NCBI GenBank assembly: GCA_944392515.1
Contig: CALXWV010000003.1
Location: forward strand, 1 to 59,260
Length of the DNA stretch: 59,260 nucleotides
Source: an uncultured Clostridia bacterium
GTDB taxonomy: Bacteria; Bacillota; Clostridia; TANB77; CAG-508
Direction: 5' to 3'
Shown here: positions 1-59,260 of the stretch, piece after piece
How the letters are laid out: each line of letters opens with the position of its first letter
Position numbering within the stretch: the first letter of the stretch is position 1
The notes under the pieces: model-generated
Databases searched by the model: none
What the model saw: the letters and a program-made list of their open reading frames with translations, nothing else
Told to the model about the DNA's origin: nothing
Position numbers and translations under genes: made by a program

Positions 1-558
1 ATTTGTTCTAAAAGAAATAATTATAGCGGATTATGTGATTGCAAACAAATTTCAGCAAATTTGATAGAAGAAGCGGTAAATGAGAAAATCAGGGAAGAAA
101 TGCAAAACATAAATTTTTCAGAAAAAGATATAAAACAAATATATGAACAAGCAGAAAAAGAATCTAAAAGCAAAAATAATTTATTGCAAACAAAGCTAAA
201 AGAATTAAAACAAAAATTAAAAAATATAGAAAATACAATTGAAGAAATTTATCAAGATAAAATAAATAAAGTTATACAAATAGAAGATTTTAAAATGATT
301 TACGAAAAAAAACAAAAAGAAAGAAATAGAATTCTAAAAGAAATAAAAGAGATAGAGAAAGAACTAAAAGAAATGAATCAAAAATCTCCCCAAATTAATT
401 TTAAAGAAATAAAACAAATTGCAAATGAGTTCTTAAAAATGGAAAAGCCAAATAAAATGATATTAGAAAAACTAATTGAACGAATTGAATTTGACAAAGA
501 AAAAAATATAAAAATTAAATTTACTTTTCAAAAATATCCTAATGTTAGGATGAAATGA
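1..558 (+). CDS. large serine recombinase, C-terminal fragment (5' part outside window)
   Basis: Frame 1 is open from base 1 (ICSKRNNYSGLCDCKQ, a Cys-rich zinc-ribbon-like segment). It continues into a long Lys/Glu coiled coil and a LEKLIERIEFDKEKNIKIKF tail, as in C-termini of TndX/SpoIVCA-type recombinases. The catalytic domain is not visible. Confidence 0.6.
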   Translation: MCSKRNNYSGLCDCKQISANLIEEAVNEKIREEMQNINFSEKDIKQIYEQAEKESKSKNNLLQTKLKELKQKLKNIENTIEEIYQDKINKVIQIEDFKMIYEKKQKERNRILKEIKEIEKELKEMNQKSPQINFKEIKQIANEFLKMEKPNKMILEKLIERIEFDKEKNIKIKFTFQKYPNVRMK

Positions 559-600
559 GTACATATAAATAAATGATATAGGCGGTTAATCAATCGCTAA
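1..600 (+). mobile_element. right-hand end of an integrated element carrying a large serine recombinase (leftward extent outside window)
   Basis: The recombinase CDS ends at 558. About 40 nt later a deacetylase reading frame resumes without its N-terminal half (frame opens at 601 after a TAA at 598-600). Confidence 0.4.
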
Positions 601-1020
601 AAATTCGACATTAAGAAAGTAGGAAATCATACAGTTAATCACAAAAGTATGCCAACTTGTTCTAATGATACAATTAAAGAAGAAGTAATGACTATGCATA
701 AGGAGGTATATGAAAAATTTAATTATGAAATGAAATATATGAGACCACCTAAAGGAGAATACAGTGAAGCAAGTATAGCTTATACAAATACTCTTGGATA
801 TACAACTGTTATGTGGTCATTTGCTTATGATGATTGGGAAGAGGATAATCAAGGAAGGGAAGAATATGGAAAAAAGAAAATATATGACAACTTACATAAT
901 GGAGAGATAATGCTTCTTCATGCAACTTCTAAAGATAATGCAAATATATTAGATGAAGTTATAAAAGAAATTAAGAATCAAGGTTATGAATTTAAAAGTT
1001 TAGACGAATTTGTTAGATAG
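601..1020 (+). pseudogene. 5'-truncated NodB-family polysaccharide deacetylase (PdaA-like, delta-lactam type)
   Basis: The translation from 601 reads KFDIKKVGNHTVNHKSM...RPPKGEYS...IMLLHATSKDNANILDEVIKEIKNQGYEFKSLDEF. This matches B. subtilis PdaA from the GNHxxxH motif to the C-terminus. The N-terminal ~130 aa, including the Asp-Asp motif, are absent. Confidence 0.6.
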
Positions 1021-1087
1021 ATAATTTAAATTAAAAAGTTTAATTTGTTAACATAAAATATTAAGCTAAAAATTATTAAGATAGGAA

Positions 1088-1360
1088 GTGAAGGAAAATT
1101 TGGGAAAGTTTGATAAATTATTTGATATTCCAGAAGAATTAACTTCAGATATTGCTAAGGTAACAATACTTGGTTTTAATAGAATGCTTATAGAAAACTA
1201 CAAGGCAATACTTGAATATCAAGATTTTTTTATAAGAATAAAAATGAGTTCGGGACTTATAAACATAAATGGATTTGAATTACTAATGAATGAAATGACA
1301 AAAGATGATTTAATAATAACAGGTAATATTGAAAGTGTTGATTTTGAAAAATATGATTAA
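1088..1360 (+). CDS. yqfC: sporulation protein YqfC (YabP family)
   Basis: 90 aa with a GTG start. It has a YabP/YqfC-like core (ITILGFNRMLIENYKAILEYQD...IITGNIESVDFE) and sits directly upstream of yqfD as in Bacillus and Clostridium. Confidence 0.8.
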   Translation: MKENLGKFDKLFDIPEELTSDIAKVTILGFNRMLIENYKAILEYQDFFIRIKMSSGLININGFELLMNEMTKDDLIITGNIESVDFEKYD

Positions 1361-1444
1361 AACCCAAGAGGGACGTTCCTTATTGGGTTAAAAGATGAAT
1401 TGCTTTTTTATAAAAAACCCAAAAAAGGGCGTCCCTCTTGGGTG
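1361..1444. repeat. two inverted copies of a 29-nt palindromic unit (AACCCAAGAGGGACGTTCCTTATTGGGTT at 1361-1389; AACCCAAAAAAGGGCGTCCCTCTTGGGTG at 1416-1444)
   Basis: Read directly. The second unit is the near reverse complement of the first. A third copy lies at 39884-39912. Confidence 0.7.
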
Positions 1445-1474
1445 CAAAAACTACAAGAAAAGGAGAATAGGCTT

Positions 1475-2653
1475 ATGCTTTTTAAAATATTATTAAACTT
1501 TATATTTGGATATTTAAATGTAACTGTAGAAGGATACTATATAGAAAGATTTATAAATACATGCATGAGCAGAGGTATTTTCTTTTGGAGAATGAAGAGA
1601 ACAAAATCAAGCATAATGAATATGAAAATAGGAGCATCTGAGTTTAAAGAGGCTGTTAAAATTGCAAAAAAACATGGTTGCAGAATTAAGATAAATGGCA
1701 AACATGGGCTACCATTTGTTATGAAAAAATATAAAAAAAGAAAAATTTTTGTTATATTACTTCTCTTAGTTATAATAACAATATATATTTTATCAAAATT
1801 TGTATGGAACATTGAAGTTACAGGAAATAATACAATAGATACAAATGAAATTATTGAGGCTTTAAATAGTGATGGATTAAATATAGGGGAACTTAAGTCT
1901 AAAATAAATACAGAAGAAATAATTAATAAAATAAGATATCAAAGAGATGATATCGCTTGGATAGGTATTGAACTACAAGGTACTAATGCAATTGTAAAGA
2001 TTGTAGAAGCAGATAGCAAACCTGAAATAGTTGATGAAAATGACTACTGTAATATTGTAGCTAGTAAAGATGGAATAGTGCAAAAAATTACTGCACAAAA
2101 TGGAACACTTATGGTAACTGAAGGAACGGAAGTAAAAAAAGGAGATATATTAATTGCAGGATATATGGATGGAAAATATACAGATAGAAATTATGTAAAT
2201 GCAATGGGAGAGGTAAAAGCCTTAGTTACATATACAGAAGCTGAAAAAATATACAAAAAAGAGACGAAAAAAGAACAAACAGGTAATTTAGAAAATAAAT
2301 ATTCAATTAAAATAAATAATTTTAAAATAAATTTCTATAAAACCCTTTCAAAATATGAAAATTATGATACAATGTATACGAGTAAAAAAATAAAACTATT
2401 TTCGAATTTTTATTTACCAATTGAAATAATAAAAACTACTAACTATGAGACTACAAATACAGAAATTACATATAATGAAGAACAGGCAAAAGAAGAAGGT
2501 AAAAAAAGAGCAGAAGAAAAGTTAAATAGCCTTATAGCTGGTGATATATCTAATAAAGAAGTGTCTATAACAGATATGGGAAGATACTATAATGTAGAAG
2601 TTACATATCAAGTTATAGAAGAAATAGGAACTAAAGAGAAAATAGTATTGTGA
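1475..2653 (+). CDS. yqfD: stage IV sporulation protein YqfD
   Basis: YqfD-like N-terminus (MLFKILLNFIFGYLNVTVEGYYIERFIN), a central TM segment and position after yqfC. The ATG at 1475 has an AGGAG site 9 nt upstream. The TTG-1400 extension in the track reads through the palindromic repeat and is probably artefactual. Confidence 0.85.
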   Translation: MLFKILLNFIFGYLNVTVEGYYIERFINTCMSRGIFFWRMKRTKSSIMNMKIGASEFKEAVKIAKKHGCRIKINGKHGLPFVMKKYKKRKIFVILLLLVIITIYILSKFVWNIEVTGNNTIDTNEIIEALNSDGLNIGELKSKINTEEIINKIRYQRDDIAWIGIELQGTNAIVKIVEADSKPEIVDENDYCNIVASKDGIVQKITAQNGTLMVTEGTEVKKGDILIAGYMDGKYTDRNYVNAMGEVKALVTYTEAEKIYKKETKKEQTGNLENKYSIKINNFKINFYKTLSKYENYDTMYTSKKIKLFSNFYLPIEIIKTTNYETTNTEITYNEEQAKEEGKKRAEEKLNSLIAGDISNKEVSITDMGRYYNVEVTYQVIEEIGTKEKIVL

Positions 2654-2666
2654 AAGGTGGGTATGT

Positions 2667-3887
2667 ATGGAAGCAAGAGAAAAAAGTTTAAGAGTTTATG
2701 ATACAAAGAGAACGTTTTTTTCAAAATTAAGTAACACGTTTTCAAAATTATTGACACCTACAAAAACAGGCTTAAATAATTTATTAATTGGAATTAAAAG
2801 AACAGCAGTATTAAAAAGTTATAATCAAAGCATCGAGTGTAAAGATGAAAATAAAAAAGAAGCATTAGAAAGAAAATTCGAAGAAGCATATTCTTTATAC
2901 TTAGATGCTATAGATCAACTAGTTATTGACACTATATATAAAAGAGTTAAAACTGACTCTGCAAGTGACTTCGAAAAAGATGCATTATCTAAATATTATA
3001 ATGTAATTAGATTAAAAGATACTGATGAATTAGAATACAAATTAAGAAAGCAAAAGTATCTATTAGAATTAGATTATAATAATGTTTTAGAGACTAAAAA
3101 ACAAAAGTTGACTCATTCATATGAAGTACTATATATGTATGAGATGGAACAAATTATTAAACGTCTATTAAAACATTATTCTATGAAATTAACTGAAAAA
3201 CTTACAGAAGCACAAAAAGATGAAGTATATGATAAGTTATTTGATACATTAGAAGATTATATAACTAATATACTTCCTTTAAGAAAACTAACTGATGTAG
3301 AGCTTATTAAACAATGCAGTTTATTTGAAACTTATGAAGTTGGAAAACTAGACCAAGTAGATATTTTAGATAAAAGAATGATTCTACTTGGCATTAGTAG
3401 AAAATTATTTGTACATAGTATTCCTCTAGTTACAGCAGAAAAATGCTATGTAAAACTTATGAAAGATGTAAGAAATCTAATAGTAGATACAAAAATACCA
3501 AGAAAAAGAGAAAATGCATATCAACTATTACTTAGATTATTTGAGCAATATAATAATAAATTATTAGCAGTTAAAATCTATTGGGACAAGCCAGAAGAAA
3601 AAAATGTATATCTTAAATTTGCAGAGAAATGTAAAGCACTAGAAGCTCTAAAAGAAAAAGGCTTAAAAGATTATGATATTAAAAAGCAAATCTTATACAT
3701 TAGAGAAGATATGAGAAAACTAGAAAAATATAATGATAAATATTTTAGAATATTGCAATATTATAGAAATAGACTTGTTAATTTAGGAGATATGAGAAAG
3801 GCTAAAAATTCTTGCAAAACAGGAAAATATGAATTAGTAGAGGGAAGAAGAGTTAGAAAGGAAATACAAGATGGAGCAGCTAGCTGA
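2667..3887 (+). CDS. hypothetical helical protein (406 aa), no recognised domain
   Basis: Long ORF with host-like codon usage, tightly packed between yqfD and ybeY and overlapping ybeY by 17 nt. I recognise no motif. Confidence 0.6.
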   Translation: MEAREKSLRVYDTKRTFFSKLSNTFSKLLTPTKTGLNNLLIGIKRTAVLKSYNQSIECKDENKKEALERKFEEAYSLYLDAIDQLVIDTIYKRVKTDSASDFEKDALSKYYNVIRLKDTDELEYKLRKQKYLLELDYNNVLETKKQKLTHSYEVLYMYEMEQIIKRLLKHYSMKLTEKLTEAQKDEVYDKLFDTLEDYITNILPLRKLTDVELIKQCSLFETYEVGKLDQVDILDKRMILLGISRKLFVHSIPLVTAEKCYVKLMKDVRNLIVDTKIPRKRENAYQLLLRLFEQYNNKLLAVKIYWDKPEEKNVYLKFAEKCKALEALKEKGLKDYDIKKQILYIREDMRKLEKYNDKYFRILQYYRNRLVNLGDMRKAKNSCKTGKYELVEGRRVRKEIQDGAAS

Positions 3888-4350
3888 TATTCATTATGAG
3901 AAAATAGAACAAAATAAAGATTATGAGGATTTAATTAACAAAGTAGTTGATGAATGTTTTAAAACTGAAGGGTTAGATAAATTAAAGTTATACATTAGTA
4001 TAACTTTAACTGTCCCTGAGGTTATCAAAGAAGCAAATAAAAAATATAGAAATATAGATAAAGCAACAGATGTGCTTTCTTTTCCTATGTTTGAAAAAGA
4101 AGAAATAGAAACATTAATAAAAAATAATTATGATGTAGAAGATGTTTTAGGAGACCTAATAATCTCTATACCTAAAGTTAAAGAGCAAGCAATAGAATAT
4201 GGTCATAGTTTTGAAAGAGAACTTGCATATATGGTTGTTCACGGCTTTTATCATCTAATGGGTTATGATCATATGGAAGAAAATGATAAAAAAGAAATGA
4301 GACAAAAAGAAGATGGAGTGCTAAATAAATTAGGTATTACTCGTGATTAA
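3871..4350 (+). CDS. ybeY: rRNA maturation endoribonuclease YbeY
   Basis: HGFYHLMGYDH zinc-binding motif, ~160 aa, conserved position upstream of dgkA and era. Confidence 0.9.
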   Translation: MEQLADIHYEKIEQNKDYEDLINKVVDECFKTEGLDKLKLYISITLTVPEVIKEANKKYRNIDKATDVLSFPMFEKEEIETLIKNNYDVEDVLGDLIISIPKVKEQAIEYGHSFERELAYMVVHGFYHLMGYDHMEENDKKEMRQKEDGVLNKLGITRD

Positions 4351-4440
4351 AAATTTCTTTGAATAAAAAATGGATAATAATAAAAATAAATATGGAGCAT
4401 TTAATTAAAATAAAAGTACATTGCAAGGGGAGAATAATGT

Positions 4441-5181
4441 ATGAAGAAAAAAGATGAAAGGCTGTATAATCATAATTTTATAGAAGCTTGTAATAATGCA
4501 GTAAATGGAATAGTATATTCAGCAACAACGCAAAGTAATATAAAAAAACAGCTCGTAATTGGTGTAATAGTAATGATACTAAGCCTATTTTACAATTTTA
4601 CAACTGCTGAATTTCTATGCTTAACTTTTGCAGTATTTTTTGTAATATTTGCTGAGATGATTAATACTGCAATAGAGACTGTTGTGGATTTATATGTGGA
4701 TGTATATCATCCAAAAGCTAAAATAGCGAAAGATGTAGCAGCAGGAGCAGTAGTATTAGCTGCTTGTAATGATATTGTAGTTGCATATTTTTTATTTTTC
4801 AGAGAGACTGAACTTGCACATTTAGGAAAAAGTGTATTTAGCCAAATGATTGCATCTCCAACACATTTAGCTTTTGTTGGAATAATCCTGACAGTTATTG
4901 GAATAATTGCAGTAAAGGCAGCATCAACTTATAGAAATCAAAAAAATCCGAAACATACATTTATACCAAGTGGACAAACAGCTTTAGCATTTGCAATATT
5001 AACTGCAATATGGCTTAATACTCAAGATCCAGTTATCTTTTGCTTAAGCTTAGCATTATCTATTTTAGTTGCTGGTAATAGATTAAATGACACACGTCAC
5101 TTTGGAGAAGTAGTATTTGGAGCATTTATGGGACCATTAATTGTAATACTAGTATATGGACTAACTATTTTTAGAATTTAA
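4441..5181 (+). CDS. dgkA: diacylglycerol/undecaprenol kinase (DgkA) fused to a degenerate PAP2-like membrane domain
   Basis: The N-terminal ~115 aa are DgkA-like (AVNGIVY...EMINTAIETVVD...AKDVAAGAVVLA). The C-terminal half has extra TM helices with a PSGQ motif (compare PAP2 PSGH) and NRLNDTRHFGEVVFG (compare SRxxxxxHxxxD). Confidence 0.65.
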   Translation: MKKKDERLYNHNFIEACNNAVNGIVYSATTQSNIKKQLVIGVIVMILSLFYNFTTAEFLCLTFAVFFVIFAEMINTAIETVVDLYVDVYHPKAKIAKDVAAGAVVLAACNDIVVAYFLFFRETELAHLGKSVFSQMIASPTHLAFVGIILTVIGIIAVKAASTYRNQKNPKHTFIPSGQTALAFAILTAIWLNTQDPVIFCLSLALSILVAGNRLNDTRHFGEVVFGAFMGPLIVILVYGLTIFRI

Positions 5182-5276
5182 ATATGAGTATTAATAATAT
5201 GCAATTCTAATAAGAATATAAATAAGAAAGGAGAGTATGAAAATTTAAATTTTTAAATAATTCATACAACTAACTT

Positions 5277-6332
5277 ATGAAAAAAGCAGTAGTTATAATT
5301 GTAGTAATTTTATGTATCATAGCAATAGGAGTTTGTTCTGCAATATTATATTCTAAATCACAACAAGACAATTCTCAATTCTTAGGAACAGATGTAATAA
5401 ATTCAGAGAAAAATGAAACCGGTACAATAGTAGCAGAAATGCCAGGAGTACAGATTTTTAAAGGTAGCGATAGACCAATTGCTGTTATGATAGATAATAA
5501 TATAGATGCTCAGCCTCAAGCAGGATTAAATGATGCATATATGGTTTATGAAATTATTGTAGAAGGTGGAGAATCTAGACTTATGGCTTTATTTAAAGGT
5601 GTAAGTTTAGATAAAATAGGACCTGTAAGAAGTTCAAGGCATTATTTTTTAGATTATGCCTTAGAAAATGATGCAATATATGTTCATTATGGGTGGAGTC
5701 CACAAGCACAGTCAGATATATCTACTCTAGGAGTTAATAACATAAATGGTATATCTGAAACTACAAAAGAATTTTGGAGAGTAAAAGATAAAAAATCTCC
5801 ACATAATGTTGCAACATCAACTGAAAAAATATTAGAAATAGCTAATAGAAAAGGATATAGAACAACTTCATCTAAAGATTCAGTTTTAAATTATGTAACT
5901 GATGAAGTAAATTTAGATAAAGGACAAATTGCAGAAGATATTACAATACCATATTCACAATCAAATACTGTTGAATGGAAATACAATAGTGAAACAAAGC
6001 GTTACACAAGATATTCAAAAGGAAAGAAACAAACAGATTGGACAACAGGTGAAGATGTTACAGCTAAGAATATAATAGTAGAATTTATAGCTAATTCAAC
6101 ATTAAACGATGGTGAAAATAAAGGGAGACAAACCATGAATACTGTTGGAACTAAAGACGGATATTATATTACAAACGGAAAAGCTATAAAGATAACTTGT
6201 GAAAAAGTAACAAGAAGTTCACAAACTGTGTATAAAGATGAGAATGGCAATGAAATAGATGTTAATGATGGAAATACATTTGTACAAATTTGTCCAATTA
6301 ATGCAAATGTAAAGATAGAAGGAGCAAAATGA
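5277..6332 (+). CDS. DUF3048 (YerB-like) membrane-anchored protein
   Basis: N-terminal signal anchor followed by PIAVMIDNNIDAQPQAGLNDAYMVYEIIVEGGESRLMALF and RSSRHYFLDYA, typical of DUF3048. Confidence 0.7.
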   Translation: MKKAVVIIVVILCIIAIGVCSAILYSKSQQDNSQFLGTDVINSEKNETGTIVAEMPGVQIFKGSDRPIAVMIDNNIDAQPQAGLNDAYMVYEIIVEGGESRLMALFKGVSLDKIGPVRSSRHYFLDYALENDAIYVHYGWSPQAQSDISTLGVNNINGISETTKEFWRVKDKKSPHNVATSTEKILEIANRKGYRTTSSKDSVLNYVTDEVNLDKGQIAEDITIPYSQSNTVEWKYNSETKRYTRYSKGKKQTDWTTGEDVTAKNIIVEFIANSTLNDGENKGRQTMNTVGTKDGYYITNGKAIKITCEKVTRSSQTVYKDENGNEIDVNDGNTFVQICPINANVKIEGAK

Positions 6333-7282
6333 AAAAATTTAAATCTGGTTTTGTAGCAGTAATAGGTAAAACTAATGTTGGTAAATCAAGTATTATAAAT
6401 AGATTAGTTGGAGAAAAAGTATCTGCTATAGCAAATAAACCACAAACAACTAGAACAAGAATAAAAGGAATAGTAAATAGACCTAATTCACAAATAATAT
6501 TTTTAGATACACCAGGACTTCATAAATCAAAATCAAAACTTGGAAATGTTATGGTGGAAAATGCAATTGCTTCAATACCAGAAGCTGACATAGTACTATA
6601 TGTTATTGATGCTAGTGAATATAAGCATATAAATAATAAAAATGAAGATAATATTAATGAAGAAAATAAATTCTTAAAAAGTGTAGATAATAAAATAATA
6701 GAAAAAATAAAAGAAGCAAATAAAAAAACTATTTTAATAATAAACAAAATAGATTTAATAGACAAAGAACAATTAGCAAATATTATTAATAATTTCAAAG
6801 ATTTATATGATTTTAAAGCAATAATACCAGTATCAATTGAAAAAAATAAAAATGTAGAAGATATATTAGATGAAATAGAAAGAAACTTAAATGAAGGTCC
6901 TGCATATTATGATACTGAGGAATATACAGACCAAACTTTAAGACAGATTGCAGAAGAGACAATAAGAGAAAAAGCATTAAAACTATTGCAAGATGAAGTG
7001 CCACATGGAATATTAGTAGAAGTAAATAAAATGAAAAGCAGAAAGACAAAAGATTTGGAAAAAATTTACGACGTCGAAGCTACAATTTTTTGTTTAAGAG
7101 AATCACATAAGGGTATAATAATAGGAAAAGGTGGTTCAATGCTTAAAAGAATTGGTACATATGCTCGTGAAGACTTAGAAAAAATGCTTGATACCAAAGT
7201 TAATCTAAAACTTTGGGTAAAAGTAAAGAAAGACTGGATTAATGATATGAGCATAGTAAAGAAATTTAAGGCTGAAGATTAG
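6329..7282 (+). CDS. era: GTPase Era
   Basis: G1 GKTNVGKSS, DTPG, NKID and a C-terminal KH domain (IIGKGGSMLKRIG). Its start overlaps the upstream stop (ATGA). Confidence 0.95.
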   Translation: MKKFKSGFVAVIGKTNVGKSSIINRLVGEKVSAIANKPQTTRTRIKGIVNRPNSQIIFLDTPGLHKSKSKLGNVMVENAIASIPEADIVLYVIDASEYKHINNKNEDNINEENKFLKSVDNKIIEKIKEANKKTILIINKIDLIDKEQLANIINNFKDLYDFKAIIPVSIEKNKNVEDILDEIERNLNEGPAYYDTEEYTDQTLRQIAEETIREKALKLLQDEVPHGILVEVNKMKSRKTKDLEKIYDVEATIFCLRESHKGIIIGKGGSMLKRIGTYAREDLEKMLDTKVNLKLWVKVKKDWINDMSIVKKFKAED

Positions 7283-7381
7283 AACTAAAAAACTGCAATG
7301 TAGAATAATATTACAAAATTAATGAAATGACGAAGACTTAAAAATACAAAGAGCTTAGCCGAACCAGAAAGGACTTTAATT

Positions 7382-7567
7382 ATGTTAAAACAAATTGCTT
7401 GGAATACATTTAAATCTACTGGAAATATTGATACTTTATTAGAGCTTCTAAAAGTTGATGAAACTATTAATGAAGTAAGCAAAAGAGACGGATTAAATCC
7501 AATAAATAGAGAAGTTATTCAAAAAATAAATTCAAATAATGACTTAGATAAAAATATTAAATTATAA
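7382..7567 (+). CDS. yqzL: YqzL family protein
   Basis: The AWNTFKSTGNIDTLLELLKV N-terminus resembles B. subtilis YqzL. The position between era and recO is the same. Confidence 0.65.
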   Translation: MLKQIAWNTFKSTGNIDTLLELLKVDETINEVSKRDGLNPINREVIQKINSNNDLDKNIKL

Positions 7568-7652
7568 ATAAATTTAATATAATTGATAAAAAAGACATAA
7601 AAACTACATGTAATTATTTAAGATAAAATAAAGCAAAAAGAAAGAGCAAAAA

Positions 7653-8366
7653 ATGGGACTTATCAAGACAAAAGGACTAATATTAGCCCAGAATAATATG
7701 GGAGATTATGATAAAATGTGCACCCTACTTACTCCAGATTTAGGAAAGATAGGGTGCAGTGCCAAGGGCGCAAGGAGAGCAAAGAGTACACTTATGGCAG
7801 GTACTCAATTTTTGTGCTTTGGAGACTTTTTAATATATAAAGGAGCAAGTTCCTATCATATAAATTCCTGTGAACCAATTGAAATATTTTATAACTTAAG
7901 ACTAGATATAGACAAGCTAACCTATGCTTCAAGAGTTTGCAAAATAGTAAATGATGTAACAGATGAAAATCAAAATACATATAGAATTCTGCAACTTACA
8001 TTAAATACAGTATATATGATATCAGAATCAGACAAAGACTTAGATTTTATATATTCAATATTTAAAATTAGACTTCTTAGTTTAATCGGATTTAGACCAA
8101 TAATAGATAGATGTGCTTCTTGTAATACTAAAGAAAAAATAAGATATTTTAGTTTTAAGGATAGTGGGTTTAAATGTGAGGATTGTGGCAGACTAGATAA
8201 AGGAGCAGTACAAGTAAGTGATACAACAATAAAAGCAATAAGATATATAATTTTGTCAGATGCAAAAAAAATATATTCATTTGATTTATCTGATGATAAT
8301 AAAAAAGAATTAAAATTAGTAAGCAAAATTTATCTAAATGAATGTTTAGATAAGGAGTATGAGTAG
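7653..8366 (+). CDS. recO: DNA repair protein RecO
   Basis: N-terminal OB-fold region (TKGLILAQNNMGDYDKMCTLLT), a Cys4 zinc motif (CASC...CEDC) and position after era. Confidence 0.9.
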   Translation: MGLIKTKGLILAQNNMGDYDKMCTLLTPDLGKIGCSAKGARRAKSTLMAGTQFLCFGDFLIYKGASSYHINSCEPIEIFYNLRLDIDKLTYASRVCKIVNDVTDENQNTYRILQLTLNTVYMISESDKDLDFIYSIFKIRLLSLIGFRPIIDRCASCNTKEKIRYFSFKDSGFKCEDCGRLDKGAVQVSDTTIKAIRYIILSDAKKIYSFDLSDDNKKELKLVSKIYLNECLDKEYE

Positions 8367-8398
8367 ACTTTTTTATTTATTTGTTGTATACTAAAAAT

Positions 8399-8521
8399 GA
8401 AAGTTTCTGAGGACGGAACTGGTAGCCGTAGCCCATCAATGATGTAGGAGATGTGGGAGTACCAACCCACCTAAACTTTCTTGACAATGGTAGAACTAAA
8501 TAATAGTTCTACCAATTTTTT
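8399..8521 (+). ncRNA. candidate stand-alone structured small RNA (~120 nt), family unknown
   Basis: Extended -10 promoter TGTATACT at 8385-8392. Closing stem GAAAGTTT (8399-8406) / AAACTTTC (8473-8480). Internal GTGGG/CCCAC and TGGTA/TACCA pairings. Intrinsic terminator GGTAGAACTA-AATAA-TAGTTCTACC (8489-8513) followed by a T-run. Confidence 0.4.
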
Positions 8522-8650
8522 ATTTGCTATTTATTGAAAAATATGGACAAATGAGGTAAAATATATACAATAAAAATAAAACAGTAGCAAGAGAAGGCGC
8601 TACTGTTATAATAATTATAAAAGGAGAAGTATATAGAGAGGAATATTTAA

Positions 8651-10330
8651 ATGAATAAAAAATGGAAGCTTAAAGAAAACAATAATGATAGAATTGCAGA
8701 TATTTCAAAAAAGTTCAATCTTACATATATAGTTTCACAAAAATTAGCTGAAAAAAATTTATCTGATGAAGAAATAAAGGTCTTTTTAAATCCTACTAGA
8801 AAAGATTTCCATAATCCATTTGAACTTCCAGATATGGAAAAAGCAGTAGATAGAATTTTAGAAGCTATGGATAAAAAAGAAAAGATAGTTGTATATGGAG
8901 ATTATGATGCAGATGGAATAACGAGTACAACAATTATAAAAAGGTTTATGCAAGATAGAGGTATAGATGTAGGAACATATATACCAAATAGATTAGATGA
9001 AGGATATGGTTTAAATGAAGAAGCTATTAAAGAAATAGCAAGTGAAGGATATAATCTGATGGTAACTGTTGACTGTGGAATTACAGCAGTTAAAGAAGTA
9101 GAACTTGCTAAAAAATTAGGTATAGATGTGGTAATTACAGATCATCATGAAGTACCAGAAGAATTACCTAAAGCAATTGCAGTAGTAGATGCAAAAAGAA
9201 AAGATAATAAATATCCTTTTAATGGCCTTGCTGGATGTGGAGTTGCTTTTAAATTAATACAAGCATTAAGTATAAAGTTAAATTTAAATGAGAATGAGTG
9301 GTTAAAATATATAGATATTGCTTGTATTGGAACAATCTCAGATATAGTTCCACTTATTGATGAAAACAGAGTAATTGCAAAATTAGGGTTAATGCTTGCA
9401 AAAGTTACAAGAAATATAGGTCTTAAAACTTTAATAGATATGATAGGTGTCAAAAAAATAGATTCAACATTTATTTCATTTGGTATTTCACCAAGAATAA
9501 ATGCTTGTGGAAGAATGGGACACCAAGAAGATGCATTAGCTCTATTTTTAACAAATGATCCAATTGAAGCAAGAAACTTAGCTAGTAAATTAGAAGAATA
9601 TAATAGGCAAAGACAAGATGTTGAAAAGAAAATATATAATGAAGCCTTAGAACTTACAGAAAAAGAAAAAGAAGAGCCTTGCATTGTTATAGGAAAAGAA
9701 GGCTGGCACCATGGTGTTATAGGAATTGTATCATCAAAAATAACTGATCTTACATATAAACCAAGCATATTAATTTGTTTTGAAGGAGAAGATTCTAAAG
9801 GGTCAGGTAGAAGCATACCAGGTTTTGATATTCATGATGCAGTATATAATTGCAAAGATTATTTAACAGCCTGTGGTGGACATAGTATGGCAATTGGTTT
9901 AAGCCTAAAAACTAAAAATTTTGAGCCTTTTAAAAAAGCAATTATAGAATATGCTAAAACAAAAAATATAGAAAGCTTAGTTCCAGAACTCTTAATAGAT
10001 GAAGAAATAAATTCAGAAAATATTAATATAAGCCAAATAGATCAAATATCTCTATTAGAGCCATTTGGAGAAAGCAATAATATGCCAGTTATTCTATATA
10101 AAAATTTAAAAATAATATCTATTAGAACTTTAGCTGATGGAAAACATTTGAAATTAGTTTTATTAGATGGCAATAATTATATAGATGCAATAGGATTTAG
10201 TATGGGAGAATTAGCAGAAAAATACCAAATCGGAGATAAAGTTGATGTGGTTGGAAATATAAGTGTAAATAGATTTAAAGACTTAGAAAATGTGCAGATT
10301 ACTTTAAAAGATATGAGGACAAGTATTTAA
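8651..10330 (+). CDS. recJ: single-stranded-DNA-specific exonuclease RecJ
   Basis: DHH motifs (VYGDYDADGITS, ITDHH) and a DHHA1 region (GGHSMAIG). Confidence 0.9.
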   Translation: MNKKWKLKENNNDRIADISKKFNLTYIVSQKLAEKNLSDEEIKVFLNPTRKDFHNPFELPDMEKAVDRILEAMDKKEKIVVYGDYDADGITSTTIIKRFMQDRGIDVGTYIPNRLDEGYGLNEEAIKEIASEGYNLMVTVDCGITAVKEVELAKKLGIDVVITDHHEVPEELPKAIAVVDAKRKDNKYPFNGLAGCGVAFKLIQALSIKLNLNENEWLKYIDIACIGTISDIVPLIDENRVIAKLGLMLAKVTRNIGLKTLIDMIGVKKIDSTFISFGISPRINACGRMGHQEDALALFLTNDPIEARNLASKLEEYNRQRQDVEKKIYNEALELTEKEKEEPCIVIGKEGWHHGVIGIVSSKITDLTYKPSILICFEGEDSKGSGRSIPGFDIHDAVYNCKDYLTACGGHSMAIGLSLKTKNFEPFKKAIIEYAKTKNIESLVPELLIDEEINSENINISQIDQISLLEPFGESNNMPVILYKNLKIISIRTLADGKHLKLVLLDGNNYIDAIGFSMGELAEKYQIGDKVDVVGNISVNRFKDLENVQITLKDMRTSI

Positions 10331-10393
10331 AAAATATATTATTAAAGAAAAATATAAGATTTTTATGAAAATTTAACATAAGGGGGAATGTAT

Positions 10394-12586
10394 ATGTCAG
10401 AAAATAAAGAGATTACAATAAAAGATGTTATTACAGAATTAAAAAAGCATAATAGAAAATCAGATTCAAAACTAATAATGAAAGCATATAATTATGCTGT
10501 ATCTCATCATGGTGACCAAAAACGAAAGTCAGGAGAACCATATATTATTCACCCTCTTAATGTAGCATATATATTATCTACTTTAGGGTTAGATGATGCA
10601 ACTATTTGTGCCGCTTTAATGCATGATTTAGCAGAAGATACTGATGTTACAATAGAAGATATTTCAAAGGATTTTAGTCCAGAGATTGCCGAAATGGTAA
10701 ATGGTGTTACTAAACTTGGAAAAATAAACTATGTTAGTGCAGAAGAACAACAAGTAGAAAATTACAGAAAAATGTTCCTAGCAATGGGAAAAGATATAAG
10801 AGTAATACTTATTAAATTAGCAGATAGACTTCATAATATGAGAACTTTAAAGTTCTTAACTCGAGATAGGCAAATAGCAAATGCGAAAGAAACAATGGAG
10901 TTATATGCACCTCTTGCTAATAGACTTGGTGTATATTCTTTAAAATGGGAACTTGAAGATTTAGCTTTTAAATATTTATATCCAGAAGAATTTAGAGAAC
11001 TTGTTTCTGGTATAGATAAAAAGAGGGAAGAGAGACTTAAATTTATTGACCAAATAAAAGATGAAATAAAAGTTAATTTAAAAAAAGAACATATAGAAGG
11101 TGAAATTACAGGAAGAGCTAAACATTTATATTCTATTTATAGAAAAATGCAAAGAGATAATAAAACACTAGATCAAATATATGATTTATTTGCTCTTAGA
11201 ATATTAGTAAACTCAGTAAAAGACTGTTATGCAGCCTTAGGCGTAGTTCATGAACTATATACACCAATGCCAGGCAGATTTAAAGATTATATCGCAGTTC
11301 CAAAGCCTAATATGTATCAATCACTTCATACAACTTTAATTGGACCAAATGGTACACCATTTGAAGTACAGATAAGAACATATAATATGCATAGAATTGC
11401 TGAATTTGGTATTGCAGCACACTGGGCATATAAAGAGTCTAGTTTCTTAAAAGGAAAGAAAACAAATGTAATAGTTACAGAAGATAAACTTGCATGGCTA
11501 AGAGAAAGCTTAGAGTGGCAAAAAGATATGCAAGATCCACAAGAGTTCTTAAAAACTCTTAAGACTGAACTTTTTGAAGATGAAGTTTATGTATTTACTC
11601 CAAAAGGAGAAATAAAAACACTGCCTAAAGGAAGTACACCAATAGATTTTGCATATATGATACATGCTGAAATTGGTAATAAAATGGTTGGATGCAAAAT
11701 AAATAGCAAAATGATGCCAATTGTTACTAAGTTAAAAAGTGGAGATATTGTTGAAATTATTACTAATGATAACAGTAAAGGACCTAGTAGAGACTGGCTT
11801 AAATTTGTACAAAGTACATCTGCTAAAACTAAAATTCAACAATGGTTTAAGAAACATGAAAAACAACAAAATATTTCAAAAGGCAAAGATTTAATAGAAA
11901 AAGAAATAAAAAGAATAGGAATGGCTGAAGAAGAGTTATTTGTTCAAAAATATTACACACCAGCACTTCAAAGATATTCTTTTAAAACTCTAGATGATAT
12001 GTATGCAGCAGTTGGATTTGGTTCTATTACTGCAAATAAGATAATAGCAAGAACTTTAGAAGAATATAGAAAATTCCATAATGAAGAAAATGTTGAAGAA
12101 AAAATAGTTGAACTCCAATCTACTCCAAAGCAAAAATCTTCTAAAACTGGAATTATTGTAAAAGGTATAGATAACTGTTTAGTTAGACTTTCTAAATGTT
12201 GTAACCCAGTACCTGGTGATGAAATAATAGGGTATATTACAAGAGGTAGAGGAGTAACAATTCATCGTAAAGATTGCAAGAATGTAAAAGATTTACTAGA
12301 AGATGAAGGAAGAATTATAGATGTTTATTGGGACGAAAAGAAAGAATCTGCTTATAATGTAGATATAACTATTTTTGCAAATGATAGAGAAGGACTTTTA
12401 GCAGATGTTATAAAAGTTATTGGTAATACTAATGCAAGGTTAGTTGCTATTTCTGCTAAAGCAAGTAAAGAAAAAATAGCTACAGTAGAATTAACTCTAG
12501 AAGTAAAAAATATTGAAGATTTAACTAAAGCACAAAGAGAATTAGGAAAGATAGACAGTGTATATGATGTAAAACGTAAGAAATAA
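10394..12586 (+). CDS. relA: bifunctional (p)ppGpp synthetase/hydrolase RelA/SpoT
   Basis: HD hydrolase domain (HPLNVA...MHDLAEDT), synthetase domain (RAKHLYSIYRKM...DLFALRILV) and TGS and ACT domains. The second ATG (10394) has better spacing to the AGGGGG site than 10388. Confidence 0.95.
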   Translation: MSENKEITIKDVITELKKHNRKSDSKLIMKAYNYAVSHHGDQKRKSGEPYIIHPLNVAYILSTLGLDDATICAALMHDLAEDTDVTIEDISKDFSPEIAEMVNGVTKLGKINYVSAEEQQVENYRKMFLAMGKDIRVILIKLADRLHNMRTLKFLTRDRQIANAKETMELYAPLANRLGVYSLKWELEDLAFKYLYPEEFRELVSGIDKKREERLKFIDQIKDEIKVNLKKEHIEGEITGRAKHLYSIYRKMQRDNKTLDQIYDLFALRILVNSVKDCYAALGVVHELYTPMPGRFKDYIAVPKPNMYQSLHTTLIGPNGTPFEVQIRTYNMHRIAEFGIAAHWAYKESSFLKGKKTNVIVTEDKLAWLRESLEWQKDMQDPQEFLKTLKTELFEDEVYVFTPKGEIKTLPKGSTPIDFAYMIHAEIGNKMVGCKINSKMMPIVTKLKSGDIVEIITNDNSKGPSRDWLKFVQSTSAKTKIQQWFKKHEKQQNISKGKDLIEKEIKRIGMAEEELFVQKYYTPALQRYSFKTLDDMYAAVGFGSITANKIIARTLEEYRKFHNEENVEEKIVELQSTPKQKSSKTGIIVKGIDNCLVRLSKCCNPVPGDEIIGYITRGRGVTIHRKDCKNVKDLLEDEGRIIDVYWDEKKESAYNVDITIFANDREGLLADVIKVIGNTNARLVAISAKASKEKIATVELTLEVKNIEDLTKAQRELGKIDSVYDVKRKK

Positions 12587-12667
12587 TTGTTAGATAGTTA
12601 TACACAAGAAAGAAAATAAATAATTCTATGATAAAAATATTATAAAAAACAAAAGAAAGGAAAAATC

Positions 12668-13297
12668 ATGATACTAAAGCAAATTGAAGTAAAATCAAGT
12701 TTAATAGATGATTACACAAATTGTTATATCATGCAAGATGAAGAAACAAAAGAAACAATATGTATAGATCCAGGTGGAGAAATAAATAAAATAGAAGATA
12801 TGCTAGAAATACTAAATGCAAAGTTAAAGTATATATATTTAACTCATTCACATTTAGACCATATAGAAAAAGCACAAGAGCTTAAAGAAAAATATGGTGG
12901 AGAAATATTGATTAGTAGATTAGGCGAGGAAAATATAAATAATAGCGAAATTAACCTTTCAAATATGATAGGAAAAGATATTTATACTAAAGTAGATGCA
13001 AGAGTAGATGATAAAGATATTTTGCATGTAGGATGCATAGAATTAGAAGTTATATCAACACTAGGACATACTAACGATGGAACAAGTTTATATTGTAAAG
13101 AAGAAGGAATAGTATTTACTGGAGATACTTTAATGTATATGGGATATGGAAGAACAGATTTTCCGACAGGTAGCACAAAAGAACTAAAAAAATCTCTAAA
13201 AAGATTATTTACATTACCAGATGAAACATTTGTATATCCAGGACATGGCATTGCAACTACAATTATGGATGAGAAAAGTAGGAGCTGTAAATTATAA
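12668..13297 (+). CDS. MBL-fold metallo-hydrolase
   Basis: HSHLDH (HxHxDH) motif, downstream GHT and PGHG motifs, ~210 aa. Confidence 0.8.
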   Translation: MILKQIEVKSSLIDDYTNCYIMQDEETKETICIDPGGEINKIEDMLEILNAKLKYIYLTHSHLDHIEKAQELKEKYGGEILISRLGEENINNSEINLSNMIGKDIYTKVDARVDDKDILHVGCIELEVISTLGHTNDGTSLYCKEEGIVFTGDTLMYMGYGRTDFPTGSTKELKKSLKRLFTLPDETFVYPGHGIATTIMDEKSRSCKL

Positions 13298-13393
13298 AAT
13301 AATGATTGATAAAATTGTATAATTAAAAAATAAAATATAAAATAAGTATGAAAAATTTTAATAAAGAGATTAAAAATTAAGAAAGGAGTAAGT

Positions 13394-14641
13394 ATGATTC
13401 AAAAATTAAAAGGTACAAGAGATATATTGCCTGAAGAAGTTGAAACTTGGCAATATATCGAAGGAATAGCAAAAGAATTATTTGAAAAATATGGATATAA
13501 AGAAATAAGAACACCTGTAATTGAAAGCTTAGACCTATTTCAGAGAGGTGTAGGTGAAACAACAGATGTAGTACAAAAAGAAATGTACAATTTTGAAGAT
13601 AAAGGTGGAAGAAAAATTGCCCTAAGACCAGAAGGAACCGCTGGAGTTGTTAGAGCATATATTGAAAATGGACTATCTAGTGAACCATCTCCAATAAAAC
13701 TATGGTACAAAATGTCTATGTACAGATATGAAAATGTACAAAAGGGTAGACAAAGAGAATTTAATCAAATAGGAGTAGAATTATTTGGTTCAGATTCATA
13801 TATGGCAGATGTAGAAATAATACAAATGTGCAATAAATTTTTTGAAAAATTAAATATTAAAGATATTGAATTAAATATCAATAGCATAGGATGCCCTAAA
13901 TGTAGGGAAAGCTACAAAGAAGCTTTAAAAGAATATATTAGACCTAATTTAGATAAATACTGTGATACTTGCAAAACTAGATTTGAAAAAAATACTATGA
14001 GAATACTAGATTGCAAAGAAGAAAATTGCAAAAGATTAAATCAAAATGCACCAAGAATTTTAGATTATTTATGCGAAGAATGTAAAACACATTTTGAAAA
14101 TGTAAAAAATGCTTTAAATGAATTAGGTATTACGTACAAAGTAGATAGTAATATTGTAAGAGGTCTAGATTATTACACTAAAACAGTATTTGAATTTGTA
14201 TCTAGAATAGATGGTTTAACTGTACTTGGTGGCGGAAGATATGATGGCTTAGCAGAAGAATTAGGTGGAGCTAAAACTCCAGCTATAGGTTTTGCAACTG
14301 GTATGGAAAGACTAATTGATGTATTTAAAGCAAATAATAAAGAATTAGATTTAGAAAAAAATATGCAAGTATTTGTTGCATATTTAGGAGATAAAGCTAA
14401 TCTATATGCTACAAAATATGTAGAACTTCTTAGAGATAATGGAATATATGCTGAAAAAGATATAATGGGAAGAAGCCTCAAAGCACAACTAAAATATGCA
14501 GACAAGAAAAAAGCAAAATATGTTTTAACAGTTGGAGATAATGAAATTGAAAGTAAAAAAGCTCCTTTAAAAAATATGGAAACAGGTGAAATTTTACAAA
14601 TAGATTTAGAAGAAATTCAAGAATTTTTAAAAATATTTTAA
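13394..14641 (+). CDS. hisS: histidine--tRNA ligase
   Basis: Class II motifs (KGTRDILPEE, LRPEGTAGVVRAY, RQREFNQIG, GGGRYDGL) and good GGAG spacing. Confidence 0.95.
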   Translation: MIQKLKGTRDILPEEVETWQYIEGIAKELFEKYGYKEIRTPVIESLDLFQRGVGETTDVVQKEMYNFEDKGGRKIALRPEGTAGVVRAYIENGLSSEPSPIKLWYKMSMYRYENVQKGRQREFNQIGVELFGSDSYMADVEIIQMCNKFFEKLNIKDIELNINSIGCPKCRESYKEALKEYIRPNLDKYCDTCKTRFEKNTMRILDCKEENCKRLNQNAPRILDYLCEECKTHFENVKNALNELGITYKVDSNIVRGLDYYTKTVFEFVSRIDGLTVLGGGRYDGLAEELGGAKTPAIGFATGMERLIDVFKANNKELDLEKNMQVFVAYLGDKANLYATKYVELLRDNGIYAEKDIMGRSLKAQLKYADKKKAKYVLTVGDNEIESKKAPLKNMETGEILQIDLEEIQEFLKIF

Positions 14642-14699
14642 TTAAAATTTTATATAAATAATATATTGACTTGCTTGACGAAATATAGTATAGTAATAT

Positions 14700-14846
14700 G
14701 CATAGGAAATGATATAAGCAGTGTGGGTGCTACCACCTTACATACACAGTACATAGCTATTGCCTTGATTATTGCGATAGTAGTAATTTTGAGCAAATAA
14801 TAAAAAAGCACCACATTACGCTTCGCCAAGCTATGTGGTGTTTTTA
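14700..14846 (+). pseudogene. internally deleted copy of the small hydrophobic-peptide (type I toxin-like) transcription unit
   Basis: Promoter TTGACT (14666-14671), 17-nt spacer, TATAGT (14689-14694). The leader is nearly identical to the minus-strand leader at 47640-47700. Only the last 15 codons (IAIALIIAIVVILSK*, stop 14798-14800) remain. The SD, ATG and first ~21 codons are missing. Terminator at 14808-14840. Confidence 0.45.
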
Positions 14847-14889
14847 CCATAAAATTTAGGTAGCACACATTTCTGTGGCTTCATTTCCT
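14802..14889 (-). ncRNA. convergent small RNA (antitoxin-like) of the degenerate locus
   Basis: Minus-strand TTGACA (14919-14924), 17-nt spacer, TATAAT (14896-14901). The transcript ends at the shared bidirectional terminator (CACCACAT/ATGTGGTG, 14809-14840) plus a T-run. The architecture parallels 47431-47512. Confidence 0.4.
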
Positions 14890-14984
14890 ATAATTATTAT
14901 ACATACTTTTAATATATTTGTCAATGAAATTTCGCACTAATATGTGAAAAAGGTTAAAAATTGTAATTTAGAAAAGGATGAAAT

Positions 14985-16304
14985 ATGTATAATTTATTAG
15001 TTATAATATTTGCTAAAATATTAAATGTATTTGCAAATATTTTATGCAAAATATTACATAAAGATAATGGAAATATGCTTGGAAAAATAGTAAAAAAGTT
15101 AAGTCCGGATATTTTAAAAAGTATAAAAATAGATTGCCCAGTAATTGCTGTAACAGCTACTAACGGAAAAACTACAACTAATAATGCTATTAGATATATG
15201 CTTGAGAAAAATGGTAAAAAGATAGTAAGTAATAAAGAGGGAAACAATATGGAAACAGGAATTATTACTACCTTAATAAAAAATTGTACTCTAACTGGCA
15301 AAATAAAGGCAGATTTTGTAACTTTTGAAGTAGATGAAAGTTATGTACCAATTATATTTAAAAAGATACCACTAAATACATTAGTAGTTTTAAACTTTTT
15401 TAGAGATCAATTAGATAGGAATGGTGAAGTTGAAAGTTTAATATTAAAAATAAATGAGTTTTTAAAAACTTATGAAGGAAATTTAATATTAAATAATGAT
15501 GATCCAAATGTTGCAAGACTAGGAAGAGCAAATGAAAACAACAAAAATGTTTATTACTTTAGTGTAGACAGATATAAATACGCAAAAGATTATCAAACTG
15601 AGGCAGGTGAAGGAAAATTCTGCCCATTTGATAAAACAAAATTAGAGTATGAATACTACCAATATTCACATATAGGAAAATATAAATGTCCTAAATGTGG
15701 TTATGGTAAAGAAATACTATTTACAGAAATAAAAGATATTGACTTAGAAAATAAAACTTTCAAAGAAAGTGATAAAAATTACGAAACTTTAGCTAACAAT
15801 ATTTATTCTGTATACAATTATGCAGCAGTAATAAGCGTCGCAAAATTATATGGATTAGATGCTATTGAAGCTTTAAAAACATTTAAACTAGATAATGGTA
15901 GAGCAGAAGATGTAAAAGTAAAAGACTGTGAAACAATAATAAATTTAGCTAAGAATCCAACAGGAGCAAATGTATCACTAAGAACTCTAAATGAAGATAA
16001 AGATGAAAAAGAGCTATTATTTGTATTGAATGATAATTCTGCAGATGGACATGATGTATCTTGGATATGGGACATTAACTTTGATGTAAAAAATGTAACT
16101 AGAATAATTACATCAGGTACTAGAGCTTATGATATGGCTATAAGAATAAAAACAAGTGGATTTGATATAGATAAAATCGAAGCATATTTAGATTTAAAAG
16201 AAGCGGTAAATTCTTTATATAAAACTAAAACAAAAAAATACGTGATTGCTAATTATACGGCTTTACAGCCAATAAGGAGAGAAATATTTAATGAAAGAAC
16301 TTAA
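14985..16304 (+). CDS. murT: lipid II isoglutaminyl synthase subunit MurT (Mur ligase family)
   Basis: Mur-ligase P-loop AVTATNGKTTT, a Cys4 ribbon (CPFD...CPKC), a DUF1727-like C-terminus, and overlap with the gatD partner. Confidence 0.85.
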   Translation: MYNLLVIIFAKILNVFANILCKILHKDNGNMLGKIVKKLSPDILKSIKIDCPVIAVTATNGKTTTNNAIRYMLEKNGKKIVSNKEGNNMETGIITTLIKNCTLTGKIKADFVTFEVDESYVPIIFKKIPLNTLVVLNFFRDQLDRNGEVESLILKINEFLKTYEGNLILNNDDPNVARLGRANENNKNVYYFSVDRYKYAKDYQTEAGEGKFCPFDKTKLEYEYYQYSHIGKYKCPKCGYGKEILFTEIKDIDLENKTFKESDKNYETLANNIYSVYNYAAVISVAKLYGLDAIEALKTFKLDNGRAEDVKVKDCETIINLAKNPTGANVSLRTLNEDKDEKELLFVLNDNSADGHDVSWIWDINFDVKNVTRIITSGTRAYDMAIRIKTSGFDIDKIEAYLDLKEAVNSLYKTKTKKYVIANYTALQPIRREIFNERT

Positions 16305-17031
16305 ATTATTATATTTATACCCAGATATGCTAGAACTTTATGGAGATTATGGTAATATACAGGTACTTAAATATAGAATGAAAAAAAGAGGTATTAATTT
16401 AATTGTAGATAGATATACTATAGGAGATAAAGCTCCAGATTTTACTTCTTATGATATTGTATTTGCAGGTGGAGGAGCAGATAATGAGCAAAGTATTTTA
16501 TCTACAGATTTAATAAAATATAGAGACAACATAAAAGAGGCAGTAAAAGAAAAAGTTTTCTTTTTATTAATTTGCGGATCATATCAACTATTTGGTAAAT
16601 ATTATAAAGGTGTTGAAGGCAATATTATACCAGGTTTAGAAGTATTTGATTATTATACCGTAGCACAGCCAGATAGAAAGAAAAGATGCATAGGAAATAT
16701 AGTTTTAGATGTAAATTTAGGTGATACAGAAACAAAAGTAATTGGTTTTGAAAACCATGGTGGACAAACTTTTGATATAGATTCACCATTTGGAAAAGTT
16801 TTATATGGAAACGGTAATAAGTTTGGAGATAGTGAAGAAGGATTCTTTAAAGAAAATATAATTGCAACATATCTTCATGGACCACTTCTTTCTAAAAATC
16901 CGGTTTTAGCTGATTATATTATTTCTTATTGCTTAGAAAGAAAGTATAATGAAAAAATAGGGCTAGAAAAATTAGATGATACTTTTGAAGAAAAATGTAG
17001 AGAACAATTATTAAAAGAGTTACTTAAATAG
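16291..17031 (+). CDS. gatD: lipid II isoglutaminyl synthase glutaminase subunit GatD (CobQ-type amidotransferase)
   Basis: YLYPDMLELYGDYGN N-terminus, LLICGSYQLFG nucleophile Cys, YLHGPLLSKNP His motif, translationally coupled to murT. Confidence 0.85.
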   Translation: MKELKLLYLYPDMLELYGDYGNIQVLKYRMKKRGINLIVDRYTIGDKAPDFTSYDIVFAGGGADNEQSILSTDLIKYRDNIKEAVKEKVFFLLICGSYQLFGKYYKGVEGNIIPGLEVFDYYTVAQPDRKKRCIGNIVLDVNLGDTETKVIGFENHGGQTFDIDSPFGKVLYGNGNKFGDSEEGFFKENIIATYLHGPLLSKNPVLADYIISYCLERKYNEKIGLEKLDDTFEEKCREQLLKELLK

Positions 17032-17078
17032 AATATATTAAAAACCCCCGCTGATCTGTTGATTGGCGGGGTAAAGGT

Positions 17079-17474
17079 TTAGATAGAATCCAGTTCCTTT
17101 AAAGTAGTGATAATTTCCCAAAAGAGCTCGGCTTTATCCTTATCAGATGCATTTACGTTGAGAGTAATTTTCTGAGCATCAAAATTAAATTCGATTACCT
17201 TATTGCCGATGCAAACTTGCGATTGTTTTTTGGTAAAATCGATATTATTCATATCGAAGCTACCAGAAGACTCCGGAATGATATCCCGCAAGATATCAAG
17301 GAAAAACCTCTTGGTAACCTCGAATGGTTGAGAGCCGAGTAAGTGTATTTTCATAACACGGTCTGCAAAAGCATCAAGTGTTATGCTAACGGGTAAAATA
17401 TCGCTATCTAAGCGATATTTTATCCGAAAGTGGGCTCCACTAACTTGAAAAAACTTAAAATCCATTTTTTTCAT
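17079..17474 (-). CDS. hypothetical protein (131 aa) in a GC-elevated islet
   Basis: ORF with non-host composition (hand-counted blocks 37-47% GC). A GC-rich hairpin (CCCCGC/GCGGGG, 17046-17071) plus T-run lies downstream on the minus strand. No motif recognised. Confidence 0.5.
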   Translation of the reverse strand: MKKMDFKFFQVSGAHFRIKYRLDSDILPVSITLDAFADRVMKIHLLGSQPFEVTKRFFLDILRDIIPESSGSFDMNNIDFTKKQSQVCIGNKVIEFNFDAQKITLNVNASDKDKAELFWEIITTLKELDSI

Positions 17475-17760
17475 CCTTTCCTAATTCACAAATGTGATTT
17501 AATCAAAATTCAGTATACCATAAAGACATAAAAAAGTAAAGCCATTAATTTTCTAAAGGTATTAGCTTGAAAAAAAGTAAATTAAAACAAAATTTTTAGA
17601 AATTATAATCAATACAAGATTAACATAAAATATTAACTAATTTGATTTTTATCGCTTTTTGTGGTATAATTAATTAACTTTGGTAGAAGGAGGATCAAAG
17701 TTGATCTAATTAGAAAAAAACAAAAAATAACAAAATGTACAACATGAGGAGAGAAGTGAC

Positions 17761-18624
17761 ATGAAAAAAGCTTCAATTTTAAGCCTAGTCCGGGACTGTG
17801 ACAGAAGCCCTTCTGAGCATCAAGCTCGTAAGCAAATTTATTCCGAATCTGCGAGGGATTTGAGGACATCCATCCTTTCCATGCTCGGGAGGGAGAATCT
17901 CAAAGATTTTCTTTCTAACGGTAACTATCCTTTACTGGATGTTATCAAAACGAGAAATCAGTTCGCATTGGCGAATGATCCGCGCTGGAAAGATAAGAGC
18001 TTTGGCGCTGTCGGACTGATGGGGCAAGCTGGCTGCTTAGTCTATGCAACATACAATATGTTGTATCTGGCTAATATGATTGATGAAGAGACATCAGTTC
18101 CTGCAATTCAGAAAACTGTAGAAAGTAAAGGATACCGCATGTGGCGGTTTTCCGACCGGGAAGAGGCCTTAAATTGGCCGGAGGTAACTCTGGACAAGAT
18201 TAAGGCAAAATACTCTGAGATGGAATGTGTGCAAAAGTGCACATCAGTCGAAGATGCCGAGACAATCCTGGGAAAGCCTCGCGGAATCGGTGGAAGTATG
18301 TACTTCCTCGATGAGGTTATCGCAATTGCCTTTAAAATGAAGGCTTATGATGATACCCGCATTTGGACTACGTTAAGGCTCATTGATAACCTGCAAATGG
18401 GAATCCCGGTTCCCATTCGGGTAAACAACCGGATCTACTGGAATACTGAGGATATGGAAGGCGGTCACTACACCATTTTGGTTGGATTTGACCAAGATGG
18501 CAATGCTGTCTTGGTTGATAGCCACTATGAAGAGGGTATTTATAAATGCCCGTATGACAGATTCTTTAAAGCTGTCGTACAAGACCCCGGTCATATCTCT
18601 GCATGGAATTTGCGGAGATACTGA
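17761..18624 (+). CDS. papain-fold cysteine peptidase candidate (peptidase C39-like)
   Basis: Candidate catalytic Cys in LMGQAGCLVYATYNML and His in EGGHYTILVGFDQDGNAVLVDSH, the pattern of C39_2-type peptidases. No signal peptide. The RBS GAGGAG precedes the ATG. Confidence 0.5.
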   Translation: MKKASILSLVRDCDRSPSEHQARKQIYSESARDLRTSILSMLGRENLKDFLSNGNYPLLDVIKTRNQFALANDPRWKDKSFGAVGLMGQAGCLVYATYNMLYLANMIDEETSVPAIQKTVESKGYRMWRFSDREEALNWPEVTLDKIKAKYSEMECVQKCTSVEDAETILGKPRGIGGSMYFLDEVIAIAFKMKAYDDTRIWTTLRLIDNLQMGIPVPIRVNNRIYWNTEDMEGGHYTILVGFDQDGNAVLVDSHYEEGIYKCPYDRFFKAVVQDPGHISAWNLRRY

Positions 18625-18645
18625 TAAGCAGTAAATGATTCTCCA

Positions 18646-18680
18646 AACCGCGCCCCGTATATTGGGGCGCGGTTGTTATA
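18646..18680 (+). terminator. GC-rich intrinsic terminator of the islet gene
   Basis: 11-bp stem AACCGCGCCCC (18646-18656) / GGGGCGCGGTT (18664-18674) with loop GTATATT. Confidence 0.7.
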
Positions 18681-18751
18681 TTATATAAAAATTAAAATTT
18701 GAATAATAAAAAACTTAAATTAGAAAAATTCTATATTTAAGTTTTGTTTTT

Positions 18752-19510
18752 TTAGTTATATAGCTTAACAATGGAATGAAGGATACTATCATCCTCACTT
18801 TTCATAACAATAGTATAAACATCATCTTCTTTATATAAATACGATTTTACAATATCACCATATTTTAATTCTCTTTTATAAAGTATTTCTACATTGTTTA
18901 ATTCTTCACCATCAAAGATGTTTTCAGGAAGTAATTCATAAGCAATATTTAAATAGTTTAAATTATGAACATGTTTATTTAAGTCTAAATCAAATCTACG
19001 AATTTTATAAGTATCTGATGAAATAGGCAAAGAGGTAGGTTCAGTTAGTTTAGGTAAATCTTCAATACAAAATACAGACTCATAGTGAGCACCACCATAA
19101 ATATCTAATAAGTTTTCAGGCATTTTAGCAATTCTACCTTTTTGAGTATCAAGCAAACACCATTTAGATGTTGCAATTGCACATAAATTGCCTTTATCAT
19201 CAAATATTTTAAAATCTCTTATAACAAATATCCTTGTAACAAGCCTTCCCCAAGTTTGAATTCTAATATTTTCCTCTGCACCAATTCTTTTTATAATTTT
19301 TAATTTCCAATTTAATAGTACCCATGTTAAATTATATTTTGCAATATCAGAAAAAGTAAAATGAACATAAGCACTATGCCTTCCAGCAATATTTTCTAAT
19401 ATTGAAAGAATTGATTTATTTGTTAGAACATTATGAATTCCTGTTTGCGCAAAGCTTGTTGTATAAGTATCTTCAAAAACTCCATTTTCTAATTTTGGTT
19501 CTGATAACAT
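18752..19510 (-). CDS. acyl-ACP thioesterase
   Basis: Double hot-dog layout, ~250 aa, typical N-terminal region (YTTSFAQTGIHNVLTNKSILSILENIAGRHS...WVLLNWKLKI). Confidence 0.75.
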   Translation of the reverse strand: MLSEPKLENGVFEDTYTTSFAQTGIHNVLTNKSILSILENIAGRHSAYVHFTFSDIAKYNLTWVLLNWKLKIIKRIGAEENIRIQTWGRLVTRIFVIRDFKIFDDKGNLCAIATSKWCLLDTQKGRIAKMPENLLDIYGGAHYESVFCIEDLPKLTEPTSLPISSDTYKIRRFDLDLNKHVHNLNYLNIAYELLPENIFDGEELNNVEILYKRELKYGDIVKSYLYKEDDVYTIVMKSEDDSILHSIVKLYN

Positions 19511-19718
19511 TTAATTTGGCCTCCTAAAAAAGTAAAAATATTATTTAAAATTTTAAAATTTATTAAGTAAAATTTAAATTTTATAAAACTAAAGCAAAGT
19601 TATTATACCACAAATATCCAAAATGTGCTATAATATTTATATTATCTTGAAAAATTGTAAAATTATAAACAAAAAATGATAAATAATAAAAGCAAGAAAT
19701 AATAGATAAAAATAAAAA

Positions 19719-20687
19719 ATGTTATTAAATAAATTAATTAATCTTATAAAAGAAAAGAGTATAAACATGGAAAGTATAAAACAATTAGAAAAATGTGAAG
19801 TTTGTCCTAGAAAATGTAATGTAAATAGATTAAATGATGAAAAAGGATTTTGCAAATTAGGAGAAGAAATAAAAGTGGCATTAGTTTCTTGTCATGATTT
19901 TGAAGAACCTTGTATTAGCGGAATAGGAAAAGATACTAAATCTTCAGGAACTATATTTTTTAGTAATTGTAATTTAAGATGTGTATTTTGCCAAAACCAT
20001 GAAATAAGCCAAGAGGGTAAAGGAAAGGTTATTACAATAGAAAGATTAGCAGAAATATTTTTAGAGCAACAGGAAAGAAAAGTAAATAATATTAATCTAG
20101 TTACACCAACAATGTATGCATATCAAATAATAGAAGCCATAAAAATAGCAAGGAATAAAGGCTTACATATTCCCATAATTTACAATTCAAATGGTTATGA
20201 AAGTATAGATACATTAAAAGCTTTAGATGGATATATTGATGTTTATTTACCAGATTTAAAATATTATTCAGATGATATAGCTATAAAATATTCCTCAGCA
20301 CCTAATTATTTTGAAATAGCCACAAAAGCAATTAAAGAAATGTTTAATCAAGTAGGTTCTCCTGTATTTGATGAAAATGGAATAATAAAAAGAGGAGTAA
20401 TAATAAGACATCTAATACTTCCAAATCACGTACTTAATACTAAAAGAATTTTAAAATGGATAAAAGAAAATATGCCAAAAGATATATACGTAAGTGTTAT
20501 GGCTCAATATTTTCCAACCTTTAAGGCAAAAAATATAGAGAAAATAAATAGAAAAATAAGTATAAAAGAGTATAGAGAAATAGAGAGTTATTTATATGCT
20601 CTAGATTTAGAAAATGGATATATGCAAGATTTAGGAAAACACGAGGAAGAATATGTACCAAATTTTGATTTTAGAGGAGTGGAATAA
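19719..20687 (+). CDS. radical SAM protein, PflX/COG1313-like activase family
   Basis: CNLRCVFCQNHEIS (CxxxCxxC) preceded by the CEVCPRKCNVNR...GFC cluster typical of this family. The true start may be the ATG at 19764 (MESIKQLEK). Confidence 0.75.
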   Translation: MLLNKLINLIKEKSINMESIKQLEKCEVCPRKCNVNRLNDEKGFCKLGEEIKVALVSCHDFEEPCISGIGKDTKSSGTIFFSNCNLRCVFCQNHEISQEGKGKVITIERLAEIFLEQQERKVNNINLVTPTMYAYQIIEAIKIARNKGLHIPIIYNSNGYESIDTLKALDGYIDVYLPDLKYYSDDIAIKYSSAPNYFEIATKAIKEMFNQVGSPVFDENGIIKRGVIIRHLILPNHVLNTKRILKWIKENMPKDIYVSVMAQYFPTFKAKNIEKINRKISIKEYREIESYLYALDLENGYMQDLGKHEEEYVPNFDFRGVE

Positions 20688-20781
20688 AATTTACAAACAA
20701 TTTACATTTTTTGCTAGATTTTTTAGGTATGATGGTATATATTAAATAAGCACAATAAAATATTTTTGAAAGGGGAATAGT

Positions 20782-23364
20782 ATGCTAGAGTTAAAAGACA
20801 TAAAAAAAGATTATAAAACCTCAACAGAAACAGTTCATGCTTTAAAAGGAGTTAGTATTAAATTTAGAGAAAATGAATTTGTGGCAATACTTGGTCAAAG
20901 TGGTTGTGGTAAAACAACTCTTCTTAATATTATTGGAGGATTAGATCATTATACAAGTGGAGATTTAATTATAAATGGAAAATCTACAAAAGAGTTTAAA
21001 GATAGAGATTGGGATAGTTATAGAAATCATAGTATAGGTTTTGTTTTTCAAAGCTATAACTTAATACCACATCAAAGTATATTATCTAATGTAGAGCTAG
21101 CACTTACAATTTCTGGAGTATCTAAAAAAGATAGAAAAAAAAGAGCAATTGAAGCTTTAGAAAAAGTAGGACTAAAAGATAAACTTCATCAAAGACCAAA
21201 TGAATTATCTGGAGGACAAATGCAAAGAGTTGCAATAGCAAGAGCAATTGTAAATAATCCAGATATCATCCTAGCAGATGAACCAACAGGTGCACTAGAT
21301 ACTAAAACTAGTGTGCAGGTAATGGACATACTTAAGGAAATAGCTAAAGACCATTTGGTAATAATGGTTACACATAATCCGGATTTAGCTGAAAAATATG
21401 CTACAAGAACAATAAGAATATTAGATGGAGAAATTACAGATGATTCTAATCCCTATGAAGAAGAAAATGAGAATATAGATAAAACTAAGAAAAAGAAACC
21501 ATCAATGAGTTTTCTTACAGCTTTATCACTTAGCTTAAATAACTTAATGACTAAAAAGGGAAGAACTATTTTAACAGCTTTTGCAGGTAGTATAGGTATA
21601 ATTGGTATAGCACTAATTTTATCTTTATCTACTGGTGTACAAAATTATATAAATAGTATAGAAGAAGATACACTTTCATCATATCCAGTTACAATTGAAA
21701 AGTCTACAATTGACTTAAGCGGAATGATGACTAGTTTAATGGATAATGGAAATTCAAGTGAAGATAATAAAGAAGATGGAAAAATTTATACTAAATATAT
21801 AACAAATTCCATGCTTGACACATTTGCAAATGATGTAAAAAATAATAATCTAACTAAATTTAAAGAATATATAGAGTCGAATGATAATATTAGTAAATAT
21901 GCTAATGCAATACAATATTCATATGATTTGAATTTAAATTTATATAAAACAGATACATCAAATGGTGCGGTGCAGGTTAATCCGAGTACAGTTGCTTCTA
22001 AAATGGGTATGGAAACTTATGTGGAAGCTGGAACAAGTATGATGGGTTCTAATTCTGCAATGATGAGCAGTGTAAATGTCTTTTCAGAATTATTTGATAA
22101 CCAAGATATGCTAGATAATCAGTATGAATTAGTAGATGGTAAATGGCCAGAAAAATATAATGAAGTAGTTGTAATAGTAGATAAAGACAATGAAATAAGT
22201 GATTATACTCTATATTCTCTAGGAATATTAAATCAAGATGAAATAGAAGATAATATGAATAAAATAGAGGATGGAGAAAAAGTAGAAATATCTCAAGATC
22301 CAGTAAGTTATAACTATGATGATTTCTTAAACTTATCTTTTAAAATATTATTAAATTCAGATTATTATGCTAAAGAAAATGGTGCATGGGTAGATAAAAA
22401 AGATAATGAAGAATATATTAAAGAAAAAGTAGATAATGCAGAAGAAATAAAAGTTGTTGGTATCATAAAGCAAAAAGACAGTAGTGTAAGTAATAATACA
22501 CAAGGTGGAATAGGTTATACAAAAGCATTAATTGAATATGTAATAAACAAAGCTAAAGATGCAGGAATTGTAAAAGAGCAAATGGATAATAAAGATGTAA
22601 ATGTATTTACAGGATTAGAATTTCCAAAAGAAGGTGAAAAAGAGGAATTTAGTTTAGATAGTTTATCTATGGAGCAAAAAATGAGTTTGGCAAGTATGAC
22701 AGCAGAAGATTTAAGAAACTTAATGAATGCTTATGCTGAAAACAATGATGCAACTTATGAAGGTAATTTGGAAAAATTAGGTGTAATTGATTTAAATTCA
22801 CCATCATCAATTAGCATTTATCCAAAAGATTTTGACTCGAAAGAGGTAATATCTAATGCTATTACAGAATATAACAATAATCAAGAAAATGAAAATGACA
22901 AAATAAATTATACAGATACTGTAGGAATTATGATGAATTCTGTTTCTACAATAGTTGATGCGATAAGTTATGTACTAATTGCATTTGTAGCAATATCACT
23001 TATAGTTTCATCTATAATGATTGGAATAATAACATATATATCTGTATTAGAAAGAACAAAAGAAATAGGAATATTAAGAGCAATTGGTGCTTCTAAAAAA
23101 GATATATCAAGAGTATTTAATGCAGAAACATTTATTACAGGTCTCGTTTCAGGATTACTTGGAATAGGTATAACTTGTTTATTAACTATTCCTATAAATG
23201 CAATAATTCTTTCTGTTACAGGAGTAAATGTAAAAGCAATTTTACCATGGATGGCAGGGGTAATACTTGTACTTATTAGTATGTTCTTAACAATAATTGC
23301 AGGTTTAATTCCAGCAAAAATGGCAAGTAAGCGTGATCCAGTAAAAGCATTAAGAACTGAATAA
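20782..23364 (+). CDS. fused ABC transporter ATPase / FtsX-MacB-type permease with a large extracytoplasmic domain
   Basis: Walker A GQSGCGKTT, signature LSGGQMQR, Walker B ILADEPT. This is followed by a TM helix, a ~430-aa external domain and a C-terminal FtsX module (LERTKEIGILRAIGASKKDI). Confidence 0.85.
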   Translation: MLELKDIKKDYKTSTETVHALKGVSIKFRENEFVAILGQSGCGKTTLLNIIGGLDHYTSGDLIINGKSTKEFKDRDWDSYRNHSIGFVFQSYNLIPHQSILSNVELALTISGVSKKDRKKRAIEALEKVGLKDKLHQRPNELSGGQMQRVAIARAIVNNPDIILADEPTGALDTKTSVQVMDILKEIAKDHLVIMVTHNPDLAEKYATRTIRILDGEITDDSNPYEEENENIDKTKKKKPSMSFLTALSLSLNNLMTKKGRTILTAFAGSIGIIGIALILSLSTGVQNYINSIEEDTLSSYPVTIEKSTIDLSGMMTSLMDNGNSSEDNKEDGKIYTKYITNSMLDTFANDVKNNNLTKFKEYIESNDNISKYANAIQYSYDLNLNLYKTDTSNGAVQVNPSTVASKMGMETYVEAGTSMMGSNSAMMSSVNVFSELFDNQDMLDNQYELVDGKWPEKYNEVVVIVDKDNEISDYTLYSLGILNQDEIEDNMNKIEDGEKVEISQDPVSYNYDDFLNLSFKILLNSDYYAKENGAWVDKKDNEEYIKEKVDNAEEIKVVGIIKQKDSSVSNNTQGGIGYTKALIEYVINKAKDAGIVKEQMDNKDVNVFTGLEFPKEGEKEEFSLDSLSMEQKMSLASMTAEDLRNLMNAYAENNDATYEGNLEKLGVIDLNSPSSISIYPKDFDSKEVISNAITEYNNNQENENDKINYTDTVGIMMNSVSTIVDAISYVLIAFVAISLIVSSIMIGIITYISVLERTKEIGILRAIGASKKDISRVFNAETFITGLVSGLLGIGITCLLTIPINAIILSVTGVNVKAILPWMAGVILVLISMFLTIIAGLIPAKMASKRDPVKALRTE

Positions 23365-23499
23365 TAATTTATATTTTATTAAATAGAGCGAAAACATTGA
23401 AAAATACTTATAAAAGTTATATAATAGGTGCACAAAATTTGTTGGCTCTTTCAAATGCGTTAGCATTTGTTAAATAATATTAGTAAGGAGTGAAATGGA

Positions 23500-23946
23500 A
23501 TGTCTAACTTGCATGACATGCGGAAGATGAACCAAGGATGTTCTATGGCGGTCAATGTAACAAAGGAGGATAAGCTTATGAAAGTAGAACCTACTAAGTC
23601 CGCAAAGTGGAACGTGACGGAAGAAGATGTCAAGCAAATCGAAAAAGAAAGGCGGGAGTTGGAATCTCTCTACAATATCCGGCTGGCTATGAAGTCCAAA
23701 GAGAGTTTGCTGGAGCTTGCTGAAAAGAGAGAAGCATTCTTTGATAAGTATCACTTAGCACTGGATGATTTTGTCCTTTTTGGCAAGTATCTGCTGGCTC
23801 AAGACGGATCTGTTAAGCATATCAAGGTGAAAGAAAAGTTGCCTACAAGATTTCCGGACTTGACGCCTATGAAAGATTTCGAGAGAAGTGTGACTTCGTT
23901 CACAACTGCTGAAATCAAGGATTTCTCGGCAGAACTCTCCAAGTAA
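23500..23946 (+). CDS. hypothetical protein in a GC-elevated islet
   Basis: ORF of non-host composition (43% GC in block 23581-23640). AAGGAG lies 9 nt before ATG 23500. There is an alternative in-frame start at 23578 behind AGGAGG. A 12-bp hairpin terminator lies downstream at about 23973-24000. Confidence 0.45.
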   Translation: MSNLHDMRKMNQGCSMAVNVTKEDKLMKVEPTKSAKWNVTEEDVKQIEKERRELESLYNIRLAMKSKESLLELAEKREAFFDKYHLALDDFVLFGKYLLAQDGSVKHIKVKEKLPTRFPDLTPMKDFERSVTSFTTAEIKDFSAELSK

Positions 23947-24061
23947 ACCTGGCAAAACTAATATGCAATGAAGGCTATTACCTAGATGTAGGTAGTGGCC
24001 TTCGTTGTGATTTAACTATTGCAAAATTACAAAAAAAGTGCTATAGTATAAAAGTACATAT

Positions 24062-24136
24062 TGGGGTATCGCCAAGTGGTAAGGCATCGGACTCTGACTC
24101 CGACATTCCTAAGTTCGAATCTTAGTACCCCAGCCA
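24062..24136 (+). tRNA. tRNA-Gln (anticodon CUG)
   Basis: Cloverleaf read by eye: acceptor TGGGGTA/TACCCCA, anticodon arm TCGGA-CTCTGAC-TCCGA, T-arm GTTCGAATC, encoded CCA. Promoter TTGCAA-17-TATAGT upstream and a hairpin terminator at 24150-24175. Confidence 0.9.
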
Positions 24137-24194
24137 TAATGATTAATTCAGAGCAGTATATCTGCTCTGTTTTTACTAATAATAGGAGAGAATA

Positions 24195-24986
24195 ATGGAT
24201 AAACAATCAGAACTTACAAAACTTCAAAAAGATGAAGATAAGATATTAATTGCTAAAGTCTTAGATAAATTAAAATTTGCTGAAACTAGGAATAAAATTG
24301 AAACAACAGATTTTTTAGATTTAAGACAGCAATGTGTAATAAAGGAAATGCTAGATATTAGAAAAAGTAATAATTACAAATTCTTTGGGGGATATAATGA
24401 TTCAGAGAGAAATATTATTATTTTTTCAAATAGCATTGAATTTATAAAACAAGATGAGATAAATAATTTACTTTCAATAATTAGAATAACATTGCCAAAT
24501 AATTTAAAAGGAGAATATGAGCATAGAATCTATTTAGGTGGATTAATGAAATTAGGTATCAAAAGAGAAAAAATAGGAGATATAATAGTAAGAAATGATG
24601 GAGCAGATATAATCGTAAAAAAAGAATTAGCAGAGTATGTAAAAAATAATCTAAATGGACTTACAAGATTCCAGAAATCTAAAATAGAGATAAAAAATAT
24701 TGAAGAACTTATATATATTGAGCCAGAGAAGCAAGTTATAAAAATAAATATACCATCAATGAGATTAGATTGTATAGTAGGAGAACTTGCTAGATGTTCT
24801 AGAAATGAAGCAAATAAAATATTAGAAGCTGAAAGAGTGTTTGTTAATTTTAAAGAAGAAATAAGACCTTCAAAAATTGTAGAAGAGGGTGATTATATTA
24901 CAATTAGAGGTAAAGGTAGATTTAGAATATCAAAAATACTTGGTACAACAAAAAAAGGACGAATTTCGTTAGAAATTATTTATTAA
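24195..24986 (+). CDS. ylmH: YlmH-like RNA-binding protein with S4 domain
   Basis: C-terminal S4 motif (MRLDCIVGELARCSRNEANKILEAERVFVNF), ~260 aa, N-terminal YlmH-like region. Confidence 0.7.
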   Translation: MDKQSELTKLQKDEDKILIAKVLDKLKFAETRNKIETTDFLDLRQQCVIKEMLDIRKSNNYKFFGGYNDSERNIIIFSNSIEFIKQDEINNLLSIIRITLPNNLKGEYEHRIYLGGLMKLGIKREKIGDIIVRNDGADIIVKKELAEYVKNNLNGLTRFQKSKIEIKNIEELIYIEPEKQVIKINIPSMRLDCIVGELARCSRNEANKILEAERVFVNFKEEIRPSKIVEEGDYITIRGKGRFRISKILGTTKKGRISLEIIY

Positions 24987-25033
24987 ATATATAGAAATAA
25001 ATGATGAATTTTATAAAATTTAGGGGAAGAAAA

Positions 25034-26185
25034 ATGGATGATAATAAATTAGAACCTATAGTAAAAGAATTAAGTTTACGAATGGATATTGATACTAGTG
25101 GACAAACGAATAGAGAAATAATTTTAAAATACTTTAAAGAAGCATTAGATTGTGTCTATCTTAAAAGAGATTTGTTAATGGAGTTTATAGCAGATGAGTG
25201 TGTTTTTGATTCTGAGTTTGATGAAGTGATAGAAAAGAATTTACCGCAAATAATAAAACTAATGCCTAAATATAAATGGTATTTTTTAGAAAGTGTTGCT
25301 AGTTATAACTCAAAAGCAATAGATAATAATATAGAATTTTTATTTTCAAAAGAAAATGAGAACGAAATATTAAATATTTTTTTAGTTATTAAAAATAAGA
25401 ATAGAAGACTGAATAGAATCATTAATAATCAAATTCAAAAAAACAGTAAATTATTTTTAAGAGCATTATGGCATGGAACTGAATGGCAAGAAAGGGAAAA
25501 ATGGGAAAGAAGATTTGGAGAAACAGAGAAAGAAGAATGCGTAACATCTCTAAATTATGCCTTAAGAGAAGTTTTAGATGAAACCAATAAAGATTATACA
25601 GATATAGAATATATTAATGAAGGCTCTTATGCAGTAGCTTATAGGATAGGGAACAGAGTATTAAAGTTAGGTGACGAATTTGCTAAATATAAAATACCAA
25701 ATCATAGGAGAATTCTTCAACCTATAGCTAGAGCCAATTATACTTTAGAAGATAGGAGAGTAATGGCCTTCTTTGAAGTAACATCATATGTAGATATTAA
25801 TTTTTCGGAAGAAGAAAGAGACGAAGAAAAATTATATGAGATATACAAGGAATTGAGAGATAGTGGAATAATATGGTTAGATGCTAAATGGAGCAATGTA
25901 GGAAAGTTATTAAATGAAAACAGAACAACCTGGAAAGGAAAAAATGTGGAAGTTGCTCCAAAGTCAGTTGGATTTTCAGAAGAATATAAAGGAAATCCTT
26001 TAAAAAAAGGAGAACTAGTTGTTATCGACCTAGATTTCTTATTTAGTGAAAATGATCCGAATTTAAAACAATTAAAAGAAGAATATAGTTCTGAGTACAG
26101 TTTGAAATTTGATATAAGATATAGAAGAGAAAAAAATCAGAGAAAAACAATTGAAATTAAACAGGATAGTGAATATGAAAGATAG
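25034..26185 (+). CDS. hypothetical protein with a C-terminal atypical protein-kinase-like domain
   Basis: Motifs in the order expected for a kinase fold: NEGSYAVAY (Gly-loop-like), VLKL (beta3 Lys), WLDAKWSNVG (D-x-K-x-x-N catalytic loop), VVIDLDF (DFG-like). The ATG at 25034 follows AGGGGAAG. The track start is 25001. Confidence 0.45.
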   Translation: MDDNKLEPIVKELSLRMDIDTSGQTNREIILKYFKEALDCVYLKRDLLMEFIADECVFDSEFDEVIEKNLPQIIKLMPKYKWYFLESVASYNSKAIDNNIEFLFSKENENEILNIFLVIKNKNRRLNRIINNQIQKNSKLFLRALWHGTEWQEREKWERRFGETEKEECVTSLNYALREVLDETNKDYTDIEYINEGSYAVAYRIGNRVLKLGDEFAKYKIPNHRRILQPIARANYTLEDRRVMAFFEVTSYVDINFSEEERDEEKLYEIYKELRDSGIIWLDAKWSNVGKLLNENRTTWKGKNVEVAPKSVGFSEEYKGNPLKKGELVVIDLDFLFSENDPNLKQLKEEYSSEYSLKFDIRYRREKNQRKTIEIKQDSEYER

Positions 26186-26288
26186 TATAATAAAAGGTAT
26201 ATAAATAAAAAATATTGGAAATAATTTGTATAACATATTTATGCAAAATAATAATTAGTTATTTTGAATTATGCAGAAAGGAGATAAT

Positions 26289-27548
26289 ATGTATACAGAT
26301 TATATTGAAGATATTGAAGCCATGCAGGTCTTAGATTCGAGGGGAAACCCAACAGTTCAAGTAAAAGTTACTTTAGAAAGTGGAGTAGAAGGATTAGCTA
26401 TGGTACCATCAGGTGCATCTACAGGAAGTTTTGAAGCGGTAGAATTAAGAGATGAAGATATGCAAAATTTTAATGGACTTGGTGTCAATAAAGCTGTGGA
26501 AAATGTTAATAAAAAAATAGCAAAAAACTTAATAGGTGAAAATGTTTTTAATCAAAAATATATTGATGATGAGCTTGTTAAATTAGATGGTACTCCTAAT
26601 AAATCTAAACTTGGAGCAAATAGCATTTTAGGAGCATCTTTAGCTATAGCAAGAGCTGCTGCAAATAGCTTAGATATTCCACTTTATAAGTATTTAGGAG
26701 GAATAAATGCATATAAAATGCCTCTTCCTATGATGAATATATTGAATGGTGGAAAACATGCAAATAACAATTTAAATATACAGGAATTTATGATTGTACC
26801 TGTTGGAGGAAAAACTTTTAGAGAAATGCTTCAAATGTGCACTGAAGTGTATAAAGTGTTAAAAGAAGTATTAAGAAAAAAAGGATTAGTTACTTCAGTT
26901 GGTGATGAAGGTGGCTTTGCACCAGATTTAGAGAACGATGAAGAAGCTATAGAGTTAATATTAGAAGCTGTAAAAAAAGCAGGGTTTAAAGAAAATAAAG
27001 ATTTTAAATTAGCATTAGATATAGCAAGTACTGAAATGAATGACAGTGCTAAAAAGATAAGTAAAGAAGGTTACTATTTTTGGAAAACAGATATATATAA
27101 AACAAAAGCTGAAATGATAGATTATTTAGTGGATTTGGCAAGTAAATATCCAATAATGTCAATAGAGGATGGTTTAGCAGAAGAAGATTGGAAATCTTGG
27201 AAAGAACTTACTAAAAGAATAGGAAGTAAAATTCAATTAGTAGGAGATGATTTATTTGTTACAAATCCAGCAAGACTTAAAGAAGGTATAAAAGAAGATA
27301 TTGCAAATAGCATATTAATTAAGCCAAATCAAATAGGAACCTTAACAGAAACACTAGAGACTATAAACTTAGCAAAAGAAAATGGATATAAAACAATTAT
27401 TTCACATAGATCTGGTGAGACAGAAGATACATTTATAGCTGATTTAGCTGTTGCAGTTAATAGTGGACAAATTAAGGCTGGAGCACCATGTAGAACTGAT
27501 AGGGTATGCAAATATAATAGACTTCTTAATATAGAAAATGAAATTTAG
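26289..27548 (+). CDS. eno: enolase
   Basis: [32 protein letters not shown] and [15 protein letters not shown]-type motifs. The ATG at 26289 follows AAAGGAG. Confidence 0.95.
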
Positions 27549-27577
27549 ATGGTATTAAAATAAAAAACAAGGAGGGG

Positions 27578-27997
27578 TTAGCACCCCTCCTCTTTGTACG
27601 GAAATATGATTCGACAGATTATAAAAATGAATACTACTGCGATAGCAGCTACGAGTAAGCTGGGAACAATTAAGTTTAAGAAGTATAGGTTAATACCATC
27701 TTTAACTTTTACTGTATCATCTGTAAAATAAAATGTTAAGCTGGCCGAAAAAGGCCTATTGGAATCCACTACACTTATACAGTTTTTTGAGTTATTGGTT
27801 ACTACAATGCTTTCTTCACACTGATATTCACCTGTTTCATAATAATCTGTTGCGATTGCTTGATACTTCTTGCAATCTTCGGTAGACAATGTATCAGGTC
27901 GCACTAACGGGCAAAACAAACAAAATAATGCCCAAATGAGTGCTACTGAAATAATGACGTACTGAAAAAGATTGCCAGTCAGTTCATTCCGTTTCAT
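27578..27997 (-). CDS. hypothetical two-TM membrane protein with a Cys-containing external loop
   Basis: ORF with moderately elevated GC (37-38% in three hand-counted blocks). Its stop codon lies in the loop of a 9-bp hairpin (AGGAGGGGT/ACCCCTCCT, 27570-27591) followed by a T-run on the minus strand. Confidence 0.5.
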   Translation of the reverse strand: MKRNELTGNLFQYVIISVALIWALFCLFCPLVRPDTLSTEDCKKYQAIATDYYETGEYQCEESIVVTNNSKNCISVVDSNRPFSASLTFYFTDDTVKVKDGINLYFLNLIVPSLLVAAIAVVFIFIICRIIFPYKEEGC

Positions 27998-28203
27998 ATA
28001 TGCTTCCCTCCAAAAAAATGTGTTGTAAAAACACGTGTCTATTATTATACATCTTTTTTTATAAAATTACAATAGATTTTAAATAAATGATTTACATAAT
28101 AATGAAAAAATTGTTATTGAAAAAATATAAAATATATGCTAATATATGCATGAAACAAAAAGTACTTTAAATTCTATAAAAATAACAAGAAAGGTAGAAA
28201 ATA

Positions 28204-28629
28204 ATGAAAGAAAAATTATCAAAAATAATAAAAAAAGTTTGCACAAAAGAAGTAATATTTTATGTGATTTTTGGTGTACTAACAACCATAATTAACCTAG
28301 GTGTATTTTATGTATTATCTGATTTATTAAAATGGGATGAGAATTTATCAAATATAATTGCAATAATTACTGCTGTCCTATTTGCATATTTTACAAATAA
28401 AGATTTAGTATTTCATTCAGAAGCTAAAGATTTTAAAGCCAAGTGGAAAGAATTTGCTAAGTTTATTTCTGGTAGAGCATTTACAATGGTAATAGAATGG
28501 GTAGGAGGAGCGCTTCTATTTTTAACACCACTTCCACAAATGATTTCGAAATTGATAGTTACTGTTATAGTTGTTATATTAAACTTTTTTATAAGCAAAT
28601 TTTTTGCATTTAAGAAAACTAAAAAATAA
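28204..28629 (+). CDS. GtrA family membrane protein
   Basis: ~140 aa, four TM segments, GtrA-like FYVIFGVLTTIINLGVFYVL...FAYFTNKDLVF. Confidence 0.75.
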   Translation: MKEKLSKIIKKVCTKEVIFYVIFGVLTTIINLGVFYVLSDLLKWDENLSNIIAIITAVLFAYFTNKDLVFHSEAKDFKAKWKEFAKFISGRAFTMVIEWVGGALLFLTPLPQMISKLIVTVIVVILNFFISKFFAFKKTKK

Positions 28630-28683
28630 TTTTTTGAATATTAAATATGTTGAAAAATAGGAAAGGAATGAAAGTATACTTTT

Positions 28684-29886
28684 ATGAATAACAAATATTT
28701 ATTTAAAAGTGTAGCTGCAAATGAAGAAAACCCAAATTGGAGCCAAATGATAAAAAGAGAGCATGAGCTATATTCAAAACCAGGAGATATTCGCTCTCCA
28801 TTCGAAAGAGATTTTAATAGAATTTTACATACAAATGCGTATAATAGATTGAAACATAAAACTCAAGTATTTTTTTCACCAGAAAATGATCATATATCTA
28901 CTAGAATTGATCATGTTAATTATGTTGAATCTATAAGCTATACTATTTCTAATTATTTAGGCTTAAATAGTGAACTAACAAGAGCAATTGCATGTGCACA
29001 TGATTTAGGACATGGACCATTTGGGCATAAGGGAGAAAAAATACTATCTAAAATATCTCAAAGAGAGCTAGGAAAAACATTTTGGCATGAGCAAAATGGA
29101 CTAAATATTGTAGATGATATAGAACTTTTAGATGATTATGATGGAAATAAACAAAACTTAAATTTAACATATGCTGTAAGGGACGGAATAATATCACATT
29201 GTGGAGAAATTGATGAAAATAGTATTAAACCTAGAGAAGATGCAATTGATTTAAAAAAATATACTAATCCTAATAAATATGCACCTTTTACCTGGGAAGG
29301 ATGCATTGTAAAAGTATCAGATAAAATATCTTATTTAGGAAGAGATATAGAAGATGCAATTGAAGAAAGATTTTTAACGGATGATATGTTAAATGAACTT
29401 GCAAATATTACTGGAACTTCAAGTAGAACTAGCAATTCTTCTATAATTAATACTCTAGTAACAGATATTTGTGAAAATTCTTCACCAGAGGAAGGAATAA
29501 AATTATCTAAAGAAGCTTTAGAGATGATGAATAAAATAAAAGCTTTTAATTATAAATATATATATGGAGCTAAAAGAATGATACCTTCAGACAGGTATTT
29601 TGATGTAGTTATAAATCAAATATTTGATATTTTAAAAGATACATATGATGGAAAAAATACTGAAAAAAGAATGAAAGAAATAGAAAAATATTATCCTAAT
29701 TTAATAAGCGGATTTTATGGATGGATAAGCAAATACTGGAATATTGGAAATAGAGTAGGATTAAAAAATAAAGTAATATTTGATATTAATAACAAAAAAG
29801 ATTATATTCAGGCAATTATTTACTATATTTCAGGTATGACAGATAAGTATGCAATTGATGTATATAATGAAATAATTAAATTTTAA
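28684..29886 (+). CDS. dGTP triphosphohydrolase-like HD-domain protein
   Basis: RSPFERDFNRILHTNAYNRLKHKTQVF followed by the HD motif (RIDHVNYV...AHDLGHGPFGH). Confidence 0.85.
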   Translation: MNNKYLFKSVAANEENPNWSQMIKREHELYSKPGDIRSPFERDFNRILHTNAYNRLKHKTQVFFSPENDHISTRIDHVNYVESISYTISNYLGLNSELTRAIACAHDLGHGPFGHKGEKILSKISQRELGKTFWHEQNGLNIVDDIELLDDYDGNKQNLNLTYAVRDGIISHCGEIDENSIKPREDAIDLKKYTNPNKYAPFTWEGCIVKVSDKISYLGRDIEDAIEERFLTDDMLNELANITGTSSRTSNSSIINTLVTDICENSSPEEGIKLSKEALEMMNKIKAFNYKYIYGAKRMIPSDRYFDVVINQIFDILKDTYDGKNTEKRMKEIEKYYPNLISGFYGWISKYWNIGNRVGLKNKVIFDINNKKDYIQAIIYYISGMTDKYAIDVYNEIIKF

Positions 29887-29945
29887 ATAAAAAACTAAGT
29901 AAGGTTAACACTTTACTTAGTTTTTGTAATCAACTAAAAATGTTT

Positions 29946-30302
29946 TGGTGGAGGTGGCGAGAGTCGAACTCGCGTCCAATTATTCTTCCATATTTACTTC
30001 TCCGAGTGCAGTTTATTTATTAGTTTCTAAATAAAATATTAAACAAACAAAATATTTTATTTATATCCATTTATTAATACCCATTACTTAAGTGGAATAA
30101 GCAACTTCGTTTCCTACTTTAAACGGCGCCTTATTCTAAGCAGTAGGCTCTAAGATAAGACGACACTGCAACTTAGGCAGCGTAAGCTAATTCTCTATCG
30201 TTAGCCTTTATATTTAATTTGCTTGATTTTAAGTGGCCAAAGCAACCATCCACTACTCGCTATAAATACTTCTAAATAACTGTCGAAACCATTTACACCC
30301 CC
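29946..30302 (-). ncRNA. ssrA: tmRNA (SsrA)
   Basis: On the minus strand the 5' end is GGGGGTGTAAATGGTTTCGACAG and the 3' end is GAGTTCGACTCTCGCCACCTCCACCA, a tRNA-Ala-like acceptor with a G3:U pair. The internal tag frame GCT AAC GAT AGA GAA TTA GCT TAC GCT GCC TAA gives ANDRELAYAA. Confidence 0.9.
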
Positions 30303-30445
30303 GTGTATAGATTATATCCAGTCAAATATTATTATACTATATTATATGAAAAATAGCAATTAAAATTACAAATAATTATGGTAAACTAAAAAATATTGTG
30401 ATATAATTATTTTGCTAAATAGAAATTATAAGGAATAAGTATTAT

Positions 30446-31489
30446 ATGAATAAAAGAGTATTATTAGGAATGAGCGGAGGGGTAGATAGCTCTGTTTCTG
30501 CCATTTTATTACAAAAACAAGGTTATGAAGTAATAGGTCTTACCATGATTTTATGGGGAGATGACGTATCAAATGCACTGGATGCAAAAAAAGTATGTAA
30601 AAAGCTAAATATAAAGCATACAATACTAGATTTAAGAAACGATTTCAAAAGATATGTTATACAAGATTTTATTGTTGAATATAGAAGTGAGCATACACCA
30701 AATCCATGTATTGTATGTAATAAATTTATGAAATTTGGATTTATGTACTTAAGAGCAAAAGAGCTTAATTGCGATTATATAGCTACAGGGCATTATGCCA
30801 AAATAGAATTTGATGAAAAATATAACTGTAAGGTTATAAAAAAGGCCAATAATATAAATAAAGATCAAAGTTATGTTTTATATGATATAAATAAGGATTT
30901 AATAAACCATATTATATTTCCTTTAGGATGTTTTGAAAGCAAAGAAGAAATTAGAAAAATAGCTTTAGAAAATGGTTTAGAAGTTGCAAATAAACCAGAC
31001 AGTGAAGATATATGTTTTATTGAAAATGGAGATTATAAAGAATTCTTAGAAAAATATGCAAAGTTTAAACCTAAAGAAGGAAATATTGTAGATAAAAAAG
31101 GAAACATTTTAGGAAAACATAATGGTTTGTACAAATATACTATCGGACAAAGAAAAGGATTGGGAATAGCAAATCCTGTACCATTATTTGTAATTGGATT
31201 CAATAAGAAGAAAAATGAACTTATTGTTGGAGAAGAAAAAGAATTATATAAAGATAGCCTGCTTGCATCAAATATCAATTGGTTTGTAGAAGATATAAAA
31301 AATGGAATGAAAGTTAATGCAAAAATAAGATATGCAGCAAAAGAAATGCCTGCAAAATTAATATTATTAACTAAAGGTTATGCAAGGGTAATTTTTGATG
31401 AGCCACAAAGAGCAATAACTCCAGGTCAATCAGTAGTATTCTACGATGGAGATACTGTTTTAGGTGGAGGAAAAATTTTATCAAATTAA
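30446..31489 (+). CDS. mnmA: tRNA 2-thiouridine(34) synthase MnmA
   Basis: PP-loop GMSGGVDSS, catalytic Cys motifs (PNPCIVCN, DICF). Confidence 0.95.
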   Translation: MNKRVLLGMSGGVDSSVSAILLQKQGYEVIGLTMILWGDDVSNALDAKKVCKKLNIKHTILDLRNDFKRYVIQDFIVEYRSEHTPNPCIVCNKFMKFGFMYLRAKELNCDYIATGHYAKIEFDEKYNCKVIKKANNINKDQSYVLYDINKDLINHIIFPLGCFESKEEIRKIALENGLEVANKPDSEDICFIENGDYKEFLEKYAKFKPKEGNIVDKKGNILGKHNGLYKYTIGQRKGLGIANPVPLFVIGFNKKKNELIVGEEKELYKDSLLASNINWFVEDIKNGMKVNAKIRYAAKEMPAKLILLTKGYARVIFDEPQRAITPGQSVVFYDGDTVLGGGKILSN

Positions 31490-31567
31490 AAGAAATATTG
31501 ACATTGTTATTAAACTTAATTATAATTTTATTGAACAAATTAGTTATACTTATGAAAGGAATAAAAA

Positions 31568-31777
31568 ATGGCAAAAGGAAAGAAAAAGGACAAGAAGAAT
31601 AAAGTAGAAGAAAAAGAAGTACAGCAAGTAATGGAAAATAAAAAGGTAAAGAACAAAACTCATAAAAAGTTTAATGTTAAGAAGAACTTAGGAAGATTAG
31701 TTGCATTAATAATTGTTTTATGTATGCTTCTTGCTTCATCTGCAACATTAATATTCTACTTAATGTTAGATTTTTAA
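31568..31777 (+). CDS. small basic membrane-anchored protein, function unknown
   Basis: 69-aa ORF with a Lys-rich N-terminus and one C-terminal TM helix. AAGGAATAAAAAATG start context. Confidence 0.4.
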   Translation: MAKGKKKDKKNKVEEKEVQQVMENKKVKNKTHKKFNVKKNLGRLVALIIVLCMLLASSATLIFYLMLDF

Positions 31778-31892
31778 TAAGGTTTATGGGCAAAGCCTTG
31801 AATAAAAAACCTAAATATATTAAAGGAGAAAGTGTATATTATAGATAAATATTTAAAATATTAATTTTATCTTTAATATATAAAATTTAAAT

Positions 31893-32798
31893 ATGTTTGA
31901 GAATTTTTCAAATTTTGATTTTGATTTTGCAGACTATATAAGTGATTTGGGGTCACATCCTTGGCAAATAGTTACTTTTGTTTTAGATATGACAATAGTA
32001 ATATTCTTACTAGTATATTTTGTAAAGGTCGCAAAAAAATCTAGAGTATGGCAATTACTAAAAGGCATTGTTTTTCTTATTGTTATAACAATTTTAAGTA
32101 ATTTACTTGAACTTAGATTTTTATACTTTATACTTACTTCATTTATGAGTTATGGAGTAATTGCACTCTTAATTATATTTCAGCCAGAACTTCGTAGAGC
32201 GATAGAGCAACTTGGTTCTAGTACTTTTTCTAAATTATTTGGTATAGATAAAAGTATAAGAGATAAAACAAAAGAAGATATTTACAAAGTAGTAATTGCA
32301 GCAGAGGAAATGGCAAAATCTAAAACTGGCGCATTAATAGTATTTGAAAGAGATATAAAAATACAAGATATTATTGAAACAGGTATAAAATTAGATGCAG
32401 AAATATCTCCACAAATCTTAGTAAATATATTTGTTCCCAAAACACCTTTACACGATGGATCAGTTATTATTAGCAATAACAAAATTACAGCAGCAGCTTG
32501 TATACTTCCACTTGCTGATGATAAAGATATTGCAAGAGAATTAGGAACAAGGCATAGAGCTGCAATTGGAATATCAAAAGAATCTGATGCAATAGCAGTA
32601 GTAGTTTCTGAAGAGACAGGTAAAATATCTATTGCAAAAGATGGAACTTTAATTGCAGATGTTAAAGAAGATGCTTTAAAACGTATATTGATTAAGAATT
32701 TAGTTACTGCTAAATTTGGCTCAGAAAAAAGAGTTAGCAAAATAAATTCTATGAAAGAAAAATGGGCAAATAAAAAAGCAAAAAAACAAAGTGAGTAA
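31893..32798 (+). CDS. cdaA: diadenylate cyclase CdaA
   Basis: Three N-terminal TM helices plus a DAC domain (GALIVFERD, PLHDGSVII, GTRHRAAIGISE). Confidence 0.9.
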   Translation: MFENFSNFDFDFADYISDLGSHPWQIVTFVLDMTIVIFLLVYFVKVAKKSRVWQLLKGIVFLIVITILSNLLELRFLYFILTSFMSYGVIALLIIFQPELRRAIEQLGSSTFSKLFGIDKSIRDKTKEDIYKVVIAAEEMAKSKTGALIVFERDIKIQDIIETGIKLDAEISPQILVNIFVPKTPLHDGSVIISNNKITAAACILPLADDKDIARELGTRHRAAIGISKESDAIAVVVSEETGKISIAKDGTLIADVKEDALKRILIKNLVTAKFGSEKRVSKINSMKEKWANKKAKKQSE

Positions 32799-32800
32799 AT

Positions 32801-33547
32801 ATGAGAAATATAAAACTATTAATAGAATATGATGGAAAAGATTTTAATGGATGGCAGAAACAACCCAATAAACTTAATATTCAAGGTGAAATAGAAAGAG
32901 CAATAGAAGAAGTAACAGGAGAAAAAGTTGATTTAATTGCATCAGGAAGAACTGATGCAGGAGTACATGCCTTAGGACAAGTTGCAAATTTCAAAATTGA
33001 AAAAAATATTCCAGTAGAAAAGATACCTTATGCACTAAATTCTAAATTAAAAAAATCTATAAGAATAAAAGAAGCGGAAGAAGTGCCAGAAAAATTTCAT
33101 AGTAGATATACTTGTAAAAAGAAAACATATAGATATGTAATAAATAATTCAGTTCAAGGAACAGCAATTTATAGAAATTTGCAGTACCACTTTCCAGAAG
33201 AATTAGACGAAGAAAAAATGAATGAAGCAGCACAGTATTTAGTTGGAGAACATGATTTTAAATCCTTTAAAGCAAGTGGAACAAGTAGTAAAAGCAGTGT
33301 AAGAACAATATATGATGCTAAAGTTACAAGAAATGGTGAATTAGTTACTATTGAGCTTACAGGTAATGGTTTTTTATATAATATGGTAAGGATAATTGCT
33401 GGTACTTTAGTAGATGTAGGTACATATAAAATTGAACCAATAGATATAAAAAATATATTAGATGCCAAAGATAGACTTAAAGCTGGTAAAACCTTACCTC
33501 CAACAGGACTTTATTTAGTAAGAGTAGAATATGAAGATATTTGTTAA
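32801..33547 (+). CDS. truA: tRNA pseudouridine(38-40) synthase TruA
   Basis: YDGKDFNGWQKQ, GRTDAGVHALGQV catalytic Asp motif, GFLYNMVRIIAGTL. Confidence 0.95.
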   Translation: MRNIKLLIEYDGKDFNGWQKQPNKLNIQGEIERAIEEVTGEKVDLIASGRTDAGVHALGQVANFKIEKNIPVEKIPYALNSKLKKSIRIKEAEEVPEKFHSRYTCKKKTYRYVINNSVQGTAIYRNLQYHFPEELDEEKMNEAAQYLVGEHDFKSFKASGTSSKSSVRTIYDAKVTRNGELVTIELTGNGFLYNMVRIIAGTLVDVGTYKIEPIDIKNILDAKDRLKAGKTLPPTGLYLVRVEYEDIC

Positions 33548-33647
33548 GAGATAAAAATAATAAACAATAAATTATAAAAATATAATTTATAAAAGATAAA
33601 TAGTGTCAAAAAATAAGTACTTTACATAAAATATACAAGGGGATAAT

Positions 33648-34073
33648 ATGGATATAATTTTGTTTTTATTTATATTTCCTATTGCAACAATTATATTTTC
33701 GATAGCACTTCAAAAAATACTATGTAATCCATTTTTAGTATCATCAATAATACTTGCTATATTTTTAATTGTTACATTTACTGTATATGGCGTAAATTTC
33801 TTAATAGCAGCATTTATATATGCAGTAATTTCTTTATTAACTGCTTACATTGTAAGCATACTATGTAAGATTGCTAATAGAACTATTGAAATAAATTTCA
33901 TTAATAATGACACAAGAAGTAGGGAGGGAGAAAATAATTCTTGCCAATGTAGTAATTCACAAAATAGAAGCGGAAATAATAGTGGTACATTGTGTAATGG
34001 AGACCCTAATACAACAGCTTGTAGAACTTGTGCATGTCAAAGACAATTTAGAAATTGCTTAAGAAGGGTGTAG
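33648..34073 (+). CDS. hypothetical membrane protein with an Asn/Cys-rich C-terminal tail
   Basis: Three predicted TM helices followed by NNSCQCSNSQNRSGNNSGTLCNGDPNTTACRTCACQRQFRNC. Confidence 0.45.
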   Translation: MDIILFLFIFPIATIIFSIALQKILCNPFLVSSIILAIFLIVTFTVYGVNFLIAAFIYAVISLLTAYIVSILCKIANRTIEINFINNDTRSREGENNSCQCSNSQNRSGNNSGTLCNGDPNTTACRTCACQRQFRNCLRRV

Positions 34074-34086
34074 GAAATAAAAATTT

Positions 34087-34112
34087 AAGCTACCAATTTA
34101 TTTTGGTAGCTT
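34087..34112. terminator. bidirectional intrinsic terminator
   Basis: AAGCTACCAA (34087-34096) / TTGGTAGCTT (34103-34112), flanked by A/T runs, between convergent genes. Confidence 0.7.
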
Positions 34113-34119
34113 TATTAAT

Positions 34120-36303
34120 TTATTTTAATTCAGCAATAGTTACTCCATAATCACCTTCACCAAACCCTGCAATTCTAAAAGAACTTACATATTTAGATTT
34201 CTTTAAATAATTATGAATTCCTTCTCTTAGTTTTCCAGTACCTTTACCATGTATAATTCTTACTTGTTTTAAATGAGCCATAGTACAATTATCTAAGTAT
34301 TTATCCAATTCAGCTACAGCAGTATCAACATTTTCTCCAATTAAATTTATTTCAGAAGATATATTTTTTGAGGCTGTATTTTGTATATGAACATTATTTT
34401 TACCAGTAGGTTTATTAATTTCTTGATGATTTAGTTTTAGTAATACACTTAAATCTAAACCTTGATTTGATTCAGTATCTTTTAAACTTTCATTTAACTT
34501 ATTTCTTAATTGATTAGCTTTCTTTAAATCCTTAGAGCCAAGTCCATTTAATTCTCTAATAACTCTATTTGCTTCTTCTTTAGCATCTATTAAAATTTCT
34601 CTTGCTTCTTTTTTAGCCTTTTCAATCTTTTTTTCTTCATTTTCTAATTTGCTAGAAACTTCCTTTTCTAAAGATTTTCTTAAAAGAGTAACTTGATTTA
34701 GATTTTTCTCTTCTTCCTTTTTTAGATTTTCTATAGTAATTCTATCATCATAGATTTCTTTCATTAATGTTTCAATATCTGTATCAGGTTTTTCTACTAA
34801 GCTATTTGCTCTATCTAAAATGCTTGTCTTTAATCCTAATCGTTTACTAATTGCAAAAGCATTACTTTTTCCAGGTATTCCTATAAGCAAATGGTAAGTA
34901 GGTTCTAGTTTTTCTATATCAAATTCACAACTTGCATTTTCAAATCCATCATGAGTAATACAGTAATTTTTTATTTCGTGGTAGTGGGTTGTTGCAACAG
35001 TAATAGTTCCTTTATTATGAAAATATTCAAGAAGAGCAAGAGCTAGTGAAGCACCTTCTATAGGGTCAGTACCAGAGCCAAGTTCATCAACTAATACAAG
35101 ACTTTTATCATTTACATTTTCTACAATTTTTACAATATTAGTCATATGACTAGAAAAAGTACTAAGTGATTCTACTATACTTTGTTCATCACCAATATCT
35201 ACAAATATATTTTCAAAAACTTTAACTGTACTATTTTCTAAAGCTGGTATAAATAAGCCTGATTGAGCCATAATTGAAAGAAGCCCGACAGTTTTTAAGC
35301 TGACAGTTTTACCACCAGTATTAGGACCAGTTATAACTAAAGTTTTAAAATCTTTTCCAACATAAATATCTATTGGAACAACTTTATCTTTTGCAATTAG
35401 TGGGTGTCTTGCCTTTATTAAATTAATATTATCAGATAATATTGGAAGATTAGCATCCATTTCAATTGCAAGTTTTGCTTTAGCATTTATTAAATCTAAT
35501 TTAGAAATTACTTTTACATCTTGCTCAATATTATAAACAATAGGGTATAAAAGAGAAGAAAGCTCACTTAATATTCTTTCTATTTCTTTATTTTCTTCAA
35601 TAATTAAGCTATTTATTTTATTATTAATTTCAAAAACTACCATAGGTTCTATATATACAGTAGAGCCACTACTTGAAGTATCATGTATAAAACCTTTAAC
35701 AAAGCTTCTATATTCATCTTTAACAGGTATAACAAATCTACCATCTCTAATAGTAATAACTGGGTCCATAATATATTTGCTATTTGCACGAATTACTTGA
35801 TTTAACTTATTCTTTATATTACTCTCTAAAGATTTTTTAGAATTTCTAATAGAATAAAGCTTGGTAGATGCACTATCTGCAATTTCATCTTCAGATATAA
35901 TGCATTTAGCTATTTTATTTTCTACATCTTTATTAATATATAGCATAGAATAATAATCTTCTAAAGAAGGAAGACTTTCTTCTAAATCTTTAAAATACTC
36001 AGTTATTTCTCTAGAAGTCCTTAAAATATTACACATTTCAAGTAAACCTTTAGTACTTAAAGATAAACTACCCTTTAAACTTTTTATATAAAGAGAAACA
36101 TCATTTATCTCAGAAATAGGAAGGTCTCCTTTTATATTTATTGCTTTTAAACATTCATTAGTTTCATTAAGCATAGATTGAACTTGCATACTTTTTGAAG
36201 AAGGCTCTAACACGCAAGCTAATTTTTTTCCTTCAAAAGTATGAGTAAATCTAGATAAATGCTCTCTAATACTATTAAATTCTAATTTTTCTATGTCAAA
36301 CAT
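34120..36303 (-). CDS. mutS2: endonuclease MutS2 (with Smr domain)
   Basis: Walker A GPNTGGKTV, MutS ATPase signature (DELGSGTDP), long coiled coil, C-terminal Smr (VRIIHGKGTGKLR). The ATG at 36303 has better AAAGGAA spacing than 36318. Confidence 0.9.
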   Translation of the reverse strand: MFDIEKLEFNSIREHLSRFTHTFEGKKLACVLEPSSKSMQVQSMLNETNECLKAINIKGDLPISEINDVSLYIKSLKGSLSLSTKGLLEMCNILRTSREITEYFKDLEESLPSLEDYYSMLYINKDVENKIAKCIISEDEIADSASTKLYSIRNSKKSLESNIKNKLNQVIRANSKYIMDPVITIRDGRFVIPVKDEYRSFVKGFIHDTSSSGSTVYIEPMVVFEINNKINSLIIEENKEIERILSELSSLLYPIVYNIEQDVKVISKLDLINAKAKLAIEMDANLPILSDNINLIKARHPLIAKDKVVPIDIYVGKDFKTLVITGPNTGGKTVSLKTVGLLSIMAQSGLFIPALENSTVKVFENIFVDIGDEQSIVESLSTFSSHMTNIVKIVENVNDKSLVLVDELGSGTDPIEGASLALALLEYFHNKGTITVATTHYHEIKNYCITHDGFENASCEFDIEKLEPTYHLLIGIPGKSNAFAISKRLGLKTSILDRANSLVEKPDTDIETLMKEIYDDRITIENLKKEEEKNLNQVTLLRKSLEKEVSSKLENEEKKIEKAKKEAREILIDAKEEANRVIRELNGLGSKDLKKANQLRNKLNESLKDTESNQGLDLSVLLKLNHQEINKPTGKNNVHIQNTASKNISSEINLIGENVDTAVAELDKYLDNCTMAHLKQVRIIHGKGTGKLREGIHNYLKKSKYVSSFRIAGFGEGDYGVTIAELK

Positions 36304-36388
36304 ATAAGTTCCTTTCATTTTAGTAATTATTTATATTTATTTAAGTAAAAAGTAATTATTATTTAATACTATACAATTAAGTATTAAA

Positions 36389-37696
36389 TTATATAAAATT
36401 TTCAATATATTCTGCAAGAAATAAAGGTATATTAAGTATTTTATCATCCTTTTTTAAATTGTTCATTGAAAATCTTATAGATAATTCATTATTGAATTTA
36501 ACATTATATCTACTTAAACTAGCATTATTTGTTGAGTTTCCTGATTTTACTTCAATAGGTATTACTTTGTTTTTGTGTTGAATTAAAAAATCAATCTCAT
36601 GTCTATCAAAAGTAAAGTAATTTGGTACATTATCAAATATATAACAAAGCACATTAAGAATATAATTCTCTGTTAGAGCACCTTTGAATTCTTCAAATAG
36701 CTTGTTTCCTTCAACAACAATTCTACTATTCAAATTTGACATTCTTCTAAGTAAGCCTACATCATTCATATAAATTTTAAACGAACTTAAATCATTATAT
36801 GCAATAAGTGGTATATTGGGCTTTTTGACATTATATATTTTATAAATTAAATTTGCGTCATTTAGCCAATTAAGAGCATTTTCATATTCTCTTGCTCTTG
36901 CACCTTCTTTTATTGTTTGATATAGAAATTTTTTATTCTCTTTGGATAATTGAGAGGGAATACTATTCCATATTAAAGAAATTTTATTTGCTTCACTATT
37001 TTCAGTATGCTTTGAAAAATCACTTTCATATGCTTTTAATATATTTTCTTGTACTTTATTTACAAGTTCTATATCTTTTTCGTTAACCCATACATTAACC
37101 GATTCAGGCATTCCTCCAATTATAAAATAAGCTTTAAGTTTTTCTTCTAATTGATTAAAAAATATATCTGGTATTGGTTCTACTTCATTTAGAGATTTTA
37201 GATAATCAACCAAATTTTCACAATTATCCGCTATTAAAAACTCGCTAAATGTCATAGGATACATATTTAGAAAATCAACTTTTCCTACTGGAAATGATGT
37301 ATGAGACAATCTAATTCCAAGTAAACTTCCAGCACAGGCTATATGATATTCATTAGCTTCTTCTTGAAAATATTTTAAGCTATTTAATGCATTTGGACAT
37401 TCTTGAATTTCATCAAAAATTATTAATGTTTTACCAGGAATTATTGCTCTGCCATATATAAATGCTAATTGCTCTAATATTCTTTTGGGATTTTTGGTAT
37501 TGTTAAATAAATTATATAAATCCTCGTCATGGTCAAAATTAAAATATGCAACTCCATCATAGTTTTCTTGGCCAAATTGCTTTAGTATATATGTCTTTCC
37601 AATTTGCCTTTCTCCTTTTAGAATTAAAGGCTTTCGATATTTACTTTCTTTCCATTTTATTAATTCATTTAAAATAAATCTTTTCAAAATAATCAT
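36389..37696 (-). CDS. AAA-family ATPase with DUF4143 C-terminal domain (COG1373-like)
   Basis: Walker A-like GERQIGKTY, Walker B LIIFDEIQ, and a C-terminal nuclease-like DUF4143 region (EIDFLIQ...IPIEVKSG). Confidence 0.75.
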   Translation of the reverse strand: MIILKRFILNELIKWKESKYRKPLILKGERQIGKTYILKQFGQENYDGVAYFNFDHDEDLYNLFNNTKNPKRILEQLAFIYGRAIIPGKTLIIFDEIQECPNALNSLKYFQEEANEYHIACAGSLLGIRLSHTSFPVGKVDFLNMYPMTFSEFLIADNCENLVDYLKSLNEVEPIPDIFFNQLEEKLKAYFIIGGMPESVNVWVNEKDIELVNKVQENILKAYESDFSKHTENSEANKISLIWNSIPSQLSKENKKFLYQTIKEGARAREYENALNWLNDANLIYKIYNVKKPNIPLIAYNDLSSFKIYMNDVGLLRRMSNLNSRIVVEGNKLFEEFKGALTENYILNVLCYIFDNVPNYFTFDRHEIDFLIQHKNKVIPIEVKSGNSTNNASLSRYNVKFNNELSIRFSMNNLKKDDKILNIPLFLAEYIENFI

Positions 37697-37741
37697 CTCC
37701 TATATATAAAGTATATCTTATGAATTAATTATACCACTATA

Positions 37742-37821
37742 ATCACATTTTTACAACTAAAAAACAATAAAAAGTCACACTTTTGCAACTTTAAAAATAA
37801 TAAATATCACATTTATGCAAA
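37742..37821. promoter_or_regulatory. three 16-bp direct repeats at exact 32-bp spacing (candidate operator/iteron array)
   Basis: ATCACATTTTTACAAC (37742-37757), GTCACACTTTTGCAAC (37774-37789), ATCACATTTATGCAAA (37806-37821), in the divergent intergenic region between the ATPase and the DUF2207 gene. Confidence 0.5.
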
Positions 37822-37917
37822 TAATAATAAATAAAAATTAAAAAAATATATAGACAATTTCTTTAAAATAGTATAATATATTTTCATAGATAAAATATAA
37901 TAAATAGAGGGGAAAAT

Positions 37918-39924
37918 ATGAAAGTTTTAAAAAGAACTATTATAGCTATTTTTTTAATGATTTTTGCTTTATCAATATTTAATAAAGCAGAAGCAAGTTC
38001 AAATTTGTACTTAAATAATTTGAATTTTGATGTACAAATTAATTCAGATGGATCAATGGATGTTGTAGAAACTTGGAATATAGATATAAGCCAGACTAAT
38101 ACCTTATATAAAACTTTTAAGTTTGATTCAACCAAATATTCAAGTATAACTAATGGGAAAGTTAGCAAAATTTCAAGTTCAGGTGCAGTAATTCCACTAA
38201 CTGATTATGGAGAATATGCTTACCATGTGCCAGTTGGAGAATATTACTTTTTAAATATGGGTTCTAATTATGAAGTCGCATGGGGAACAGGATATGAAAA
38301 TTCTTCAGGAACTGAAAACTATAAAATAAGCTATCATGTAAATGATGCAGTAGCTTTATATAATGACTGTGCTGAAATGTACTGGCAATTTATTGGTTCA
38401 GATTTTGAAGTGCCAGCTAAAAAAATTACAGGAACTATAAAACTTCCTGAAGAAGTTCAAAATATTGATGAACTAAGAGTATGGGGACATACACCAGATT
38501 TAAATGGTACAATTACAAAAGAAAGTAATGACACAGTAAAATTTGAAATAAATAATAACAAAGCAGAAAAAATGGTAGAAGTAAGAATTGCCATGCCAAG
38601 AGATGAAATAATATATTCTGGTAGAACATATAATGCAAATAAATTAAGTAATATTCTGCAAGAAGAAAACGAATGGGCAAATGATGCAAATGCAAGTAGA
38701 ATAGGAAAAATAGTTATTAGTGCAATTTTATGCCTAGTTATATTTGGAATACTAATATATTTTGCAATAAAAAATATAAAAGTCTTACTTACAGTAAAAA
38801 AAGTAGTACCAACTATTCATTATGATTATTTTAGAGATTTACCAAGAGAGGATGCAACTCCTGCTGAAAGCTTATATATACTAAAGGAAAATTATCAGGG
38901 ATTTAATCAGTATGATTTAGGGAAAGTATTTTCATCAACCATTCTTAATTTAGCACTTAAAAAATATATAAAGATAGAAGAGGCCATAGATAAATCAAAA
39001 GACAATACTAAAATAACAATATTGGAAAATAATTTGAATCAAGTGCAGTTAAATAGTGATGAAATAATTATATATAATTTCTTAATTACAGCTTGCAAAA
39101 ATAAAACTAAATCTATATTTGGAATAGGTGAGGAGCAAACAAGTGAAAATGAAATTACTATGAAAGAGCTAAAGAAATATATAAGTAATAATAGCTCAAA
39201 AGTTGTGAGTTTAAAATCTTCTTTAGATAAAGTAATTAAATCTAAATTAGTTAATAATCAGATTTTAGATTTAAAAGGAATTAAAAGAAGAAGAGCAAAT
39301 ATGGCAGGATGTTCATTAGGAGTATTTATACCATTTGTTTTAGTATTTTTATTAGATAATTTAGAATTTGTAACAAATACAGTAAATTCAATAGGAATTC
39401 CTTGGTACTTACTTGCCTTTGCTGGTATATTATTAATTGCAGATTTTGTATTAATAAACTTGGCAAATAAGAGAATTAGTGTATATACTCAAGAAGGTGT
39501 AGATGAAAGGGATAAATGGATTGCCTTTAAAAAATATATGGAAGACTTTTCACTACTTAAAGAAAAAGATGTACCAGATTTAGCATTATGGGAAAAATAC
39601 CTAGTGTATGCTACTGCATTTGGAATATCTGAAAAAGTAATAAAAGAGTTAAAAATTGTATATCCTGATTTTGATAACTATGATTATAATATATATCCAA
39701 CAATATTTATAATGTCACATATGGATTTTTCAAGTAGTTTTAGATCAGTAAGTAATGCAATGTCATCATCATTTTCAGCAGGCTCAGGCGGAGGCGGCGG
39801 CTTCTCAGGTGGAGGCGGCCGGCGGAGGCGGAGGCCGGTGGTGGAGGAGGAAGATAAAACTTCCTTCTTTCTTTTGCAACCAAAACCCAAAAGGGACGTT
39901 CCTTTTTGGGTTATTTTTTACTAA
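37918..39924 (+). CDS. DUF2207 domain membrane protein (C-terminal end of the frame is suspect)
   Basis: Signal peptide, N-terminal DUF2207-like beta domain (LNFDVQINSDGSMDVVETWNIDI), central and C-terminal TM helices, Gly-rich tail SAGSGGGGGFSGGGG. The last ~35 codons read through a GC tract and the palindromic repeat. Confidence 0.7.
   Translation: MKVLKRTIIAIFLMIFALSIFNKAEASSNLYLNNLNFDVQINSDGSMDVVETWNIDISQTNTLYKTFKFDSTKYSSITNGKVSKISSSGAVIPLTDYGEYAYHVPVGEYYFLNMGSNYEVAWGTGYENSSGTENYKISYHVNDAVALYNDCAEMYWQFIGSDFEVPAKKITGTIKLPEEVQNIDELRVWGHTPDLNGTITKESNDTVKFEINNNKAEKMVEVRIAMPRDEIIYSGRTYNANKLSNILQEENEWANDANASRIGKIVISAILCLVIFGILIYFAIKNIKVLLTVKKVVPTIHYDYFRDLPREDATPAESLYILKENYQGFNQYDLGKVFSSTILNLALKKYIKIEEAIDKSKDNTKITILENNLNQVQLNSDEIIIYNFLITACKNKTKSIFGIGEEQTSENEITMKELKKYISNNSSKVVSLKSSLDKVIKSKLVNNQILDLKGIKRRRANMAGCSLGVFIPFVLVFLLDNLEFVTNTVNSIGIPWYLLAFAGILLIADFVLINLANKRISVYTQEGVDERDKWIAFKKYMEDFSLLKEKDVPDLALWEKYLVYATAFGISEKVIKELKIVYPDFDNYDYNIYPTIFIMSHMDFSSSFRSVSNAMSSSFSAGSGGGGGFSGGGGRRRRRPVVEEEDKTSFFLLQPKPKRDVPFWVIFY
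39884..39912 (+). repeat. third copy of the 29-nt palindromic unit, acting as a terminator-like hairpin
   Basis: AACCCAAAAGGGACGTTCCTTTTTGGGTT followed by ATTTTTT. It matches the units at 1361-1389 and 1416-1444. Confidence 0.7.
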
Positions 39925-40215
39925 AATTAAAAGAAGAAATTAAATAAAAATAATTTGTAACAAAAATGTAATATTTAAATTATTGACTTGATGTAAAAAT
40001 AAATATAAAATAGTAAAAGATTTATTCTATTTTATATAAATAGTATAAGTACATTGAAAACTTAATATTCAAGAAAAAACTAGAGCACAAATACTGTTTA
40101 TATAGATAGACATAATTAAGCAAAAGACAAAATAAAAAAGAAAATACATAAAATAATAAGAAAAAACTTATGAAAAATTAAGAAAAATAAGCCAACAAAA
40201 GAGAGGAGAATGTTT

Positions 40216-41499
40216 ATGAAAGAACAAAACAAAAAATACTTGAATATTAAAAGAATAAAAAAACAAGTAAAAGGTATTACACTTATAGCCCTTGTAGTTA
40301 CAATAATAGTACTACTAATCCTAGCAGGCGTAGCATTAAATCTTACAATAGGACAAAATGGAATTTTCCAAAAGGCACAAGAAGCAGCAAATACATGGAG
40401 AAATGCAGAGACAAATGAACAATTAGCAATGCAAGAAGGCACAGATTTAATTGACCAATATTTAAATGGAAATGGTGGAAATCAAGATGATGATATTGGA
40501 ACAGGTGGAGAATATAATACAGCAACAACAGTAGCAGATGCAATACAACAAAATAAATTCTTTGAAAAAGATACACCAATAAAAGATGATTTACAAAATG
40601 TTGTAAAAGTACCAGAAGGATTTAAGATAGCAGAAGATAGTGCAACAAAAGTAGAAAATGGAGTAGTAATAGAAGATAACGATGGAAACCAATTTGTATG
40701 GATACCAACAAAAACAGGAGCAGGAGTAACAGTTCATACCACTAAAGGAGATAAAACAATAGTATATACAAGAACAGCATATAGCTCAAATGTAGCAACA
40801 GGAGAAACAGATTCTGGAACGAATAGTGAAAAAATAAAATATTCAAGTTCAAATAGTGACTATTTTAAAGAAGCACTTCCAACAGATGAAGAAACAAGCG
40901 TAAATGCAAATGGTGGCTATTATATAGGTCGTTTTGAAGCAGGAGATAAAGAATCAACAGAAGCAAAAACAATGAGAACAGGAAGCACTGAAAATAAAAC
41001 AGTAACAATAAAAAAAGACCAAGTACCATATAATTATATATCACAAGCAGGTTGTAAAATATTAGCAGAAGGAATGAGTAGTGTTCAAGGGTATAGTGCT
41101 AAAACAAAATTAGTAAGTAGTTATGCATGGGATACAGCAATAAGTCTAATACAAATAACAAATGAAGATTATGGAAATAGTTCACCAGAAGGAAATTATA
41201 AAGATACTTCATTTGATTATATTAATATAAAGGATATAACAGGTGAAAAATTAACTAAAACTAAAAATTCAGCAACATTAGTACCAACAGGACAAACAAC
41301 AGCAGTATGTAATATATATGATATGGGAGGAAATCTTTTAGAATACACTAGTGAGAGTTACTCTTACAAATACAGTCGTTACGCTTATAGGGGAGGCCTT
41401 TACGACAACGACTACGCAAACTATCCAGCCGGTTACCGTTACAACAACTATGGCACTGCCAGTAGCCCCTATGGTTTTAGGCTCACTTTGTACTTGTAG
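40216..41499 (+). CDS. pilin-like N-terminal anchor fused to a divergent FGE-sulfatase / C-type-lectin-fold domain
   Basis: The N-terminus KKQVKG-ITLIALVVTIIVLLILAGVAL resembles a prepilin class III signal but lacks Glu5. The C-terminal part carries the FGE-fold motif order FVWIP, YYIGRFEAG, SSYAWDTAISL, IYDMGGNLLEYTSE, RGG, GFRL. The ATG at 40216 is 7 nt after GAGGAG. Confidence 0.55.
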   Translation: MKEQNKKYLNIKRIKKQVKGITLIALVVTIIVLLILAGVALNLTIGQNGIFQKAQEAANTWRNAETNEQLAMQEGTDLIDQYLNGNGGNQDDDIGTGGEYNTATTVADAIQQNKFFEKDTPIKDDLQNVVKVPEGFKIAEDSATKVENGVVIEDNDGNQFVWIPTKTGAGVTVHTTKGDKTIVYTRTAYSSNVATGETDSGTNSEKIKYSSSNSDYFKEALPTDEETSVNANGGYYIGRFEAGDKESTEAKTMRTGSTENKTVTIKKDQVPYNYISQAGCKILAEGMSSVQGYSAKTKLVSSYAWDTAISLIQITNEDYGNSSPEGNYKDTSFDYINIKDITGEKLTKTKNSATLVPTGQTTAVCNIYDMGGNLLEYTSESYSYKYSRYAYRGGLYDNDYANYPAGYRYNNYGTASSPYGFRLTLYL

Positions 41500-41950
41500 T
41501 ACTGACAGCTAAAGCCGCATATAAGCGGCTTCAAATAAAATAGTGGGAGAGCTCTTACTTTGAACATTGAAAGAAAGAACTTAACGACTTTAGACGTTAA
41601 GTTGGAATTTTTCGAACAGAAATTCCTGACATAATGTATTATGGAGATTATTAAGATAACTTTGTAAATAAATATAAATAATTTTTAAGGTAATGTTAAA
41701 TATTTTAATGTTACCTTTTATTTATTTTCAAGCATTATATTTTAATAAATTTATTTTTGAATAAATGAACTTTTTAGCATTAGATATTAAAGAATATTAC
41801 CTGTTTCTAATTTAGGAGAACAAGAACCAATAAGATTTATATTGGTATATAAATTTGTTAATATTAAATATTATTGAAAAAAATATATAAATGGTAAAAT
41901 ATTTAATTTTTCTTGAATAATTTACATAACAATGATATAATATATCCATT

Positions 41951-43378
41951 ATGAGAGTTAAATTTTATACATTAGGTTGTAAAGTAAATACATATGAAAC
42001 AGAAGCCATGGAACAGCAATTTTTAACATATGGATATGAGTTAAGTGGGGATATAGCAGATATATATGTTATTAACACATGCAGTGTAACTAATATTGCT
42101 GAAAGAAAATCAAGGCAGATGATAAGAAGAGCCAAGGAGCTAAATCCAAAGGCTATTATTGTTGTGTGTGGATGTTATGCACAAACTTCAAAAGAAGAAA
42201 TAGAAAAAATGCCTGAAGTAGATATAGTAATAGGAATAAATGAGAAAACAAATATTGTAAAAATTACTGAAGAATATTTAAAAAATAATAATATAGAAAA
42301 TGATGTATATAGCAAAGAAAATAAAAAAAGTGGAATAGTAAAGGTTAGTGATGTAATGCACCAAAACGAATACATAGATTTTGGAACAACTACATATACA
42401 GAACTAAATAGAGCAGTTGTAAAAGTTCAAGATGGTTGTGATAGATTTTGCTCATATTGTATTATTCCTTATGCAAGAGGAAAGGTAAGAAGCAGAAATC
42501 CTGAAAGTATATTAAGAGAAATTACAAAAATTGCTCAAAGTGGAATAAAAGAAGTTGTAATTACAGGTATACATTTAGCTTCATTTGGAAAAGATTTTAA
42601 AGTAGAAGATGAAGCAAAGTTTAGAAAAGAATTTGGATATAGTGAAAATTATAAGCCTTTTAATCCAAAAGATGATTTGCATACAGGTGGATTTAGATTA
42701 ATTGAACTTTTAGAACAAATAAATAAAGTAAAAGGAATAGAAAGAATTAGACTTGGTTCACTAGAACCTAAGCTAATTACAGAAGAGTTTGTCTCAAGAT
42801 TAAGTAAACTAAATAAAATATGTGATCATTTTCATTTATCTCTTCAAAGTGGTTGTGATAAAACTTTAAAAGATATGAATAGAAGATATACTACAGAAGA
42901 ATTTGAAAATTCGGCAAATTTATTAAGAAAAATATATCCTAATGTTTCTCTTACTACAGATGTAATTGTTGGTTTCCCAGGAGAAACTGACGAAGATTTT
43001 GAAAAGACTTATGAGTTTCTTAAAAAAATAAAGTTTTATAAAATGCACATATTTAAGTATTCTCCTAAAAAAGGTACTGTTGCTAAGAACATGAAAAATC
43101 AAATTGATGGTAAAGTAAAAGAAGAAAGAAGCAGTAAACTTATAGAACTTTCAGATAATAATCAAAATGAATATAATGAAAAGTATATAGCAAAAGAAGT
43201 AAAAGTTCTATTTGAAGAATACAAAAATGGATATTTTAAAGGTCATACGTCTAATTATATTATGGTTAATGTTAAGGAAGATAAGATAAATGAAAATAAA
43301 ATAGTAAATAATATATTAGAGGTTATAATAACAGAAAATAATAAAGAAACAAAAGAATTACTTGGAAAAATTGAATAA
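41951..43378 (+). CDS. mtaB: tRNA t6A37 methylthiotransferase MtaB (MiaB-like radical SAM)
   Basis: N-terminal UPF0004 Cys triad (TLGCKVN...NTCSVT...VCGC), radical SAM CDRFCSYC and a C-terminal TRAM-like region. Confidence 0.8.
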   Translation: MRVKFYTLGCKVNTYETEAMEQQFLTYGYELSGDIADIYVINTCSVTNIAERKSRQMIRRAKELNPKAIIVVCGCYAQTSKEEIEKMPEVDIVIGINEKTNIVKITEEYLKNNNIENDVYSKENKKSGIVKVSDVMHQNEYIDFGTTTYTELNRAVVKVQDGCDRFCSYCIIPYARGKVRSRNPESILREITKIAQSGIKEVVITGIHLASFGKDFKVEDEAKFRKEFGYSENYKPFNPKDDLHTGGFRLIELLEQINKVKGIERIRLGSLEPKLITEEFVSRLSKLNKICDHFHLSLQSGCDKTLKDMNRRYTTEEFENSANLLRKIYPNVSLTTDVIVGFPGETDEDFEKTYEFLKKIKFYKMHIFKYSPKKGTVAKNMKNQIDGKVKEERSSKLIELSDNNQNEYNEKYIAKEVKVLFEEYKNGYFKGHTSNYIMVNVKEDKINENKIVNNILEVIITENNKETKELLGKIE

Positions 43379-43503
43379 ATAGGTACTTAAACAATTGACA
43401 AAACTCAAGAAAATGTTAAAATATATATTGTTAAAAATATGGAAAATTAAATTTGAAAAATAAATTAATATAAGATGATAAAATAATAGGAAAGGATAAT
43501 ATC

Positions 43504-45255
43504 ATGAAAGCAATAGAAATTAGAAATAAATATTTAAACTTTTTTAAGAATCATGGTCATAAAATTATACCAAGCGCACCATTAATACCAGAAAATGACC
43601 CATCTGTATTATTTACAACAGCTGGAATGCAACCATTAGTTCCTTATCTTTTAGGACAAAAACATCCAGAAGGAACAAGACTTACAGATTACCAAAAATG
43701 TTTGCGTACTAATGATATAGATGAGGTAGGGGATAATAGACATTTAACATATTTTGAAATGCTTGGAAACTGGTCACTTGGAGATTATTTCAAAGAAGAA
43801 TCTATTAAAATGAGCTATGAATTTTTAACTAAAGAGTTAGGAATTCCAGCAGAAAAGATTTCGGTTACATGTTTTGCAGGAGATGAAGACTGCCCAAGAG
43901 ATGAAGTTACAGCTTCTTGTTGGGAAAAAGCAGGTATTCCAAAAGAAAGAATATACTTCTATGGAAAAGATGATAACTGGTGGATAGCAGGAGAAGAAGG
44001 ACCTTGTGGACCAGATACAGAAATGTTCTATGATACAGGTAAGCCTAAATGTTCAGATGATTGTCAGCCTTCATGTGATTGTGGAAAATATGTGGAAATA
44101 TGGAACAATGTTTTCATGGAATATTATAAAAAAGATGGAAAATATACAAAATTAGTTCAAAGAAATGTTGATACAGGTTTAGGCTTAGAGAGAATGACAA
44201 TGCTTCTTCAAGGAAAAGAAACACCTTTTGACACAGAATTATTTAGTCCAGTAATGGACAAACTAAAAGAACTTGCTAAAGAAGATGATATTGCAAGTAG
44301 AAGAATTGTTGCAGAACATATGCGTTCTAGTATGATGGTAATTGCTGATGGTGGAAGACCTTCTAATATAGATAGAGGATATATTTTAAGAAGATTAATT
44401 CGTAGAATGACAAGACATTTAAATAAATTACAAATAGATTTAGAAAAACTTCCAGAATTGATTGATTTAAACATAGATATATTAAAAGAAATGTATCCGG
44501 AATTAGATAGCCATAGACTAGAAATTAAAGATGTTATAATAAATGAAAAAGATAAGTTTATGAAAACTTTAAATCACGGTGAGAGAGAATTTAATAAAGT
44601 TATAAATAGATTAAAAAATCAAGGCATAAATGTAATTGATGGAAAAACAATTTTTAATCTATATGAAACTTATGGATTCCCACCAGAAGTAACTAAAGAT
44701 TTAGCTCAAGAAAATGGATTTAAAGCAGACTTAAGCAAATTTGATGAATTATTTAAAGAGCATCAAGATAAATCTAGAATGGGAAGTGACCAAAAATTTA
44801 AAGGGGGACTTGCTGAACAAAACGAAAAAACTATAGCTTATCATACAGCAACACACCTTCTAAATGCAGCATTAAAGAAAGTTATAGGACCAAATTCTCA
44901 TCAAAGAGGATCTAATATTACAACTGAAAGAATGAGATTTGATTTTAATTGTGATCATAAATTGACTGATGAAGAAAAGAAAAAAGTAGAAGACTTAGTA
45001 AATGAATGGATAAAAGAAGACCTTCCTATTACTGTAGAGACAATGAAAAAAGAAGATGCTTTAAAATCTGGAGCAGAATGTATGTTTATAGAAAAATATC
45101 CTGATGAAGTAACTGTTTATACAATAGGAAATGTATCTAAAGAACTTTGTGGAGGACCTCATGTAAAACATACAGGTGAACTTGGACACTTTAAGATAGC
45201 TAAAGAAGAAGCAAGTTCACAAGGTGTTAGAAGAATAAAGGCAATTTTAGAGTAA
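43504..45255 (+). CDS. alaS: alanine--tRNA ligase, short form (aminoacylation plus editing domains, no C-Ala domain)
   Basis: Class IIc N-terminal motifs (FTTAGMQPLVPYLLG, QKCLRTNDIDEVGDNRHLTYFEMLGNWSLGDYFK, VDTGLGLERM) and editing-domain HTATHLLNAAL and CGGPHV. It is only 583 aa. Confidence 0.7.
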   Translation: MKAIEIRNKYLNFFKNHGHKIIPSAPLIPENDPSVLFTTAGMQPLVPYLLGQKHPEGTRLTDYQKCLRTNDIDEVGDNRHLTYFEMLGNWSLGDYFKEESIKMSYEFLTKELGIPAEKISVTCFAGDEDCPRDEVTASCWEKAGIPKERIYFYGKDDNWWIAGEEGPCGPDTEMFYDTGKPKCSDDCQPSCDCGKYVEIWNNVFMEYYKKDGKYTKLVQRNVDTGLGLERMTMLLQGKETPFDTELFSPVMDKLKELAKEDDIASRRIVAEHMRSSMMVIADGGRPSNIDRGYILRRLIRRMTRHLNKLQIDLEKLPELIDLNIDILKEMYPELDSHRLEIKDVIINEKDKFMKTLNHGEREFNKVINRLKNQGINVIDGKTIFNLYETYGFPPEVTKDLAQENGFKADLSKFDELFKEHQDKSRMGSDQKFKGGLAEQNEKTIAYHTATHLLNAALKKVIGPNSHQRGSNITTERMRFDFNCDHKLTDEEKKKVEDLVNEWIKEDLPITVETMKKEDALKSGAECMFIEKYPDEVTVYTIGNVSKELCGGPHVKHTGELGHFKIAKEEASSQGVRRIKAILE

Positions 45256-45355
45256 TAAAAAACATTTGCTCCTAAAAACTAGGAGAAAAATGTGCATTAT
45301 ACTTAAATTTTAATTATAATTTATAAAAATTATAGTTTAAGAAAGGAAGTAAAAT

Positions 45356-45694
45356 ATGGAAGATTGTGTATTTTGTAAAATAATAAAGGGAGAAATCCCA
45401 TCAAAGAAAGTATATGAAGATGATGAAATATTAGCTTTTTATGATATTAATCCAATAGCTAAAGTTCATGTATTAGTAATACCTAAAATGCATATAAAAA
45501 GTTTACAAGAATTAAAAGAAGAAAATAAAGATTTATTATTTCATTTATTTGAAAAAATAAATGAAGTAGCCAAAATAGTAGGAGTAGATAAAACAGGCTT
45601 TAGAGTTATTTCAAATGTAGGTGAAGATGCGGGTCAAGCTGTAAAGCATTTACATTTTCATATTTTAGGTGGAGAAAAATTACCTACAAGATAA
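45356..45694 (+). CDS. HIT family (histidine triad) nucleotide hydrolase
   Basis: CVFCKII N-terminus and HLHFHILGG triad, 112 aa. Confidence 0.9.
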   Translation: MEDCVFCKIIKGEIPSKKVYEDDEILAFYDINPIAKVHVLVIPKMHIKSLQELKEENKDLLFHLFEKINEVAKIVGVDKTGFRVISNVGEDAGQAVKHLHFHILGGEKLPTR

Positions 45695-45865
45695 TATTGG
45701 AAATTTAATTGAATAGCTATTAATATTTTATTTTAATATAATGGAATTATATAATAAAACATAGAAATTTACATAAAATAAAAGAAAAACTTAAGAAAAG
45801 ACTAGATTAAAAAATAATTATATGGTATAATATAATAGATTAGTCTAGTTAAGAAAGGATAAAAA

Positions 45866-46540
45866 ATGTTAAATTCAAAATATAATAAGATATTAACTGT
45901 AATACTTGTAATAGTAGTTGTTGTTATATTTGGTCTATTGGGCTTTTGGGGATATCAAACATATAAAAAATATTTCTTAGAAAAAGATATAGATACTGCA
46001 TTAGAACAATTCAATCAAACTATAACAAATACATCTAATAACAAAAAGAATGAATTTACAGGTAGTGATCCAATCAATTTTACTGCTATAGATAATGGAG
46101 TATCTAATACTAATGCATCAGGCAACTCAACAAGTGATGTTGTGACATATGAAGGATTTACTGTAGTAGGTAGAATGGAAATTCCAAAAATAGATTTAGA
46201 TTTACCAGTATTAGAAAGAGCTACCAAAAATTCTTTAGAAAAGTCTATAGGAATTTTAACGGGACCAGGTCTAAATAAAGTAGGTAATACAATTATAGTT
46301 GGACATAATTATAGAAATGGTACTTTTTTCTCAAGAAATAGTGAGCTTAAAAATGGAGATGAAATATATATAACAGATACAACAGGTACTAGGATAGAAT
46401 ACACAATTTATAATATTTATACAACATCATCAGAAGATTCAGACTATATTACTAGAGATACAGCAGGAAAGAGAGAAATATCACTTTCTACTTGTACTGA
46501 TGATTCAAACTACAGACTAGTAATTTGGGCTTCAGAATAA
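45866..46540 (+). CDS. sortase (class not assigned)
   Basis: N-terminal TM anchor, catalytic His in IIVGHNY, Cys in ISLSTCTDD (TLxTC-type) and Arg in YRLVIWA. Confidence 0.8.
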   Translation: MLNSKYNKILTVILVIVVVVIFGLLGFWGYQTYKKYFLEKDIDTALEQFNQTITNTSNNKKNEFTGSDPINFTAIDNGVSNTNASGNSTSDVVTYEGFTVVGRMEIPKIDLDLPVLERATKNSLEKSIGILTGPGLNKVGNTIIVGHNYRNGTFFSRNSELKNGDEIYITDTTGTRIEYTIYNIYTTSSEDSDYITRDTAGKREISLSTCTDDSNYRLVIWASE

Positions 46541-46590
46541 TAAAATTTATTGTTTGTAGTGAGATTTAAGAATAAATTAGTCAAAACTTG

Positions 46591-46619
46591 TTGACAATAT
46601 TAAAAAAATGGGGTAGAAT
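46591..46619 (+). promoter_or_regulatory. sigma-A type promoter of the tRNA-His/tRNA-Gln pair
   Basis: TTGACA (46591-46596), 17-nt spacer, TAGAAT (46614-46619), about 20 nt upstream of the first tRNA. Confidence 0.6.
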
Positions 46620-46641
46620 ATATATTGTTGTTATCACAGAT

Positions 46642-46719
46642 GGTGGATTTAGCGTAGTTGGTTAACGCGCCAGTTTGTGGCACTGGAGACCATGGGTTCG
46701 AGTCCCATATTCCACCCCA
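46642..46719 (+). tRNA. tRNA-His (anticodon GUG) with encoded G-1 and CCA
   Basis: An extra 5' G pairs with C73. Anticodon arm CCAGT-TTGTGGC-ACTGG, T-loop GTTCGAGTC. Confidence 0.9.
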
Positions 46720-46732
46720 TTTATTTAAACAT

Positions 46733-46807
46733 TGGGCTGTAGCCAAGTGGTAAGGCATTAGACTTTGACTCTAACATGCGCTAGTTCGAATCTAGCCAGC
46801 CCAACCA
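46733..46807 (+). tRNA. tRNA-Gln (anticodon UUG)
   Basis: Acceptor TGGGCTG/CAGCCCA, anticodon loop CTTTGAC, T-loop GTTCGAATC, encoded CCA. Confidence 0.9.
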
Positions 46808-46887
46808 AATAAATACTTACATTTACTGACAAACAGTATTTTGTAAGTATTATTTTTTATAAAATAATATGTTGAGGTAAAATTTAT

Positions 46888-47388
46888 ATGGAAATTGAAA
46901 GAAGATTCTTAATAAAAGATATAAGTAAATTAGATTTATCTAAATATAAAAGTAAGCGTATTATCCAAGATTATTTATACAAAGATAATTTTACAGCAAT
47001 AAGAAAAAGGCAAACTATAAAAGATAATGAAATAAATTACACTTATACTGTAAAAACAAATAAAATAGGTTTAAGTGTAAATGAGATTGAACAAGAGATT
47101 AATCCAGAACAATACAACAATTTACAATTAAATCCTAAATTTAATCATATTGATAAAACAAGATACTTGATACCATATAAAGATAATCTTACTATTGAAC
47201 TTGATGTCTTTAATAATAATTTTAGCGGAATTATATTTGCTGAAATTGAGTTTACTAGTGAAGAACAAGCAAATAATATTGAACTTCCTAATTGGCTTGG
47301 CTCGGAAATAAGCAACAAACTAACTAATTCAGATATGGCAAGTAAACCAATAGAGAAAATACTGGAATTTATAAATGGTATTTGCTAA
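46888..47388 (+). CDS. CYTH domain (triphosphate tunnel metalloenzyme) protein
   Basis: N-terminal EIERRFLI (ExExK-type motif) and later IELDVF...FAEIEF acidic strands. Confidence 0.7.
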   Translation: MEIERRFLIKDISKLDLSKYKSKRIIQDYLYKDNFTAIRKRQTIKDNEINYTYTVKTNKIGLSVNEIEQEINPEQYNNLQLNPKFNHIDKTRYLIPYKDNLTIELDVFNNNFSGIIFAEIEFTSEEQANNIELPNWLGSEISNKLTNSDMASKPIEKILEFINGIC

Positions 47389-47430
47389 TTAAATTTGACA
47401 AATGAATTAAATGTATGTATAATAAGTATA

Positions 47431-47512
47431 GAAAATGAGAACCACAGAGTGGTTGCCAAATTAAATGATAAATAAACCATTTCACTCGGCAAAGCAGAAT
47501 GGTTTATTTTTT
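47431..47512 (+). ncRNA. convergent small RNA (antitoxin-like) of the intact peptide locus
   Basis: TTGACA (47395-47400), 17-nt spacer, TATAAT (47418-47423). 5' hairpin AACCAC-AGA-GTGGTT. Terminator AAACCATT (47474-47481) / AATGGTTT (47498-47505) followed by T10. The terminator is shared with the opposite-strand peptide mRNA. Confidence 0.45.
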
Positions 47513-47513
47513 T

Positions 47514-47624
47514 TTATTTGCTTAAAATTATTACTAACGCAATAATCAAGGCAATAGCTATGATTGTAATACCTACTAAACTAAAGAATAGTAAGTATAT
47601 TAATTGTATTAATAAATCTTCCAT
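47514..47624 (-). CDS. 36-aa hydrophobic peptide, type I toxin-like (MEDLLIQLIYLLFFSLVGITIIAIALIIALVIILSK)
   Basis: Not in the ORF track because it is under 60 aa. An ATG at 47624 lies 6 nt after AGGTGG and the TAA is at 47514-47516. Its own promoter on the minus strand is TTGATT (47729-47734), 17-nt spacer, TATAGT (47706-47711). The ~75-nt leader contains TTGCCACCT, which can pair with the SD. Confidence 0.5.
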   Translation of the reverse strand: MEDLLIQLIYLLFFSLVGITIIAIALIIALVIILSK

Positions 47625-47769
47625 AGCACCACCTCGCTTTCTCACAGCTATACTGTGTATGTAAGGTGGCAACACACTCTGCTTATCTCATTTTCTATGC
47701 TAAATACTATACAATATTTACCAATAAAAATCAAGAACTTTATTTAAATATCCTTAATAATAAAATAAA

Positions 47770-47795
47770 AAAGCTACTTCATTTGAAGTAGCTTT
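47770..47795 (-). terminator. intrinsic terminator downstream of the Cys-rich mini-ORFs
   Basis: 12-bp stem AAAGCTACTTCA/TGAAGTAGCTTT with a 2-nt loop. On the minus strand it is followed by TTTTTATTTTA. Confidence 0.7.
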
Positions 47796-47820
47796 ATGTT
47801 TTAGTAATATTAATAGCTAA

Positions 47821-47937
47821 TTAGCAGCATCCTCTATTGTTTCCACCACAGCAGCAGCATATTAATATTAAGAATATAATTAAGAAACAGCAGTCGTTAT
47901 CTTTTCCAAAACAACCACATCCACATTTATCTGGCAT
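47821..47937 (-). CDS. 38-aa Cys/Gly-rich small membrane peptide (MPDKCGCGCFGKDNDCCFLIIFLILICCCCGGNNRGCC)
   Basis: Not in the ORF track. The ATG lies 8 nt after AAGGAGGA. It has a central hydrophobic helix flanked by Cys clusters and is a paralogue of the next ORF. Confidence 0.5.
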   Translation of the reverse strand: MPDKCGCGCFGKDNDCCFLIIFLILICCCCGGNNRGCC

Positions 47938-47980
47938 ATAAATCCTCCTTTCCATCTACTCCTTTATGAGTAGTTATTTA

Positions 47981-48103
47981 CTAGCAACCACAATTGTTGT
48001 CGTTTCCACATCCGCATCCACAGTTGTTGTTTCCACCGCAGCATCCGCAAAGTAAAAAGATTAATATTATGAACCATAACATATCTCCATTACAACCTCT
48101 CAT
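47981..48103 (-). CDS. 40-aa Cys/Gly-rich small membrane peptide (MRGCNGDMLWFIILIFLLCGCCGGNNNCGCGCGNDNNCGC)
   Basis: Not in the ORF track. The ATG lies 7 nt after GAGGGAGG. The design matches 47821-47937. The 64-aa plus-strand ORF at 47994-48188 is its antisense shadow. Confidence 0.5.
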   Translation of the reverse strand: MRGCNGDMLWFIILIFLLCGCCGGNNNCGCGCGNDNNCGC

Positions 48104-48357
48104 ACTATACCTCCCTCATAAAGAATTTAACTTCTTTTGTATAGTATATACTATTCTAAATACAATAAATTGGTTACGAATAGTATAAAAAAAGTATAAT
48201 TTAAAGATAGAATTTTTAGAGTAAAATATAGTATATTTTTTTTAGATATGATATAATGCTAGTGCAAAAAAGAGATAACTTAAGTTTTATATATAGTAAA
48301 TATTAATTGAAAAAAATAAATAATTAGCTTTTAAAAGTTGAAAGGATGAATTAACAA

Positions 48358-50766
48358 ATGGGAAAAATTGTTTTATTAGATGACCTAACTATTAACCAAA
48401 TAGCAGCTGGCGAAGTTATTGAAAGACCTGCTTCAGTTGTTAAAGAACTTGTTGAAAATTCAATAGATGCAGGTGCTAAAAATATAACTGTTGAAATAAA
48501 AAATGGAGGAATTTCCTATATAAGAATTACAGATGATGGTAGTGGAATAATGCCAGATGATATGGAAATTGCTTTTGAAAGACATGCAACTAGTAAAATT
48601 CGTAAAGCAGATGATTTAGATACAGTTAAATCTATGGGGTTTAGAGGAGAAGCTTTAGCAAGTATTGCAGCTATTGCTAAAGTAGATTTAGTTTCTAGAA
48701 CAGAGCAAAATGATATAGGTTACAAAATAGAAATTCAAGGTGGAGACGTTTTAGATGAACATGAAGAAGGATGTCAAAAAGGTACTACTATTACAGTAAG
48801 AGAACTTTTTTATAACACACCTGTTAGATATAAATTCTTGAAAAAGGATTTTACAGAATCAGGGTATATTGAAGATACTATAACTAGAATAGCTTTAGCA
48901 AACCCTGGCGTTGCTATAAAATTAATCAATACTGGGAAAATTGCTATTCAAACCACTGGAAGTGGAAAGTTAGAAGATGTTATATACAGTATTTATGGTA
49001 AAGAAATAGCTCAAAATTTATTACCAGTAGAATATGAATATGAGGATATGAAAGTAAGTGGTGTTATTGGTAAGCCAAGTATTGCACGTTCTAATAGATC
49101 TAATCAACTATTCTTTGTTAATAAAAGATTTATAAAGGATAAGACTTTAACAAGTGCAGCAGAACAAGCTTTTAAAGGATTAGTTACAATTGGTAAACAT
49201 GGATTTTTAGTTTTAAATATAGATATGGATCCGAAAAAAGTTGATGTAAACGTTCATCCAACTAAATTAGAAGTTAGATTCCAAGAAGAAGGAAAAATAT
49301 TTAAAGCAATTTACAATAGTATAAAACAACCATTACTAAAATATGACTTAGTTCCTGGTTCAGAAAAAGATATGAAAAATACAACACCAAATGATATATT
49401 GAAAAATATCAATTCTAATTTATTTACTACAAAAGTAGAAGCAAATGTTGAAAAAGTAAACAGCAAAGAAAGTAATATACCTAAATATAGTGAATTTAAG
49501 AGTACAATGAGTAACTTAGATCAAGATACTAGAAGAAGATTTATAGATGAGCTTACTGGAACAAAAAGCCCAGAAGAAATTGGGAAGAAATTAGCAGATA
49601 TTACAAAGGCTCTTTATGATGAGAAAAATAAAATTAGTAGCTCTAATGTATCAAATGAAAATGGCGTAAAAAGCGAAGAAACTGTAAATAAAGAACAAGA
49701 AAATTACATATATAAACAAGAAAGTAATGACGAAAATAAAGATAATGAAGAAAAGATAAATGATACTTTAAAAGAAAATGATGAAGAATATAAGTTAGAA
49801 AATCCATCTATAATAGAAAGCAAACAAGAAAATAAAGAAGATATTAAAAATTTAGAAGATAATGAAATTAAAGAAAATGATGAGCAAGAAACAAAAAATA
49901 CTACAAATACATCAAATAATGAATCAAATGAATCAAAAGAAGTATCAGAAAAAACAAATGAGTCTGAGAATTCAGCAAATTATACAAAAGAAGCAAAAAG
50001 TTCAGAAAATGAAACTAAAGAGAGTGAAGAATCTTTTGAAGAAATGTATAAAAGGCTTTTTGGAAGAGACATAAGTGAAGCTAAAAAAGAATATGAAGAA
50101 AAGAAGGAAGAAGAAGAGAAAAATTCTCCTCTTACTCAAATAACAGGTAAAGAAATATCAATGTTTGAAAAAGAGGGAATAGATAACAATCCTAAATATA
50201 AGTTTATTGGTATTGCTTTTAAAACTTACATTATACTAACAATGGGTGATGATTTATATATATTAGATCAACATGCGGCTCATGAGAGAATAATGTATGA
50301 AAAAGTTAAGGCTAATTATTACAGCCAGGGTGAAAAAGATTGTCAATTAATGCTATTGCCAGATATAATTAAGCTAAGCACTAGAGAAATGGGAATATTT
50401 AGAGATAATAAAGAAATGTTTAATAAAGCAGGTTTTGAAGTTGAAGAATTTGGTGATAATACTGTAAAATTAACAGGAGTTCCAGAATTTTGCTTGGATT
50501 TTGACACTCAAGAAATTTTCTTAGAAACTTTAGATGAAATTAATACTGTAGCAAGAACAGCAAAACAAGAAATAGAAGATAAATTCTTAGCAACAGTTGC
50601 TTGTAAGGCAGCGGTAAAAGCACATATGGCTCTTTCAAAAGAAGAAGTAGATAGTTTAATGGAACAATTATTAAGATTACCAAATCCATTTACTTGTCCT
50701 CATGGAAGACCAACTGTAATTAAAATGTCAAAAAATGATATTGAAAAGAAATTTTCAAGAAGATAA
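48358..50766 (+). CDS. mutL: DNA mismatch repair protein MutL with a long low-complexity linker
   Basis: GHKL ATPase N-terminus (IAAGEVIERPASVVKELVENSIDAG, GFRGEALASI). C-terminal endonuclease motifs (DQHAAHERIMYE, FTCPHGRPT). A ~250-aa Asn/Glu/Lys-rich spacer lies between them. Confidence 0.95.
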   Translation: MGKIVLLDDLTINQIAAGEVIERPASVVKELVENSIDAGAKNITVEIKNGGISYIRITDDGSGIMPDDMEIAFERHATSKIRKADDLDTVKSMGFRGEALASIAAIAKVDLVSRTEQNDIGYKIEIQGGDVLDEHEEGCQKGTTITVRELFYNTPVRYKFLKKDFTESGYIEDTITRIALANPGVAIKLINTGKIAIQTTGSGKLEDVIYSIYGKEIAQNLLPVEYEYEDMKVSGVIGKPSIARSNRSNQLFFVNKRFIKDKTLTSAAEQAFKGLVTIGKHGFLVLNIDMDPKKVDVNVHPTKLEVRFQEEGKIFKAIYNSIKQPLLKYDLVPGSEKDMKNTTPNDILKNINSNLFTTKVEANVEKVNSKESNIPKYSEFKSTMSNLDQDTRRRFIDELTGTKSPEEIGKKLADITKALYDEKNKISSSNVSNENGVKSEETVNKEQENYIYKQESNDENKDNEEKINDTLKENDEEYKLENPSIIESKQENKEDIKNLEDNEIKENDEQETKNTTNTSNNESNESKEVSEKTNESENSANYTKEAKSSENETKESEESFEEMYKRLFGRDISEAKKEYEEKKEEEEKNSPLTQITGKEISMFEKEGIDNNPKYKFIGIAFKTYIILTMGDDLYILDQHAAHERIMYEKVKANYYSQGEKDCQLMLLPDIIKLSTREMGIFRDNKEMFNKAGFEVEEFGDNTVKLTGVPEFCLDFDTQEIFLETLDEINTVARTAKQEIEDKFLATVACKAAVKAHMALSKEEVDSLMEQLLRLPNPFTCPHGRPTVIKMSKNDIEKKFSRR

Positions 50767-50858
50767 ACATATAAAAATTATTGTATTATATTCTAATTCA
50801 AATAATAAGCTAATGGAAATATAATACAATTAAACATTAAAAAGAAAGGATTTTACAA

Positions 50859-51299
50859 ATGAATACAGCATTAATTACATTTATGGTTGTGATAAACTTA
50901 GCATCAGCTTTTGTAATTTTTAAAGTATTAAGTAATATAGAATTAAAAAATAAATTAATACTTGTAGCAATTGGCGAGATAGTTATGTATGTTATATTAT
51001 TTGTAGTATATGGAATTAGCTCAGCAGGAGCCAATGAAACAATTGTTAATTCTTCAAGGCAAATAATATTATTTACACTTTTACCAATCAACATAATATG
51101 TATAGAACTTCCTATAATGCTAACACTGAAAAAATTGCAACAAGGTGATATTGACAATAATAAATTTAAAAGAAGAATGTCCATATTTTTAATTATAGGA
51201 ATTATAATTCTAATATTAGAATTTAACTATATTAGAGATATACAAACTGGAATAAGCAATTTTATTTCAAATTCAAATTATATTAATAATATAGAATAG
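50859..51299 (+). CDS. hypothetical multi-pass membrane protein
   Basis: 146-aa ORF with four hydrophobic segments and no recognised motif. Confidence 0.45.
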   Translation: MNTALITFMVVINLASAFVIFKVLSNIELKNKLILVAIGEIVMYVILFVVYGISSAGANETIVNSSRQIILFTLLPINIICIELPIMLTLKKLQQGDIDNNKFKRRMSIFLIIGIIILILEFNYIRDIQTGISNFISNSNYINNIE

Positions 51300-51353
51300 A
51301 AGTATTAAATGTTTTATAATTATAAAATAGTGTAACAAAAAATGAGGTAAAAA

Positions 51354-52280
51354 ATGAGTAAAGAGCAAGTAATAGTAATATGTGGACCAACTGCATCAGG
51401 TAAGACAAGCTTAGGAATAAAGCTAGCGAATCAAATAGATGGTGAAATTGTTTCTTGTGATTCTATGCAAATATATAAAGATATGACAATAGGAACAGCA
51501 AAACCTACTGATGAAGAACGTAAAGAAGCAGTGCACCATCTAGTAGATTTTGTTTATCCAAACGAAAGATATAGTGTAGCTGAATATAAAAAAGATGCAG
51601 AAAATATAATTGAACAAATTATAAAAAAAGGTAAAAAGCCAATAATTGTTGGTGGAACAGGGTTATACTTAAATTCTTTAGTTTATGGTATAGATTATCC
51701 TAATATAGAAACTGACTTAAAATATAGAGAAGAACTTGAAAAAAGAGTAGAAAAAGAAGGATTAGAAAGTCTATATAATGAAGCAAAAAAAATAGATGAA
51801 GAGGCTATAAAAAAAATTAGTCCAAATGATAAAAAAAGAATTTTAAGAATTTTAGAAATTTACCATACAACGGGTAAAACAAAAACTGAATTAGAAGAAA
51901 TTTCAAGAAGAAATGGTCCTAAATATGATTATAAAATATTTGTACTTAATATGGATAGAAGTATTCTTTATGACAGAATAAATAAAAGAGTAGATTTAAT
52001 GATAAAAGATGGATTGATTGAAGAAGTTAAAAGTCTATTAGAAAAATATAAAGAATTTCCAACAGCAATGCAAGGATTAGGATATAAAGAAGTTGTAGAA
52101 TATTTAGAAAATAAATTAACAAAAGATGAAATGATAGGAAAAATAAAACAAGAAACAAGAAGATATGCAAAAAGGCAAATTACCTGGTTTAAATCATATA
52201 AAGATGCAATCTTGCTTGATGCTTTAAATGAAGATAATGTTAATATAATTATTAATAGTTTATTTGGAGGAAATAAGTGA
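51354..52280 (+). CDS. miaA: tRNA dimethylallyltransferase MiaA
   Basis: P-loop GPTASGKTS, DSMQIYKDMTIGTAKP, conserved position after mutL. Confidence 0.95.
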   Translation: MSKEQVIVICGPTASGKTSLGIKLANQIDGEIVSCDSMQIYKDMTIGTAKPTDEERKEAVHHLVDFVYPNERYSVAEYKKDAENIIEQIIKKGKKPIIVGGTGLYLNSLVYGIDYPNIETDLKYREELEKRVEKEGLESLYNEAKKIDEEAIKKISPNDKKRILRILEIYHTTGKTKTELEEISRRNGPKYDYKIFVLNMDRSILYDRINKRVDLMIKDGLIEEVKSLLEKYKEFPTAMQGLGYKEVVEYLENKLTKDEMIGKIKQETRRYAKRQITWFKSYKDAILLDALNEDNVNIIINSLFGGNK

Positions 52281-53680
52281 AAAAACTCACTAAAAATGAT
52301 AAAAGAAAAAAATATAAAGACAAATTACAAAAACGACAAGAACTTATGGTAGAAGAAAAGTCTCAAAAAAGGAAAAAAGAAAAAGTAGAAAAAAGAGAAA
52401 GCATAGTAAATATTGATTCTCAAGAACCAAATATAAAAATTAAAAGAAAAGTAAATAAGAAAAAATTAGCTTTAATATTAATAATTGTTATTGCCATATG
52501 TGTATACTTAACAAATGCAGTTTATCATCTTATAAAAAATCCAACAGATTCTGTAATGGTAAGTGAAGGAAGCATATCACAAGAAGAAACTGTTGAAGGA
52601 TATGTAATTAGAGATGAAACCGTAATTAAAGGCGAGAATTATAAAAATGGAATGGTTGAAATAAAATCAGAAGGTTCAAAGGTAGCAAGTGGAGATCCGA
52701 TATTTAGATATTATTCATCAGGAGAAGATGATTTAAAAGCAAAGATAGCTGACTTAGATACAAAAATACAAGAGGCAATGGAGGCAAATAACCAAAATTT
52801 ATTTTCACCAGACACTAAATTATTAGATACACAAATAGAGACTAAATTAGAGCAAGTTACTAAAACTAATGATATTCAAAAAATCAAAGAATACAAAAAA
52901 AGTATAACTGAAAATATAACCAAAAAAGCTAAAATCGCAGGAGACCTAAGCCCTACAGGTTCGTATTTGAAAAAACTAATAGATGAAAGAAGTGGATATG
53001 AAAATGAACTTAATTCAGGAGCAGAGTATATAAATGCAACAAGAAGTGGTATAGTTTCATATAGAATTGATGGATTAGAAGAAATATTAAATACAAATGA
53101 TTTTTCAAAAATTAACAAAGAATTTTTACAAAACTTAAATTTAAAAACAGGTCAAATAATATCAGCCAGTAGCGAAGAAGGAAAAATTGTCAATAACTTT
53201 ATTTGCTATATAGCTTGTACATCAAAAACAAAAGAAGCAAATGAAGCTAAAGTAGGGGATACTGTTAAATTGGCTTTGCCTAGCTCAAGAGAAGTAAATG
53301 CAAAAATTGAGTATATCACAAAAGAAGAGAATGATGAAGTCACTTTAATTTTTAGTTTTACAGAAGGTATAGAGGAATTACTAAGCTATAGAAAAGTACC
53401 TATTGATATAATTTGGTGGGATGCACAAGGATATAAAGTTCCAAATAGTTGTATAATAGAAGAAAATGGCCTTAATTATGTAATAAGAACCAGAGCTGGT
53501 TACTTAGATAAAGTATTAGTAAAAGTACAAAAAACGACAGATAATTACTCAATTGTTAAAAATTATAGTACATCAGAAATAGAGGAACTTGATATAGATA
53601 AAAGTGTTTCAACATCAATAGTTCTTTATGATGAGTTACTTTTAAAGCCATCAGAGGAACAAATAAATCATGCTACATAA
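52277..53680 (+). CDS. membrane-anchored protein with coiled-coil and beta-barrel regions (HlyD/adaptor-like, tentative)
   Basis: GTG start after GGAGG. Lys-rich N-terminus, one TM helix, a central coiled coil and flanking beta-rich segments. The family assignment is a guess from the layout. Confidence 0.4.
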   Translation: MKKLTKNDKRKKYKDKLQKRQELMVEEKSQKRKKEKVEKRESIVNIDSQEPNIKIKRKVNKKKLALILIIVIAICVYLTNAVYHLIKNPTDSVMVSEGSISQEETVEGYVIRDETVIKGENYKNGMVEIKSEGSKVASGDPIFRYYSSGEDDLKAKIADLDTKIQEAMEANNQNLFSPDTKLLDTQIETKLEQVTKTNDIQKIKEYKKSITENITKKAKIAGDLSPTGSYLKKLIDERSGYENELNSGAEYINATRSGIVSYRIDGLEEILNTNDFSKINKEFLQNLNLKTGQIISASSEEGKIVNNFICYIACTSKTKEANEAKVGDTVKLALPSSREVNAKIEYITKEENDEVTLIFSFTEGIEELLSYRKVPIDIIWWDAQGYKVPNSCIIEENGLNYVIRTRAGYLDKVLVKVQKTTDNYSIVKNYSTSEIEELDIDKSVSTSIVLYDELLLKPSEEQINHAT

Positions 53681-53810
53681 TATTACAAAACTATTACAAA
53701 AACATTAAATAATGATTACATCTTGCAAAAACTATTGACTTTATTAAAAAAAAGTTAGATACTTAGTATAGTCGTAGACACGAATGAGAAATTTAGGAGG
53801 TTGTTTATAA

Positions 53811-54275
53811 ATGTCGAACGCAGTTTTAAATAAGTTTATGAATATTTTCGGTATGGGAGCGGAAGAAGCTGAAGAAGAAGATTATGAGGATGTAAATGAT
53901 ACATACGAAGAAGAAGAATTAGAAGAACCAAAGGGTCTATTTGGTAGAAAAAGTGGCAAAGTTGTTAATATGGCTCAGCAAGTGAGAATGGTAATAATGC
54001 AACCAACATCTTTTGAACAATCAGAAGATATTTGCGATTTATTAAAAGACAAAAAGTCAGTTATTATTAATTTAGAATATGTTAATAAAGATATAGCTAG
54101 AAGAATTATTGATGTAGTTAGTGGAGCTGCACATGCATTAGATGGTCATATGCAAAAAATATCAAGTTCTATATTTTTAGTTGCACCATATAACTATGAT
54201 ATAACTTCAGAAACAAAAGAAGAAACCAAGAGCAAGTTACCTGTATCTTGGCTTAAGAGTAATGCCAATAATTAA
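53811..54275 (+). CDS. sepF: cell division protein SepF
   Basis: Acidic N-terminal part followed by the conserved core (MVIMQPTSFEQSEDICDLLKDKKSVIINLEYVNKDIARRIIDVVSGAAHALDGHMQKISSSIFLVAP). Confidence 0.85.
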   Translation: MSNAVLNKFMNIFGMGAEEAEEEDYEDVNDTYEEEELEEPKGLFGRKSGKVVNMAQQVRMVIMQPTSFEQSEDICDLLKDKKSVIINLEYVNKDIARRIIDVVSGAAHALDGHMQKISSSIFLVAPYNYDITSETKEETKSKLPVSWLKSNANN

Positions 54276-54294
54276 TTAGATATGGGGGAATAAT

Positions 54295-54750
54295 ATGATA
54301 ACACCTTTAGATATAGAAAATAAAAGATTTTCTAAAAAGACTCTTAATGGATATGATCCTGAAGAAGTTGATGATTTTTTAGATGAATTGACTAAAGATT
54401 ATTCAGCAATCTATAAAAAAGTAAATGAAAATGATAAGGAATTAGAAGATTTAAAACTTAAAGTTGAACACTATAATCAAATTGAATCAACTTTACAAAA
54501 TACTTTACTTATGGCTCAATCAGCAGCTGATGAGGTAAAAAATGCTGCTCAAAAACAAGCAGAGCAAATAATTAGAGAAGCAGAGAATAAAGCTAAAGAG
54601 CGTACTGAAAATTTAGATATGCAAGTTTCAGAAAAAAGAAAAGAATTAGAAGACATTAGTAAACAATTTGATGTGTATAAAGCCAAAATGGAATCTTTAC
54701 TTATTTCACAATTAGAACTTCTTAAAGAAGTAAATAAAAAGGATGATTAA
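54295..54750 (+). CDS. divIVA: DivIVA domain protein
   Basis: MITPLDIENKRFSKKTLNGYDPEEVDDFLDEL N-terminus followed by a coiled coil. Confidence 0.85.
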   Translation: MITPLDIENKRFSKKTLNGYDPEEVDDFLDELTKDYSAIYKKVNENDKELEDLKLKVEHYNQIESTLQNTLLMAQSAADEVKNAAQKQAEQIIREAENKAKERTENLDMQVSEKRKELEDISKQFDVYKAKMESLLISQLELLKEVNKKDD

Positions 54751-54784
54751 ATACAACAAAAAAATTACAATTTTGTAATAAAAT

Positions 54785-54826
54785 AAAGAGATATATGTTA
54801 TAAATTAGCGTATATCTCTTTATTTT
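54785..54826 (+). terminator. intrinsic terminator after divIVA
   Basis: AAAGAGATATA (54785-54795) / TATATCTCTTT (54811-54821) followed by ATTTTG. Confidence 0.7.
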
Positions 54827-54930
54827 GCTGTAAATTTATGCTAAAATAAGTGTATTACATTGATGTTAAGGGAATATTACAATTTTATTAATCCTATTGA
54901 CAAGAAAGGATTTAAAGTTAAAATAGTGTT

Positions 54931-55491
54931 ATGAGAGTTATAAGTGGCACAGCTAGAGGAACTAAGCTAAAAACGATTGAAAATATATCTACTCGTCCAA
55001 CGTTAGATAGAGTAAAAGAAGCTTTATTTAACATACTACAGGATAAGTTAAAAGATTCTGTAGTACTTGATTTATTTGCTGGAAGTGGAGCACTTGGAAT
55101 AGAAGCTTTGAGTAGAGGAGCAAAAAAAGCATATTTTTGTGACAAAAATCCTGAAGCAATAAAAGTTATAAAAGATAATTTAAATAAAACTAGATTTATA
55201 GATAAAGCAATAATTTTTAATTGCGATTATATAAATGCAATAAGGAAAATAAATGATAAATTATCAATTGTTTTTTTAGATCCACCATATAAGCTTGATT
55301 TAGCAGTTAAATCAATAAATGAATTATTGAAATGTAATATACTTACAAAAGATAGTTTAATAATAATAGAAACAGATGAAATAAATAGAGATATAGAAGA
55401 AGTTAAAAAAATTAAAGAGATTGAAGTAGTAGATACTAGAAAATATGGAAGAGCAAATTTGATTTTTATAAAACCTAACTTAGGCAAATAA
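54931..55491 (+). CDS. rsmD: 16S rRNA (guanine966-N2)-methyltransferase RsmD
   Basis: MRVISGTARGTKLK, LDLFAGSGALGIEALSRGA (SAM site), FLDPPY. Confidence 0.9.
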   Translation: MRVISGTARGTKLKTIENISTRPTLDRVKEALFNILQDKLKDSVVLDLFAGSGALGIEALSRGAKKAYFCDKNPEAIKVIKDNLNKTRFIDKAIIFNCDYINAIRKINDKLSIVFLDPPYKLDLAVKSINELLKCNILTKDSLIIIETDEINRDIEEVKKIKEIEVVDTRKYGRANLIFIKPNLGK

Positions 55492-55540
55492 GCTTTTAAA
55501 CCTTAATTAAGTACTTTACAAAGAGAAAGAGGAATATATA

Positions 55541-55978
55541 ATGGAAATATTTACATTACTTGAAAATTTAGAAGAAATCATCGAAAACTCTAAAAAAATG
55601 CCTTTTACAAATAAAATTATGTTAGAGCAAGATGAGATTTTAGATATAATTAAAGATATTAGATTAAAATTACCAGAAGATTTAAAACAAGCAAAATGGG
55701 TAAGAGAAGAAAGAGACAGAATATTAGAAGAAGCTAAAAAAGAAGCTGATGATGTTGTAAAAGAAGCTGAAAATAGAATAATATCTATGATTGATGAACA
55801 TGAAATAACTAAAAAAGCTTATGAACAAAAAAATCAAATAATGGAAGCTGCTAATGAGAATTCTAGACAAATTACTCAAGGTGCAAAAGAATATGCCGAT
55901 AATATTTTAGCAGATTTAGAAACAAGACTTGAAAAAGTTTTAAAAGAAATATCTCAAGATAGAAAAGAATTGAAATAA
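55541..55978 (+). CDS. hypothetical coiled-coil protein
   Basis: 145-aa charged helical ORF with good start context and no specific motif recognised. Confidence 0.45.
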   Translation: MEIFTLLENLEEIIENSKKMPFTNKIMLEQDEILDIIKDIRLKLPEDLKQAKWVREERDRILEEAKKEADDVVKEAENRIISMIDEHEITKKAYEQKNQIMEAANENSRQITQGAKEYADNILADLETRLEKVLKEISQDRKELK

Positions 55979-56078
55979 GTATTATATAATTTAATAAGTG
56001 TCAAGATGAAAAAGAGAGTTAATACATTTTAGTTACTAATTTAAATTTTAAATTTAGGTATGTAAGAAAGGATATAAA

Positions 56079-57563
56079 ATGGAACAAAAAAATAATCCTG
56101 CAAAGATGATAATTGTTACTGCTGTAATAATTATTATTTTTGTATCTATAGTTATTGGAATAATAGTTGCTGTTAGTTCAAATAATAATGAACAAAATGA
56201 AATATTACAAAATTTATCTCAAAATGAAATTGAAGAAGAGGAAGAAGAAGAAAATACTATTTTAGATGAAGAAAATATAACAATAATAGATGATGAAACA
56301 GTAGATTTTAGTAGAAGATATGGAAGAATTGATATTATTTGGATTGACCAAAATAATAATGAGATAGATAATCCTCTTAGGCCAAATGCAAATGGACTTA
56401 CTCCTGTGAAGTTTGATGCTAATAAAGCAAAATTTGTAGAAACAACAGAAGATGATAGCAATTGGTATAATTATGATCTACAATCCTGGGCAAACGCAAT
56501 AAATTATGATGGTAGTTATTTTGTATGGATACCAAGATATGCTTATAGAATTACATATTATTCTAATAGTCAATATACTAAAGTAATTGGATATTGTGAT
56601 GGTAGAGGTATTATGAAATTGAATGATGATAATACCTTAACTAGAATAAGCAAAAATAATACTGGAATTAGAGAAACTTCTAATCATTATATTGTAGCTC
56701 CTGCATTTTCAAAAGATACTGCTAGTGGTTATAGAAATGGTGGATGGGATAGTGATTTATCTGGAATATGGGTTGCAAAATATGAAATGAGTATGGAAAC
56801 AGAAGGAAATCATACAGAAACTTTAAATGGAGTTATAGGTAATGTACAAACTAGTGATCTTATTAAAGCAGTTAGTAAGCCAGGAGTAAGTAGTTGGAGA
56901 AATATTAATATAAATAATTGCTATTTAAATTCATACAATTATGATAGAAGTAAAGATAGCCATTTAATAAAAAATAGTGAATGGGGAGCAGTAGCATACT
57001 TAGCATATAGCAAATATGGGAGAAATGGTAGAAAAATCGATATAAATGGCAGTTCAGAATATATAACAGGAGGAAGTACTTCTGAAGAAAGTATATATAT
57101 ATCTAATTGTAATCAGAGTACAACAGGAAATGCTACTGGAATTTATGATTTAGCAGGTGGAGCTTGGGAATTTGTTTCTGCCTATATAGATAATGGATAT
57201 TATGGCTTAAAAGATAATGGAGGAAGTAAAGATACTGATTTATATGGAAGTAGAAATTCAAAATATAAATTAGTATATCCTAGTGTATCTAATGATGATG
57301 GAGATGATTATTTAGAAGAATATGCATTAAATAATTTTCAACTTACATATAGATATAGAGGTGATGCTATTTTTGAAACCTCTAATTCAGGCTTTGGAAA
57401 TGATTCATTTGATAATAACACAGCTTACTATATTCAAGGAGATATTCCTTACCTAATAAGAGGAGGAGATTACAATAGTGGTATGGGAGCTGGAGTATTT
57501 AGCTATAACGGATATAGTGGAGCAGGAAATAGTACTGAAAGCTTTAGAGTTGTTCTAATATAG
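56079..57563 (+). CDS. TM-anchored divergent FGE-sulfatase / C-type-lectin-fold protein, paralogue of 40216-41499
   Basis: Same motif order as the 40-kb gene: YFVWIPRYAY, IWVAKYEMS, NSEWGAVAYLAY, IYDLAGGAWEFVSA, RGGDY, SFRVVLI. It has a plain N-terminal TM helix and an acidic spacer. Confidence 0.5.
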   Translation: MEQKNNPAKMIIVTAVIIIIFVSIVIGIIVAVSSNNNEQNEILQNLSQNEIEEEEEEENTILDEENITIIDDETVDFSRRYGRIDIIWIDQNNNEIDNPLRPNANGLTPVKFDANKAKFVETTEDDSNWYNYDLQSWANAINYDGSYFVWIPRYAYRITYYSNSQYTKVIGYCDGRGIMKLNDDNTLTRISKNNTGIRETSNHYIVAPAFSKDTASGYRNGGWDSDLSGIWVAKYEMSMETEGNHTETLNGVIGNVQTSDLIKAVSKPGVSSWRNININNCYLNSYNYDRSKDSHLIKNSEWGAVAYLAYSKYGRNGRKIDINGSSEYITGGSTSEESIYISNCNQSTTGNATGIYDLAGGAWEFVSAYIDNGYYGLKDNGGSKDTDLYGSRNSKYKLVYPSVSNDDGDDYLEEYALNNFQLTYRYRGDAIFETSNSGFGNDSFDNNTAYYIQGDIPYLIRGGDYNSGMGAGVFSYNGYSGAGNSTESFRVVLI

Positions 57564-57655
57564 TGAAATATTTTAAAATGAATTAAACTAAAAAATTACT
57601 TAAAATAGTTTGTAAATAAATATTATTTAAAATCAATAAAAATAGAATAATAAAA

Positions 57656-57690
57656 AACTTTATATTAAACAAATAAGTTAATATAAAGTT
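57656..57690. terminator. bidirectional intrinsic terminator
   Basis: 13-bp stem AACTTTATATTAA (57656-57668) / TTAATATAAAGTT (57678-57690), flanked by an A-run and a T-run, between convergent genes. Confidence 0.7.
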
Positions 57691-57711
57691 TTTTATTTTA
57701 TATTTTTAATC

Positions 57712-59260
57712 TTAATAATAAATCATATAATCAATTTCAGGAAAAATACAGTCTTTTGTTTCGATATCTTTTAAGAATTTTTCATCTACGTCTTCATTAT
57801 TAATTAAAGCATTATACATTTTATTGAATCTACCTATATGATCTTTTATTCTTTTCTTAGCATAGTCAACCATGGTACCATTAGTTATAATAAATAACCA
57901 GTCACTACTTTGTGCTAAAACTAGTTCTCTTGCACATTGATTAAGAATTCTTCTTTTTCTAGATTTTTTTGGTTCATTAGGGAACATTTTTGCTAATTTG
58001 CACATTCTATCTCCTGCTGTATGCAAATGTTTGTGAACATAATCATTTGATGGATTTAGCCATACTTCAGAATAGCCTTTTGCACCCCAACTAGAACGAC
58101 AAGGTGTGCATTCTTGAATTTCAGGATATTTATCAATATATTCACTTGGTGTAATTAATTTAAAATTACAATCATCGTAATATATTTTTTTGGCTAGAGT
58201 ATATAAAAAGTCAGGACCTTCATACCACCAATGACCATAAAGTTCAGCATCATATGGACAAACTATAATAGGAGGTTTATCCATAGTTTTAGATAAATAA
58301 TCTATTTGAGCATTTCTACAATCGAAGAAATGACCAGCGTTATTGTTTACTGAATCCCCAGCCCACTGCAAATCATAAATATCTTTATTTTCTGTTTTAC
58401 CAGTTATTCTATGATAGCGTATACCAGTAGATACTCTAACTCCATTAGAGGCAATATATGGCTTAATATAATCATAAGGTGCATCATATCCAATATCTCT
58501 GTAAAATTCTCTATAATTAAAATCTCCAGGATATCCATTAATAGAAGACCAAACTTGTCTCGAAGACTCTAAATCACGACCAAAAGCAACAACACCATCT
58601 GGTGAAACTATTGGAGCATAAGTACCATAAATAGGAGTAGGGTCAGCATAAAGTATACCATGAGTTTCTGTTAAAACATACTGAACGCCAAATTCTCTTA
58701 AATATTTATCTGCTTCAGGAACATATCCACATTCAGGAAGCCAAAAACCTTTAATTGGTTTATCAAAATATTTATTATATGTTTGAACTCCAAGTGCAAT
58801 TTGAGCTCTGACTGTTTTTTCATTTAGATATAATATAGGAAAATAACCATGTGTTGCACCACAACCAATTATTTCAAGAACTCCTAAATCTTGAAATTTT
58901 TTAAAAGCACTAATTAAATTGCAGTTATAAACATCCTTAAATACATGTAAATCATTTGAGTATCTATCAAAATAATAATGAGATAACTTATTAATTCTAG
59001 GATTATCCTTTGTCCTTATAATTTCTTTTTCAGATAATTCGATATGCTTTTTTAAATATTTAATATATCTTTCTTGAAGCATTTTATTATCTAACATATT
59101 AAGAAGTGGTGGAGTAAGAGACATAGTAAATCTAAAATCTACATGTTCATCTACTAATTTTTGAAATTTTAAAATAAGTGGAATATATGTTTCTGATATT
59201 GCTTCATATAACCATTGTTCTTCTAAGTAATCTTCACTTTCAGGATGATGCACAAAAGGT
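57712..59260 (-). CDS. GH57-family 1,4-alpha-glucan branching enzyme (N-terminus outside window)
   Basis: PF(V)HHPESEDYLEEQWLYEAISETYIPLI at the window edge, then GATHGYFPIL, WLPECGY, PYDAELYGHWWYEGP and a DUF1957-like C-terminus. The frame stays open to base 59260. Confidence 0.8.
   Translation of the reverse strand, partial: PFVHHPESEDYLEEQWLYEAISETYIPLILKFQKLVDEHVDFRFTMSLTPPLLNMLDNKMLQERYIKYLKKHIELSEKEIIRTKDNPRINKLSHYYFDRYSNDLHVFKDVYNCNLISAFKKFQDLGVLEIIGCGATHGYFPILYLNEKTVRAQIALGVQTYNKYFDKPIKGFWLPECGYVPEADKYLREFGVQYVLTETHGILYADPTPIYGTYAPIVSPDGVVAFGRDLESSRQVWSSINGYPGDFNYREFYRDIGYDAPYDYIKPYIASNGVRVSTGIRYHRITGKTENKDIYDLQWAGDSVNNNAGHFFDCRNAQIDYLSKTMDKPPIIVCPYDAELYGHWWYEGPDFLYTLAKKIYYDDCNFKLITPSEYIDKYPEIQECTPCRSSWGAKGYSEVWLNPSNDYVHKHLHTAGDRMCKLAKMFPNEPKKSRKRRILNQCARELVLAQSSDWLFIITNGTMVDYAKKRIKDHIGRFNKMYNALINNEDVDEKFLKDIETKDCIFPEIDYMIYY

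Follow-up and report, generated by a model that had tools for sequence, protein, structure and literature searches.

Two Gram-negative type I toxin–antitoxin systems, hok/sok and aapA1/isoA1, have a full-length toxin mRNA that is locked by a long-distance 5'-3' interaction, and removal of the 3' element by processing produces a form that is both active and sensitive to the antitoxin. Their sequences are unrelated to the locus described here, and their antitoxins overlap the toxin mRNA in its 5' part rather than at the 3' fold-back element. Convergent genes overlapping at their 3' ends, together with a small hydrophobic toxin, are found in txpA/RatA, and the bsrE/SR5 and yonT/SR6 systems belong to the same family as bsrG/SR4. 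In the bsrG mRNA of the B. subtilis prophage SPbeta, nucleotides 1–35 pair with nucleotides 232–262 inside the region to which the antitoxin is antisense (PMC3834814). Once the antitoxin opens this helix (P1), the helix at the Shine-Dalgarno (SD) sequence tightens and RNase III-dependent decay follows (PMC3834814). Since the 3' strand of P1 lies inside the antitoxin-antisense region, the antitoxin carries a same-sense copy of the toxin 5' end. In the par system of pAD1 (Fst/RNA I-RNA II), the SD is hidden by an intramolecular stem, and the toxin RNA also has its extreme 5' end buried in a helix (PMC7472228). Modules of C. difficile (CD0977.1-RCd11 and others), as far as covered by the sections of PMC7699646 drawn on here, are convergent, overlap at their 3' ends and encode small hydrophobic toxins with lysine-rich tails; they are largely prophage- or CRISPR-associated, and those sections make no mention of a 5'-3' fold-back.

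The locus studied here lies in a stretch of 59,260 nt, which is referred to below as the window. An earlier note had described it as an unannotated type I toxin–antitoxin-like locus in which the toxin and sRNA genes converge, a description that holds across more than 30 loci, with toxicity being putative. We give a probability of roughly 55% to the reading that it belongs to an unannotated, chromosomal, type I toxin–antitoxin-like family in which the 5' end of the toxin mRNA folds back onto its 3' end, toxicity and the long transcript both being putative. The promoters, leader, ORF, hairpin and inverted modules that had been proposed were all located again, and the features are as follows:

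47706–47734, minus strand: toxin promoter, TTGATT-17-TATAGT, with 9 of 12 consensus positions
47395–47423, plus strand: sRNA (antitoxin) promoter, TTGACA-17-TATAAT, with 12 of 12 consensus positions
47667–47698, minus strand: 5' module of the toxin mRNA (M5, nt 1–32), proposed 5' strand of the fold-back helix (folds, covariation, G·U excess)
47663–47670, minus strand: cis anti-SD, GCCACCUU, pairing with 47628–47635 in the minimum-energy fold
47643–47657, minus strand: small leader hairpin CACAG(U)...CUGUG inside the anti-SD:SD helix, 89% of cells paired
47628–47635, minus strand: SD region, GAGGUGGU, the anti-SD partner in the minimum-energy fold
47514–47624, minus strand: ORF of a 36-aa hydrophobic peptide (putative toxin), including the stop codon (translation, homologous clusters, dN/dS)
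47548–47562, minus strand: ORF-internal CAUAGCUAUUGCCUU, a second possible SD-sequestering partner (SD pairing in long-form folds)
47470–47509, both strands: common hairpin, the terminator of the sRNA and a 3'-UTR hairpin for the toxin strand (fold, covariation)
47428–47458, minus strand: antisense of the sRNA 5' end, proposed 3' strand of the fold-back helix (folds, covariation, terminator-like score)
47430–47517, plus strand: predicted sRNA of about 88 nt (predicted folds)
14666–14924, plus strand: second copy, toxin-dead and of a different subgroup (comparison with the related locus L021)

The inverted-repeat arms (47420–47451 and 47675–47706) are 32 nt long and 78% complementary, and a further inverted segment joins 47452–47466 with 47659–47673. 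Within the window, the 13-mer ATAGAAAATGAGA occurs without mismatch at the two arms only. The arms are separated by only about 220 bp.

The locus probably carries a known fold-back design, that of the bsrG/SR4 kind, in a family that itself had not been named before. The co-varying inverted modules had been put forward as a feature new to type I systems, but helix P1 of bsrG/SR4 has the same layout (PMC3834814). The comparison with txpA/RatA and bsrG/SR4 made at the same time was the right lead, although its consequence, a same-sense copy of the toxin 5' end in the antitoxin, was not drawn. Like the present locus, bsrG/SR4 has a hydrophobic peptide (about 38 aa), a convergent antitoxin that is complementary to the toxin mRNA at its 3' end, and an antitoxin terminator directly past the toxin stop codon, where the A-rich end of the ORF templates the U tract (manual reading of L039). 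The Rfam consensus for BsrG combines an outer 5'-3' helix with an inner helix to the segment just past the stop codon, and pairing of M5 with the ascending arm of the common hairpin matches the latter. The differences are that the KKK tail of BsrG is missing from the peptide here, that the antitoxin is about 88 nt long rather than about 180 nt, that there is no separate toxin terminator downstream of the 3' arm, and that the locus is chromosomal and not carried by a prophage. Furthermore, the predicted sRNA has its start exactly across from the end of the proposed fold-back, which gives the two RNAs identical first 13 nt. Membership of Rfam family BsrG was rejected: RF01412 gave a single sub-threshold match, at 47429–47697 on the minus strand (13.6 bits, E 0.37, against a gathering score of 55 and 210 bits for the SPbeta positive control), and none in two other subgroups (L021 and L017). 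Between the peptide and BsrG, hhalign returned P 0.078 over 12 columns and BLASTP no alignment.

The other systems differ in further ways. Convergent promoters, a common bidirectional terminator hairpin and a stem within the toxin RNA that covers the SD are shared with par/Fst of Enterococcus and its chromosomal homologues, as would be a helix enclosing the toxin RNA 5' end, but par has direct repeats in its DNA (DRa/DRb) and complementary RNA 5' ends, whereas the repeats here are inverted and the 5' ends same-sense. Complementarity of the par/Fst type between the 5' ends of the two RNAs was not significant when duplex energies were compared with shuffled sequences, and par-like complementarity of the sRNA 5' end to the toxin translation start was likewise rejected, its energies being at the level of shuffled sequences. 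The PXXXG motif, tryptophan and charged tail of Fst are all missing from the peptide. In contrast to hok/sok, the sRNA gene is located 3' of the ORF, and a conserved mok-like leader ORF is lacking. Pfam, NCBIfam and protein-cluster searches revealed no similarity of the peptide family to C. difficile type I toxins or txpA, and the locus departs from the C. difficile type in its single terminal lysine, its core-gene context and the lack of any phage, plasmid or viral match.

The peptide, its relatives and the second copy

The peptide encoded in the window is 36 aa long (MEDLLIQLIYLLFFSLVGITIIAIALIIALVIILSK; ORF 47624–47514, including the stop codon), and peptides of the family (36–38 aa) are fully hydrophobic with a single hydrophobic span, lack Pro and Trp, and end in a tail of only S-K with a single terminal Lys. 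It has no match in Pfam at E values up to 10 and none in NCBIfam, and a relationship with BsrG, with Fst or with any family of these two databases was looked for and not found. As in type I systems, the locus has a small hydrophobic ORF of membrane type that is conserved as a protein, and a predicted convergent sRNA gene that overlaps the putative toxin transcript.

The same architecture was recovered in 38 loci (12 from MAGs and 26 from metagenomes), all of them from uncultured gut Clostridia. No family in Pfam, NCBIfam or Rfam covers the locus, no source names it, and the 19 homologous protein clusters are all unnamed. About 30 loci have an intact ORF, and its median dN/dS of about 0.17 indicates purifying selection. 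Homologous toxin promoters average 9.2 of 12 consensus positions, and of 35 sRNA promoters, which are near-perfect sigma-70 promoters, 27 have all 12 and 34 have 11 or more. Copies in relatives, the search for which the earlier note had suggested as a check, retain the inverted modules, and these co-vary within each of more than 30 loci. The pattern is not due to chance, because the architecture recurs in 38 loci and the relation between the arms exceeds every control. The genomic context consists of core genes and is chromosomal, and an origin from mobile elements was rejected, there being no match to the loci in phage or plasmid records or in viral contigs (IMG/VR).

Several divergent copies are present per genome, and the window holds two; no others were found within its 59,260 nt. 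The second (14666–14924) had been reported as a degenerate copy at 14.7–14.9 kb with its own variant, TGCTACC, in both arms, and this was confirmed. It retains the 5' module, the hairpin, the sRNA module and the sRNA promoter (12 of 12), and has lost about 97 nt between ATAGCT repeats, comprising the SD, the start codon and about 21 codons. A 23-mer around CAUAGCUAUUGCCUU is identical between the two copies. Elsewhere in the family, decaying copies have also lost the ORF or its expression signals and retained the sRNA gene, and other signs of decay or recombination include replaced 5' ends (L008 and L013) and flipped hairpin loops.

Proposed pairing between the two arms

The matching inverted modules most likely represent both sides of one helix, formed when the toxin RNA folds back on itself. 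Their co-variation within each locus, as first noticed in the window, is well borne out: across 28 pairs, 89.5% of cells pair, against 38–59% when the partner is slid, and 12 pairs (32 cells) have changed on both sides, a level reached by none of 500 shuffles. Duplex energies range from -29 to -45 kcal/mol (z -5 to -10), and pairing of M5 (47667–47698) with 47428–47458 is seen in every minimum-energy fold of the long form. The strand on which pairing occurs can be judged from the differences between the arms. Read in the sense of the toxin strand, these are of the G·U type in 54 cases and of the A·C type in 14 (alignment), or 56 and 13 by per-locus pairwise alignments, and six of seven recent single changes are G·U-compatible, some having arisen in the sRNA arm (manual reading of pairwise alignments). 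The excess of G·U over A·C indicates that a toxin-strand RNA contains the antisense of the sRNA 5' end, and it favours pairing inside a transcript of this strand that continues beyond the hairpin; part of the excess could stem from a strand bias in the mutation spectrum. An overlap of the two transcripts limited to the common hairpin, as initially supposed, is probably wrong.

It could be argued that the arms resemble each other through concerted evolution at the DNA level, by gene conversion or template switching between the inverted repeats of an ancestral promoter and leader duplication, with no role in RNA pairing. The spacing of only ~220 bp would suit such a process, as would the evidence that multi-copy loci decay and recombine (the deletion in the second copy, the 5' ends of L008 and L013, the flipped loops). 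However, identity between the arms runs in tracts of only about 13 nt, and the interrupting differences (e.g., UAAGC vs ACCAC) are conserved across all subgroups. Similarity begins at the transcription start and is absent from the promoter spacers. Conversion also predicts equal numbers of G·U- and A·C-type differences, not the 54–56 against 13–14 seen here, and recent changes in the sRNA arm oppose the transcription-linked mutation bias expected there (manual alignment reading). We regard this explanation as very unlikely.

Leader, common hairpin and transcripts

The leader had been thought to pair with the SD region, and it does so in the minimum-energy fold, where the cis anti-SD meets the SD; this helix pairs in 97% of cells across 23 loci, with a compensatory change in L003. 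In long-form folds the SD pairs with the ORF-internal segment, and opening the SD is predicted to cost 8–16 kcal/mol in every RNA form modelled. A locus of this kind might also be no toxin–antitoxin pair at all, and instead encode a small membrane protein of an ordinary kind, with an antisense RNA and a structured leader to tune its expression. Consistent with this, the peptide has no charged C-terminal tail of the kind usual in Fst, BsrG and the C. difficile toxins, and the loci, which sit among core genes, had no match in the phage, plasmid and viral collections that were searched. It is nevertheless an improbable reading, given the type I signature of a tiny, fully hydrophobic ORF with an SD that is multiply sequestered (at least 8 kcal/mol in every modelled form), an antisense promoter stronger than that of the toxin, several divergent copies per genome, and decay in which the ORF or its expression signals are lost and the sRNA gene is retained.

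The common hairpin has a perfect stem of 12 bp (47470–47481 with 47498–47509), eight pairs of which have changed on both sides across loci. It is followed by nine T on the plus strand; across the two strands the U tract is long for the sRNA and weaker, interrupted, for the toxin. Nucleotides 14–28 of the mRNA are an alternative partner of the ascending arm. M5 and this arm form 13–17 bp in all groups (z -2.4 to -4.7), as judged by per-locus duplexes and a matrix of cognate and non-cognate pairs, column-wise covariation having been dropped because indels misregister the subgroups. In 14 of 17 loci the energy difference between the hairpin and the M5:ascending-arm pairing is small (-5.6 to +1.0 kcal/mol). 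On the toxin strand, a terminator-like site (a small hairpin and a U-rich tract) is present at 47454–47440, minus strand; it supports read-through of the common hairpin, as does the interrupted U tract.

The sRNA is predicted to consist of 13 single-stranded nt, a 5' hairpin (47440–47454), a linker, and the terminator hairpin with its U-run. Its promoter, 5' hairpin and terminator with U-run were found in all loci; the 5' hairpin pairs in 94% of cells, with two compensatory positions, and the sRNA has no match in Rfam. Three candidate partners were rejected, namely the ascending arm of the mRNA hairpin for the 5' module (inconsistent among loci, little cognate preference), the sRNA's own terminator arm for the same module (no cognate preference), and a partner in a short mRNA for the common first 13 nt, where the matches were confined to the YLLF codons and were weak and inconsistent.

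In RNA libraries of chicken and bird gut, contig depth over the ORF region is 33–544, compared with 0–3 in the flanks; chicken-gut metatranscriptomes have depths of 100–500 there. RNA contigs of L034, the best-covered relative, start 11–15 nt downstream of the predicted start site and mostly stop 12–17 nt past the hairpin, short of the proposed 3' arm, and those of the window locus stop similarly, so that ends of this kind recur in two loci and six or more libraries. Because these contigs stop before the 3' arm, the long toxin form is either not the abundant species or non-existent. Processing as in hok or aapA1 could explain abundant RNA species without both arms. The contigs are assembled and unstranded, other sequence contexts join at the same point, and their ends may be branch points between paralogues in the assembly; a reading of them as RNA 5' and 3' ends was therefore rejected. 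Some contigs (X39, X47 and X56) do span the 3' arm, and these could represent mRNA and sRNA merged into one contig, a fusion with the neighbouring rpoB-leader transcript, or DNA. The sRNA was not seen as a separate species among the assembled contigs.

The recurrent ends 12–17 nt past the hairpin (two loci, at least six libraries) would be expected if the toxin mRNA ended at the common hairpin, the only region of overlap, and the sRNA 5' module were a trans-acting mimic of the 5' module of the mRNA, both competing for the ascending arm and the SD. In several subgroups the 5' hairpin region of the sRNA is complementary to the ascending arm (-12 to -15 kcal/mol), and a UUGCC/ACC motif resembling the cis anti-SD is kept in the sRNA. 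This complementarity is, however, lost in many loci (L009, L011, L030, L003 and L015: -4 to -9 kcal/mol) and shows little cognate preference (-10.7 vs -9.6 kcal/mol). Duplexes of the first 45 nt of the sRNA with the mRNA body are no better than shuffled ones (z -1.2 to +1.7), and pairing with the SD would span only 4–6 bp (manual sequence reading). A short mRNA also offers no conserved partner for the co-varying first 13 nt, and a mimic does not predict the asymmetry of G·U over A·C. A trans-acting mimic thus seems unlikely, and the fold-back within a longer toxin transcript is the reading pursued below.

A proposed mechanism and its meaning

Under the fold-back reading, the weak promoter would produce an mRNA for the 36-aa membrane peptide, with its SD sequestered by the cis anti-SD of the 5' leader, and the consensus promoter on the opposite strand would produce the sRNA of about 88 nt, ending at the hairpin just past the toxin stop codon. 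At least part of the toxin transcripts would read through the hairpin and end at or near the antisense of the sRNA 5' end, and pairing of nt 14–28 of the mRNA with the ascending arm could help RNA polymerase to pass the hairpin on this strand. The first ~32 nt of the mRNA would then fold back onto the 3' segment, as in helix P1 of bsrG or the fbi of hok. Because this segment is the exact complement of the sRNA 5' end, the 5' ends of the mRNA and sRNA would be same-sense and co-vary. The sRNA, fully complementary to the last ~88 nt of such a long mRNA, would displace the mRNA 5' end on binding, so that the adjacent anti-SD would be released and could hold the SD more tightly, and the long sRNA:mRNA duplex may be a substrate of RNase III. 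When the 3' arm was blocked in the model, the predicted cost of opening the SD rose in 13 of 16 loci.

A bolder and doubtful possibility is that the common hairpin is a switch, with the 5' segment of the mRNA (nt 14–28) as a built-in anti-terminator and the antitoxin competing for the same arm. The M5 segment would pair with the ascending arm as this emerges, and the polymerase would run on and complete the fold-back; the antitoxin could then choose among termination, locking of the fold-back and RNase III decay. The complementarity of the 5' element to the hairpin arm co-varies between subgroups and is almost equal in energy to the hairpin. If the switch were real, the SD, the hairpin arm and the 3' end would be alternative partners, each excluding the other two, of one 5' element of about 30 nt.

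The findings add a toxin–antitoxin-like family without any database name. It is so far confined to uncultured Clostridia from the gut of chickens, humans, cattle and rabbits, shows high expression in vivo, and is present in several divergent, apparently non-cross-reacting copies per genome. Covariation over about 30 loci provides comparative evidence of unusual clarity for a 5'-3' fold-back lock combined with a 3'-overlapping antitoxin, a design that has so far been based mainly on structure probing in one Bacillus system. Where the two RNAs of a convergent pair share their starting sequence, one should look for a concealed fold-back helix and a longer toxin transcript.

Layout, distribution and decay of the locus

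A sequence check of the window located, each at its proposed position, all the elements from which an earlier note had read a type I toxin–antitoxin-like locus at 47395–47734:

47734–47706, minus strand: toxin promoter, TTGATT-17-TATAGT, with a ~75-nt leader downstream
47624–47514, minus strand: 36-codon ORF encoding MEDLLIQLIYLLFFSLVGITIIAIALIIALVIILSK
47470–47481 with 47498–47509: hairpin 3' of the stop codon, with a 12-bp perfect stem
47395–47423, plus strand: sRNA promoter, TTGACA-17-TATAAT (12/12), directed toward the shared hairpin
14666–14924: second copy, both arms with a sequence variant of their own, SD and ~21 codons gone

Nine T follow the shared hairpin on the plus strand, and the predicted length of the sRNA is ~88 nt. 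The first ~35 nt past each promoter form an imperfect inverted repeat (47420–47451 with 47675–47706, 78%, plus a 15-nt extension), and the two repeat sites are the only exact matches in the window to the 13-mer ATAGAAAATGAGA. No family in Rfam, Pfam or NCBIfam covers the RNAs or the peptide. Within the ORF, CAUAGCUAUUGCCUU (47548–47562, minus strand; also 14753–14775, plus strand) can pair with the SD–start region as a second anti-SD, and the 23-mer around it has the same nucleotides in the two window copies and is near-invariant across loci, beyond what the protein sequence needs.

Searches with the ORF returned 19 protein clusters, all metagenome-derived and none of them named. The search of relatives for further copies that the earlier note had proposed was productive: scans with peptide alignments recovered 12 loci from MAGs that carry the label uncultured Clostridia or Clostridium, some MAGs having two, and a further 26 in gut metagenomes, the window's own sequence being carried chiefly by chicken-gut runs. 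Nothing resembling these loci was found in phage, plasmid and IMG/VR collections. The parts come in one order in all complete loci, namely toxin promoter, 5' module, anti-SD, small hairpin, SD and ORF (36–38 aa), then an A-run, the hairpin, a variable linker, the antisense of the sRNA 5' module and the sRNA promoter. Purifying selection acts on the ORF, for which 91 pairs give a median dN/dS of 0.17. The sRNA promoter scores 12/12 in 27 of 35 loci and the toxin promoter 9.2/12 on average; a stronger sRNA than toxin promoter is the usual asymmetry in type I systems.

The loci sit between core genes. In the window, one copy neighbours hisS and murT and the other a sortase, tRNA-His/Gln, a CYTH-domain protein gene and mutL, while L034, the relative with the best RNA coverage, neighbours tRNA genes and the rpoB leader. 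The tRNA-His and tRNA-Gln genes lie at 46643–46807; in L034 (268–610 and 1370–2108), tRNA-Gly, Gly and Cys are upstream and the rpoB leader downstream. Sites adjoining tRNA and core genes are possibly a preferred kind of intergenic site. Elsewhere in the window are two tandem Cys/Gly-rich small ORFs of 38–44 aa, each with a hydrophobic core, MPDKCGCGCFGKDNDCCFLIIFLILICCCCGGNNRGCC (47821–47955, minus strand) and MRGCNGDMLWFIILIFLLCGCCGGNNNCGCGCGNDNNCGC (47981–48103, minus strand), the former with a strong SD, a terminator downstream (47770–47795) and no match in Pfam or NCBIfam, as well as a skipping-rope RNA (RF02924, 45 bits; 8402–8477, plus strand) and a tmRNA whose tag is ANDRELAYAA (29946–30302, minus strand).

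The second copy, which falls in another sequence subgroup than the intact window locus, is toxin-dead, ~97 nt (SD, start codon, ~21 codons) being absent between two ATAGCT direct repeats. Since it retains an intact hairpin and sRNA module together with a 12/12 sRNA promoter, it reads as an orphan antitoxin gene. In run X43, a related genome has an intact ORF joined to the hairpin and 5' module of this subgroup. Several other family copies have decayed, with the toxin disabled and the sRNA gene retained. Two loci (L013 and L008) keep the ORF and sRNA gene but have the 5' module and anti-SD swapped for unrelated DNA 5' of the ORF, and in L026 and L029 the start codon is mutated to ATA or the SD is short by 1 nt; these are varied ways of silencing the toxin. 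In the closely related loci L014 and L032, the loop of the shared hairpin (homologous to window 47482–47497) is flipped, GCTCTGCCAAGC versus GCTTGGCAGAGC, which looks like inversion via recombination within the stem.

The inverted modules as a proposed fold-back helix

The modules can be recast as a helix of the toxin strand, in which the 5' module (the first ~32 nt of the toxin mRNA) faces the antisense of the sRNA 5' module. Across the 28 pairs of this fold-back helix 89.5% of cells are paired, against 38–59% with a slid partner, and both sides have changed in twelve pairs (32 cells), values attained by none of 500 shuffles, so that the within-locus co-variation noticed earlier is real. Changes on both sides also occur at eight pairs of the shared hairpin; the anti-SD:SD helix is paired in 97% of cells, with a compensatory change in the most divergent locus, and the sRNA 5' hairpin in 94%, with two compensatory positions.

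The sRNA 5' module might instead be a same-sense imitation of that of the mRNA. A conserved common partner was sought and none was found, the sRNA 5' part pairs with the mRNA body no better than shuffled sequences do, its match to the ascending arm of the hairpin is absent in many loci, and no consistent partner for the 13 nt that open both RNAs turned up in a short mRNA. Gene conversion between the arms would leave symmetric arm differences, but the arm-to-arm transitions are asymmetric, with G·U 54 versus A·C 14 in the alignment and 56 versus 13 in per-locus pairwise alignments. Over both of these the data favour direct pairing within one RNA, from which wobble-compatible differences in the sense of that RNA would be expected. 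Half of the A·C cells are at the final pair of the helix and most others in two poorly aligned loci, and of seven recent single changes, as we read the pairwise alignments, six preserve the toxin-strand G·U pair, changes in the sRNA arm included. The simplest explanation of the pairing and the G·U excess would thus be a toxin-strand RNA that has the 5' module and, further along, the antisense of the sRNA 5' end.

Such a long form, running through the shared hairpin to the 3' arm, has a ~30-bp terminal helix in the fold of every locus and is ~20–35 kcal/mol more stable than a short form ending at the hairpin; the z of the duplex is -5 to -10. On the toxin strand the antisense of the sRNA 5' hairpin, followed by CUCAUUUUCU, scores terminator-like. 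Behind the shared hairpin the sRNA strand has a long U tract and the toxin strand an interrupted one.

RNA evidence and comparison with known systems

In chicken and bird gut RNA libraries, contigs (unstranded assemblies) reach a word depth of 33–544 across the ORF region, with flanking DNA at 0–3, so toxin-side RNA is abundant in vivo. Contig ends cluster 11–15 nt past the predicted start and 12–17 nt past the hairpin; since in two runs other sequence contexts join at the same point, these may be branch points between paralogues and not RNA ends. Contigs of X39, X47 and X56 reach the sRNA +1 or beyond, which can also reflect merged transcripts, transcripts of neighbouring genes, or DNA. In two bird-gut RNA libraries, adapter-attached cDNA ends lie at window 47637 (5 nt upstream of the SD) and ~47502 (the hairpin start), at depths of 33–88, and could mark processed RNA species with the SD and ORF only.

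The par/Fst systems have convergent promoters, a bidirectional terminator and an SD-hiding stem in common with this locus but depend on direct repeats giving complementary 5' ends (PMC7472228). Membership was rejected, as these defining repeats and 5' complementarity are lacking here, and the window peptide has none of the Fst motifs. In the C. difficile modules the genes are likewise convergent with a 3' overlap, but the toxins are lysine-rich and prophage-borne.

By analogy, bsrG/SR4 seems a much better fit than par/Fst. Probing showed that bsrG nt 1–35 pair with nt 232–262 (helix P1); SR4 is complementary to the bsrG 3' end, P1 3' arm included, and upon its binding nt 1–33 turn single-stranded, the helix at the SD is extended from 4 to 8 bp, and the mRNA is then degraded by RNase III (PMC3834814). 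When the 3' arm was blocked in silico, the cost of opening the SD rose in 13 of 16 loci. The Rfam BsrG model gave a sub-threshold match spanning exactly 47429–47697, in which its outer helix falls on the fold-back helix, its inner helix on that between 5' module and hairpin arm, and its SD stem on the anti-SD:SD helix. In the SPbeta locus the antitoxin terminator directly follows the stop codon, and the inner helix is to that segment. The window locus would, by this analogy, work like bsrG/SR4, but with a score of 13.6 bits, no match of the model in two other subgroups and no detectable relationship between the window peptide and the BsrG toxin it is not assignable to that family.

The toxin transcript and a possible second partner of its 5' module

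The type I reading, with a putative toxin and antitoxin, is well supported in silico and by expression. For the framing repeats, which the earlier note had not recognized from described type I systems, the best explanation is a fold-back helix resembling P1 or fbi, with precedent in bsrG/SR4; its 3' strand would be the antisense of the antitoxin's 5' end. Covariation and wobble asymmetry accordingly point to a toxin transcript longer than the one first assumed. It may be that neither arm is present in the abundant RNA species; this could reflect processing like that of hok and aapA1, or the fold-back model may be wrong.

In every subgroup, nucleotides 14–28 of the toxin RNA are also complementary (with G·U) to the shared hairpin's ascending arm, though the arm varies between subgroups. 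This helix has 13–17 bp (-14 to -21 kcal/mol, z -2.4 to -4.7), and preference for the cognate arm is clear in subgroups 2 and 3. In 14 of 17 loci the hairpin and this alternative lie close in energy, the gap being just -5.6 to +1.0 kcal/mol. The 5' element might thus also act as an anti-terminator of the shared hairpin.
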